A DNA stretch of 64,000 nt from Camelus dromedarius (GCF_036321535.1 NC_087436.1:69752001-69816000); one strand, 5' to 3'; numbered from the stretch's first letter, positions 1 through 64,000 are shown. The notes: a model not told the origin generated them from the letters alone. Numbers and translations: made by a program.

Positions 1-199
1 TTGAGGTTTATTCAGTTTTCTTAATATATTATTAGCTCCTAGTTTAAAAATTATGCAAGCACACTAGCTATGAGAATGAGCCTAAATTGGAATTCTTAAA
101 AAAAAAATCCTCTCTCATTGTACATCATCACAGTCATACCATAAGTAATGTATGGCTAGGATAGAGGTCGTCACCTTTGACTTGTTTGTTCTTCTCTAG

Positions 200-688
200 G
201 ATTACAGTGGCAATTTTGGCAGTCGTTACCCAATTAACCCATCTCTGAATATTCCTTATCCCCTGCCAGAGAGTGACTTCGCCCCGCCCAGCAATCCTCC
301 GGGGAATAATTTCCCCAGTTACCCTAGGAATCGTGACCCTGATAAACGGATACTCCCAAATCCCTGGATTTTCACTGCTTTTGGGGCCCCCTTCTACCGC
401 ATTCCCAATTTTCCCACACCTTCTTGGTTGCCCCGCCCTCTTCCTCCTCCTCCTCGTGGGGATCTCCCCTTCCTCCCACCCCCAAGTAGACGTTGGGGCC
501 CTTTTTCCCCAACTGAGACAGCTCTACCTGTTGCAGCCAAACCATACGTAGCTAAGCCTTTTGTCCCACCTACACCCCCACGCACTGTCCCCGAGATTGA
601 GCCGCCTGCCGTCACTGCGCCGGATGAAGGCGAGCCCGCCGCCGCCGCCGCCGCCGCCGCAGGGCCTCAGCCCTCGGCTTTGGACCAG
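200..688 (+). CDS. PRR27: PRR27 (proline-rich protein 27/C4orf40) large internal coding exon; upstream exons lie outside the window
   Basis: ttcttctctag| acceptor, 163 open codons DYSGNFGSRYPINPSLNIPYP...PWIFTA...PPPRGDLPFLPPPSR...EPAAAAAAAAGPQPSALDQ, |gtgggt donor at 689. Motifs match PRR27 as recalled (PLHPSLNIPY, PWILTS, PPRGFPFVPPSR, PSPSLEQ); position upstream of ODAM fits the cluster order. Confidence 0.9.
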
Positions 689-794
689 GTGGGTTGCCTC
701 AGTCTTACTCCCATGACGCACGGAGTTGTAGCAGCGGGAAAGAAACATAATCTCCCAACAGGCAAACGTGCATCGGTTTAAACATTTTAAACAC

Positions 795-1360
795 TTCTAT
801 TGAGACACAATGACATACAGCAAACTACCAAAACTGAAAGTGTATATTCTGAGAAGTTTTGACTTGTATTTGACATGCGCATGAAAAAACTAACCAGGAA
901 AATGAATATATCCACCACAGCCAGAAGTTTCCTCCTGTTTTGTTTTGCTTTGTTTTGTTTTAATAATCCAACCCTCCCCTTTTTCCTGTTCTTGATCTAT
1001 TTTCTGCCAGTACAGATTGGCTTGCATTTTCTAGAATTTTATGTAAGCAGAAACACACTATATACGCTTTTGTGTCTGGCTTCTGTCACTCAGCACAATT
1101 ATTTTATTTGTCCATGTAGTTATTCATAGCAATAGTTCAGTCTCTCTCTCTCTTTTCTTTTTTTTTGCAGAGTAGTATTAGATTATATGGATATATCATA
1201 ATTTTTTTAACCTACCCATTCATTTATTGATGGACATTTTAATTTCCAAACTGGATATCATTTATTTATATCCATTTATTTTATTGTACACTGTACTGGC
1301 TTAAAGTGCACAGTTCAATATTAAATAAAAGTGATTCAGTGAGTATCTCTGCCTTGTTTT
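795..1360 (-). mobile_element. Old L1M 3'-end fragment
   Basis: Antisense L1 3'UTR-like motifs (tgtgtctggcttct..cactcagcac, ttgcagagtagtatt, gatggacattt). Confidence 0.6.
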
Positions 1361-1682
1361 TGACATTAGGGGAAAACTTTCATTTTAGGATACCGTGAGG
1401 TTACTAGGCTTTTAACATTTAGTACACAGGAACAGAGAAGCATTTTGATCTAAGGTGAATTTTTCCCATTGCAGAGATCAAACCATCCTGAGTGCTCAAT
1501 CATATGCCCTGTGAATTTCAAGTTTTCTGTTCTCTGGCTTGTGGGATCAAAAGCTTTCTCCTATGCTATGTTAGCACCAGATACTGTTCCGTTTTGTCCT
1601 TTTAAGTGGTTCTTTTACCTAATCTGAGGTAGTATCTTCATATGAATAATGTATCCTTGGTTGAAAGTATCAGAATAACCTT

Positions 1683-2352
1683 CATTTATTTATTTATTTT
1701 TATTGAGATAGAGTTGATTTATGATATGATATATGTTTCAGGTACACATGATAATGAGTCAATATTTTTATAGATTTTATACTCTATTTAAAGTTATTGC
1801 AAAACAATGGCTACATTTCCCTGTGCTGTACAGTATATCCTTGTTGCTTATCTATTTTATACATAGTTTGTATCTCTTAATCCCACACCCCTATCTTGTC
1901 CCTCCCCTCTGCCTTCTCCCCACTGGTAACCACTAGTTTTGTTCTCTATAATAATGAGTCTTTTTCTGTTTTGTTATATACATTTGTTTGTTTTAATTTT
2001 TAGATTCCATATATAAGTGATAACATAGAGTATTTGTCTTTCTCTGACTTTTCAGTAAGCATAATACTTTCTAGGTCCATCCACATACTTGTAAATGGCA
2101 GAATTTCATTCTCTTTGTGGCTGAATAATATAAATATGTATGTATATAAATATAATATATTTTTATATATGTATATAAATATAATATATATTATATATTA
2201 TATATAATATATAATTCCATTACATATATATGTGTGTGTGTGTGTATGTGTGTGTATATATATATATCTCACATCTTTCTTATCCACTTATCTATTGATG
2301 GACACATACTTTGCTTCCATTTCTTGACTATTGTAAATAATGCTGCATGAAT
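1683..2352 (-). mobile_element. L1 (L1MA-like) 3' end with internal (TA)n/(TG)n tract at ~2130-2270
   Basis: T-rich tail, ttccctgtgctgtacagta, ttagattccatatataagtga, aatggcagaatttcattct, ttgtaaataatgctgc. Confidence 0.8.
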
Positions 2353-3449
2353 ATAGAATAACCATTCTAGATCTTTGTATCTATGTCTTTGTCCCTTTGT
2401 TTCTGTCAGGTTCTCTGCCCTGTGAATTTCAGCTATCTTGGTCTTCCTGGATTCCCAGCTCCATCTCCCTTCCCTGAGGCCTGGAAACTGTGTAGGCAGT
2501 AAGCTAGGACAATCATCATGTTCATTTCATTTGCTTCCTATCTCTTAGAGATCACTGTTCTTCATAGCTTGATGTTCAGATCTTGAGAAACTGTTGCTTC
2601 TCATATTTTTGGTAATTTAAAAATTTGTTCCAGGCAAGAAGGTGATCCAGCTTCTGTGACTCATCTTGACTTAAATGATAGTTCTCTAAACTTTTTAAAA
2701 ACAATATTTTTTTGATAAATACTTTTAAAATACTTCATCCTTAAATTTTAGTAGATGTGGCTATTTTATAAAAGGGACAGTGGGATTCCAAAGCACGTCA
2801 AAGATACCCTGGGCACAGGCTGTAAAACAAATGGGAGCTTAAATCCAACAGTGAATAATTTCTAAAGTATATTGCTATTAATTGAATACTCCTACTAGTT
2901 GTTTCCTAGAAGAGGTACAAACTTCTGTTCCTATTCCCTTGTACCTGATAGGGATCAGGATCAACTTAAATGGTTGCTTGAAACTGCTCTAGGGAAGTCT
3001 GAAGAGCCATCCTTTTCCTCCAATTCTCCACACATGAACGTGCTACTTCAGTAGGTTTCTTCAACACAGAACACTCTCCTTCTGCCCGTATTTACAGGTA
3101 TTTACATACCTGTAGTTCACGGCTCTCATGAAGGTAGAGAGGAATGTTAGAAAGTATGGATAGAAGGAAATGACTTGATAAGAAGGGGCCTTGAAAACAT
3201 TGCTAAATATCTTAGACTGTTTCCTGTAGCTGACAGAATTTATTAAAGACCTTCTTTGAGAGGAGTGACTTGACCAGTTCTCTGTTTCCAAAAGTTGAGC
3301 CTAATGGCAATACAAGGTATTCTAAATATGAGTTACGAAGAAATCATCAGGGCACAGCTTCTTAGAGAATAAAGATTATTCAGAAAAGATAGGTCCAATA
3401 CTATACATTTTTATTATGTATGAAAGATCTTTTTTTTTTTTCTTTTTAG

Positions 3450-3461
3450 GTAAAGAAGTGA
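3450..3461 (+). CDS. PRR27: PRR27 last coding exon (VKK-stop; exon 3450-3498)
   Basis: Long T tract + ag acceptor, GTA AAG AAG TGA in phase 0, donor cg|gtaagt at 3499; mirrors the 3-residue C-terminal end (ANQ*) of human PRR27 as recalled. Confidence 0.8.
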   Translation, partial: VKK

Positions 3462-4481
3462 ACTTTTCAAGAGAAGAGAGTACCATACATTTGTTTCGGT
3501 AAGTCACATATAATAATGAGATTTAAAAATCATGCATTAAATAGATGAAATCTCATCATCTGAACTTGCTTTACAATACATTTTCTGATATGAAAATGAG
3601 AAAGTGGGGTATGGAGAAATATTGCTGGTCTGGCTTCAGACGTCTGAAGTGATGAGCTCATGCCGTACGTGAGAGACTCAGGCAGCTTTTGGACAACTAG
3701 ACAGTTCTTTCTTACATAGATCCAAAGTGATTATGACTTGAATATTCCAGAATTAGAGGTCAAAAGAGAGAAGAAACTTCCATATGGGGGAAGGGGACTG
3801 AATTACAGATGAGAGAAACCACTGTTAAAGCTCTCACAGATCATGCTGTAGGTTGTTCATTCAACCCCCATTCTTACCCCACACTGAGATCCACTGTTTT
3901 AGAAAACAAACAATGGGCTATTTAGATCTCAGATCTCCTGTTCCCACCCCATTCCCCACAATAACCTTGCCCCCAGTCTGCCATTACACATTGTCCTGGG
4001 AAGAAAGGCATCGGTCAGCAAGCTCAATTAGACTCATTCCACCTTAGTCATCTAAGCAACAAATGTGATTTCCCTCATTCCAAGTTCTCATTCATTCATT
4101 GCTCCCCAAAGCTGTTCCAATTTTACTGCTATGAATAGTAACTGGACAGAAAAATGGTAAGGCTTGTGTGACCGTCAGCCAAATCAGAATTTCTACTGAG
4201 GTGACATCAGTATTTAAAATAGAACTGGAAACCAGATGTGATGGCAGTTAGTATTGTCAGTGATGCCTCTTAACAGCAGCTATTGCCAAGGAAATTAAAA
4301 GGCTTCAATTTTGCCTTCTTCTTTATTTAACTTGGGGTTTTATTTAGTTTACTATGATATAAGGTCAAAGAATATTGATCAGTGAATTAATTCAAGATAT
4401 TACATAAATTTAGTAATTTCATATTTTCAGTAAGCATTTGTATTTAGTTTCATACTATATTAATTACTTAATTCATAACAG

Positions 4482-4655
4482 GTGAAGGAAAGAGTGCCAC
4501 TTTTCTGGCAAAGTCCCTAAGGCAGAGAAGGAATTCTACTTCAAATCATTCAGTATCAGGAGACTGTTGATCTGAATCCAACACCTCCACGAAAAAAATC
4601 CTGTATAATAAATATATCCATGCATGCAAATAAAACATTGAACTTACATTGCATT
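4482..4655 (+). other. PRR27: Probable PRR27 terminal 3'UTR exon
   Basis: aacag| acceptor at 4480-4481; AATAAA at 4607 and 4629; a non-coding last exon is typical of SCPP genes; 3' end approximate. Confidence 0.5.
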
Positions 4656-5289
4656 TTTAAGTGAATTCATTGTTACACGAATGAATATCTATAAGAAGAT
4701 AGAGGAAAATGAGCTTGATTCTCTTACATGTCTTTTAATTGTAGCATGGATTTGTAGATGACCGTTCAATATAGTCCTTTAAGATTAAAATCATAAAGCA
4801 AAAAAAAAAAGCAATTTTCTGTAAGTAATTTGGTATTTATTATACAAAACTAATATGTTATTTTCCTTTTCCAGGAGCAATTGGTGCATAAATCAGTGAA
4901 ATCTATGAAAGTTTATTCTCTTTTCCAAAGAATTTCATTCTGTTATATTAAAAATATCAGTCTCACCATATTGGTTGGTTTGTTGTATTTTTCCATTGGA
5001 CTGAATTTATACAGAAATTAGGTTTATTGTATAATTTTTCCAATTCACAATTTAAAGGCTACTTCCTAAATATGTAAATAATAATTGACAGAGATTTAAA
5101 CATATGACAGCAATATGTGCCTTTCTTTTGAATGAAAACTGTCTAAAAAAATACAGCCCAAATGGAATGTTTTTAATCTTTTATTTCCAAAGTGGACAGA
5201 AGGTAGTCGAAGAAAAGATAAGCCTCATTCCATGGCTTTCTCTCCATTTCCTTTCCCCCAAAATGTTTCACCTACTTTTTAAAACATTT

Positions 5290-5480
5290 ATCTAATGTCA
5301 ACTTACATAGTAATTTCCAGTGCTAGGCACTGTTCTAGGCTTCTAACCAACATAAACTTATTAAGCTCTTATAATAACCGTATAAATAGATACTATTATT
5401 AGTCCCATTTTAAATATTAGGAAACCAAATAACAGAGAAGATGAATGATTGGTCAAAGATTTCACAGCTAAAAATGTGTC
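5290..5480 (-). mobile_element. MIR SINE
   Basis: gtgctaggcactgttctagg...attattagtcccattttaaatattaggaaac. Confidence 0.6.
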
Positions 5481-5749
5481 AGGCAGAATGAGAAAGCACA
5501 CCAAGAAAATGTGGTATTAGAACTTTAGAAGACTAGAAATTAGATTAAATTAATTAGAAATTAGAAGAGAACACAAACTAACTTAAAGTTAAGCATGATG
5601 GGTGTACTGGTTTCTTCTGGCTATTGCAAAAAATTGCCAAGTTGGTGGCTTATACAAATAAAAATTACAGGAGGTCCAAAATCAAGTTTCCAGGGCTAAG
5701 ATTAATGTGTCACCAGGCTTATGGAAAGCTGCTTCTTCCAGCTGTTTCT

Positions 5750-6115
5750 TTCTCATCTCAGGAAATTACCACATAAAACTTGGAGTCACCCTTGACCCAT
5801 TCTTTTCACTCATAAATCACACCCAAGCTGTCAGTATATAGTGTCAGCTCTACCTTTGGAAGACAAGCAGAATCTAACAAATTCTGACCATTTCCACTGC
5901 TACCATCTGGCTAAAGCCATCATCATTTTTGACTTGGAGTACCATAACAGCTCCCTACTGGATGCCTCTGCAAATATCCTTGTCCATCCATTATCTCCTT
6001 CTACCCTATGTCAGATCATGTCACTTCCCCACCTCTAAAGAGCTATGTGACTTCCGTATCAGAATTAATGCCTCATCTCTAACCCTGATAGTGGGACCTT
6101 CCATTACCTCTGTGA
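5750..6115 (+). mobile_element. L2 fragment
   Basis: aaacttggagtcacccttgac...ccatcatcatttttgacttggagtaccataacagctcc. Confidence 0.6.
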
Positions 6116-6340
6116 TTTAATATATTTATCTCAGGTCTTCTCTCAAATGTTAATTAAAATAAGCTAATTGTTGCAACATAGAACCCCCAAATCTCAGCAG
6201 CTTAATGCAATAAATAGTTATTTTTTAATTACACCACAGCCCAATGGAAGTTGGCTGGTTCTGCTAGGAGCCTTCACTTCAAACAGTGAAACAAAAATCT
6301 AAGTTCCTTTCACTGTATGGCTTTACCATCTCAAACACTT

Positions 6341-7310
6341 TCTTTTTTTTTTTTTTTTCAATTGAAGTACCATCAGTAATAATGTGTCAATTTCTGGTAT
6401 ACAACACAATATCCTAGTCAGGCATATACATACATATGTTTGTTTTCATTAAAGGTTATTACAAGATATTGAACATAGTCCCCTGTGCTATACAGTAGAA
6501 ACTTTTTTTTTAAATCTTTTTTTATATATAGTGGCTAACATTTGTAAATCTCAAACTACCAGCCTTATCCCTTCCCACCTCCTTTCCCTGGTAACCATAA
6601 GATTGTTTACTATTTCTGCAAATCGGTTTCTATTTTGTAGATGAGTTCATTGTGTCCTCTTTTTTCTTTTTCTTTTTTTTAGATTCCACATATGAATGAT
6701 ATCATATGGTATTTTTCTTTCTCTTTCTGGCTTACTTCACTTAGAATGATGATCTCTAGGTTCATCCATGTTGCTGAAAATGGCATTTTATTCTTTTTAA
6801 TGGCTGAGTAGTATCCCATTGTATAAATATACCACAACTTCTATATCCAGTCATCTATCAATGGGCATTTAGATTGCTTCCATGTCTTGGCTATTGTAAA
6901 TGGTGCTGCTATAAACATTGGGGTACATGTATCTTTTCACATTAGAGTTTCCTCTGGATATATGCCCAGGAGTGGGATTGCTGGATCATATGGTAAGGTC
7001 TATTTTCAGATTTTTGAGGAATCTCCCTACTATTTTCCATAATGGCTGCACCAAACTACATTCCCATCACAAATGTAGGAGGGTTCCCTTTTCTCCACAG
7101 CCTCTCCAGCATTTATCATTTGTGGACTTCTGAATGATGGCTATTCTGACTGGTATGAGGTGATACCTCATTGTAGTTTTGATCTGCATTTCTCTCATAA
7201 TTAGTGATATTGAGCATTTTTTCATGTGCCTATTGGCCATGTGTATGTCTTCACTGGAGAATTGCTTGTTTAAATCTGCCCACTTGTGGGCTGGGTTGTT
7301 TGCTCTTTAT
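6341..7310 (-). mobile_element. Younger L1 (camelid-type) 5'-truncated copy, ORF2 C-terminus + 3'UTR
   Basis: Poly-T at ~6343-6358; antisense L1 motifs (gggattgctggatcatatgg, ttcccttttctccacagcctctccagc, gtgatacctcattgtagttttg). Confidence 0.9.
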
Positions 7311-8835
7311 TGGTGAATTTAAAACATAAGAGCAAAAGTTTAAAACTCACTGAAAGAGAAAAAACAAGTGGTCCAAATGGTCGGTTATCGAAATCTACTA
7401 ATATATCTAAAACAAATGAGTGTGGGGGTGTAGGGTGGGGAGGCTAGCTCCTCAGCTGTCCTGTGACTGGCAATGCATTCATTCAAGACAGTCACCTTTA
7501 AAGTGAATGGCTCTCTGAAGTGGATGCCTCAATCAAATCTTGTCAGATGCCTGCATTACAAAAAGAAAATCCAGCTCTCATGGCTGACACTGCAATGTTT
7601 CTCTACAGATTTCCTGTTAAGAGACAGCTAACCCTTTAGAGAGGACACATTGTTCCACTGCTAGCCATCAGTACCCACAGGTTCACTTGAACTCAACAAA
7701 CATTCACAGGACATCTGCTTGGGTCCAGGCATGCTGCTAGACCTTAGGGCAACAAAGATAAATCCACTGCAGTAACTGCCCCCAAGGAATACCTGTGTGA
7801 TTTGGTAAGATATTTGTTTATTTTTATTCCTTCAGGATCAGAAGTAGCTCCTCTCAGAGAGTACAAGTTAATAGACTGGGTACTAGAGACAAAAAAACAT
7901 GTCCTAGATCTGTGTTCTGGCTTCATGACATTAGGCACTTAACCTCTCTAAAACAAACTTTCAGACTCTGAAAAATAGGCATAATAATCTCAACCTATTA
8001 AAAATGTGTTGAGTCTAAGGAAAGACACAATATCTAAAAGCACTTGATACACTTAAGCCTCTGTGATTGTAGCCCAGTTGCCCTACCTCCAAATCATCCA
8101 GTAACAGAGCCTGCTACACAGTGGTTACCTTATAAAGGTTTGGCAAATGAACAAATATTTAATATAAATAGGTAACTTGCATTCAACAGTATACAGTTGC
8201 CAGGTATGGTAAAGTATTCTTTCTAGTATCAAAAATTGATATTTTGATAGCATATAATATTTGCCAATCTCACCATCAACCCTGACTGTGTATTTGAATA
8301 ACTCTCTTAAATATCTTCTTTATCAAGGCTCACACAAAAATTCTAATTGGTGGGATGGATCTAAATAATGGTAATTTTTTTAATGTTCCCAAGATAATTC
8401 CAAAGCGCAGTCAAGATTGAGAAGAACTGACCTTTATATCATAGAAAAAGAAGACATTAAAACTTAATCTAACTAATTTCTAGAAAATTTTATCCATTTT
8501 TACACACAAAACAAAATCCTCCAAATTCTAAGGAAGACCTTTTACTCAAAAATAAACCTGGAAGTTTTTTGAAACTTAAAAAAAATAGCCTATCTCTGGC
8601 CAAATGCTGATAAAGCTGAAAAGAATTACAGGCATTTTAAAGGACACTCCAAAAAGATTATTTAAATTTCAATGGCCTGAGAGTATGGTTACACATCACA
8701 CATAATGAGAAGTTAAACAGGGCCCTTAAGCACTGGGCAACCAGTAAGAATTTTCTGATCAAGGAAGAATGAAATTAAAGTATTATTTTTGCAATAATAA
8801 TATAGAGAGAGTATGTGTTCTGTATTGAAAGAGAA

Positions 8836-9111
8836 TGTGAATGAAAAATATTGCCTGCCATATCAGTAGACAAAGTGCTAAATTCATTAACTTCAGTCAT
8901 CTGGTTTTCTTTAAATCACAGTAATATTCTGATGTTCTGAGTACCTGGTCCTTGTTGCAAAAACCCCTGTATATCCTGGCCCCTCCCTTACCTCTTTGGA
9001 GCAGTCCCTCAGAGTTATCTGAGAAGCTGCCTCCTGGGCTTGAAGTCCTCAGAAAGTCCACGAAATAAAACATAATTCTCAACTTTTAGACTGTGTGTTT
9101 TCCAGTTGACA
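8836..9111 (+). mobile_element. Solo ERV1-type LTR
   Basis: TG...CA termini, 4-bp TSD AGAA (8832-8835 / 9112-9115), AATAAA at 9064. Confidence 0.75.
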
Positions 9112-10229
9112 AGAAGAACCTAAAACTGAGAATACCACTTTAAAAACCTTGGATAGTGACAACGCAAATAAAAAGAAACAGTGAGAAGAAAAGTGATTTA
9201 GAAGAAAACTAAATAATTGTCGATGACTGGTCTGATAAGACAGACCTTTCCAAGGGTAGAAAGGAAGAAGGAATACAGGGTTTCTGGACTGTTTTACCAA
9301 ACAAAAGTGGAAAGACAGTAGGCAAACCATAAGAGAGAAGATGACCCATTACTGTTTGCTTATTACGTGGATTTCTGTTTTGTTTTTTCAGGATAGGAAA
9401 AATAAGTGAGGAAGACAATTTAGTTATGTCAATTTTGAAATTCAAGAAGTGACAGAAAATCATCTAATTAGAAATGCCAGGTAGACAAAGACAGAGAATC
9501 AAACTTCATGTGAGAATTAAAAACTGGGGATAACGGTATGACACATTCTCACTCAGTGTATATTGAGCAGACCCCCAAGAGGGGTCACTTTACAGTCAAC
9601 ACTTGAATTCCTGGAATTAAAGTCTAGAAGAATTGAATAACAACAGCATGAATTTCTGCTCTAAGTGTCATTTTAGGTAATAATGAGTCCAAGCATAGAC
9701 AATCAAAAGTTTAACCTTATAAATTATTTATCTGATGGTGATTGACCACACACTACCCATCAAGTACATGACACACAGAGACTAAGAGGGTATCATTCTT
9801 AAGAGTTCATTGCCTCATTTTACGAAAATATAAATAGGCAATCATAACATAATTTGTTAAGCAGAAAAATGGCATGATCATATGTGTTATTTGCAGCATA
9901 GGCTACGGAAGTGTTGAGGAGGGAATGGAGAGAGAAAATAAAGTCCTAATAAGAGGGACAGGTAGGAGACTGTCAAAAGAATTTAGACACATGGTGAGAT
10001 GGCTGAATAAAAACCACCACAGGAGGGACAGAAACAGCCATCGATCACCCTGGCCGGGAGTTTGGTTGTGTAACTACTTTAGGGTAATCTTAGTATTGCT
10101 TTTGAATGTAATAGATTTTTACTACACAAGTATAATTTTGGTCATAATTAGTATAACCTCTGAATGTGCTTAATTTATAAAGAACAACACGTTAATTACG
10201 CCACCCATGACTTAAAGGGTGATTCAAAT

Positions 10230-11110
10230 GTGCCATCCATACATCTGTCTTTTACTTTCCCATACACCCAGTCAGCAAATCCATTTTGACTTACCTCCAA
10301 AATATACCTCTATATCCAATTAATTCTAAACTTCTCCGTGGCTTTGAGCCTAGTTCAAGCTGTTGTCATCTCTTAGGAATAATGGGAAAGCCTCCTAACT
10401 GATCGACTTGTTTCTGCTTTTACTCCAAGATAATTCCACCAATCACTCTCCCCCACCACCCACCTCGCCCATGTTATCCACTCAGCAGTCACAGTCATAA
10501 ATTAAACCAAACATTATTCAAATCATATCACTTCTCTCCTTAAAAGCCTCCAATGTTTTCTCCATTAACATAGAATACATTCTAAACCCTTCACCATCCA
10601 TACAAGACTTACCTGCTCTGAATAACAACTTTTCCTACCACATTCCCCACCTCACTCTATGCTTACTGCACAAGGGCTTCCTTTCTTTTTTCAACCATGT
10701 TCTGTTTGATCTTATGCAAGAACCTCTGCACTGCTCTAGGAATGACAGGGCACCTTGCTACCTTTGGATCTCAGATAAATACCCTGTTTCAGAATAATAG
10801 TTCCTAAATACCCTGTCTAATTAAGTTCCCTCCACCAACCCGGTTGTTTCATGTTCTGTCACGGTTTTCTTTTTTCATAGTAGCTATCTCTTTTTAGCTT
10901 TTTATCAATTTGTGCATTTGTCTTTATTGTCACCCTCACCCAACCTCCACAAAAATATAAGCCCAATAAAGACAGGAATTTCTGTGTCTTATTCACCACA
11001 TTGTTACCACAGTCTACAACAATGTCTGAGACACATTGGGTGATCAGTAAATATTTGGGGGAGAAAAGGAGAAAGAACAGAATAAATAAAGAAATCAAGG
11101 AATGAAGGAA
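10230..11110 (+). mobile_element. L2 3' region
   Basis: cagtcagcaaatcc..., cttaaaagcctccaatg, gacaggaatttctgtgtcttattcacc, cagtaaatatttg, gaatgaa tail. Confidence 0.65.
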
Positions 11111-12839
11111 GAGAGTTTACAAATCTTCTGTATATCTACAGTACGAAATAATTTCTTGTGAACATTTCTTCTGTGTGTAATTTTGCCCCCTATCTTACAT
11201 TGAACCAGAATATTAATGTGTGTAACCATGAGGACACAGATTTCCAAAAAATGAGAAACTATCTTGGTAGAATTGTTTATTTGAGATAAATTTGCTTCCA
11301 TCTCCAAGAGTCAAATAGGGGCTAATTTTAATTTGACTTGGCCAATAATCTAAAAGTAAGACCAATAATGGTGTCATTTATTTCATATATCTTTGATATT
11401 CACTTCTGAATATTTTATGGTAAATTTGTGATCACACATTGTAGTCAGTTTTAATAATTATATTGTCAAGACTCAGGCTTTTTTCTTTGGTATATATTGA
11501 AGCCTTATGAAAAATTTATAAATGTGAGCAGATAAAACACAACAGGAAGATAAAGAAAATAAACTAAAATGTAAATATAAGAGGCTATAAAACCTCATAA
11601 AATCATAATGAATAATGAAATATTATATGGTGTAATGATATCATTTCTCCCCATTTGGGATATAGTCTTTTACTGAGCTTTTCAGGGAATGAAAGAAAGT
11701 ATTTAACCTAAGAAAAATTTGGCATTTTTAAATAAACATGACATTTTATCACAGAGGAAGGTTTACCTTCTCTGCTTTTATTACAAAGTACCATAGAATA
11801 TTCTGGTCCATCAATTGTGGTGAAATTTGAGTTGTACCTATCATTACAGTAATATTTGGGTTTTTTCCTCAGTTCTTTTCTATTGACTGCATTGAAAGAG
11901 GTTAGATTGAGTGAAAGCTAAGTGTGAATGTTTTGAATTGATATCATGTCCTTTGTGACGAACAAACCACTGAGAGTGAGAAGACAGGCATCAGGTTTGA
12001 GATGTAGGAAATTCATCCAAACCAGAAGATTGGGAACCTCTTCACTTTCTTTGTCTCCCCCATTTATTATATTCAATTTATCAAAAATCTTGTTAATTGT
12101 ACATTTAAGGCTCTTTTTTTTTTTTTTGGTGACTTCAATGAACTTCAAAAAGCCCCTTAAGTGTACATTATAGTAAATAATCCTAAAGCAAACAAAGATG
12201 TAACCACCAAAACCTAGAAATTTCATATCAAGTTATAAAACATGTTTAAGACCTCAGATATTTTTTATGTGTCCTTTTATCAAGCCATTCCTTTCTTTAT
12301 CTCTAAAGTTTAAAACTATCTAGTGGGTTAAGATAATTAATTCTGTTTTTCTTTTTAATTTTACTGCCTCTGATGAATTCCTTAAAATAATATTGCTCAG
12401 GTTTGTCTATTTTTGAGCTTTTTACAACAAAAAATACTACCATATACACCATTTGGGGGTCTGCCTTCTTTTGATCAATGTTAAAATACATTTGCAGGGT
12501 TCTCTGTGTGTGTTTATTTCCGTTTTACAAGTTTCTTTGCTTTATCGTGTTCTATTTAGCCACTGGAAAATTATATAACGCCATTGCTTGGGGGAGTTGG
12601 CTTCTACAAACATGTAATTATTCTCATCTGTTCTTCAGGATGTTGACACCTTTGCTGTTTTTCTCTAGTATCAACTCCAAGGACCACATCCTTCTTCAAT
12701 GATTGCCAGATGGTCGACTATATATCCTTTCCTGACATGTATTGATTTTTGTGAACAGGTCAGGGCTTCAAGAAATATATTCATTGACTTCTTGAAATGA
12801 GTACCAAATGTTAAGATAATCTGTATTTATGTCCTCATT

Positions 12840-13385
12840 GGTCTCATCTCATCTTGTATTTTAAATACCATACAAATACTGTCATGCCGATGGTTTCCAA
12901 ATCTTCTTCTAAAGCCTGGATACATCCTCTGAATTCTAGACTCATGTATTCAACCACCTACCTGACTTTCCCATGTAGGTGTTCAATGAGCATCTTAAAT
13001 ATTACATCTGTTAAGTACTGAGCTCATGATCTTCCTCCTACTCAACCTATTATTTCCATCATTTTTCAGTAAATGCCAACATTATTTCTTTCATTTGCTG
13101 AAGACTGAACACTTGTTATCGTCCTTGATTTCTCTCTTTCTCCAAAGTTTTACATCTGATCTTTCAAAAAATCTAGGAAGCAGAAACTTTAAATTATCCA
13201 GAATCCAGTCATTAATCAGCACCCCTATACTGATATCACCGTGTCCGACATATCTCTCCTAGATTTTTGCAGCAACCTTCTAATCAGCCTCTCTGCTTCT
13301 ATCATTGTATACCTCCTACCCCCATCTAGTACTTTTTTAGTGTAAAACTCAAAATAGTCATATGAAAATGTTCATCAGATCTCAT
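12840..13385 (+). mobile_element. L2 fragment (upstream of duplicated unit A)
   Basis: cctctgaattctagactcatgtattcaaccacctacctgac...gaatccagtc...agatttttgcagcaaccttctaatc. Confidence 0.6.
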
Positions 13386-13763
13386 TATTTTAAGATACTG
13401 CTGGTTGTCATATAAATTTTGTCCAAATTATGACCAAGGAAGAGTAAAATACATGAACCTGATATTAACAAAAGCTTCTTTCCAGCAAGAAAAAATAACT
13501 CTTCTACTGAGGTCATATTTCACTTTATTTGTGTAGAGAAAACACTGAGATATCTTTTAGACTCTGAGATACCTATTTAAAATAGCATTAACAGACATTT
13601 CAACCTAGGTTTGTTGTGATTCCTCATTATAATAGAGAAGATTAAACTTTTCTGGAGATGGAAGTGATTAATTATTTGACTGATGATCTAAAGTTCTAGT
13701 GATGCTTGAATGAAAAGGTTGACATGAATAAAGATAACAGCTGCACCTTAAGTACAAAAAGAG

Positions 13764-13834
13764 TTTAAATAGCCATGGGACTGAGTCTCAGATCATATTA
13801 GAAAGACTCACCTATCACTAAACTTGGAAATCAG
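13764..13834 (+). promoter_or_regulatory. Casein/statherin-style TATA box (TTTAAATA) and putative non-coding exon 1 (~13792-13834), unit A
   Basis: gagTTTAAATAgc, ~28 nt to atcat, exon ending cttggaaatcag|gtaata; resembles the ~44-nt casein first exons ending ...ttggaaaaaag|gt (recalled). Confidence 0.55.
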
Positions 13835-14606
13835 GTAATACTGTTAAAATGATTTAACTACATCTATTCCTTTTTAGGTATTTTCTGCAGGATGAAAAAT
13901 GTATCAATTATACCAGAAATAGAAATTAAGTTCCTTATAGAAATGATATTTATTGTACCCTAAATAGATAACAAATTTTTTAAATTTGCAATTACTTAAT
14001 AAATTGGGAAGTAGATGAAAAAAATGTTGAAGTCAAAAGCTAAGCTCTCTGTGGTATCTTGGAAAGTATTCTTACATGTTAATATTATATGGTTATTTAA
14101 TTTCAACGTATAATTTGTAATTCTACAGCATTTTATTTTGTGTTAAATAGTAGCCTGTAACTATTAAATGATTGGTCCAACAAATTTAATGCATTTTTCT
14201 ATACACCCTTGCTTCAAAATTTTCTAATAACTTCTTCATGTACTCATATAATCTCTTGACTTGAACTTACGTGTTTATTGCTAAAATTAAAAGTGTTGTT
14301 TTTTTATGTGAAGATAAACTCTGATAGTTGTGCAACCCAGGGCTTAATTTGTCCCTAGTAAGTTGATTTGACCATTGTTGCTAGAATTTTATTTCATTTA
14401 CATACAAACATTTATTTTCAGCAGGTTCCTAGTGGGGTCAGAGTAGTTGTTGCTGACAACTGTAGGTCATTTGTTCAAGGGAAAAACAACTTCATTTATC
14501 TTATCAAATTTTATAGTTCAGGGTTTAGATACAAGTAAAGAAGGGAAATTATCTTATAATTTGCCCATATTTCACCTAAGCACACTGTTACTTTAAGTTC
14601 CACTAA

Positions 14607-14626
14607 ATAGATAGATGGTAGATATG

Positions 14627-14666
<40 letters not shown>

Positions 14667-14692
14667 CACACAGACACACAGACACACAGACA
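14607..14692. repeat. (GATA)n microsatellite followed by GACACACA-type repeats
   Basis: Direct reading. Confidence 0.9.
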
Positions 14693-16229
14693 AATATAGA
14701 TGGATAATATGCAGGCAATTAATCTAAGTCTTTATGATAGTCCTGCACCATGAAATGCTTTCATCTGTTTCTGTGACTTTCTGTGTGAAAAAATGTATTA
14801 CTTTTAAAAATTTTTTTACCAAAATTATACTGTAAAGACATTTGAAGTGGAATTTCAGAGATGTAGGGAAAATGTGAATCAGAGAATTGATGAATTTGAA
14901 TAGCATTGAATTAATTAATTCTTTAAGGAAAAAATTTAAGGAAGATGAAGCAAGGAGAACAAAGGAAAAATAGGAATTTTAACCTTATGTATAGCATAAA
15001 TTATAATAGTTTTCATTAGAAATGTGAAGAATAATCTCACAGAGCCTAATTTCTAGCTACATGGGGCAGATTCAGGGGGGTAGATTTCAAGCTGTCTTAT
15101 TCAAAAAGGAGGGGTATTATATAAATAGAAATTTTTAGATAAAGTATTATCCCTGGAGATTGTAAAACTTTTCCCTTAAGAATTTTCCAAAGTTGTTAGA
15201 CTAATATATATTTTCACTAAGACCAGGGCTGGATAATTTATATGTTTCTGAAATGATGGTACTATATGTTTAAAGCACTGTGCTTAATTTGTAGAGCTAA
15301 AAAGTGTAAGAAAAACACAGTCCCTCAGTGATGAAAGCATGTATGGCTTATGGAACTAAATATATATATATACTTCATATCTCACTAAGCATATTCAGAA
15401 CTGGATTATAAATATACAAGTAATCCTAAACATGCTTAGTAATATCTTATAAGATTCCATAAAATATCCAGAGTTTAACAATTTCTTAAACAGTCAATTA
15501 GGTCACGAGACTTCAGAAACCGAGTATTTCTGAGTGGCAGACAGAAAAATGTTTACAAAGCAGCTTTATACTAAGTAGCTTCTCTTCACTGAGCAAGTTG
15601 TAGAAATAACTTCTTCACAAAATCTAGGGAAAGAAATCATCAATGATTTGAAGGAATATTTTTAGCCTGCATGGGAGGATAATGATACAGAAAATAAGCC
15701 CCCCACCCCTTTTTCTCTTGGGTGTAGGACTGATGCCCAATAATCATCCTCTACATGGAAGGATTTACCCTTTAAATAGAGAAGCCAGTGTGTGACGTGC
15801 CTGTGAATGTGGGGGGAGGGAAGCGTGTGTCAGCATTTGTGTATACAATCATCAGCTAACCTGGCCGCACATGGAAGACGTAGCTAGAATCCATTTTCTA
15901 TAGGGATTTGAAGTTACACTTTAAAGTGCTGGGAGGTAAGGCCGAGATTAAACAGCAGAAGCTCCAGAGACGCAGACTTCAGGTCGGGAAAGTCACTTTA
16001 TAGTGATGTGACCTTACCCAAGTTATTTCATTTTCTCTCATTTAAGAGGTTCCTAAATGAGGTGCTTTGGGAAATAATGACGGTATCCGTGTGAAATATT
16101 ATTTACAAATGAGACTATTTTATTTTCCTTTCTTATTTTATCCTTCCTTCATGCTCCTTAATAATCAGATGATTTCCTACAAGTAAAAATTTCTACTTTA
16201 CTGAATTATGTTCATGTTTTTCCTCACAG

Positions 16230-16292
16230 AAATCTGCTATAATGAAATGCCTGGTTTTGATTTGTATTTTGAGCGTGCTTCTGCAAAGAACA
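16230..16292 (+). pseudogene. SCPP/casein-type signal-peptide exon (63 nt: 12 nt UTR + MKCLVLICILSVLLQRT) of an unrecognised gene or pseudogene
   Basis: ttttcctcacag| acceptor, ATG at 16242, 17 codons, |gtaagt donor at 16293; same geometry as casein exon 2. Confidence 0.6.
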
Positions 16293-17239
16293 GTAAGTAT
16301 AAGAAGAATCTGAGGGAGCCCTTTACCATAGCTTTTTAAAATAAATTCTAAGTATAAATTATGTATATGGTTAGATTCTGTATTAAGTTATGAATTCAGT
16401 AATTAAAAATAGGAACAAATTGCTTTGACTTAAATATTTAAAGAATTTTTAATCCGTTGACCCACTACCTATGTTTTACAAATGTAAATAACTTGCCATA
16501 TTGACTTGAGTTTTTTGAGTAAAAGAAATAAAATGTTTTTTGCCCCATGGAAGTTTCCCCTAGGGATTTGATTCTCTTTTTCCCCATCCCAGATGTAAGC
16601 CATTCTGAAGCTTGTGTATACGTTTCATTGGCCTGTTTACATAATTTTAGTATGCATATCTATGGCTCTTAAAATAAGTAAAAGGATTTTGTGAGGTTTT
16701 TAAAATTTACACAAACATGGCCTACAATATATTGTATATCATTCTGCAGCTTGCTTTATTCATTCAATATTTATGCTGAGATCTACCCAAGTGGATGAAT
16801 GGATCAATACTTTTACTGAAACTCATCTATGTCATACTAGACCAAATGTATGATGCTTTATTTCTAAATAAAATGAAAACTATATTTCCTATATGATTCT
16901 ATTTAGTTGATTATCCTTATTTAATGCCTTTGCAGATGGCCTAAAAGCACTATCAGCTAAAACATTGAGTACTCAATAAAATACAACAGTGTGTGTCTAT
17001 CTATATGTATATAGTAAAAATCTTAATCAAAATGTAAGTTAAATAGTATCAGAGAAAATACTATTTTCTATCAGGATCACAAGGGATAATCTTTATTTTT
17101 AATGATGACACAATTAGATAAATTGTAAAATCCAGACAGGATATTAGGCCAAGAAAAATGTATTCTATAACCATTCTGAACATAAAGTAGATACGTATAA
17201 ATATTGAATTATTGTGATATTTTGACTTTTTTCACTTGG

Positions 17240-17625
17240 CTGTCCAACAAACAACTTAAATATGACACTTGTCTAACACCCAGCAACTGACCTCCAGATC
17301 TGATCTCTGCCTTTTGTCTTCATCCTCCTCTCAGAAACTCAGAACTTCAGTCCTCCAGTTGTATGAGAAAAACATTTGCAATTATCCTTGATTCGATTCT
17401 TTCTCTAAACTCTCACATCGAATATGACATTATACTTTGCAAGTGCCAATTTCACAATACATCTTGAATCCAACTATTTCTCACTGCTCCTCCCCTGACA
17501 ATGCACTATCCAGGCCACCATAGTCTCGCTTGTGGATTTTTGCAATCGCTCCTAACTTCTCTCTTTACTGACATTCTTTACATCCCTTTAGCATGTTTTC
17601 TACAGAGTACTGAAAGGGATCATGT
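17240..17625 (+). mobile_element. L2 fragment (upstream of duplicated unit B)
   Basis: Same L2 region as 12840-13385 (cttgaatccaactatttctcac...ggatttttgcaatcgctcctaac). Confidence 0.55.
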
Positions 17626-18065
17626 CAAAGTCACATTTATCCTTCCAAGATTCTGTAAGTGAACCATTGTGTCTCATGTCCAAATTTAAAACAAGAAGAA
17701 GAAAGTCCTAAATAAGTGAACCATATGTTTAAGATTTATTTCTCCCAGTGAACGTGAATAAATCTACTATTCTACAAAAGAAAACTTTCACTTTATTTAT
17801 ATTGAGGAAGTGTTGCTTTTTGGCAGTTCAGAATACCTCTTTTTTTAAATTAGATAAAGAAATAAGGTAGACATCTATAAAGTACATTTCCAACTTGTCA
17901 TGCTGTGATTCCTCTTTATAACAGAGGAGGTTAAAGAATTTATTGAAATGAAAAAGAGTATGGAAGCCATTAATCCTTTGACTAGTCATATAAATTACTG
18001 GTGATGCTTGGATGAAAGCACTGACATGGTTGAAGATAATGACTGGCCATGAATTTTAGAAAAGG

Positions 18066-18136
18066 TTTATATAGCTGTAAGACTGGGCATTAGAGCTTTT
18101 CAGAATTCTCTGCATACCATCAATCTTGGAAGTAAG
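18066..18136 (+). promoter_or_regulatory. Second TATA (TTTATATA) + putative non-coding exon 1, unit B
   Basis: Paralogous to 13764-13834 at offset 4302; ends cttggaagtaag|gtaatt. Confidence 0.5.
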
Positions 18137-19142
18137 GTAATTCTGTTAGCAATAACTTTATTTCCTTTGTTCTCTTTAGGTACCAGGAAAGAAGAAAATT
18201 TATTAATTATACAAAAAATGGCAGATAAGTTCTTTGTGGAAAATTAAACTGATTATACCTTAAATGGACCTGAATTAATTAAAATGCAATGATTTGTGAA
18301 TTAAGAAGTAGCTGAAGGAGATATAGAAATTATACATAGCACAAGTATTGTGCATTAAAAGTGCAAATATGAAATATTAGCTAAGATTTAGTTACCATAT
18401 TTCAAAGAATAATTTGGAGTTCAAAAGCCTGAAAGAATTATCAATATTATATTACCAACATATTATTATTATTATTCACATGTATAACAGTTGATATAAT
18501 GTTTGACATAAAGGGTATTTAATTTAAAATTTATTGAAGACTCAAATAATATTCTCTTTGCTTTACTTTCATGATGTCATAATAGCAACCCTATATACTC
18601 ACATGTCATTTTTATAAAATGGGAAATGATTGTTAATTTTCCATGTGAAAGTAATCTCTGACAATAGTGCAATCCAGAATTTAATTTCTCCCTGGTAAGA
18701 TGTTTAAGCTCTTATCCTGGTATTTATTTCATCATTATTGTAAGAAGCATTTAAAGTAAGATGTTCCATATATCCACCAGTCTTTAGAAGGTTAAGATGA
18801 TTGTTTTAGACAAATGGAGAAACAAAAATACTTCCCAAGTGTCTTTTAAAAGTTGAGAAGGTGGAGATTTAAAGCTTATGAAGAAATAAGTAGTGCTCTA
18901 AATTACCCTTTTTCAGCTAATCTTAGATTACATTATTTAGATAGCACTAAAAAAAAAAAAAAAAAAAACCTCCCCAATTAAGCAATGTTATCAGATGTTG
19001 CTAATAGTCCTACACCACACACAGTTGGTCACACATCTCATTGTTTTGAATTTCTTTCTTTTCTACAAAATATTTTATAATTTTTTTCATATGCTTTGCC
19101 TGTGGCTCACCATGTGGAATAAAACTAGTCTGTGTATCTCAG

Positions 19143-19203
19143 GAAGAAAGCAATGCAGCTTCTTCTATTCATGGATTTTTACAGTTTTTTCATTGCAAGA
19201 AAA
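19143..19203 (+). pseudogene. Degenerate SCPP signal-peptide exon MQLLLFMDFYSFFIARK (donor lost)
   Basis: ctcag| acceptor, ATG 19153, 17 codons ending ATT GCA AGA AAA, like PRR27 (MKLLL...AFARK) and CSN2 (CTTGCAAGAGAG) as recalled; followed by tatagc instead of gt. Confidence 0.35.
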
Positions 19204-19931
19204 TATAGCACTGCTTTCATTACTCAAACAACAAATATATTCCTCACCAATATCAAAATTCCAGCCTCCCACTCCCTTTTTTCTTGTGCTTTTCCTTTTA
19301 CACATTGTTTTCTTTCAACTCCAAATCTTATGCAATATCTAAAAGACATTTAAATGTCAAATTTAACACAGTAAGAAGTCATTCATTATAAGATAAATCT
19401 GGATTTGAGAAGTATTTAAATATAAAAAATGTACATCTGGGTATTTTTTAAAATGTAAACTATCTACACAAATCATGAAGAGAACAAAAAGGCAAAACAA
19501 AGAAGATTGTACAAGAAAGATGTCTGAGGAATTACTAATGATTTCAACCCTTTCTGCCTACAGCATGAATAACTGGAGAGTGATTTATTAGCTCCCTCTA
19601 GATATATAAAAAATAGTGACATATACCTTACAGGAAACTAACCTCCATCTCCATGAGGGAAGGGATAGAATTAAATAATCTTAATCAAAATAGGAGAATC
19701 AAATAAATATATAATAATAAATATTACAAGTGGAATTTTGTGGATTTTGCTTTAGAAGGGTTTTAATCTCAACCCTTCTAATTCCTAAAACTGTCAATCA
19801 CTTAGCTTCTTTGAGTTTCAGATTTCTCATCTTCAAAAGGAAGATGATAACCACCCTGCTTGGAAATACGTGAGGTCTTCATGCTGAATTACTTCACTTT
19901 TGTCATCTCAAAAAGAAAATTACCTGTCTGC

Positions 19932-20019
19932 CTACCTGTAGATACCAGTTTGATATCAAATGACTTACCCAATATCTACCTGTAGATACCAGTTTGATAT
20001 CAAATGACCTACCCAATAT
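19932..20019. repeat. 44-bp tandem direct duplication, 1 mismatch
   Basis: ctacctgtagataccagtttgatatcaaatgac(t/c)tacccaatat x2. Confidence 0.95.
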
Positions 20020-20584
20020 CATGAAAGTTACTGGAGATGTGTTTGGGGTGTTAGAAGAGGAGTTCCTCCTCCCTACCGTAAACTTCTCTGCACCCACAGA
20101 TTTCATAAACAATCTACTTCTAGGAAGGTTTGAGGTGGGAGTTTTACCTTGCCTACCTATTATCCATGACAAATCTGTAAAGGCTTCCGAGCCTAAGGCA
20201 GAGGTTTAAAAGGTAAACTTTTAGCCTTCATAGCAGAGATGACTGCTACCAACACTAAAGAGTGAGCCAAGACAGAATGTACTTGAGGACCCAGAATTAA
20301 AATCAGCAAACCATATGGAAGAATGTTATTCTATTCATTAGCATAGACATTATAGTTCTGTTTTTCCTTAGCATTAAAATGATCACAAACATGATCAAAA
20401 TGATAATTATACGGAGCACCTGATCATAGAACAGACTCTGATTTTCTGGCAATCAGTATACCTCAGTTTTGAGCACAATATTAGCAGATGCAAAGTAACT
20501 TATGATCTACCCCTAAATGTAACAAATCACCTTTAAATTTCTTTGTTTTTAAATTTTTAATAAACTCAGATAAATATGCATAAA

Positions 20585-20830
20585 AGGTAGCATAGTATAT
20601 TGGGTTAGTAATTATATAACATGGATGCTGGAATCAGACAAAATAGGTTCAAATCCCAGGTTCAGTAATTAAAAACAGTGAAGCTGAAGACAAATTACTC
20701 CTCTGATGACGATTTTCTCAACTAGTATTGGGACAACACTAGGCGTTGACCTTATAGTGCTGTGAGTACCATATGAGGGTAGTACCACATGAGGGTATGT
20801 GCTGTATCTGCAATACAGTAAGCACCCACC
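20585..20830 (+). mobile_element. MIR SINE
   Basis: tggatgctggaatcagac..ggttcaaatcccagg. Confidence 0.6.
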
Positions 20831-21139
20831 AGATTCTGCTACTATTGTGTCATTTACATATCAATGGGATTTTTCCTCCAAAAAATTTCTTTGCTGTGTA
20901 AGTAAGATCAAACAGTTGAGTATGGAAAATATTCATTTATGGCTTAATCCTCTGACTTCCTATCTACAATACAAAAAAGAACATTTCCAAAAAGAGTCTA
21001 ATACCAAATTATTTCTGCTCTTCCATAGGAATAGACTTTAAAAATAAATGTTGGCTTGCCTACTGTTTTCCAGGCATTATCGTTGATGCTTTCACATAAG
21101 ATCTATGTTTTTTTAAACAATAAACAGAGGATAAACATT

Positions 21140-21660
21140 ACTGCAGTCAACCTTCACTCCTCTTTTTGTCACATGCCACATGTGAGACCTTTAGTAAATA
21201 ATAATAGCACTACCTTCGAAATAGATCCAGAATCCAGTCCCTTGTCATAATCTACACTGCAAATTACTTGGAACAACCACTATCATTTCTCACCTGAGTT
21301 TCACAGTAGCCCCTGAACTGGATTGCTTGTTCATTCTCCTCTTTTGGAATCTATTCTCAATACGGTTGCAATAGTAACTCTTTCAGAAGACTAGCCCTAT
21401 CTTGTCACTCTTTGCTCATAGCTTTCTAAGAGATTCCCATAACAAAATAAAAGTCAAAGTCCCTTCATGCGTTGGCCTCCTTAACTCTCTGACCATATCT
21501 CTCCTTGGTGTCCTCCACTCAATCATATTAGCCTCCTTGCCACTCTTCGAACCCAGTGGAGATGGTCTCAAATCAAGGCTTTTGAGCCTGCTGTCTCCTT
21601 TGCCTGGAATGCCTGTTTACTAAATGGTTTGCATCCTCACCTCCTCTGGGTATTTCCTCA
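21140..21660 (+). mobile_element. L2 fragment
   Basis: atccagaatccagtccctt...tgctgtctcctttgcctggaatgc. Confidence 0.6.
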
Positions 21661-21664
21661 TATA

Positions 21665-21837
21665 TAGGGTTGTCAGATTTAGCAAAAGTAAGTAAATGAA
21701 AACCAAGATACCCAGTTAAACTTGAATTTCAAATAAACAATGAATATTTTTAGTATAAGTATGCCCCTGCAATATTTGATACATACTTACACTAAAAACT
21801 TATTTGCCATTTATCTGAAATTGGATAATATCCTTAG
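21665..21837. mobile_element. MER53-like palindromic hAT MITE
   Basis: tagggttgtcagatttagcaaa...cccagttaaacttgaatttc; internal hairpin tttttagtataagtatg / catacttacactaaaaa. Confidence 0.8.
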
Positions 21838-22291
21838 GGAAGAGGAAGAGAAACTAGTCTCTGCTTTATAGCTCTTCTACTTAAAATAGTCCCTTAATTA
21901 CTTAAACAGGGTGGACACAATTTATGTGGTATCATTTTCCTACTAGTGCTCATAGTCCCCAGATTTAGGTAAACCAGAACCATTTACAGAATAATCTTTG
22001 GAAAAGGCCTATTCCTATTTGATTTTGCAAATACTTTCATATACTTGCGTGCACTCGCACACACACACCACACACACACACAGACAACTGACTACATTTA
22101 CTTTAAGCATTTTGCCTTCCTTTGTACAATTATGGTTGGTTGTCCCTCAACTTTCTCCAACAAAGGATCAAAGGAGAGTGAAATAACAACTTTTCCAAAG
22201 TGAGTAGAAGAATTAAGGCTGAAATGATTGTGAAGGATCATGGTTTCTTGTGAAAATCTGACTATAGTCAATTTTTAAATTGCTGTTAAAC

Positions 22292-23200
22292 TATCCATTC
22301 ATCTGTTGACGAAAACTTTTGCTGTTTCCATATCTTGACTACTGTAAATACGGTGAACAATGCTACAATGAACACGGGAGTGCAGATATACCTTCAAGAT
22401 ACTAATTTTGTTTCTTTTAGATATATACATAGAAGTGGGATGGTGGATCATTGAGCAGTTCTATTTTTACATTTGTGAGGAACCTTCATACTCTTCCGTA
22501 ATGGCTCTGCCAACTCACGTTATCCTCAACCATGCACAAGGGTTCCTTTTCTCCACATCCTTGTCTGCACTTGTTATCTTTTGACTTTGTGATAATACCC
22601 ATCCTAACAGGAGTGAGAAGATAGGTATCTCATCGTGGTTTTGATATGCATTTCCCTGATGGTTAGTGATATTGAGCATCCTTACAGATATTCATGGCTG
22701 TTTAACCTTAAAAAAGGAGAAAATCCTGCCATTTGTGAAGGCGTGGGTCAACCTGGCAGACATGACACCACATGAAATAAGCCAGACACAGAAAGACAAA
22801 TAAATTTATGATCTCATTTATATATGGAATCTAAAAAAGTCAAACTCATAGAAGCAGAGAGTAGACTGGTGGTTACTAGTGGCGAAAGGGTGGGGGAAGT
22901 GGGGAGATGTTGGTCAAAGGGTTCAAAGTTTCCGTTACAAGAGGAATAAATTCTGGAGACCTATGTTTAGCATAGTGTCTGTAGTTAATATTGTATTGTA
23001 TTCTTGAAATCTGCTTAGAGTGTAGGTCTCAAGGCTTCTCACCACTCATCACCCACACACACAATGGTAACTACATGAGATGATAAATATGTTAGTTAGT
23101 TCGATTGTAGTGATCATTTCACAATGGATATATGCATCAAATTAGCACATGATACACCTTAAATATATGTAATTTTTGTCAATTTTACTTCATTAGATCT
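22292..23200. mobile_element. L1 3' portion with inverted 5' segment (minus 22292-~22685, plus ~22705-23200)
   Basis: Antisense ORF2-end motifs followed by sense 3'UTR (aaataagccagacacagaaagacaaa, tatggaatctaaaaaagtcaaactcatagaagcagagagtag). Confidence 0.75.
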
Positions 23201-25483
23201 GGGGGGTGAGGGTGGGGAATGCAGTAAAATTAAGTGAAAGCCTTTCTGCAAGTCAATGAGTGGTGCCTGATAGCAAAGGAGGAGAAACTATGATAAGCTG
23301 GTTGTAATTGTGGCTAAAATCACCAAATCATTATGGAAAGGAGTTGACTCACCCTCACAAATGAAATGGAAAAGTAGTGCAATGCCCAGGAACAAGGGAC
23401 TCAAGTGTGACGTCTGCACATACCCTCATCTCCCTCTGATCGGGTTATTAAATGCTCAAAGGTGCAGGAATTTTCACATTAAAAATATGAGAAATACTTC
23501 TTTGTGTTGTCCAAATCCCTGAAGCCTCATTGTAAGCTCTATTTCTATCACAAAGTCTTCCTGAAGAAAGAAAACAAAGCCTCCAATGGTGGCTCTAGAG
23601 GGCAGATTTCACAACTTAAGGAGCCTGATACGGGGAAGAGGTACACATCACCACTTCAATTTTGTGCAGTATAATTTCAAATACTTATGGTAATAGTGGT
23701 CCTATTTAACATGGACCAAAAAAATCTCAGTGTTTTACCCTACAAGCAAAAATTAATTTCCCAGACACTGAATTATGTCAGTTATTTCCCAGAGATGTCC
23801 TATAAACCCTCCAAACACCTCAAATTACACACCTGGACATAGTAATAGAAATATTTGGCGTCTGTTTGCATAATTTAGAATGAAATGTTGCTTATCTAAG
23901 GATAGTTGTTCTTTAATTCCAGAAATCTTAAGAGTCAAGAAAATGACAAACACAAAGGACAATTTTTAATGACTCCATTTCCAAGAATAATTATAAAATA
24001 GTCAAGTGTCCTAAGTGTCCCCAGGCTCACACACCTATTCTCTTCTCCCACAGTGTATGTTCTAGTCCTTCCTGTTCTATTCTTATCTACACCTGTTCTT
24101 TCAAAGACGCCTTAACAACATGAGTGACCTTTTCCAACCACTTCTCCTTCCTGGGGGTGAACTGTGCTTCCACCTCTAACCTTCTGAGAGTCTAAGTCTC
24201 AGCACTTATTCGTTTAAGTAAGTGTTAAGGCTTTCTTGATCAAAAGGTAACATTTAAACAGTGCTCAAAAATTTGGTATAAAAAGACTGCATATGAAAAG
24301 AGTTGGAAAGTTCTGATAAAAATGAAATCACACTCTTGGGAAAAATTCTGGCAACAGTGATCAGGTGATAAACAGAACTCATGGATGAAGGAAAAAAAAA
24401 TCTGGCTCTTGAAATTGCCAAGCCACGTAAACAACTGACAAAAAAAAAAAAATACTGTTCAGTCATGCCTTTGGGTATGTACACAGGGTGACTGCCCCTG
24501 GTTTGTCCTTTGAAGCTTCAGTGGTGCAAATATCAGCATTGTCTGCGGGACACTAGGCACAAGCCACTGGGATCAGTTAAGGTACATCCAGCTCTCCTGA
24601 CTTTTCCTCGTGTCTTTGTTTGCCTTGGCTTTTCACAGGCTGACAAACAACGTGTCTCTGTTCTTGTCTGTGAATGTCTTTATTGATTCTGGGGTCACAT
24701 TTCCTTGAATTAAACTTTGATCCCTAGTATAAGCCTAGAATAAATTTGTCCTTTGTTGCCATAAATGGCTTTAGTCTATGTCCTTCTTGGTGGAATTCTT
24801 AAGGAAGTTGGCCACACCTCCTAATGTTGTCACAGGGATTGAGGTATCATTTTGTAATCTTCTGAGCTGACATCGAATTTCCTCTGGCACTTAACATTCT
24901 AAAGGCCTGTCCCATGTTAAAAAAAAAAAAAATCTAGATTTTTAACTGAGTCTCACTGAAAGAGATACCACCAGGTTGCCTTATCTTTCAAGTGGTCCTA
25001 TATATTGGCATTACTTAATAAACAGTAAAACTCAAACAAATAGCACCTATTCATTGCATATTAAATTTCAACAGATACAGAGCTCTTCTGGCAGAAGCAG
25101 TTTGGATATTTTCTAACTTTTTACACCACCATACTTTACATACACCTAAAAATACCAGATGCACATCACATTTATGATGACCAGTGAGCTCCATAGCCAC
25201 AAACCCATCCGGCATAAGCTGGCCCTTAGCCTTATAATCCGTAGCCTTCCCTATTCGTCTATATTATCCGGCTGGCTAAAATTAAATTTGAGGTATCTAC
25301 AGTTATTTTGAACGTATTTTAAGTGGTATGGCTCTTGCATGTCTAGAAAATTTAGAATGTGTCATGATTATATTACAATTACATAAATATAATTACAATT
25401 TATATCGTCTATCGGGAAGAAAAGAATTATACCCGAGGTACGGGAAAAAGAACAAACCTCTCTATGTATAGCCAATGAAGAGC

Positions 25484-25498
25484 GCGCCCTCAAGTGGT
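25484..25498 (-). promoter_or_regulatory. CTCF-like motif in a local CpG-retaining patch
   Basis: Reverse complement ACCACTTGAGGGCGC matches the CCAC/GNAGRKGGCGC core except one base. Confidence 0.55.
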
Positions 25499-25923
25499 GA
25501 CGCACAGATACTTCGGGCACTGGGAAACACCTAACGTGCTTTAAGGCTGACAAGTTTTATCACGTCATGGGCCCGTCCTGTGACCACTACGGCCATTACT
25601 GTTTGAGTCAGCTTTAAAATCTCAGTACAACTTTCTAAGTAGCTAAATGCAATCAGTTGTGACCGTCACTTGAGATAAAAATTTTTGTTCCTTTAATTAG
25701 CCACAGACTCATTTAGGTAAAACACCCAAAGGTAATCAGATTCACCAGGGACTTACTAGTAAGACTCATGAGTTCAGGTTTCTGATTTCATATTTTATTC
25801 AGTAATTTTCTTTACATTTTACTCATTCTGTGTTAACAGTTTGACTGTCCAAAGAACAAACTGATAGGAAGTAAAAAGTAATTCTGCAAATAAACCACAT
25901 CACTACCATATATTCTCTCTCTA

Positions 25924-25925
<2 letters not shown>

Positions 25926-25954
<29 letters not shown>
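25926..25954. repeat. (CA)n microsatellite
   Basis: Direct reading. Confidence 0.95.
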
Positions 25955-25957
<3 letters not shown>

Positions 25958-26109
25958 CTTGCTGGAGCATCATTTCATTTAGGGATGGTCACCTGGACTT
26001 ATTTTACAGATCATAAAACTAGGGTCTGGAAATATTATGTGGTTCATTTGAAGTCACACGGGTAACATACCACAGAGCTAGGATGGTCCGATGCCAATGC
26101 GGTACATGT

Positions 26110-26500
26110 GGCAGTGTAACAAGAAAGACAAGCTACATTATGCTACAGTAACAAACAACCCCCAAACCTCAGTGGCTTGCAGCTACAAGATTTATGTCTC
26201 CCTTACACTACACATTCTCTGTAGGTCAGTTTAAGTTCGGTTCCGTATTGCTCTCACTCGGGAACTCAGATTGAAGGAACACATGTTGGTGAAAAAGCTA
26301 CCATCTAGAACATTGCCAGTGGCCACAGCAGAAAGAGAGAGTGGTGAATTATCTGAAAGCTTCCAGCCAGAATGACACATGCTATTTCTCACTTATATTT
26401 AATCAGCCAGAGTCAATCACTAAATTCAAGGGCTGGAAAGTAGAACTTTACATATGACCAGGAGGAGGAATGGAAATATTTGGTAGACACTACTAACAGC
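26110..26500. mobile_element. MLT1-type (ERVL-MaLR) LTR remnant
   Basis: tatgctacagtaacaaacaacccccaaacctcagtggctt...ttggtagacactactaa. Confidence 0.55.
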
Positions 26501-27134
26501 TAGCATGTGTATCCTTTGCTTCATGGACAGATGCCAGCTACAAACAGGATAAAACCTAAGCACATTTATTTGTCTTAGATAACCCTGTATGATGTGGCCT
26601 CTGACCACCTGCCATGAACATCCCATCAATTTCCCACAGGAATTCATATTCCAGTATTTCAAGCCAATAATTATGTCCCCAAAGTATCAAGCTATGTCAT
26701 GCCCCATGCATTTGCACATAATGTACACTTTGCTTGGAATTTTTCATTCCACCTACATCTGCCTGGTGAATTTCCTCTCTTTGTTCAGGGCCCAGCTTAG
26801 GGTTTTCCTGCCCTGTGAAGTTTTATCAGCCCACTCCATCCCTGTTCCACGTGTGCCATGGACTCACCTCTATTCTGTCCTCAGCAAACAACGTCACACC
26901 CATTTGTTCATATGCAACCCTCATCCATTAGACCATAAGTGCTCCGGTGCAATGTCTCTGGATTATTGATAGTGCTCGGTAAATAATGTTTGGATGAGGG
27001 AATGAAGTCATCTGCATTTGACAGAGGATACCATGATTCAGCAAAAAGAATACATCGTGAGTATTAAATGGTCATCAATAAACCAGGGAAGATTTGGGGG
27101 TAAAAAATGTAGGACAGCAAGAGATAGGCATATG

Positions 27135-27195
27135 AGCAGTAGCTGTTTATTCTTTACTGTTAAACAGCAGTAGCTGTTTATTCTTTACTGTTAAA
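27135..27195. repeat. Perfect 30-bp tandem duplication (period 31)
   Basis: agcagtagctgtttattctttactgttaaa x2 separated by c. Confidence 0.95.
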
Positions 27196-27483
27196 ATGTT
27201 TTTTCTAGGTAGCCTTTTTTTTTTTTTCAATGCAACCTGGTGATTTTAAATTGGAATGGAGAGCACACATACATGGATCAGTTTGTGAGCCTTTTTCAAA
27301 CGATCGTTATCTCCTAGAGACTTGCCCTTGGAGAATCAGATGTTTCAAGTTTCCCCTAAAGTGATTTATTAAGAATTATGACTATGGTGAGCAATTAATT
27401 TTCTCATCTAGTCACATTTACTTTCTGTCGACACCCTGGAGGTAAGTATGTAATTTGTCCTATTTTACAGAGAAGGGAACAGG

Positions 27484-30400
27484 TTCTGAGAAGTTAGTCA
27501 ACTTGCCCAAAATGACACAGGTGGTAAATGCATGAAATGAGATTCAGGTTATTAATGATGCCATTTGTGCAATAAATGTAGTAGATGTTGTGAATAAATT
27601 TATTATTTTCCTGCATTTACGATGTTCTAATAAGTCACCCCAACCTATATAGTGTTAAAGGGTTTTCCCTTCACAATGTTTTCAATCTAAAGAACACTGA
27701 TGAGTTATAAACTTCAGTTTTTATCACTTTTACAGGTGAGAGTTTGGGACTCACAAATTTTGCTGAAATTGTACTTTATAAGCAGCTGCTGTTTTTGCCA
27801 AAAATCTAGGGCCTGTGTTGGGCCTGGTGCTACATGGTAATTACAGATGTGGAAATCTTATGACCATCTTACCTACCCCAACTGGCACATGTCATTGGGT
27901 AGAATATGTTCTTGAATTCTTTGGTACTTTTGACAAAGGGAAAAAGCAGTGCATTTGTTTTCTAGGAACTTCTCCTACCAAGAATTTCCTAATATCACAG
28001 TGGAACTGCCAGAGATTTCTTCAATGCACACAATTAGCCCCAGGCCAGGTCTCCACAGTTTTTCATTTCTGGACTCATATTATATTCATCTGTGCCAAAA
28101 GAGTATTTATCTGAAGGCACATCTAGTCTTTTAATCTAAATCAGTTCTCTGAAGTACCTATAAAATATAGAACCAGGAACTTCTTTCTAACCTTCTGACA
28201 TGAAGAAATTCTATATTCCCTTACAGAATTTTATTTTCAAAATTCTACTTAGAACAAAGATTTTACTTGTTTATCCTAGCTTTCAGTAATTTCCTAGGCT
28301 TAGAAACTATGTGAAGGCCCCAGGCAAATGCAAATTGCTTGTTTCAACAAGAAAACCAATGAGCCTGCTTTCCTCACCGGGGCAAACAGTGAACATGACT
28401 GCTTAGTGAGTCTTCCCTCCCAGGGAAATCAGGATGAGTGATGACTGCAGAACGAGTGCCCAAGTAATGATCCCTACTGTCCTGGCAGCCAAACAGGCCG
28501 CGCCGCCTCGAAATCATTTCCCACTAATTGTTCCATTCACGCTGGTTTTTAGGAGAGTCATTTCAACCCAACCTAACACTTATTCAAAGTCCAGGCTTAG
28601 ACAGAGAACCCATCCTCAGACATTTGCAAACCGTTACGTAATGCTTCTTCATGGACTACTTTAGTCTCCTTCATGGAGATTAGTTGCCAATTTTGTGAAT
28701 GTTTCTTGGTAATACTTTCTCATCCATTCCTACCTTCAGGGTTAGAATTTATTTTGTAGCATTTTTAGTTAATTTATCTCCAAGATGCTATTTTTTAACC
28801 TTTGCCTGGTAAATGACAGCATAAAACATGGTATTTTCCATAATAATGTAACGTAGGCATCACAGCAGACAGGAACATATTAACAACAAATTAGATTTTG
28901 TCAACCCTTACGTATGGGTGGATGCTCAAGAAAATACAGAGGAAGAAAAACACTAGGTTCATAGCCATCAGACCCATGACAAAACAGTATTCAATTCACT
29001 AAGTGAGTTTTATAAAATGTGTACATGTATGAAACTGCAAACATTAAGGTTATGGATTAAGTGCTTAATACATTATGTGCTTTAGTGTGGTCTGGTTGTC
29101 ATGAAGAGTATTTTGAAGTTGCATAGCTCTCAGTTCAGATCTCGGCCCTGGAACTCACTAATCATATACCCTCGGGAAGATTTCAGAATCTCAGTGATCA
29201 ATATTTTATCTACCTATAAAATGAGAATATCAATATTTATTGCTCAAGGTTGTAGGATGATTAATACAATTGGGTTGGTATGCGTAAATAAAGCACTTAG
29301 TATAATACCTTGCACAATCCACATGTTATTAAGCAAGACTGTTATTCTAATTAACATCATCATTCAGAAACAGTGCTGAATGTGATGCTTTATAAAAGTT
29401 TGCAAGTAAATGTTTGCGTGTATATTATACATTTATTTATGGAAAAAGAGAGAATACAAGAGGAGGAAAATGCTCTGGAAGGTAATAGCACATACGTTCA
29501 GAAATTTGATGGGGTATCCAACCCAGTCAAGAATTTAATTTCAGAAAGAAAGTAGAATTCTTTGTAAATATTATTACTAAAATATCCAGTTAAGCAAATA
29601 ATTTATGAAAACACAATATTGGCATTTCCACAGATTTTCTTCATTTCTGAAAGCAGTCCTGATGGGGAAAGTTGTCTCTGGTTTTTTAGTTCTTGGCTTC
29701 TGCTGCCTTAAATATTTGTTTTTGCAGGTGGAAGAGCTTCTTGGAAAAGGAATAGAGAAAATCAAACTTCTTTCACTGAAATGTGACCAGAACAATAAGC
29801 ACTGTTATTAGGTGACCTTCATGGTTCGTAATCTCAGCTGAGGGCTCTTAAGCTGTGTATTGGAACAATGACCTTGGACATATTTCTTCATGTCAGAATG
29901 AGCTTCTTGAGGGCTGCTGAAGCAGAAATAAGTTGTCTGCCTTAGTATCTCTGTGAACTAAGGCAAGCCTCTGAAAATTCAGAAATTGAGAGATACTGAT
30001 TATAACAGAATATATGTCAGGGATTATATTATTCAAGACATCTGGAGAGTCTTTAACAAACGGTGAGAAGGAAATTTTAATCAAGAAGCTCATTATGTAT
30101 GTTTAATGCATCTCAAAATCAAAAGTACATGGGAAAAAACTACCCAGAGTCTTCATCCTGGGCAAACACATAAAGAATGCTTTAGAAATAAATATTTACT
30201 TTGGAAAAAGGCTTGGGTTCAATTCTGACTCGATTACTAATGAACTATGCCACCTTGGGCAAATTACTTAATCTTTCTGGGTCTCAGTTTCCTTGTAATT
30301 ATACTGATGATAATGATATTTTGCAGGTTCTTATGAGGATCAACTGAAAAAATGTATTCAGAAAACATAGCTGAGAACCTTCTATCTGGCACCAAACAAA

Positions 30401-31878
30401 TGTTAGTTTCACATATCTCTAAATACCTACATCCTCAGCATGAATGGGCACTTACATGAGATGCATCATGTCAAATACTTCTGGCCAGGGCAACAAAGCT
30501 CTGTTATTTGGATGATTAAAACATTATCCATTATGCAAAGGCATTGTTCTGCTGGAGCTGACTGTTACTGCCCCTTGAGAGGCAATCTTTAATATTTAGG
30601 AATTTTAGAAGCTAGTTGGTAAACAGTTGGTAACTTGAAATGGGCCTGGTGGGAGTACTTATACTATAGAAATTGGGAGAGACTAAAAATGAGGGGTTTT
30701 TGGTTTGCTTTTTGTTTTTTGTCAGAGATCTGGTTAACCAGCACACCACTGACTGAAAGAAAGGTTAGAATTTGAGAGAAAGAGGAATTGGTAGAACCAA
30801 GTGATCTTTTCTTAATGAAATGTTGAAATCAATATTTCAGAATTTTTTCAAACATATTTTTAATTAACAGAATGATTGATAACATATAGCCTTAGTTTTG
30901 GTTCACGGACCTCCTCTACCCAAGTGCTCTGCGGGTCTTCTGTTTCTAACATCACATTGGTTCTTTGTTTTTCACTTTTGTTCTCTTGCACCAACTGCCA
31001 GTCTTTGTAATAAAAGGTCTTTCTGTGAAATATACTTCATTCTTTCATTCATTCAACTGAAATTCTGTGTCAGACTTATGCCAGGCCCTAGGGATGTTCA
31101 AGGTGCCTATTGTCTAATGCTTAATGTAACTAACATTGAGTGCTTTTTATATAAACAATGAGCATTAATGAACTCAACAACCCTGTGAGGTTATCCCCAT
31201 TTTACAGAAAGCTAAGCTGAGCCTCAAAGAACATCTGCCTAAAATTCAAAGGCTTGCTGCTAGCAGAGTTAAAGCCAGGCAAAATGACTCCAGAATCCAT
31301 GTTCTTAACCTCAGTCCTTACACAGCCCCTCTTTGAAATGGAGACAAGTTAAAAACTGGTAACAAATGAATGCAATAAACTGGGAAGTTTTGTTAAGAGT
31401 TTTGGGAAATTAAATTTCTATAGCCCTGTTTTATTCTGGTCCTAACTGGGTACTTCACAAATGCATGTAGTGCTAAGCTCTCTGGTGTATGCTTTGCAAA
31501 ACTGCCAGGTGCTTCTTACCCTAGTGAAATCTCTATTCCCTCCCTCTGAGACTTGGTCAGAAAGGCTTTGCAATGATGTAGTGGGAGGCAAGTTTTATCA
31601 AACATTCTATGAGAAGAGAATAACCAGCAATCATTTTCCAACATGGACTCTACATGTAGGGCCTTAGGGTTTTCTTGTTTAGTCATTTTATGACCTATTA
31701 TAGAACATAATATTGGCTCTTATTCAATATACATCTAATTGTTAAAATATATAATAGTAGCAAGTCTAATGAGAAGTCTAGTTTTGGATATCAGACTATG
31801 GCCCAAGCATTCACAATTCAACACACGGTAAACGCGATGCGTTCCCAAGACTAGTGAGTTAGAGGCTATTTCTCAGAA
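27484..31878. promoter_or_regulatory. Cluster of STAT5 GAS motifs (candidate casein-locus enhancer)
   Basis: TTCnnnGAA at 27484, 27960 (TTCTAGGAA), 28145, 29738 (TTCTTGGAA), 29772, 31021, 31870 (TTCTCAGAA). Confidence 0.5.
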
Positions 31879-31999
31879 GTAATCTGCTCTCCGCAGTGAT
31901 TCAGAGCTGGCTCACTGATGAGAAATAATTAACACTTAATGAACTAGGGTCAGATCTTTAAAACATGTCACCCAGAGGTAATACTTTCATGACGAAAGC

Positions 32000-32332
32000 C
32001 TTGGTAACAGGTTCAGATCTCCAGGAAGCAGACTGAGGTGGAAACTAACATGTAGGAAATTTATGAGGGGACCTTGGCATTAACGCCCATGGAATGGAGG
32101 GGAAGGAAGCAGGAAGAGGCCAAGGGAGACAGAAGTCAGGCTGCTGTGTCTCAACCCCACGGGGAATTCTGGAGCTAGGATGGCCTTTAGCAGATTGGTT
32201 AGATGCTGTTTGCCGGCCTGGGAAGGGACAATACCCCTGAGGGAGGGAGGAGGGCTGCTCTACAACAGCTGGGGTGAAAAGTCTTTGGTTCCCGAATGGG
32301 GCTCCCGCTGGAGTATTGCAGCATCCACTGCA
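32000..32332 (-). mobile_element. LTR16-like ERVL LTR remnant
   Basis: Minus strand begins tgcagtggatgctg; plus-strand gggaaggaagcagga motif. Confidence 0.5.
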
Positions 32333-33129
32333 TAGACTAATGCAAAATTCTGGGGAAAAAAGTTAGAAATTGAAGGTGACTTTTTTCCCATTTTTCAGAG
32401 GACAGGATAGTGTGAATATGAGTGACTAACCGACCAACCCCAGTAATTTGGACAGAATTATTCCCAAAGTGAAGCAGGATGACAAACTTAGGTTCTAGCA
32501 GTATTTTTACTCATATCTTTCTCCATAATCTGAACACGTTACATTGAGAGACTTCCAGCACACAGTTCCCATTCATAGCATGAATTTTCATACACTTCAG
32601 ACTGATTTTTTTTTCCTATTTCTGATCCTTCTGTCTGCCAATCTAGCTCCCATTTCAGTCCTTGACTCCATAATCAGACTTGATACTTAGCCTTATTTTC
32701 CAAACCACAAAAAAATAAGTTCCCCTTTCACTGTCCAAACAGCAAGCCGAAAAAAATGTAGACATTTCTAAAACTTCTAAGATGTGGATTAAGGCATTAC
32801 AAACAGAGAAACACATAATTGCAAAAGACCACTCCCTTCAACCAAATTCTTCATGTTTGTAAATTCACCAGAAATGAGGTCACAGAGACTTAAACCAAGC
32901 TAGATGTATACTTTTTTGTTTGGAATACAGAAGACATTGCATTAACAATTTTATTGTATCATAATACTCCTATACAACAGAATGAGTTTCTAGAAAGAAG
33001 CATAATTGTAGCAAACAATATAATGTTATCAAGCACTTCAATGACTTTTAATATTTGTTAGTGCTGTGGGAAACATTGAATCTCACTATGTAAAAGTTGT
33101 CCTTGGAATTTCTGAGTCAGAACAATCAT

Positions 33130-33655
33130 CATGCAGTTGTTCAACAAATATTTGAATACCTGTTATGGGTCAGACACCCTTCCAGGCACTGAGGATGAAG
33201 TGAACAAAACAGTTTCTGCTCTAAAGAAGCCATATTCTAGTGATGGAAGGTCACTATAAAAACAAATATTTATGAATAACACTAAAAAGAATAAATAACC
33301 AAAGAAGAAAACAAATAGATCAGTTAGGAGACAGGGACACCTGCTTTGAAGAGAATTTCAATAGGGTGATATGACATGAGTTGCTGCTCCAGACTGGGTA
33401 ATGGTCTGGGAACAGCCTTTTGGGGGTGAGTCCTAAAATGAACAATGAGAAGGGGTCAGCCCGTTAGTGATCAGAGAGAGCTCATTCCAGGCACAGGGAA
33501 CAGATACAAAAGCCTCAAGGCAGGAATCAATTCAACGTGTTCAATATTCAGAAAGAAAGCTGGCATGGCTGGAGCTTGGTGAACAAGGACCAGAGTGAGA
33601 AACAGCCAAGTGAAAGAACAAAACAAGGGTCAGATCACTGAGGGCTTGATAGGTG
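33130..33655 (-). mobile_element. L2 3' end
   Basis: ttcaacaaatatttgaatacctg, ttccaggcacagggaacag, ggtcagatcactgagggctt. Confidence 0.7.
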
Positions 33656-35217
33656 GAAGGAAAGAAGAACTGGAGTGGGAGGTGAAGGAAGAAAAAGAGT
33701 AACTGGGTGGAAGAAGGCAAGCAGAAAAGAGAAGGAAGACAAGGTCGCAAATATTTTGAGCAATGAAATGTCACTGCTATGAGAAAGCATACAATCTTGT
33801 GAAGGAGGTAAAGTTTTATTGTAAAGGAATGGAAAACAAGACAATCTGCAGAATTCTGGGGGAGAACTAAGGCAGAGTGGCCGGGGCTACTAGGCTCCCT
33901 TGACGGGACACTCAGAAGAGTGAATGACCATAGCAGGGGCTTGGCGAGATGTCTGAGAAGGAGAAAGCAAGCAGTCAGCCAAAGACATTAAGCTTAAATC
34001 AAGCTCCTAGAACTCTAAGATTTTAATTAAAATAGATGTGTTCATTTCTGGAAAGTTATAGGACAGAAACCAGATTGAGGCCAAACTTTGATTGCAGTTC
34101 CAAAAAGTAGAAAGATACAGGGATGTGTATTCACAAAGAGCCAGGAACACATATAAATACTACAGAGGTTCAGTAGAAAAAGGAACCATTTCAAGTCAGG
34201 GGACAAAGGAGTGACTTTCAGAGGTGGGTGTGGTCTTGCCCAGACCTCGCCAGGCTGCACTGGAGAAGGCAAGCTTCCCTTGCCACCCCTGTGGCCCGCA
34301 CTGCAGGGAGTCACGGGAGTCACAGGCGGGCGCCGTCCTGCAGCCCAAGCCCAGCTGTGTGCTGGGTCCTCAATTACTCTGAAACTCATGTGACTTCTTT
34401 CTGAGCAAAAACTTTTCTGAAAAGTGATTTCCATTTTCATTAAAAATATCCGTATTGTCACCTTGTTTTCACTTCCATTGATTGTCATGCACTGTTCCTT
34501 GCTTGTGTCGAACAAAAGTACCCGAGCTTGTGGATCTTTTAATTACTTGTGATTCACGTACTCTGTGGCAGTAAGGTACCCATTTGTACACTTACCCTCA
34601 TCAAATATGCAAAGATATATATTTGGGGAGGGGGAATCAGGTGTATTTACTTAATTAATGGAAACTTATTTATTTCCCGTTGGGGAAAGGAAGAAGTATA
34701 TATTACTTTATTTTTCTCACTACCTCTATTCCTGAACAAACTACTCCTGGAAATTATACTCTATAGTCATAATTCACATGCACATACCTACAAATCTTAA
34801 ATATTATAAAATTAGACTCATTTAATCGAGCCAGAGCCACAGTGGACACGTGATAATTAATATCCAGTAATATACACTGTTAAACAGAAGGGGGCACTTT
34901 AGCAAGTCTCATAGAAGTTAAAAGTAAACACTCTGTAGCAGAAGAGGTTTGATTAAGAGCTTGCTTATTCTCTGCATTTACTACACAGGCTACTCATGAA
35001 GTAATTGTTGGAGTCACAAAACCTATTACCTTCACTGAGATGAGATGCATTGTTCAACCTCAACAATATATTAAAATATTCACTGTCATCATTTATTATT
35101 TTTATCTGTTAATTATCCTTGGAATTGTGCTAGTCTCTCTTCTCTGGTTAGGCAGCTTGGTGCTTTAGACAGGCTACTTGATTAAGAACCAATAATAATA
35201 ATAAAATAAATTTGGTT

Positions 35218-35400
35218 GGGGGAGGTTATAGCTCAGTGGTAAAGTGCCTGCTTAGCATGCACAAGGTCCTGGGTTCAATCCCTAGTACCTCCATTAAAAA
35301 ATAAAAAAAACTACATAAATGAGTAAATAAATAAATAAACCCAATTACCCCTCCAAAAAAGAAAAAAAAATTTTTAAACTAAAAAATAAAATTAAAAAAA
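35218..35400 (+). mobile_element. Vic-1-type camelid tRNA-derived SINE
   Basis: ggggaggttaTAGCTCAGTGGtaaagtgcctgcttagcatgcacaaggtcctgGGTTCAATCCctagtacctcc (A and B boxes), then taaataaataaacccaattacc and A-rich tail. Confidence 0.85.
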
Positions 35401-38049
35401 TAATCAAAATACCTGCATACTAGCCACAATTCTGGCGATCTTTTGACAGTGGGGAAAAAAAGTCATTTCTATGAAGTCAGAAACCATGTCTGTTTTACTA
35501 ACACTAATTTCTCAGTGTCCACCAAGGACATGGACTATAGATGGTGCACAGTAAGTATCTGTTGTATGAATAAATGAATGGATGAGGTCACTAACCTTCT
35601 GTGAACTCAGGTTTCTCACTGAAACGTGGCAGTGATATATGCATCCTGCCTACCTTGATACGTAATTAGAAGTTCCTGGAAAAGTATAATTCACAAGCAA
35701 GCAATTTATTTTTATTATAAACAGTGTGAAAATTCAAAGTCGGCTCTCTTGGTGTACAGAATCTACTTCACAATGGTTCTCTGTGAGCCTCTTAATCAAT
35801 TTTCAGGTTAGCTGAACAAAAAGCAAGCAGAGGTAACATTTTGCAAGGACTAAGTTATAAGCCATTCTTGTTGCTGCTTCATCATTTATATTACTGGAAC
35901 AGAGCAAAGACATGGATAATTTCAAGGGTACATAATCCAACAGTTATATGTACTTGGCATTGATATCTGTTTTGTGCTTTTATTTGAATAAAGGGGTGTC
36001 TGGTGTCCCGGTAATTGAACTAAAACAAAATAACGAAGCCAATGACAATATCTGGTTCAGAATTTCCTCATCTTTAAGATTCCTCTGCTTAATGTCCCAG
36101 CACCTTAATCCATGCAGGCTGACATTGCTCAGTCACCGTTTTTTCTCCCCTGAATGAAGGAATCCATTTATTTAACAAATGTCAGTGGAATATCTACTGG
36201 GTGACTGACATGGGATAGAAAAATAAGTTCAACACAGTTGAGACACAGACAATATTCACACTATGATGTGAAAAGACTTAAACTAGAGCCCCTTGCTACG
36301 TTCCTTTCTACTCAGAGATACCTTGGCCTCCAGTGACACAGGGAATTGGATGCTATCAGATAGAAAAGGGTAGCCTACCTTTTTTTTCCACTTCAGTTCC
36401 AATTGCTCTTCTTAAGAATATTCAAGAAATGGAAAATAAAAGCAAAAAGGAAACAAGGATGGAAATCTCCTTCGAACTGCCTTCAGATTTGAGGAATGCA
36501 GCTAGGTGAAACGGTTCATTTTCAGAGTAATTTCCACATCGACTCTATTTGAGCTCTGTAGTACAGATCTTAACATTTTCAGTGGTTGGCCGTGACAACT
36601 TTCTGGCTCACTCAGGGGGTTAGTTGTCTAAGACCCTGGACAATGCAATAAGAAATCTCAGAAGACTGAGAGCTTATGATGTACTAAACCTAATTTGACA
36701 ATATTTAGACTAAAACAAGGTCAATCCTTGTATATACAGCATTGGGCAATTCTGAGCCATCTACCTAGTTCACCCACTCAACTAACCTACTGGATTTTCC
36801 AGGCAATAACTGGTTAGATTAACCACCTAGCTCTAGTAAAATCTGCATCAACATCTGGGGTGATCTACTTTACGAATCTAGACAGACAACTCTTCTAAAT
36901 CTTGGGAAGGTACCTTTCTAACAGATATATTGTCCTCGTGGTAGCTTCTCTGCTGTAGTAAAGAGAAGGGTCTTGTTATCTTAACTACTTTTTTGTTTCT
37001 GTGGTTTTTTTGACCAGATAACAAATGGTATAATCACTTCAGTATTAATGAGCCATGCAAGTTCTAAGTGTCTCATTCTACTAAAAAAGACAAATTCATC
37101 AAAAGGTAGTAACTTTGGTTTCCTGCATGATAAAGCCACCATTAGTTATTCAAGATTAATTAGCCAAAGGACTCTTGCACAGTGGGAATTCACTGCTAAT
37201 ACCTTGTCACAACAGTTGTGATTAGATATTTATTAGAGTGGGGTCAATATTAATAACAAAGGAAAACAAGACAAACACAAAACTGACTTGATGAAGAAAA
37301 TTTAAATAACAAGGACGTCCAGATAGTAATACTGAGTTGTATTTTGAATGCTAAAATCATATTTTAGCAAGAGAATTTTTTAAAACACGAAACATTCCCC
37401 TCCATCATCTTTAAAATCTGGACCATCATGCTTCATATTTGTTAAATTATTTTTTTCAAGCCACATAATCACGTGGAGACATACATGTCAAAGACATATA
37501 GAAATTTAACAACTTTTTAGAATTTTATTCTACAGGTAGAAGGTGATATACTGGTGTTTTTAGGGTTGAATCTAAATGAAATTAGTTCATATTTACTCAG
37601 TCCAGCATGGAAGAACTAAAGAATCTTTACTGCCCCTAATTAGGTTTTGAATTTTTATCTTTTAGACATGCCTTATGTCTAATAATTTTGTATTTTGCTC
37701 TTGAAGTAAAAATAATCACCCATTAATATTTGAATAAAGTCTTTTAAAGTTACTCTATTAGGGTATCAATTTTAAGGATGGTAAAAGAAGGAGTAGAGCA
37801 AAATTATTCTAGAGGAATTAGTCATAACCAAAGCAGAAGCCAGGAGTGACCACAGGGAAACGTTCCTCAGAGGGTAATTTAACGACATTACTGAAATTGT
37901 GGGAATCCATATACCACCTAGATGATTAGGAAAGGGGTTGTTAGCTAAGCCATTGTCTGAAACCCACTGAATCACTGGTCCCTTTGAAAAATGATTGGTC
38001 CTCCTTTTCTAAAGATGGGGTTTTAAAATTTAAGACAAGCTCCAAACAG

Positions 38050-38107
38050 CAGAGCTGAAAGACAAAAAGGACACAGACCTCGAATGAGTCTAGATTTCTC
38101 TTCAAAG
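38050..38107 (+). other. ODAM: Candidate ODAM non-coding exon 1
   Basis: TTTTAAAA at 38021, donor ttcaaag|gtaaag at 38108 (alternative gag|gtaaga at 38121); start approximate. Confidence 0.35.
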
Positions 38108-38896
38108 GTAAAGGAGGGAGGTAAGATATCAAATCTTTGCTTTCATAATTTTAAGAACACAAGTCAGTCAACTCCGCAGAATAAACTACCCAAGATCACC
38201 CTCAATGCTTGTGTATGTCACTGATTTGAACTAGGCCAGGCATTTTCACATCTGGAGGACAAGAGATGACATATTCCTATGAGTTGCACTATAAATCAGT
38301 ATTACAGTTTAATTCTATAACCTCTTTCCCTGAATTAGAAAAATATTGATTCAGTTGCTTAGTTTTAATATGTTTTAATGTTATTAGACTTTTAACTAGA
38401 AACTGTGTGGTACTGAACTGCTATTGTCAGATCTTTATTGTAGTTTTTTTACTACTACATTAAATAGACATTAAAATTGCTTTTATAATAAGGATCTAGT
38501 TCATTGATCCCCGTCATGGGCTTCCCATGGGCCAAAGGACCCACTCTCTTCAGTGTAGAACAAACAGCACAGGGGATGAGACCATCTTGTTCACACGTTC
38601 CTGTAACTACATCAAGTGCCGCCAAGTGAGTCACGTGGGCAAGCTGAAAGGACAAGCAAACAACTTTGGTTTTTATAAACAGCTGCTCTGAGAAAAAGAA
38701 TGAGTGATATTTATTTATATTTATAAACGTGACTTTTTTATTTTAAAATCCTAGTATGTAAGTAAATACTGTAGAGTTCACTCAACTACTCTTCTGATTG
38801 AACAATACCAACTAATTATTGTTATCATGATTTTTACATAGACAATCTTTTTAAAGCTAAATTTCACAACTTATTTTTTAGATATTTCATCTGAAA

Positions 38897-38947
38897 ATGA
38901 AAACTATAATTCTTCTTGGGATACTGGGAGCCACAATGTCAGCCCCG
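38897..38947 (+). CDS. ODAM: ODAM signal-peptide exon (exon starts 38882)
   Basis: [17 protein letters not shown]|gtaagt. Confidence 0.95.
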
Positions 38948-41900
38948 GTAAGTGATTTCATGGTAAAACAGAAGTCATTGTGTAAAACCCATGGCAAATC
39001 ACTCTTTTACCATTTCTGGGTTTTGTTTGTTTCTTTGGTTTTTTAGCTTATCCCACAGCGTCTTATGTCTGCAAGCAACAGCAATGAGGTTAGTATAAAT
39101 ACTTAAAACAATGACCCCTGGTTTTTTGTTTGTTTCTTTTATGAAAGCCCAGTGGGGATGAGATAAAAGCCTTCCACTGATTTATATTTCAGTTCTGCCC
39201 AACAGCCCTTGTATCTAAATGCATTTCCAATCATCACATTTGTTTTGTACACCAGGTTATTTCTAGAATATTATTTTGCCTCCCTTGTTGGATTGCAAGT
39301 TTCTTAAAGGCAGAGACAGAGTCTTGCATATCTTTTAGTTCTAATAGCATCAATATGGGGTATATAGGAGTTCAAAAGATCATCAAATGACTAACTAAAC
39401 CACTGGCATGAGCTAAAGTTGTGCAATCTCACACACAGCAGGGGAGAGATAGTTAAAGCCTAACCTCTAATCACAGTATAAGCTTAGTGAGAAAACATCT
39501 CACCTCCAACAGGAAACTATGACCAGCCGGCTCTGACTTGTGTGATATTTGTAGCAAACGTTGTTCTTAATCATTTCAGCATGTGTAGTAATCTTGTTTT
39601 CATATTATTCTTCCTTTTCTAGTTACTGCTGAATCTTAATAATGCTCAGCTTCAGCCACTACAGCTTCAGGTACCCCAACCTCAATAATTATTTCAAGAA
39701 CATTTTTCTCCTGCTCATTTCTTATGGTACTTGGTATGAGAGCAGAGTGTTTTCTGATTCCATTTCTGAAATCTCAATTTTTAAAGCTATGAGTTTGTTC
39801 TATATATTTGAATTACCATCTGTTTAAAGACTAAAGTAAAAACTATCATCTGATTAACATTTATTTATTGAGAACTTTGTATATGCCAGGCACAGACTCT
39901 CACAACTATGAGATAGTTAAATTTACCAGTTTACACAAAGTCATACTCAGCTAACTGGTTTAAAAAAAAAAAAAAAAAGATTTGACACCAGTCTGGCAAC
40001 TACAAAAACTGCACCTTTTATCCACCTGATTCTGCTCCATATTCCTTATCATGACCACTGGGAATTTAGCATTGTTCATGCTATTTTGCTGGCTCATAAT
40101 GTGTCAAGATGCTGTCCTTTTTTATAATGTAGCAATGGAAATATAGATATTATTTAGGTTTTGTCTCTTTCTTGCTCAAGACTGATTTTAAATTCTTTTT
40201 GAAATGAAAGAGAAGTGCTTCCTTTCTTTCTTTTGTGTCCTCTCAGAGCCCGTTTAATTCCTGGATCCCTCCTTTCCCTGAGACACTACAACAGCAGCAG
40301 CAGGCTCCAATTCCAGGACTCTCCCAATTCTCATTATCAACTCTAGACCGGTTTGCTGGACTGTTCCCGAATCAGATACCCTTCCCAGGACAGGTCATTT
40401 TTACTCCAGGAACCCAGGCAGGACAGCTGGACCCCTCACAGCCTCAGACACCACCGCAGACCCAACAGGGCCCTAATGAGGTAAGTTGGGCCTCTTCCAT
40501 CTCGTTACCCCAAGGAGAGAGAATGCACGTTGAATGTGAAAAATAAATATGAATCAGCTTTGCAATAAGACAGGAGTTACTGAGCAAGAATTCTTTCTCA
40601 TAGTATGTTTCTACCATCACTGGAAGTACTTCCTCATCTTTCTGATTTCTGACATGAAAAAATGCCATGTAAATCAGCTCTTCTAGGTCACAGCCATGAA
40701 TCAAAAGTGTTACAGCATGCTTTGGAAAAGAAAATTAGGAAACTTGCATCTTTAAAAAAAAAGAAGGGAATTAGCATTAATGATGGTACATGTAATAGAT
40801 GACCTTTTGTCATCATCAAAGTCTGCAGATTATATATTTATATGGCTAGGTCTGAAGAAAACAGCTGTGGAATTTTAGATTAAAAAGTCAAGTATAACTT
40901 TTTACCATTCCTTTTTTGGCAGGTTATGCCCTCTTTGTTCACCTTCAGAATGCCTCAAGAGCCAGCACAGGTAAATGAAAGGAATACCATAGCCCCTGTA
41001 GAGAGATGGTTGCCTACTCTCTCCAGGGAATGCTTTCTTTTACATTTGTAGCCTTGACCCCTATAGCAGGGCTATAAAACCCACACAATGCTATCACTGT
41101 CTGGATACTACCATTGCTGGGCTGGCATCAGTTTGTTAATCTTAGGCTCACTTAACAGCTCCCAAAGGGAGGCCAGCTGAGAATCTCCAGGACCCCTGAG
41201 TTTCCAGGACATTACTGGGTTGGGAATTAAGGAGCTCACTAAGCCTGAGGTTCTGTCCTCTCTGCACCTAAAGCTCTGGCATTTTGGCATTTTGGCATTT
41301 GGGAAAAACTCTAGAAAAATGCTATGAGCTAACTTTGCCCAACTCTAAACTTTGTTTCAGGGAAAGATGCATTAAACTGATAAAATATAATATGATGTAG
41401 AGAGAGTTATGAAATTCTGCTCAAAACATTCCCAGGTTTTTATATATTTTCAGTTTAACTCCAAATGGTGGTGATTTCCATTTAATAAGAGAATCTTTTT
41501 AAATGAATTATTAAAGTAATATGGAAAAGCCTCTCAAGATCAGGCTAAACAATTTTATAATATCCTGGATTCAAAGAAATAGGAATATAGATAAATTATA
41601 TCATTCACCAGCGAATATTGACCATTTCATAAAAAGTTACACCACTTGGCTCTGGTATGATCACAATTATGTAATTTTGTCCATCCCTATTACAAAACAA
41701 AAGTTACCACTAGACATTATCTCATTCTATGCCACAGCATTTACAGAGTTAGATACCCGACAAGTGGAATGACTTCATTTTAAGGATGAAGAAGCCAGTG
41801 TTAATGAGATTAAGCTCCCAATCCTGATGCAAATAAACAGCTGAGTTGGAATGTAATTCTTCACCCTTCCTTTAACCACTAAACCAGTGGCTCCCCACCC

Positions 41901-44900
41901 TAGCTTTGCATTAGAATCTCTGGTGACGATCTCGAAAATTACAAATATCTGGACCCTGCCCACACCTAATGAATCAAACCCCCATGAGCAGACCGCAAAT
42001 ATGATTATCTGTTAAAATGTTCAATCAGTGATTTTGAGTCTTAGCCAGGATTAAGAACTGCTGTGTGAAATACACCTCTTCTTAAATCATAGTTATTGTT
42101 TTTTAACTCATACCCAACATAGTCTCTTATTAAATCATACGAGGAAACAAAACCCCATGCATGTACAACGATACCGTTTTTTTTAAACACATATGCATAT
42201 ACAGACACACACACATAAGTGGATGCCAATATGTGATAATGTGAGTGGTGAAACTGTGGGTGATCTTATTTGTTCCTTGTCTATTTCTGGTTTTTCCAAA
42301 TATTCTATGATGCATATGGATTGCTTTAATCAAATGGCAGTTATTGAAGGCAATATGTTCTTGACCATTTATTATGGTAGCAATTCTAATACCATGTCCT
42401 GCAGAATGAAGATTCTAAAAAAAATGTAGGGACAATGTTGCATAGGCTAGCTTCTTCTTAGATATTTACAAAGAACATACGTATATGAATTTTATATACA
42501 AAGTCCAAGGTGCTCTTTTAAAAAGCCCGTTATTTAGTTGAATCTACTACTTCCTAATGTGTTTGACCAAGTAACCTTGAAACAAAGCCCAGTGTTATGT
42601 GCAATACAAATTTTTTTTAAAGTTTGGGAAGGACTCTTTATGTGTTCTTTTGTTCATAGAATTACTAAATATAAATCAGTTTTAAAATATTAACATTAGA
42701 AGACTTAAAAAAAAAAAGGCCTGCGTTGATCTAAAGGAAGCTCCTCTGTACTCTTCTGTTTACAAACAGATGTTTCAATACTACCCAGTTTACGTGCTCC
42801 TGCCCTGGGAACAACCTCAACAAACAGCCGCCTGGTCCCCTCCACAAACAGGACAGCAGCTATTCGAGGAGCAGGTATTTCAAGTGTTTGATTTTAATAT
42901 GACTAGTTCCACCTGAGAATAAAGAATATACGGTACATTTTCAGAGAAGGGAACATCTGATTATGCTTAGTGCAAAAACTCAACAGCTTGGACTGGTCAT
43001 AAGAGGATATTGTGCTTCCCCTTAAAGTGACACTAATTTGGAAATACACTCCAAGGCTGAATTTTGAAAGAACAAAGTCACTGAACAGATGTCAATAAAA
43101 TCAGAGGCCAAAAGCTGACTCATATTAGAAAATGAAGTTTTATAACTTTTAAAAATCTACCAGCATCCCTTTTGTCATATATCCACGTAGCCATTATTTT
43201 TTAAAAAATAGCTGCCAAGATTAAAGGGCACTTATGATCACTAGGTATTGAAATACAGTTAGATAACATTATATTGAGTTTCGTGGACATGCAAGAAATT
43301 GGTAGAATTCTAATAGAAATTCAGGTGGCTCATACATAGCTAGATTTCTTTTTAAAAAATTTATCATTGCTTAAAACTTGCCAAATCAACTAGAGAAAAC
43401 TGAAAACTAAGCTTTAAATGGCTGGTAGAAGTACTTCCAATGAAGTCATGTAAATTTAAAGAGAAAGGGAGAGGTTTAATCTAGAAATCATATGGCGTTA
43501 AAAGGATACAACCTACAACTTTAAAAAAAAACTTTAAGTATAATATAAATACATAGATAAAATTCTAAGTAATCAGTTATCACAAAATTATGACAGAATC
43601 ATAAGAACAAATCTAATGTATTTTTCAAAATTCTGACAGATGCCATTCTATACTGAATTCGGATATATTCCACAACAAGCAGAACCTGTAAGTAAATGCA
43701 TACTTCCCCTTAAAAGTAAAAATTAATTTTTGAGATGACTTGCTTCCTAAACTGTTAAATCTGTCAGTGCTCTTCAGTCAAAACCCACCGGTAACACACC
43801 TCTCATTGGACAGAGCTGGATTTACCCACTCACTGTAACAGGGGAGAACACACACCATGGGGAGCCATGGGGTCTTCACAGGAAGGTACTGAAATGACTT
43901 CTCAGAGGGTCTGGGCTTGTGTCAGGTGATAGTGGGGAGAATTCAAGGAGTCATGGCTCACTTTGGATTAGGTGTTCTCAGGAAGTGGGGGTAGTTCTAT
44001 GATTTGGGTAATCTACCTATTTGTACCTAGAAGATCAGAACAATGGAGCGAGGCAACGGCCGTGACTGGTAAAGAAGCAGTTCTCCAGATTAGCCAGGAC
44101 CCGAGGATGCCTGGTATTTTTGTGCCCGGCACAGGGACCTGGCTTTAGACAAAGTTACACAGTGGTGTTGTTTTGGTCGCACTTTGTCATGCTCAGAGGT
44201 GACCTGGTCTGATGTTCGTGTTGGGTGGGATTTTTTAACATACAACAGGAGAGCACCAGGGCCTGGCAGTGAATGTCAGACCAGCTCCTGACGACGCAGA
44301 AGCAAAGCTGCTGGGTCAGACCAGTTTCTTACTGTGAGGAGCTGCTTTTCTCTTTCTCAAATCTAAGTTATTGTTTTCATTTTGAAGAAACTAATTGAAG
44401 AAGTTGGGAAGTGTTAACTGCATTGGGTGCAAAACAACATATTTTATAGATTCATAATTTAGACTTTTTTAAATTTCCCAATTTTTCAGGTTAGACCAGG
44501 AGGACAGCAGCAACCAGTCTTTGATCCCTTCCTAGGCACAGCTCCTGAACCTGCTGTGATGGTACGTTTCCTTACCACAACCTGCTAGCTACTCGAAGTC
44601 AGCAACTGACAGACTACGGGCTCTTGCCCTCTTGTTCATTTCGATGAAAATATTATTATTCCATCAACAATTATTACTCCTTCCCTTGTAATCTCTTGCC
44701 ACTCAAGATTCAATTTGCTCAGTCCATCAAATATTTATTGAGGGGCTACTACATGCCAGATGCTTTCCATAGGTACACTCATTTAAAATCTGGTATTAAG
44801 AGACATCCATGTTTACTGGTATATATTCATAGTCTTTCTAAAAGATAGATTATAATCTAGAAAATTAATAAACGTATTTATTTCTTAAGTAAAGTCTTGG

Positions 44901-45412
44901 CTTTGCATCTCACTCCTTTTGCTTTATACTCTTCCCAATTTTGACCTTGTGCATGGAGCCTGTAACCACTTTATTTTCTTTCTCACCCCCTATAGCCAGC
45001 AGGAAGAGTGTTACCGAATTTACAAAAAGAAATGATAAACTTTAAGCACACCAATGCAGGAATTGTCATTCCTTCAACTTCACAAAAACCCAGCACAAGT
45101 GTTTTTACTTCTGCTATAGACCCAACTATTACTCCAGAGCTCATGAAAAAGAAGGTAATCAAAGATTCATTTTACATAAGAAACTGGTGTCTAATAGAAA
45201 ATATAAAGTTAGTGCTTAATTTACAGGACTTAGTCACAGAAATAATGATAGCATAAATGATATAGTAGAATTTATCCTTTGAATAGGAAGGCTAATAATT
45301 GCTTACTAATAATCCACTAGTCAGAATATAATTTAATTTTGATTTAATAAAAACTTCCTATGAACATCCTTTTCCTCACTAGGCCAAGACTGATAACCTA
45401 AAGGAACCGTAA
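38897..45412 (+). CDS. ODAM: ODAM, odontogenic ameloblast-associated protein, 278 aa: join(38897-38947,39047-39088,39623-39670,40247-40480,40923-40970,42770-42874,43640-43687,44490-44561,44996-45154,45383-45412)
   Basis: All exons have AG/GT borders and phase 0; [57 protein letters not shown]...|VMPSLF..|MFQYYPVY..|[24 protein letters not shown]..|[16 protein letters not shown]..|AKTDNLKEP*; intact ORF. Confidence 0.97.
39047..39088 (+). CDS. ODAM: ODAM exon with terminal S-x-E motif
   Basis: [14 protein letters not shown]|gttagt. Confidence 0.95.
39623..39670 (+). CDS. ODAM: ODAM exon
   Basis: [16 protein letters not shown]|gtaccc. Confidence 0.93.
40247..40480 (+). CDS. ODAM: ODAM P/Q-rich exon
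   Basis: [19 protein letters not shown]...QTQQGPNE|gtaagt. Confidence 0.95.
40923..40970 (+). CDS. ODAM: ODAM exon
   Basis: [16 protein letters not shown]|gtaaat. Confidence 0.92.
41885..42063. mobile_element. MER5A-like hAT-Charlie element in an ODAM intron
   Basis: cagtggctcccc...gcattagaatc...cagtgatttt...ttaagaactgctg. Confidence 0.7.
42770..42874 (+). CDS. ODAM: ODAM exon
   Basis: [18 protein letters not shown]...LFEEQ|gtattt. Confidence 0.95.
43640..43687 (+). CDS. ODAM: ODAM exon
   Basis: [16 protein letters not shown]|gtaagt. Confidence 0.95.
43762..44359 (-). mobile_element. Solo ERV1-type LTR in an ODAM intron
   Basis: TG...CA termini with 4-bp TSD AATC (43758-43761 / 44360-44363); GC-richer than flanks. 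Confidence 0.7.
44490..44561 (+). CDS. ODAM: ODAM exon
   Basis: [24 protein letters not shown]|gtacgt. Confidence 0.93.
44996..45154 (+). CDS. ODAM: ODAM exon
   Basis: [18 protein letters not shown]...ITPELMKKK|gtaatc. Confidence 0.95.
45383..45412 (+). CDS. ODAM: ODAM last coding exon (exon continues to 45438)
   Basis: [12 protein letters not shown]; donor gag|gtaggt. Confidence 0.93.
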   Translation, partial: AKTDNLKEP

Positions 45413-46419
45413 GATGTACTAATCATTCAAAGTTTGAGGTAGGTATTTGCCAAGAGGCATTCATTAAGTATCATGACATATCCTAAATTACAAAAAAAAA
45501 AAAAAAAGTCAAGGGAACTAATGAAAAGATCTACAACAAAACGAAAAAAAAAAAAATCCAAGTCAGTGCTTATATATTCCTATAAAGCTAATAATAATCA
45601 TGATATTTTAGCAATTTTCTAAAAATCAGAAATTTTTGAGGATCTTATCTGCCTATGCCATAAACCTGGCATAAACTTTGAAAACACAAATAGTACATAT
45701 TCTAATCCATGTAAAAGACATTCTACAGGCATCAAATACAAAGTCAGTTCTCCCAAATCACCACTTCACTTTGCAAGCTAAAAGTTGTAACAGTGCCAAA
45801 ACATTTGTATCAGATTAGCATGAAATAAAGTCTCAAAATGATAAAAAAAAAAAATTGCACTATCACATGGAAATTTAAAATTCTGTATTTTATATCAAAT
45901 ATAACTTTAATTGACTCCCTTTCCTCATGGGCTTAGTTGGCTGTGAGGCTAGTGGGTGTTTGATAAAAAAAAAGCAGGATGGGATGACAACAAGAAGCAA
46001 AAAATACACATGAAAAAGCAAACAATTTGGCCTGAAAGGGAAAAGTAAACGGCAAAGGTTTTTGAAATCCCCTCCCTGCGACCTGTGAGTATCTTCTGAT
46101 TCCTCCTTCTATGAAAATGAATACTCGGCTTTCTTCAGATTAAAAAAAAGTCTACAAAAATGCAACCAGAAATGAATTGCATGAACACCTGTTTAGAAAA
46201 GTCTGTCTACAATGCACCATTTTGTCCAGTGCAAACCAATTCAAACTACCTAATCAGAAGTACTAAAGAGATTTTATATGTAAAGTGTGGCCTTCACTCT
46301 GTGTGGCATCAATGCCAGAAGGAGTTTTCTATATCTTTTTAAGCAACTTAGAAATATCCGGGAAATTTTACAGAAAACAGTCTAATGGTATTAAAATGCT
46401 CTTCTATTTTGTTTTTCAG

Positions 46420-46685
46420 AGAACAAGATGTGGCAGTGCCTTGGATATCATTTGAGGCTATTTGCTTCCCCGATGCTAATATCAGTTCTTTGAAAAATAG
46501 AAAATAGTTTGTCTCTTCTCCTGAATGCCTTTCTACTTACACTCTTTCAATAAGTCATAGGAAAATAATACAATTATTTAGTAAGCCTTATCTTTACAAA
46601 ATTATATTTCTTTTTAAATATACTTTCATTGCATAATCTGGAAAGTAACAACAATGAGAATAAAGCTAATATCACTGAATGAATT
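46420..46685 (+). other. ODAM: ODAM terminal 3'UTR exon
   Basis: ttttgtttttcag| acceptor; AATAAA at 46659; 3' end approximate. Confidence 0.7.
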
Positions 46686-47206
46686 GTATAACTGCAATTA
46701 ATAAAGGAAGGTGCTGGAAAATGGTGGCCTCAATAAGAATAAAGATATCCTATGGTTGGATTTATAAGTGTGGTGACTGAGACTGATGAACTCAAGTACA
46801 TACTTAGCTTTGACATACAACTTCATTATTTCCCCCAGGCCCATTCAGCAGATTCCTTCTGATGCACTCTCCATTAGAATCAGAATTATTTGGTGGCAGA
46901 TATCATTAAGCGCATGCTGTCAATATGACCCAGCTACATGGAGAGATGGCTGTCATCACCCAAAAGGATAGGTCCTCCGGAAGATGTACACTGGTTTGGG
47001 GAGGCAACATCCTGTACAAAATAGGACATGGATTTTGGATTTCATCAGATGTGGCTTTCAATCTGGCTTGGAAACTTCAGCAAGTCCCTTACACTGAGTC
47101 TCAATCTTCCCAGATGTAAAACAGACATAGCAATATCTATCTTTTCAAAGTCTCTGAAAGGGCTACATGAAATAATACACGTAAGATACTTGGCTCATAC
47201 AAAGTA

Positions 47207-47427
47207 CAGTTGACTCTTGAACAACACGGATTTGAACAGCAGGGGTCTAGCTATACGTGGATTTTTATTTTCAATAAATACCTACAACCATACTACACGA
47301 TCTGTGGCTGGTTGAATCCTCAGATGTGGAACCACGGATATGGAGTGCCGATTGAAAATTTATAAATGGATTTTTGACTATGTGGGGGTTGGTACCCCTA
47401 ACCCCCACCTTGTTCAAGGGTCAACTC
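47207..47427. mobile_element. Tigger2-type (TcMar) non-autonomous DNA transposon next to a MIR (~47030-47205)
   Basis: TIRs cagttgactcttgaacaa / ttgttcaagggtcaact, preceded by TA. Confidence 0.8.
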
Positions 47428-49054
47428 AGAAAAATGTTAATTTTCCCCCATTTACTTGTGGAAGTACTATGGAAGTACTTCTTAATGTATTTTCTCAGCT
47501 TTGGAACTTCAGCTGAAATTCTGAGAAGACAGGAAAATTGACATTCAGTATACTTCACATATTTGTATGTAGATGTGTGTTGATGTGTGTGAGTGTATGT
47601 GTATGAAAAGAAAAATGAATGAGTGGGTAAATGAATGAATGAGTAAATATGTATTAGGTGGTTTCAAACAAATTTAATTAGTATTTTAGGCTTTAAATTT
47701 GATCACAATTTCTAGAGTCTTATCTTTTTCCAGCATTTAGTAGTGTTCTGACTCTGGAAACTGCTACTTACCCAATGGAAAGGTAATCCAATAATCACCT
47801 ATTCTACCTTCATTTTATACTTTATCCTATTTTCCCTAAATTGGTGGGTTGAGTGAAAGTAATTCTGGGTGATTGACAGACTTCTTAATATTGGACATGA
47901 TTTAGGGAATTGTACAAGATATCTGATAAGATGCAAGTATTCAGCATGTAGGAACATTGTGTTCTGAAATTCCAAGAGTTTGTGTGGTCATTGAAAATTA
48001 TATAAGGTAATCCATGCTGAGTGTTTAGAATACATTCCGGAATACAGCAAGTATTTGACTTTTCTCGTTAAGGGGGAGGAGAAAAGGGATGGTCAGAGAC
48101 TAAAGAAGAGAAATGGGCACAGCACAGCTATTCTATTTGACGGTTCAATGAAGAGAAGCAGAACTTAGGAAAAACTGCAAAACTCTAAGCATCATGCTAT
48201 AATCAAGTCAAGAGTTTGACAATATTAGGGGTTACAATAATAAAGGCTTTAAAAAATACACAAATGTTATCAATACATGAACATATAAACACATTAAAGG
48301 GCTAAATTCTACATAAATAAAGTAATGCAAGGATAAACATTAAGAAGTTACTTCAAGAAAATGTTTTGATAAAACATAAATATTGAGCTAAGCATGCTGT
48401 ATTTTTTATTTTATTTCAGGCAATATTAAAAAGACCTTATTACTCTGGATGTTTTTAACAAATCCAATTTAGTGACTCAGCTTAAAAAATAAATTCCCTA
48501 ATCTCAGACTGTTCAGGATCCAATCTGCTTCAGGAAGCTGTTAAGTCTTGTTAAGGTATTCCTGAGCAACAACTATGTTTGAAAACACGCATACTATAAT
48601 CACCATCAGTGAAATAGTCTATGTTTTCAAACTACTTTATACAGAAGTTTTAAACACTATCATTTTTGTTACCAAAGTTAGGAAGACAAGAAGGTACGCT
48701 TTATGGAAATATCACTGCAATACATGCAAAGAACTGTATTTTATTGTGTTGGTTTTAATCCTAGCATCTCAACTTCCCCATCCCAGGCCAGTGAAAGAAA
48801 GGCAAAGCAGAAAAAGCACCTCAATTTTGAACAGATCTGATCAGAAAACTCCTATGCAGAATAATTTCCCTAGAATCAGTTTTGCTTACATTTGGTAATC
48901 CACACTGTAGCCTCAAAACTTTCCCTACCAACCTTCTCACTGAGTGCTTCCTATCTAATGTATTATGAGAGCATTAGTTCAGGACAGACATATGGAATCC
49001 ATGTATGATCTCACCCCCAAAATTGCATACATGACCAATCCATCATCACAGTCT

Positions 49055-51515
49055 AGTAACACTTTAAAATGCATAGAGTTTAAGTGTGTAGTTTGATGGG
49101 TTTGAGTTACATATACATATAAATGTACGTACCTAGGCCTATCAAGACACAGAACATTTCCATCACCCCCGCAAAGTCCCCTCCTTCTCTTTTCCAGTCA
49201 ATCTAGTCTCCCCATTCTCACGACAGGTTACTACTTAAAAAAATAAAATTTCTATCAACGTATATTAATTTTGCCTATTCTGGAGCTCCGTATAAAGTAG
49301 ATCATACACTGTGTATTCTTTTGTGCCAGCTTATTTTACTCAATATAATACTTTTGTGAATCCATGTCGTTGCCTAAATTGTGTGTTATATTGTACGAAG
49401 GTACTACAGTTTCTTTTAACTATTCTCCTATTGAGGAACATTTGGGTTGCTTCTAATTATTGGCCACTTGGCATAAAGCTGCTATGAAGCTCCTGTACAA
49501 GTCTTTTTGTAAACATATGTTTTCATTGCTGTTGAGTAAATACCAAAAAGTGGAGATAAAGCATAGGGTAAGTTTATTATAAGTAACTCCTAAGTAGTTT
49601 CCTATGTGACTGTACCATTTTATACTCTGATCAGTAATATGAATACTAGTTCCTCCACCTTCTGGCCAACATTTAGAATTGTCTTTATATACATATATGG
49701 CAATTATATATATAAATATATATATATAAAATCATTTTCATGAATTCCTCTTTTGTCAAATGTCCTTTCAAAATTAGCCTTCACAAAGTTTGACCTCTAC
49801 CCTCTCTTCTCCCTCCCTTTCAAAAATCAACACATGAACATTTCTATTGTTGTGACTTTAATAAACACTTATAAGTAATCACTGACTTCTAAATCTATAT
49901 CTCAACCTAACATATTAAATAGTTAAGTTTATATCTACTCTATCATATAGTTCAGAATTTTATGTCTTTTTAATTTTAGCTATTTAACAAGTAACAAGTA
50001 TGACGATGCATCTCATGGCTTTAATCTGTGTTTTCCTGATGACTAGTAATATGTGTTTTTTTCTATACTTCTGGCCATTTGTATATCTTTATTTTTGAAA
50101 ATTACATTCAAGCATTTCATTTATATTCATATGACTGAGTTTTAAGAGGTTTTTATGTGTTCTGGATTATGTAATTTGTCAAATAAATATTATTGTGAAC
50201 ACTTGTCCCAGTCTGGAGCTTGTCTTTTCACTTCATAGTGTGGTTTTTGAAGAGCAGAATTTTTTATTTTGGTGCAGTTCAATTGTCAGTTTTTGGAGAT
50301 TAGTGTCTTGTGTCCTAGTAAAGAAATGTTCACCTAACCCAAAGTAATGAATATATTCTCCTATGTTTTCTTACAAAATTTTTAATGGTTTAGCTTTTAC
50401 ATTTAGATCTGTAGCCACTGATTTCTGTATAGTGTGAAGATACAGGTCAAGGATAGTTCTTTCCACACAGATGCCTAGTTGATCCAGTATCATTTGTTAA
50501 AAAGATTGTCCTTTTCTTACTGAATTGCCTTGGGATCTTTATTGAAAACCAATTGACTATGCATCTGCATCTATTTTTGGATTCTATTCCATTTAACTGC
50601 TTTTTTTAGTCTTTGCATTAATATTGCAGTCTTGATTATTATAGTGATGTCTTTTGTATTTCCATATAAATTTCAGAGTCAGTTTCTCAGTTTCTTCTCT
50701 GCTTGAGTTTTAATGGGATAGTGTTGAATTTCTAGATCAGGAAAGATTTGGCATCTTAACCATGCTGAGTATTCCAATTCATGAATGTGGCATATACTTA
50801 TTTAGGTTATTTCATATTTATCTCTGAAATGTTTTGTGGTTTTCAGTGAAGAGGTCTTGCAATATCTGTTAAACTTTTTTCTAAATATATTTATGTTTTT
50901 AAATTCCATTTATTTATTTTCCATTTTTTAGCACATAGAAATGCAGTTGACTTTTGTACATTGAGCTTGTATGCCATTATCCTGCTAAATACATTTATTA
51001 GGTTCCACATCTGCTTTGCAGATTCCATATTATTTTCCAGCTAAAAAAACACATTTTCTGGAAAAAAAAATAATTCCACTTGTTTCTATTCATTCTGTAC
51101 ATCTTTAACTGTTTTTCTTGCCTTGTTACACTGATTAGGGTGTCCAGTGTAATGGTGATTAGAAGGCACAAAAGTGGATATACTTGCATTGTTTCTGATA
51201 GTAGGAAGAAAGCATTTATTATTTCACAGTTAAGTAAGATGTCAGCTTTACATTTCCCATAAATTACCCATATGAGATTGTGGAATTTCACTTTTACACT
51301 TAGTTTGATGAGAATTTTTATTATGAATGGATTTTGACTTTTGTTAAATAAATTATCTGCATTTACTGAAATAAAAACATGAATGTTCCCTTTCATTTAG
51401 TTAATGTAGTAAATTATATTGTTTTATTTTTCAATGTTAAACTAACCTTTCAATCCTGGGGAGAAAATGCCAATTTGTTATAATGTGATATCTTTTTAAA
51501 ATATTACTGTATTCT
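49055..51515 (-). mobile_element. Old L1M element (3'UTR + ORF2 remnants); probably continues ~52655-53000
   Basis: Antisense 3'UTR motifs; ORF 50998-51396(-) HVFISVNADNLFNKSQNPFIIK resembles L1 RT [22 protein letters not shown]. Confidence 0.85.
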
Positions 51516-51519
51516 GACA

Positions 51520-51583
51520 TAAATCTTAGCAATGTTCTCCTAGGGCAGTCTACTTAGGCAATAGAAATAAAAGCAAAAATATT

Positions 51584-51624
<41 letters not shown>

Positions 51625-52650
51625 AGAAATAAAAGCAAGAATAAACAAATGGAACCTAATTAAATTATAAGCTTTTACACAGCAAAGGAAACCATGAAGA
51701 AAACAAAAATATAGCCTACAGAATGGTAGAAAATGTTTGCAAATGATACGACTGACAAGGACTTAATTTCCATACAACTTAATAACAAAAAAAAGAAACT
51801 ACCCAATCCAAAAATGACCTAAACAAGCAATTCTCCAATGAAGACATACAAATGGCCAATAGGCACATGAAAAAAAGCTCAATATCATTAATTATCAGAA
51901 AAATGCAAATGAAAACTACAATAAGGTGTAACCTCACACCAGTCAGAATGGCCATCATCCAAAAGTCCACAAACAATAAACGTTGGAGAGGGTGTGGAGA
52001 AAAGGGAACCCTTCTACACTGTTGGTGGGAATACAGTTTGGTGAAGCCATTAGGGAAAACAGTATGGAGAGTCCTCAAAAAACTAAAAAACAGACTTACC
52101 ATATGATCCAGCAATCCCACTGCTGGGCATATAACCAGAGGTAACCTTAATTCAAAAAGATATATGCACCCCAATGTTCACAATAGCCAAGACATGGAAG
52201 CAACCTAAAAGTCTATTGACAGAGGACTGGATAAAGAAGTTGTGGTACATTTATACAATGGAATACTACTCAGCCATAAATAAAGAATAAAATAATGCCA
52301 TTTGCAGCAACATGGATGGAGCTAGAGATTGTCATTCTAAGTGAAGTAAGGCAGAAAGAGGAAAATATCATATGATACCACTCATATGTTGAGTCTTTTT
52401 TTTAAAAAAGACACAAATGAATCTATTTATAAAACAGAAACAGAGTTACAGACATAGAAGACAAACATGGTTACCAGGGGGAAAGGGGTTGGGAATGGAT
52501 AAACTGGGAGTTCAAGATTTGCAGATACTAACTACTATATATAAAATACATAAACAACAAGTTTATACTGTATAGCACACGAAACTGTATTCAATACCTT
52601 ACAGTAACCTATAATGAAAAAGAATATGAAAATGAATATATGTATTTATA
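51520..52650 (+). mobile_element. Younger L1 (camelid-type) 3' part inserted in the old L1
   Basis: ORF 51852-52106 [23 protein letters not shown]...[14 protein letters not shown] is the L1 ORF2 C-terminus, followed by 3'UTR. Confidence 0.92.
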
Positions 52651-53007
52651 TGTTTGGTTAATTTTTCTCTGAGTAATTCAGTTTGGAAAATTTTTACTGA
52701 CATTCTTTGAATTCACTGATCTTTTCTTCCATTATATCCAATCTGCTTGCTGATAATCTCATCCAATGAATTTTTTATTTCAGGATTTTAAAATTAAGTT
52801 CTGGGGTTTCCATTTGATTTTTTAACAATTTTCTTATCTTTCCAGAAATTTTCTAATATTTCACTCAACACATTTATTAATAATATTCCTATAAATTCTT
52901 CAACATGTTTAATCTTACTTTAAAATTCTTCTCTGTTGATTTCAATAGATTGTGGGTCTGTTTCTATTGACTGATTTTACTTTTGAATATGGGTAACATT
53001 TCTTTGT

Positions 53008-53215
53008 ATGATGGGTAGTTTTACATGTCAACTTGACTTGCAGCAGAGTGTCTAGATTAAACATTATTTCTGAGTTTGTCTGTGAAAGTGTTTCTGAATG
53101 AGATTAGCATTTGACTTTATGGACTCCACAGAGTAGATTGTTCTGTTCATTTTGGGTGGGCAGCATCCAATCCATTGACAGCCTGAATAGAACAACAGGC
53201 AGAAGAAAGATATTT
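53008..53215 (+). mobile_element. MLT2 LTR fragment
   Basis: tgatgggtagttttacatgtcaacttgac...gagattagcatttga. Confidence 0.7.
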
Positions 53216-55259
53216 TGTGGCAGGTCTAAAGGTTCCTTTGTCCAAATAAAACTGCATCATCTTTTTAAATATATTATTATTATTATTTAAAATATGTAAA
53301 ATTAAGACTGTCTTTTTAATATATTGTAGCCTTTTGTCCAAACAGGCTAGAATGCAACCTCTTTCAATATAAAAATACTTTTTACAGTAACAGATTATAG
53401 CTAAATTCCCTACAGCCCTCTTATGATTCACTAAGTGGATTTTTTCTAATTCATTTCCTGTTACTTGTATTGTGGTTAGGAACTGACTAACTCTGTATTC
53501 CAGTTACACAGATTTGTGATCTTTGATACCTAACTTCTAAGCCACCTTTTCCTCATCTGTAAAACAGGAACAATTGCATAGGTTGTCCCACAGGCTATGG
53601 TGAATTTACACAATGTATTTCATGTAAAGCATCTGTCAGTTTCTAGCACATAAGCATTTTGACAATGTTACATGAATAAGGAAAAGCTAACAGAACATTT
53701 TTCTGATTATGTGGCTCCTTCTGGATTTAGTATAATTAGAATCTTTATTAAACACAGAAAATGTCTTATATTCTTGATAATTCAATGATAAAAATTAAGG
53801 AGGAGAAGCTCAAAATTCTGGACCATGAACATGGAAAAAATCAGATAGGTACCTGAAGGAGATACACAGTTCATGACTTTTGATTGTCATATACTGCCAA
53901 ATAGAAAATGTCATTTTATTTAAATTGTTAAAGCGATGAGGCAAACAGGAAAATAATGTTGTCATTGTTATTTTAATGCTGAGTGAATGAGTAGTTATAA
54001 AAGATTAATAGACTTATTTGAGTTAAGTAAGTGGAGGGGATTGATTCAGATCCTGGATGCAGGACTCTGCAGGCCACTTTCTTAAACTTCGCATGTGGAG
54101 CATCATCAGGGGAAATGGCTACTCAGGAGGAACCACGGGAGGTGTCCACAGAGCTCTGAGTAACAGACAGCGCAGCCGTGCTGTAAACCATGTGTAGTAT
54201 CAAAAAATGTGGTTTTATTCAAACATTTTTTTACAAATGTAATAGTTCATAGGAAGGAATCATTAATTTCTTAAGGTTTCTTATTCAACGATTACTAGTT
54301 GGAAAAAAGTATTTATTTTGAAAGGGAAAGGGAAGTTTTGGAATGGGCTACGCAGTTGTTGATAATATATGTCAAAAATGGCAACATGGGCAACGTAAGT
54401 TATTTGTAACATATCAAATATGGGAATTTCCATCATTTGAGCCTATGAAAAATAAAAAAATTATTAATAGAATTTGGTGTAAAATTCAAATTATCCTGAC
54501 AAAATTATGTCTCATATGTATGAGGCACAGTCAATAAATGAGGGTTCTCAGCTATTGACCTTTGGGCTTCAAGTTATAGTACAACTTGCAAAAAACACCA
54601 GGAAATAGCCAAAGCAATTTCTGAAAAGTATTTAGTAAGCACATAGCTGGTGCCAGTGTAAGCCAGGTCCATTCCAGGGAACAGTATGGTGGACATGGGG
54701 CTGTCTGGCCATGACTCTGGCACTTGCTGGTACAAATTCCAGGCTTGAGAACTCTATAACTGCTTTTCTTTTTAGCAGCTGAGGATCAAGTGTTCCATGG
54801 AGACTGGGAATTGACAACCACTCAGATTACAACATTGATACATAAGACTATAATTTTTTTCAGGAATCCAGAGTCACTAAAGTCAATTCTGGTTGAATGT
54901 AACATTTGCAGGGGCTTTGACAAGAATTCAGAGATTTATTTGTCTGTATCCATCCTCTTAGAAAATATCACAGACTTTTTAAAACAAAAATTCTTCTTTA
55001 GTATTGACATACATGCAAGCTTATTAATGGTTAGATCATTTCTCAAGATTTTCAAATCACAGAAAAGTGATAATGCTTAAAGAAAGTGTGTGTACTGAAT
55101 TTCTACAAACTGTCTATTTCTAATATATATCAAATTTGTATATATTACAAGATCTGGAACATAAGATGTGGAACAAGATATTTCTGCTCCCTTATTGCAG
55201 TAATTCACTGCTAAGACTTCCCATAGTGTGGCTTAAAATGTGTACTAATTCTAATATAT

Positions 55260-55303
<44 letters not shown>
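55260..55303. repeat. (TAAC)n microsatellite
   Basis: Direct reading. Confidence 0.95.
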
Positions 55304-55424
55304 ATATTAAGCCCCTATCTGGTTCTAATTACTATGCAAGATACTTTCATATCTCTTTATATTAGGTGAGAAACCTAATTATCTGAGGAACCCTGAGGAT
55401 GTGTGGCAAGAAGAGGTCTGATTT

Positions 55425-55735
55425 ATGATGGTGGTCAAAGGGTACAAACTTCCAGTTATAAGATAAGTAAGTCCTGGGGATCTAATTTATACCATGGTGA
55501 CTATAGTCAACAATACTGTACTGTATACTTGAAAGTTGCTGAGAGTTAGATCTTAAATGTTCTCACAACACAGAAACACACACACAAAACTAACCATGTG
55601 AGGTGATAGAGTGTTAACTAACCTTATTGTGGTAATCATTTCACAACATAAACATATATCAAACCATTACATTATACAGCTTAAACTTACCCAATGTCAT
55701 ATAACAAATTTGTCTCAATAAAGCCGGAAAAAATA
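55425..55735 (+). mobile_element. L1MA-type 3' end
   Basis: ggtcaaagggtacaaacttccagttataag...tctcaataaagccggaaaaa. Confidence 0.85.
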
Positions 55736-56240
55736 CTATGTATTTAGAAAGTTAAATAAATAAAACTATTTAAAATTTAAACCTTGTTTCAGTTGTGTGT
55801 GTGAATGTTATGACAAATCATGCATTTTTCCCTATGAGTTGCATTTTAAAAGGTTTAAAAGCTACTTTAGAAGAATGTGAGGAAGATGGGTTGGGGAATG
55901 GAGAATATTGGACATAGGGAATCTAATTGAAACCACTGTAACAGTCCAGAAGAGAAGGAAGAACTAAAATAAGGAAATGGCAATGAGGATGGAAGAGCCT
56001 GACTCCTGGAATACACAAGAAGGAAAAACTTAATTACTATTAGATGCCAAAGGGAAGGGGCAAGGAAAGGATAAGGTGAGTCTCAGATTCCAGCTTGGAT
56101 GCATGAGTGACTAAGGACCATCAGCTTAGGAACTAAACAAAAGTAAGGAGAGATTTGGAGGGAAAAATAATAATTTCAGTTTGAACTATACCCATCAGAC
56201 ATCTAAAGGGAATGTGAAGTTAGACAAAGACTTCAAGCTA

Positions 56241-56376
56241 ACAGGGAACTATATTCAATATCTTATAACAACCTTTAATGAAAAATAATATGGAAACGAA
56301 TATATGCTTGAGTGGGACATTATGCTGTGCACCAGACTAACACATGAAACTGACAATACTTCAATTTAAAAAAAAA
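56241..56376 (+). mobile_element. Short L1 3'-tail insertion with 15-bp TSD, inside a minus-strand L2 (~55870-56690)
   Basis: TSD aaagacttcaagcta / aaagtcttcaagcta, poly-A tail. Confidence 0.85.
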
Positions 56377-57064
56377 AAAGTCTTCAAGCTAAAGGTGTAG
56401 GCTAGGGAGTCAGAAGTAGATTATATTATTCAGAGTAAGTGTAAGCTAAAAAGTTAAGAGGTCATGTACGATGAATTGGAGAAAAAAGAATCAGCAAAGA
56501 TTAAAGCTGCCATCAGAAACGTTGAAAAAGAACAAGAGAGAATGTATAAGAAGCCCAGGAAAAGACAACTAGTTTTCTGAATGGGAGTAGTCACCACCAT
56601 TATATGCCCGAAAAATGTCAGTATCCTGAAGACAAAAAAGCCTTTATGGTTTTCACAGTTAAGTGGCAACTGGCAGCTTTTGTCAGAACAATTTCAGATA
56701 AGTATAAGAAACAGAAACACAGTTGTAAGGTAAAGAAGTGAATATATATATTATAAGTTATATATATAAGTTATATATGTAAGTTATATATACATGCACA
56801 CAAACACACATATACACACACATGCAGGCTCACACACACACACACACACACAAAACCCGTTATCCTAGTCCTAAGGAAATCCACTCTAACCCCAGGTTGG
56901 TCAAAATGAAAGCTAAAATACAACGACATACTAGTTTTAATAAATTAGGTTTCTAATGGAACAATTTTCTTTAAATCAGTGAGATAAATTGAATGTTCAG
57001 ATACAGGCAAAGAAAGTTTAATGTTTCTTTAATTTTGCACTGATTTTTCTAAACTTCTGCTATG

Positions 57065-57325
57065 GTGACAGTATAAAGCACTAGTTAAAGAGTATGGGTT
57101 TTGGAACCAAATTGCTGGTATTCGATATTCTCTGTCAGAGTACAAGTTATAATACTTTAGACCTGTTATTATTTCTCCATCTCTTTATCTGTAAAATGGA
57201 GATGATGTTGATAATAGTACTTTGCTCTTGGAGTTGGTTGTTCTGCAGATTAAATGAGGTAACACATACAAAGTGCTTACGTTTGTGCTTGAGCACTTAA
57301 AGCCCTCAAGAAATGTTAGTTGTCA
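57065..57325 (+). mobile_element. MIR SINE
   Basis: gttaaagagtatgggttttggaacc...tctgtaaaatggagatg...aagaaatgttag. Confidence 0.75.
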
Positions 57326-58112
57326 CAATTTTTCTGAGTTCTCTTGAGAAAAATTCCTAGAAATTATAAAAGAAAGGAAGGGACATTGATGTATTGCTAC
57401 AGCTTGGTTCATAAAAATTCTGTTGAAACAGAAACTGAACACAAGTATGCAATATTTTTGAGGGCTTTTAAATAAATGATGAAAAGCCCAAGTTTTATGC
57501 ATATATATTTAAAGTGATTCTTGAATTTTTTGAGGGCACTAGTTTTCAGTCCTATATTTGATGGATATACACCGTCTGTTGTGTTAAGTGCATCTTTAAT
57601 TGAAAAACAGATTATTGTGTTTCATAACATAACCACGATATCTGATGCTACCAAATACAGTCCATTGATCTTTGACGTTCTAACCCTAAAATCAAAGAGC
57701 TAAAAGTAGAATCATGCAAAGGGTTTCAATTCCATATTTAACATTTTTAGATTGTTTTCTTAAAATTACAGCACTATCAAAAAAACTTTCTAATAGATTA
57801 TAATCAATACCAACAGGATACTGAGGAAATAATGTTTTAATTATAGAAATTAAAGGAAAAAGATTTTTAAATAAGTGCACGGGGCTACATTATGTGAAGT
57901 GATGAGCTTGGAACATACAAAGATACACAACTGTGAAAAGAAACCACAAATAGTTGTATTTGGTAGTCACTCAGCCAAAGTTTCAATGAAACTGTAAATG
58001 TCAGTTATTCCTCAATTTCAACACACTGTGATAGTTGATGATTCAACTAATAACTGATCCCAGGGAGAGGCCTTCAAGCCGCAAACTTCTCCATTCCATT
58101 CACTTCTGAGTG

Positions 58113-58199
58113 TATAAATTAGCTGTGATATTCCAGGGCCAGTCACTCCCAATTTGTTATCACAGTATCCAAGAGAAGACACTGACTGGCAAGTCTGAG
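58113..58199 (+). promoter_or_regulatory. FDCSP: FDCSP TATA box (58113-58118) and non-coding exon 1 (~58141-58199)
   Basis: TATAAA, then agtcact...aagagaagacactgactggcaagtctgag|gtaaga, similar to the human FDCSP 5'UTR as recalled. Confidence 0.8.
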
Positions 58200-59222
58200 G
58201 TAAGAGAGTTCTTAAATATCATTGATCTTAAATATCAAGATATTTTATGTACCTTATATATAATCTATATTATCTAGACAGATAGATATAGATATATACG
58301 CATCCTGTAAGCTGTCCAAATTAAAATTATTGAGATTGGCATGTAATGGTTGCTTGAATTTGTAAACTATAAGTAATTAGACAATCATGTGGGATACACC
58401 TATTTATAAAACTTTTTCTTAAAATCACCCTTCAGCTATAGTAAATGCATATTTTAGAATGACCATGAATAAATCTTCGGCAGGGGAGGGGGGCATGCTG
58501 GTGGCACACCAAGACTGTTACAGAGCCTCACGCTCATCAGTTTTAATTTTAAGGGTCTAAGTCAGCAAATAAAGGGAACATGCACTAACCAATATTCTCT
58601 AAAGTATGAACAGATGCCAATTTACTTGTAGCCTCTGGTGTTACCTTTAAAATTTGCTGTATTTACATTCCATTCTATAACATACCATGTTGATTTTAAG
58701 ATAAAAGTTACTTGTGCTCTCCTATAAATCTTTGAGTGAAGTTGATGCTGCAGGAAGATGCATCTAACTTATTCAGACACTGGGTTTATTCCCCAACATA
58801 CAGCAATGTATTGCTATGTATGTACCACAGCTTGAGAAGACAAATAAAAGGTGGTAATTGGTAATTATGCTATGTGCCGACTACAAAACATGACCTGGAA
58901 GAATCCATGAGGTGTTTTATTTACCTTTTTGCTTAAAGTGGTTTTAAATAATCCTTGAAACCAGTTTGATACCTTCTATTGTAAATGTTCTGCTTGAATT
59001 CTATCCTCTCCAAAACTATCCTTGATTTGTCTCTGTTTTCTTCTTTATCCTCTCAGTATTTTGTAATTTCTATGTATAGTACAATGTAAAAGTATCTGTC
59101 TTTCCTTACTAGCTGCCAGAGGGCAGAAATTATGCCCCTGACAGAACCTAGCACAATGCTTTGCACTTAGAAGTTAGGCTATATGCATGTATATATGTGT
59201 GTTTATGAGAAGTAGCTGTGTG

Positions 59223-59226
<4 letters not shown>

Positions 59227-59257
<31 letters not shown>
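59227..59257. repeat. (TG)n microsatellite
   Basis: Direct reading. Confidence 0.95.
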
Positions 59258-59258
<1 letters not shown>

Positions 59259-60615
59259 CAGTGTGTGCCTGTGTGTAAAACTTTCACTGTTAATTGCTTA
59301 TGCTGCTAGTCTTCCTATAGAATTTTGAACTTGACTTGTCTTATTACAATCATAACATTACCTGGTATTTTCTTTAAATCCCAATTTGAATTTTGATTAA
59401 TATAACAAAAAGTGAAGACAAAGTTAAAAGCTTGAGTATATTTTTTCTTTCACATTTTATTTTTCTGTCTCATAGATATTTAGAAAACATCAAGAGATGA
59501 TGAAATCTCCCTAGAATCTTATTAAAATCAACTCCATGCCACCCCATTTTAATAATAATGACATGGGCAACTGACATTTTCCTCAATGTAAAATTAATTA
59601 AATAATCTTCGGAAAACATGGTGATGTATCATACAACATTATAACAATGTTAAGGTCCATGAAAGTAGGGACTTTCTCAGCTGTTATCTATACCCAGTTC
59701 CTAGAATAGTGCTTGACAATCAGTGATCAAGAAATACCTTATGGATAAATAAGTGAATAAATATGAGGGCAACTTGAAGAAAAGTCCCCTAGCGAACCCC
59801 CTCTTTCCAATCTGACTGCTCTCCCATATACTCCATAGTGTAAACTGCATGCACACCATGACAAAGAGGAAGGCTAATGACTAATGGTACCACCCCACAG
59901 GGAAAATTGCCCATTTGTGTTTGAAATCAAGTAATAAAAACAGGCGTATTGTATTTATAAAAAAATATTGTTTTAAATGCAAGCTTCTATGCTTTATTGT
60001 CTACATCTCAATTGTATAATATGATCGTTAGTTAAATATTTGATTTAGCTCAGATTCCTCAAATATTTATTAGCAAATATAACTGATACACTATAACAAA
60101 GTGTATCATAAGTCTACAGTAGAAACTAAAGGAGAACAAAATGCTTTGGAAATGTCTTTTCTCATATTTCAAAAATAGATCCCCTCCAAACAGCATGGAA
60201 TTTGGGGGGCTGCCTGGGAACCAATGCAAATAATCCATCACCTAAATTAATCTCATGGTTATTATTGTATGGAATCTTGTTTTTAAATGCTTAAGATCTC
60301 TAAGTAACTTATTCCCATATTAATATTCTCTGTATAAACCAAGGCCATATTTCATTCCAGAAACTACTCTTATCACCATGTTATATTATTCTTAAATAAT
60401 ACGTGAGTATTTGTTTTTAAAAGAATCAATGCAACATAGCTATAATATTGCAAAACACCTTTGATGTTACCTAAAAAACAATGCTCCAAATAGGTTGATG
60501 TCCTAAGATTGCTAAGTAACCTGTCCAAGGTCAAAGAGCTATTAGTAACACAATTTGTACCACAGCTAGATCTTCTGAGTTTGTGTTAACATTTGGTCTT
60601 TCTGTTACTCCTAGC

Positions 60616-62293
60616 ATGTCTCTGAATAAGATTAAAGTCCTCCTTCTGATCACAGCCATGTTGGCAGTGACCACTGGTTTCCCGGTGAGTATCCATTTCT
60701 ACATTCCAGAGTATTTATGGGTTTTTTTGTTGTTCTAATTCATGAATCCTAGGATTTTTCTCCTCTTCATACTGTATTCTACTTTATAAGCATACTTAAT
60801 ATCTGGCTTTTTAATGTTATATTCTATAAAATTTTATAAATTATACACTGTTCAGTGTGTAGCTTAATTCCACATAGCCTTGGTGCAGTGGTGAATTTGA
60901 GGCATTTAGAGTAAATTTAGAGTAACATTTTTCAGAAAAATAATTCCTACAATATTTTCTGGAAGCTTAAATCCTAGGTTAAAAAAAATATATACTATGA
61001 GACAATGTTAGCTAGTGAATAATCAAATTATTTCTCTCCTATATAGGTGTATATTTCTCTGTGTGTTTTATTAGCATGAGTTGAACTAATTTTACTGTTT
61101 GAGCTTTAGGTCTCTCAAGGCAAGGAAAGAGAAGAACGAAGTGTAAGTTACACTTTCTCTTTTTATCATGTAAAATTTCCATATGAAATATTCACGACTG
61201 TGGTTAAAGATATTTCTTTATCCAAACATCTTGAAATCTAGAGAAATCCTTAGAAAGTTTGAATATTAGACTCAACAGAGGTTTAGCCTTCACGAATTTG
61301 TTCTCTGCTTGCAGAAAGAGAATTATCTTATCATCTCATGTAACAGTGGGACTAAACTGATTTATCACTCTGTGATGGATTGGGTTATAATATATTTTAC
61401 TGACATTTTCTAGTCTAATAAAGGTTCATAATTGCTCATGTCTCCACTCACCTTTAACTAACTACAAAACCAATTCCAGAGAAGGTAAAATAATGATGAT
61501 GATGATGATGATGATGAAGAAGAACAACAACAGCAACAACAACAACAACAACAACTTGAGAATTAGGAAATGTGGACCTGTTCTGATGACCCCACTGGTG
61601 GAAAATTCATTAAAAGCTTATTTTGGTCTAAACAGTTAATCAAAAATGTTTAACAAAAAGAAAATAAAATTTGAAAAGAAAGGGTCTTGTTTAGGAATTT
61701 GTTTACACTCATAAATCTTATTATCTGGAAGGAAGCATGATTTTGAGACCAAAACTAGCATGTTAAGGATACAGAAATTAAAAGGAATATGGAAGGAAGG
61801 TGGAGAGGGAAAGAGGGAAGAAAGAAAAGAGGTAGATGAGACTGTGTCTGAGGTCCTTGGGCAAAGAAGGAGGAACTGATGTCTCCTCTTCAACATCCTC
61901 ACTTTGGCCTTATACTTACAGAACTGATTATCAGGAAAATTTGGCTACAAGTAGAAACGTACAAGCACATGGTTATCTCTAAGTAATTTCCTAAAATTTT
62001 CTTTAAAAAATGCAAATTAATCAAATCCCTGTTTACAGTATACACAGAAAAGGTAAATGATTTCAGAACTTCTAAAACCTCTACTTAAAAATGAAAACTC
62101 ACATGTTAATTTGACTTCTTTCTTTCAACAGGTCAGTGACAGAAATGAACTACCTTCGCAGCTTTGTTTGCCCCCTTACCGATATCCATTTGGCACATAT
62201 CCACCATTCCTATACCCATGGCTTAGCTACTTTTATCCTCCTATTCCAGTACCTGGGTCTGCCCCCACACCTATCCCTCTTAATGAGCAGTAA
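60616..62293 (+). CDS. FDCSP: FDCSP, follicular dendritic cell secreted protein: join(60616-60684,61110-61142,62132-62293), ~87 aa; start codon uncertain
   Basis: (MSLNKI)KVLLLITAMLAVTTGFP|VSQGKEREERS|VSDRNELPSQLCLPPYRYPFGTYPPFLYPWLSYFYPPIPVPGSAPTPIPLNEQ*; phase-0 AG/GT exons; downstream of ODAM. Confidence 0.88.
61492..61556. repeat. Compound trinucleotide microsatellite (GAT)n(GAA)n(CAA)n in an FDCSP intron
   Basis: Direct reading. Confidence 0.9.
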
Positions 62294-63156
62294 ATAAGAA
62301 AAATAAAGTGCAATTTAAGATGAAATAGGTGGTAAGTATATAGAGGAAAGCATGTTTTTTCTAACTTTGTTCTTTGTGGATTGAAATGCATCATTTCATG
62401 AAAAAAAATGTTATAATGTTTTCACTTGGCACCACTAAGTTACAAATTATTTCAATCTTGTTCTCTGGTAGAAATTGTTAGGATCTCTACTCAGAGGTAC
62501 AAACACGTGTCCTTCCATGATCCAACCAACACAGCAGCTTAAACCCCTCACTTGCTGTGATGTAATACAAATAAACTCTGTCTTATTAAAATATCTTCTG
62601 CAAAATATTTTTTAACATTTTCTACTATCATCAAGGGCTGTGCATTTAAGGGCTGAATCAGAGCACTAAAGAAGGCAAAACTTTAACCAAAGATCATAAT
62701 AGATGAACTTGTGGATTTAGAGTCTAAGGTAGACCTCAGCCTATTTCCTAGAAAATCATGCATTTTTCTAATTAATATTAAAACCCTAACTTCTGATGGT
62801 CGCATTACAATAAAACCCTAAAGGCTGAATACTCCACTTGTAACAGAGGTCATTATCGTCTCATCATCTCAAAAACGAACTGATGGTCCGTTCGTTATCA
62901 ATGAATTGAGGAAATGTAGACTATACTAAAGATTATATTAGGACCCAGAGGACAAAATCTTTCATCTAATACCAACTAGTAAAGACCTGTGACTTCTTTC
63001 CTGCAACTACTCAGTCTTCCCGAGCAGAAAGTTTCCCAGTCCTTGAACTAGATATACTTTTGAGGCACCATTTATAATTAAAAAGTAAAAAACTTACGCG
63101 TTTGCGAGCAAATGACCCACTGAGATTAATAACTATATGCCTGTGATTTATTTCAG

Positions 63157-63310
63157 GTCACTGTAAAATTGAACGTGAGCCACTTCCTTGAAGAATCCAT
63201 ACTTCTGTTAATGAAAGAAAAATAAATGTAATTGAAATATTATACAGTGTTCTCTCATTAATGTATTTGGCACTCCTCTTTAGTAAACATGACAGAGAAG
63301 ATCTTGGTTT
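63157..63310 (+). other. FDCSP: FDCSP terminal 3'UTR exon
   Basis: tttatttcag| acceptor, gagccacttccttgaagaatc, AATAAA at 63221 and AGTAAA at 63282; preceding exon ends at 62331 (|gtaagt). Confidence 0.75.
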
Positions 63311-64000
63311 CCCATTTTCTAAGTGTGTGTTGCTGGTAGGAATGCAAAATAAATTTTAACAGATTTGAATATATACTTCCTGTTGACTAACTATTCTAGG
63401 GAAAGCATTGGGAGTGGAGGTGACCAAAATCAACCAGTCCTGGAATTACCTTGAATGAAAGTCTATTCAGTAGCTTACGGTTGTACCTCTGCTGCTTGTA
63501 TTAAGGAGAGCAGATGATGATTTAATTTTAAAAAACCTACTGAATAATTGAGTCTGATTACTCAATTATGCAACTGAATCTGTGATTTATATGCCATAGG
63601 ATATTAAGCTTGATGTGTTGGTTTAGGATATCAAATCAATCAAGTAATATCTCTAACATCAGAAAAACAAAAAGGAGATAATGGGTGGAATCCTAAAAAC
63701 AGCATTTGTATCATGCATATAGGTTATAAAGTGCTTTCTCAAATCATTATATCACAGAACCTCCACATAATCTTGGTACAGTCCTCACATCTCATATGTG
63801 GGGAAATTGAAGACCATGAAGTCCTGTGTCCTACACGCTTGTAGATCCAGTATGTAGCAGAAAAGTAAAAACCTGGATCCAAGTCTTATGCCTTATGTTT
63901 CAACAGCATATCTAGTAAAATAAATTCTGTTTCCAGGACTCCACAATGACAATGACAGCACCAAAGAAAATTCAGACTCATGCTAATAAGGGTAACTTCT

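Follow-up and report, generated by a model that had tools for sequence, protein, structure and literature searches.

Gene content of the locus and a duplicated block between PRR27 and ODAM

The window analysed here is a 64,000-nt stretch of the dromedary genome (Camelus dromedarius, NC_087436.1:69752001-69816000), and all positions are counted from its first base. Within it, a duplicated block is flanked by PRR27 and ODAM, two members of the SCPP cluster, and is on the strand of the genes. Upstream of the block, the + strand carries the signal exons of CSN1S1, two statherin-like genes, CSN1S2, and PRR27, and downstream it carries those of ODAM, FDCSP, and CSN3; CSN2 is on the - strand in this locus. 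ODAM was identified by its match to Pfam PF15424 (E 2e-37), and FDC-SP was also matched in Pfam. The initial annotation had placed a duplicated pair of gene starts between PRR27 and ODAM in the SCPP cluster, and the identification of both genes bears out this setting. Its remark that no gene is annotated in the interval is consistent with the accessible text of PMC4174742 and PMC6726744, and a literature search found no description of a 5' stump or a duplicated promoter block. The features described below are located 13-19 kb downstream of the last exon of PRR27, and the base composition around the blocks is 65-70% A+T. The gene landmarks and the larger parts of the two copies, called units A and B, are as follows.

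200-778: last exon of PRR27, with 89% identity to alpaca PRR27, a named homolog
12963..13340, + strand: left part of unit A, a fragment of an old interspersed repeat (A/B alignment, further copies in the locus)
13341..13763, + strand: upstream and proximal promoter-like region of unit A, with the best window of the A/B alignment (13658-13757, 70%)
13835..14397, + strand: duplicated proximal intron-like part of unit A, containing a PRR27-like segment (13894-14028) and a conserved patch (14281-14397)
17223..17600, + strand: left part of unit B, the same repeat fragment as in unit A (A/B alignment, further copies in the locus)
17601..18065, + strand: upstream and proximal promoter-like region of unit B (A/B alignment)
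18137..18732, + strand: duplicated proximal intron-like part of unit B, containing a conserved patch (18620-18734)
38897: signal-peptide ATG of ODAM, with the exon-2 acceptor just 5' of the ATG

The duplication of units A and B is real. A BLASTN self-comparison aligned 12963-14397 with 17223-18732 at 60.7% identity over 1549 columns (E 1e-80), which is even wider than the self-alignment first proposed by eye (~13420-14370 with ~17680-18710), and all strings quoted in that proposal are found in the sequence. A global MAFFT alignment contains 26 gap events and gives 841 identities among 1403 aligned bases, with a K2P distance of 0.59. For the promoter pieces of the two units (-160..+110), the z-scores were 37.6-39.4, and none of 200 dinucleotide shuffles scored as high. 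Similarity between the units is not detectable beyond 14397 in unit A and 18732 in unit B.

The left ~380-440 bp of each unit is an interspersed repeat. A search with nhmmer and a profile of the two units identified further copies at 5772-6003, 21128-21323, and -28756..-28468 (window-relative; E 2.5e-9 to 5e-7); besides units A and B, the locus contains six copies on both strands, of which three have E < 1e-6 and the others match more weakly. This agrees with the claim that one repeat region, which the initial annotation named L2, precedes each copy. None of the six other copies continues into the promoter part of the units. The promoter-to-intron part (13341-14397) was found only in A and B when the whole-block profile was run against 314 kb of the locus, and profiles of its sub-blocks (promoter, intron, patch) likewise found only A and B in 264 kb. 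A whole-genome DNA search missed even unit B and was too insensitive to count. Parts of 13540-13720 may faintly resemble the 3' end of the repeat family at the left of the units.

Identity varies along the A/B alignment. The four best 100-column windows are 13658-13757 (70%), 13759-13857 (65%), 13887-13985 (66%), and 14295-14394 (69%), and the remaining eight show 45-63% identity. Three of the best four, including the top one, gather around the putative start site. The patch at 14281-14397 is also well conserved and ends in GTAAG in both copies. The excess of conservation near the TATA box is small and was noticed after the fact.

This slightly higher conservation could reflect a present function. 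The blocks might have been co-opted as enhancers or as alternative upstream first exons of ODAM, FDCSP, or PRR27, in which case the signal exon described below would be unrelated debris. The windows around the TATA box and the patch at 14295-14394 (65-70% versus 45-63%) would fit such a role, as would the position of the blocks on the strand of ODAM, the signal exon of which is 21-25 kb downstream. The mouse locus, according to the accessible text of PMC10435465, has 20 candidate regulatory elements common to the casein genes, Prr27, Odam, and Fdcsp. However, the upstream sequences of ODAM and FDCSP show no similarity to units A and B, nothing connects the units with ODAM transcripts, and the conservation excess is of the small, post hoc kind noted above. 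We consider co-option very unlikely.

TATA-like boxes and putative first exons

Both units contain a TATA-like box followed by a short putative exon with a GT donor. The start of exon 1A was set at ~30 nt after the TATA box.

13764..13771, + strand: TTTAAATA, the TATA-like box of unit A, set in the TTTAAATAGC context that the CSN1S2 box also has
13794..13834, + strand: putative short non-coding exon 1A, ending in ...CTTGGAAATCAG and followed by a GTAATA donor at 13835
18066..18073, + strand: TATA-like box TTTATATA of unit B (motif read)
18096..18136, + strand: putative non-coding exon 1B, ending in ...CTTGGAAGTAAG and followed by a GTAATT donor at 18137

The two boxes (13764, 18066) are 4302 bp apart and so are the two donors (13835, 18137), exactly as had been claimed for both pairs. 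The distance from box to donor is 71 nt in each unit, with no indel between. Units A and B share this spacing with CSN1S2, and all three end in GGAA..AG/GTAAT. The composite motif TTTAWATA, followed 55-100 nt later by AG/GTAWK, occurs seven times in 264 kb on both strands (528 kb of strand). Three of these are located 0.85-1.7 kb 5' of the signal exons of CSN1S1, CSN1S2, and one statherin-like gene, and two are units A and B.

The proposed casein-like promoter thus stands in its motifs, namely the TATA type, the 71-nt spacing, and the exon-1 end, and fails in alignment. Comparisons of the A/B promoters (-160..+110) with the casein or statherin-like promoters gave z-scores of -0.4 to 1.6, and 23-157 of 200 shuffles scored as high, whereas the casein promoters aligned with each other at z-scores of 17-22. 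Since neither unit aligns significantly with these promoters, the promoter call for the two units is based on motifs and geometry, and the TATA and exon-1 motifs may once have formed a true promoter. An ungapped comparison of unit A with CSN1S2 gave 65/161 identities, which ranked 27th of ~264,000 positions; most of this excess comes from the motifs that anchored the comparison.

As the initial annotation stated, the casein GAS site is missing: TTCNNNGAA does not occur within 400 bp 5' of the TATA box in either unit. CSN1S1 and CSN1S2 carry TTCTTAGAA at -69/-68. A calcium-sensitive promoter of the casein type was rejected for both units on the missing GAS site and the z-scores of at most 1.6. 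The AGATAA-CAGCTG string reported for unit A was recovered as AGATAACAGCTG. The earlier reading of a salivary rather than a milk gene, drawn from the missing GAS site and this one GATA/E-box string, is not supported.

The units might alternatively be an ordinary old segmental duplication of non-genic DNA, perhaps wholly derived from transposons, in which TATA and GT motifs occur by chance and only the signal exon downstream is a true, separate SCPP relic. Neither unit aligns significantly to any SCPP promoter, the region is rich in A+T (65-70%), a repeat makes up the left third of each unit, and the possible faint likeness of parts of 13540-13720 to the 3' end of the same repeat family would point the same way. 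On the other hand, the composite of TATA box and donor is rare (seven occurrences in 528 kb of strand, three of which mark known SCPP 5' ends), and the spacing in both units is exactly that of CSN1S2. Moreover, all six other repeat copies end before the promoter part, of which nothing else is found in 314 kb, and a genuine signal exon lies downstream on the same strand, about as far away as in the casein genes. A non-genic origin is unlikely.

A casein-type signal exon downstream of unit A

Each copy had been proposed to be followed by an exon of 17 codons starting with ATG. The two candidates are listed here.

16230..16292, + strand: sigA, a casein-type exon 2 of 63 nt, whose closest paralog is exon 2 of CSN1S2
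19143..19203, + strand: claimed second signal exon, in which an AG acceptor precedes an ATG (19153) that opens a frame of 17 codons (MQLLLFMDFYSFFIARK), with no GT donor after it

The first candidate, sigA, is well formed. It is located 2.4 kb downstream of the putative exon 1A on the same strand and consists of a cacag acceptor, 12 nt of UTR, an ATG at 16242 that opens 17 codons (51 nt, MKCLVLICILSVLLQRT), and a GTAAGT donor in phase 0. This 12+51 = 63-nt layout is identical to that of exon 2 in CSN1S1, CSN2, and CSN1S2 in this genome. Together with its intron flanks (16170-16307), sigA aligns to CSN1S2 at -25247..-25117 with 65% identity over 140 columns (E 1e-5 in 264 kb); the CSN1S2 gene is 41 kb upstream. 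The comparison of the sigA region with CSN1S2 exon 2 gave a z-score of 9.7, with none of 300 shuffles as high, which shows that sigA is paralogous to exon 2 of CSN1S2. A profile of six exon 2s by itself recovered sigA at no better than E 0.73, as the second-best non-training match. Its divergence is considerable, with 23-28 of 51 nt identical to the other exon 2s as compared with 35-40 of 51 among the caseins themselves, and the small residues that usually precede the signal cleavage site are replaced (..LLQ/RT). At this divergence, it is somewhat unexpected for pure debris to have kept its ATG, open frame, and acceptor intact and its donor perfect, and we roughly estimate the chance of this at 5-10%.

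The second candidate has no splice donor because the bases after its 17 codons are not GT. It shows no significant similarity to sigA (191/300 shuffles reach the score) or to any of the six exon 2s, the best being PRR27 (23/200 shuffles reach the score), and it was not found by the profile of six exon 2s at E<=50. It is supported neither as an exon nor as the relic of one. The proposed two additional paralogs with a signal exon apiece are likewise not supported: unit B is a 1.5-kb copy only, made up of the repeat, promoter, exon 1, and proximal intron.

Search for downstream exons

No collinear match to the exons of CSN1S2 or PRR27 was found in 1.2-38.8 kb. Eight strict candidates for phase-0 exons are present in 22.5 kb, none of them SCPP-like, and every acceptor in the 930 bp after sigA meets a stop within nine codons. 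Nothing recognisable as downstream coding exons of the SxE or P/Q-rich kind, with a stop codon and polyA signal, was identified, where exons of 20-45 nt could be missed at this divergence, and no proline-rich last exon as in PRR27 follows sigA. A protein database of 5.8 billion clusters, which includes the alpaca PRR27 model, contained no protein (25-2000 aa) with three 5-residue words in common with the 46-aa frame around sigA.

These results bear on whether the locus is a live, unannotated, and lineage-specific gene, in which one or both TATA modules drive a transcript with exon 1 spliced to 16230 or to unrecognised exons, and the product is either a non-coding RNA or a secreted peptide of very small size. 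The retention of the ATG, open frame, strong acceptor, and consensus GTAAGT donor of sigA would be expected of such a gene. So would the TATA box and donor kept in both units, whose 71-nt interval is free of indels despite 26 gap events overall, and the fact that the promoter-proximal 100 columns are the best conserved. Saliva-type SCPP genes are also short and undergo rapid turnover, as described in the accessible part of PMC12457735. However, the reading frame has no continuation, no SCPP-like exon is present in 22.5 kb, the sigA frame shares words with no database protein, and small residues are missing from its signal peptide where cleavage usually occurs. A live gene is quite improbable. 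The relic already favoured by the initial annotation fits better than a live gene because downstream exons were not found and no database protein matches the sigA frame.

Relationship to CSN1S2, PRR27, and known pseudogenes

The relic resembles CSN1S2 in its exon-2 format of 12 nt of UTR and 51 coding nt with a GTAAGT donor, and unit A shares with it the TTTAAATAGC context of the TATA box, the 71-nt spacing, and an exon-1 end of the form GGAAAT.AG/GTAATA. It differs from CSN1S2 in having no GAS site, no significant promoter alignment, and none of the many CSN1S2 coding exons, and the signal peptide of sigA is much more diverged than those of the caseins are from one another. Human and mouse maps place both CSN1S2 copies upstream of PRR27. 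The gene order listed in the accessible text of PMC10435465 also puts them there, and the available portions of PMC6437144 and PMC6726744 report that CSN1S2 was duplicated long ago, prior to the eutherian split, and that one copy was lost in Artiodactyla, camels included. In this gene order, the place of the second copy (CSN1S2B or CSN1S2-like) is between CSN1S2 and PRR27, whereas the relic is downstream of PRR27, and its position does not match that of the second copy.

PRR27 (C4orf40) is the adjoining gene on the same strand, and 8 of 16 residues of its signal peptide are identical to sigA. A segment of 135 nt in unit A (13894-14028) matches sequence immediately 3' of the presumed exon 1 of PRR27 (z 5.4, 0/300 shuffles), while unit B shows no similarity to PRR27 (245/300 shuffles reach the score). 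The exon 2 of PRR27 differs from sigA in having 11 nt of UTR and 48 coding nt rather than 12 and 51, and the similarity between the two exon-2 regions is not significant (z 1.2, 50/300 shuffles). Because unit A resembles PRR27 and sigA resembles CSN1S2, the two need not share one gene of origin.

The human pseudogenes CSN1S2AP and CSN1S2BP, and others in the SCPP cluster, are likewise dead members of the cluster. They are annotated and have kept most of their exons, whereas in this locus only a 5' stump and a duplicated promoter block are left. The cluster is known for frequent gene gain and loss, as set out in the accessible part of PMC12457735.

Proposed history of the relic and its significance

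Taken together, what remains here is probably the decayed 5' stump of a gene, now extinct, from the casein/PRR27 clade of SCPP genes, along with an ancient tandem copy of its first ~1.5 kb. In this stump, unit A would supply the TATA-type promoter and the short non-coding exon 1, and sigA the casein-format signal-peptide exon that follows them; we infer that unit A and sigA were once parts of one gene. The first ~1.5 kb, that is, the old repeat fragment, promoter, exon 1, and proximal part of intron 1, would have been copied once in tandem to give unit B 4.3 kb downstream. The copying would have occurred later than the insertion of the repeat and, judging from the K2P distance of 0.59, roughly at or before the placental mammal radiation. 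Past the signal exon, nothing recognisable has survived, and unit B has no credible signal exon. Most likely, the A/B pieces and sigA do nothing as a gene today, and the locus is presumably now silent.

It is a long shot that the region represents an unnamed SCPP gene from the CSN1S2/PRR27 lineage, older than the placental radiation and situated between PRR27 and ODAM, which may be intact in some mammal, or that the twin TATA modules still fire in this species, where they would drive a non-coding transcript or one for a short secreted peptide, or would serve ODAM as alternative promoters from far upstream.

The SCPP cluster of casein, saliva, and enamel genes is a textbook case of how proteins of new tissues arise via tandem duplication, and its history has been reconstructed from living genes and a few annotated pseudogenes. 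As found, the relic is a small refinement of that history, being debris left by a gene of a known kind where high turnover is already known. Once dated, a relic in the PRR27-ODAM interval would contribute one further event of duplication and loss, as well as a marker to seek in other mammals, and if it is true that some lineage keeps an intact copy, this would add one more gene to the SCPP family.

Genomic context of the duplicated pair

We scanned the window, 200 kb upstream and 50 kb downstream for signal-peptide exons. The resulting map has PRR27 and ODAM as the flanks of the duplicated units A and B and of the candidate signal exon downstream of unit A (sigA), and therefore places the finding in the PRR27-ODAM interval, as the initial annotation had proposed. 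The PRR27 exon chain was confirmed by the alpaca protein. The casein and statherin-like exons were named by us after the signal-peptide sequences characteristic of these genes.

Features of the locus (window-relative coordinates; negative values lie upstream of the window start)
-103585, + strand: CSN1S1 signal exon
-76178, - strand: CSN2 signal exon
-60475 and -43120, + strand: statherin-like signal exons (two genes)
-25182, + strand: CSN1S2 signal exon
-4577, + strand: PRR27 signal exon
200-778: PRR27 last exon (open frame); best named match alpaca proline-rich protein 27, 89% identity
13764: TATA-like box of unit A, TTTAAATA; AG|GTAAT donor 71 nt later, at 13835
16242, + strand: sigA signal exon (candidate)
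16230-16292: sigA; strong acceptor, 12 nt UTR, ATG, 17 codons (MKCLVLICILSVLLQRT), GTAAGT donor
18066: TATA-like box of unit B, TTTATATA; AG|GTAAT donor 71 nt later, at 18137
38897, + strand: ODAM signal exon
40208-40543: ODAM; Pfam ODAM match, E 2e-37
60616, + strand: FDCSP signal exon
62057-62290: FDCSP; Pfam FDC-SP match, E 2.9e-8
76713, + strand: CSN3 signal exon

The signal exons of the two statherin/histatherin-like genes are identical at 49 of 51 nt (MKILVFAFIMALMLAMI and MKILLFAFIMALMLAMI), which suggests that they were duplicated in tandem recently, much later than the A/B pair. The FDCSP signal exon (60616-60684) reads MSLNKIKVLLLITAMLAVTTGFP from its first ATG, with an N-terminus six residues longer than in the human form; translation may truly begin at another ATG, or the lineages may differ. 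A database gene model, a hypothetical protein of the gray whale, fuses alpha-s2-casein-like exons with those of PRR27, and its terminal sequence derives from past the last PRR27 exon; it has the appearance of an artefact of gene prediction, with read-through across CSN1S2 and PRR27.

According to PMC4174742, C4orf40/PRR27 lies directly upstream of ODAM and the genes follow in the order ODAM, FDCSP, AMTN, SCPPPQ1; the idea that the interval represents SCPPPQ1 was rejected on this basis. For camelids, PMC6726744 reports ODAM alone between CSN1S2 and CSN3, and no second CSN1S2. The accessible portions of the literature on the locus described neither a gene nor a pseudogene between PRR27 and ODAM.

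Extent, age and repeat content of the duplication

The tandem duplication was confirmed by a BLASTN self-alignment of 12963-14397 (unit A) and 17223-18732 (unit B), with 60.7% identity over 1549 columns (E 1e-80). In the global alignment, 841 of 1403 aligned bases are identical, with 26 gap events and a K2P distance of 0.59. Given a mammalian neutral rate of about 2e-9 per site per year, this distance would correspond to roughly 100-150 million years. A search for collinear matches past 14397/18732 gave none that were significant. The best-conserved stretch is 13658-13985, with 65-70% identity per 100 columns, and the remaining windows show 45-63%, except 14295-14394 at 69%. Conservation of this kind might be expected of co-opted regulatory DNA, a reading that we consider very unlikely. 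The patch at 14281-14397/18620-18734, considered as a candidate second non-coding exon, ends in GTAAG in both copies, and its sub-block profile found no further copy in 264 kb.

The left 380-440 bp of both units consist of an interspersed repeat with further copies in the locus. This bears out the suggestion that the same repeat precedes both copies, although its assignment to the L2 family can be kept as L2-like only. Since the repeat is present in both units, the copying must be later than its insertion. There are five clear L2-like copies in this part of the locus (5772-6003, 12963-13340, 17223-17600, 21128-21323 and -28756..-28468), all on the + strand and from the same part of the element, which may be chance or the trace of older serial duplications. 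Sub-block profiles of the remaining ~1 kb of each unit matched A and B alone in 264 kb, the whole-block A/B profile had no match besides A and B in 314 kb, and the continuation of the other repeat copies does not extend into this non-repeat part. It is possible that the ~1-kb part is an old low-copy element. Searches of the whole 2.3-Gb assembly with A, B, the repeat part and 14400-16230 returned self-matches alone, but they missed the 61%-identical A/B partner and are uninformative on old repeats.

Other repeats were also seen. The match of 6343-6489 to a PRR27 intron was discarded, since it belongs to a common interspersed repeat of which 13 other copies occur, on both strands. An Rfam scan of the window gave a sole match, a tRNA-like sequence at 35222-35293 (36.9 bits), which has a 76%-identical copy in a PRR27 intron (-2471..-2364) and probably represents the head region of a SINE derived from a tRNA. 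A compound microsatellite at 14600-14700, (AGAT)n followed by an (ACACAG)n-like tract, lies in the intron-like sequence that separates unit A from sigA. Within the window, G+C content peaks at 32000-34600 (0.415 for 32-34 kb). This region has long open frames on both strands and probably represents a repeat or LTR of younger age, inserted between PRR27 and ODAM.

Putative promoter and exon 1

The TATA-like boxes of the two units are 4302 bp apart, and so are the donors, as had been noted before. We searched both strands for a composite of TTTAWATA followed by AG|GTAWK 55-100 nt downstream, and obtained seven matches in 264 kb and an eighth in an additional 50 kb. Three of the seven are located 0.85-1.7 kb upstream of the signal exons of CSN1S1, CSN1S2 and one statherin-like gene, and two are units A and B. 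The other two (-48096..-48008 and -192287..-192197) lie on the gene strand without an assigned signal exon, and might represent additional promoter relics or promoters used alternatively; the former precedes the presumed promoter of the second statherin-like gene by 3.2 kb.

Like A and B, CSN1S2 has a TATA-to-donor spacing of 71 nt, and it shares with unit A the TTTAAATAGC context and an almost identical end of exon 1. Conservation between A and B also speaks for a promoter and exon 1, being highest in the stretch around the box and donor of unit A (13658-13985). However, the regions from -160 to +110 of A or B showed no significant similarity to the casein or statherin-like promoters (z -0.4 to 1.6), whereas three casein promoters scored z 17-22 against one another. 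Similarity to the sequence upstream of ODAM, FDCSP and CSN3 was also sought, and none was found. The GAS site, the STAT5-type site of casein promoters, is placed at -69/-68 in CSN1S1 and CSN1S2 but is missing from both units, as the initial annotation had stated. Its proposal of a casein-like 5' layout thus holds for the motifs and geometry, but not for the promoter alignment. Because no such alignment was obtained and the GAS site is absent, the identification of A and B as promoter and exon 1 rests on motifs and geometry, and is plausible. A non-genic duplication with chance motifs would be compatible with these alignment scores; set beside the geometry shared with CSN1S2, we regard it as unlikely.

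The candidate signal exon and the search for further exons

The 17-codon ATG exon proposed at 16230-16292 proved to have both its acceptor and its GTAAGT donor intact. Its 63-nt format is that of the exon 2s of the three calcium-sensitive caseins in this genome. Together with its intron flanks, sigA aligned with CSN1S2 exon 2 at 65% over 140 columns (E 1e-5 in 264 kb; z 9.7, with 0 of 300 shuffles reaching the score), while the comparison with PRR27 exon 2 was not significant (z 1.2). A profile of six known exon 2s matched sigA weakly, with an E-value of 0.73, but in full length and in register, and as its second-best match outside the training set. It is identical to other exon 2s at 23-28 of 51 nt, as compared to 35-40 of 51 among the caseins, and by inspection lacks the small residues usual ahead of the cleavage site.

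The second signal exon suggested at 19143-19203 was rejected. An acceptor, an ATG and 17 codons are present, but the GT donor is missing; the sequence shows no significant similarity to sigA or to five other exon 2s, and is not matched by the exon-2 profile.

Intact splice sites around sigA would also suit a short gene that is still alive. Yet all acceptors in the 930 bp past sigA lead to a stop within 9 codons, and a live gene seems quite unlikely to us. The 46-aa stop-to-stop frame around sigA gave no protein of 25-2000 residues sharing three 5-residue words in a database of 5.8 billion clusters. A collinear search of 1.2-38.8 kb for CSN1S2 or PRR27 exons produced no matches, and none of the eight candidates from a strict phase-0 exon scan of 16.3-38.8 kb was SCPP-like. 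A candidate exon of 30 nt (19840-19869, EDDNHPAWKY), at first sight reminiscent of primate PRR27, was dropped for want of similarity to the PRR27 exon 3 and 4 regions, as 271 and 207 of 300 shuffles, respectively, reach the score.

A putative SCPP relic

A second copy of CSN1S2 is reported as lost in Artiodactyla (PMC6437144). If the gene order of mouse (PMC10435465), and that of human, held in the ancestor, the position of the relic implies that it is not this lost copy. The most economical account, which we hold to be fairly probable, is instead that an extinct gene of the SCPP family (the casein/saliva/enamel cluster), belonging to the casein/PRR27 clade, was once located between PRR27 and ODAM. 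Unit A and sigA would be its remaining 5' stump, the first 1.5 kb of which would have been copied once in tandem long ago to give unit B.
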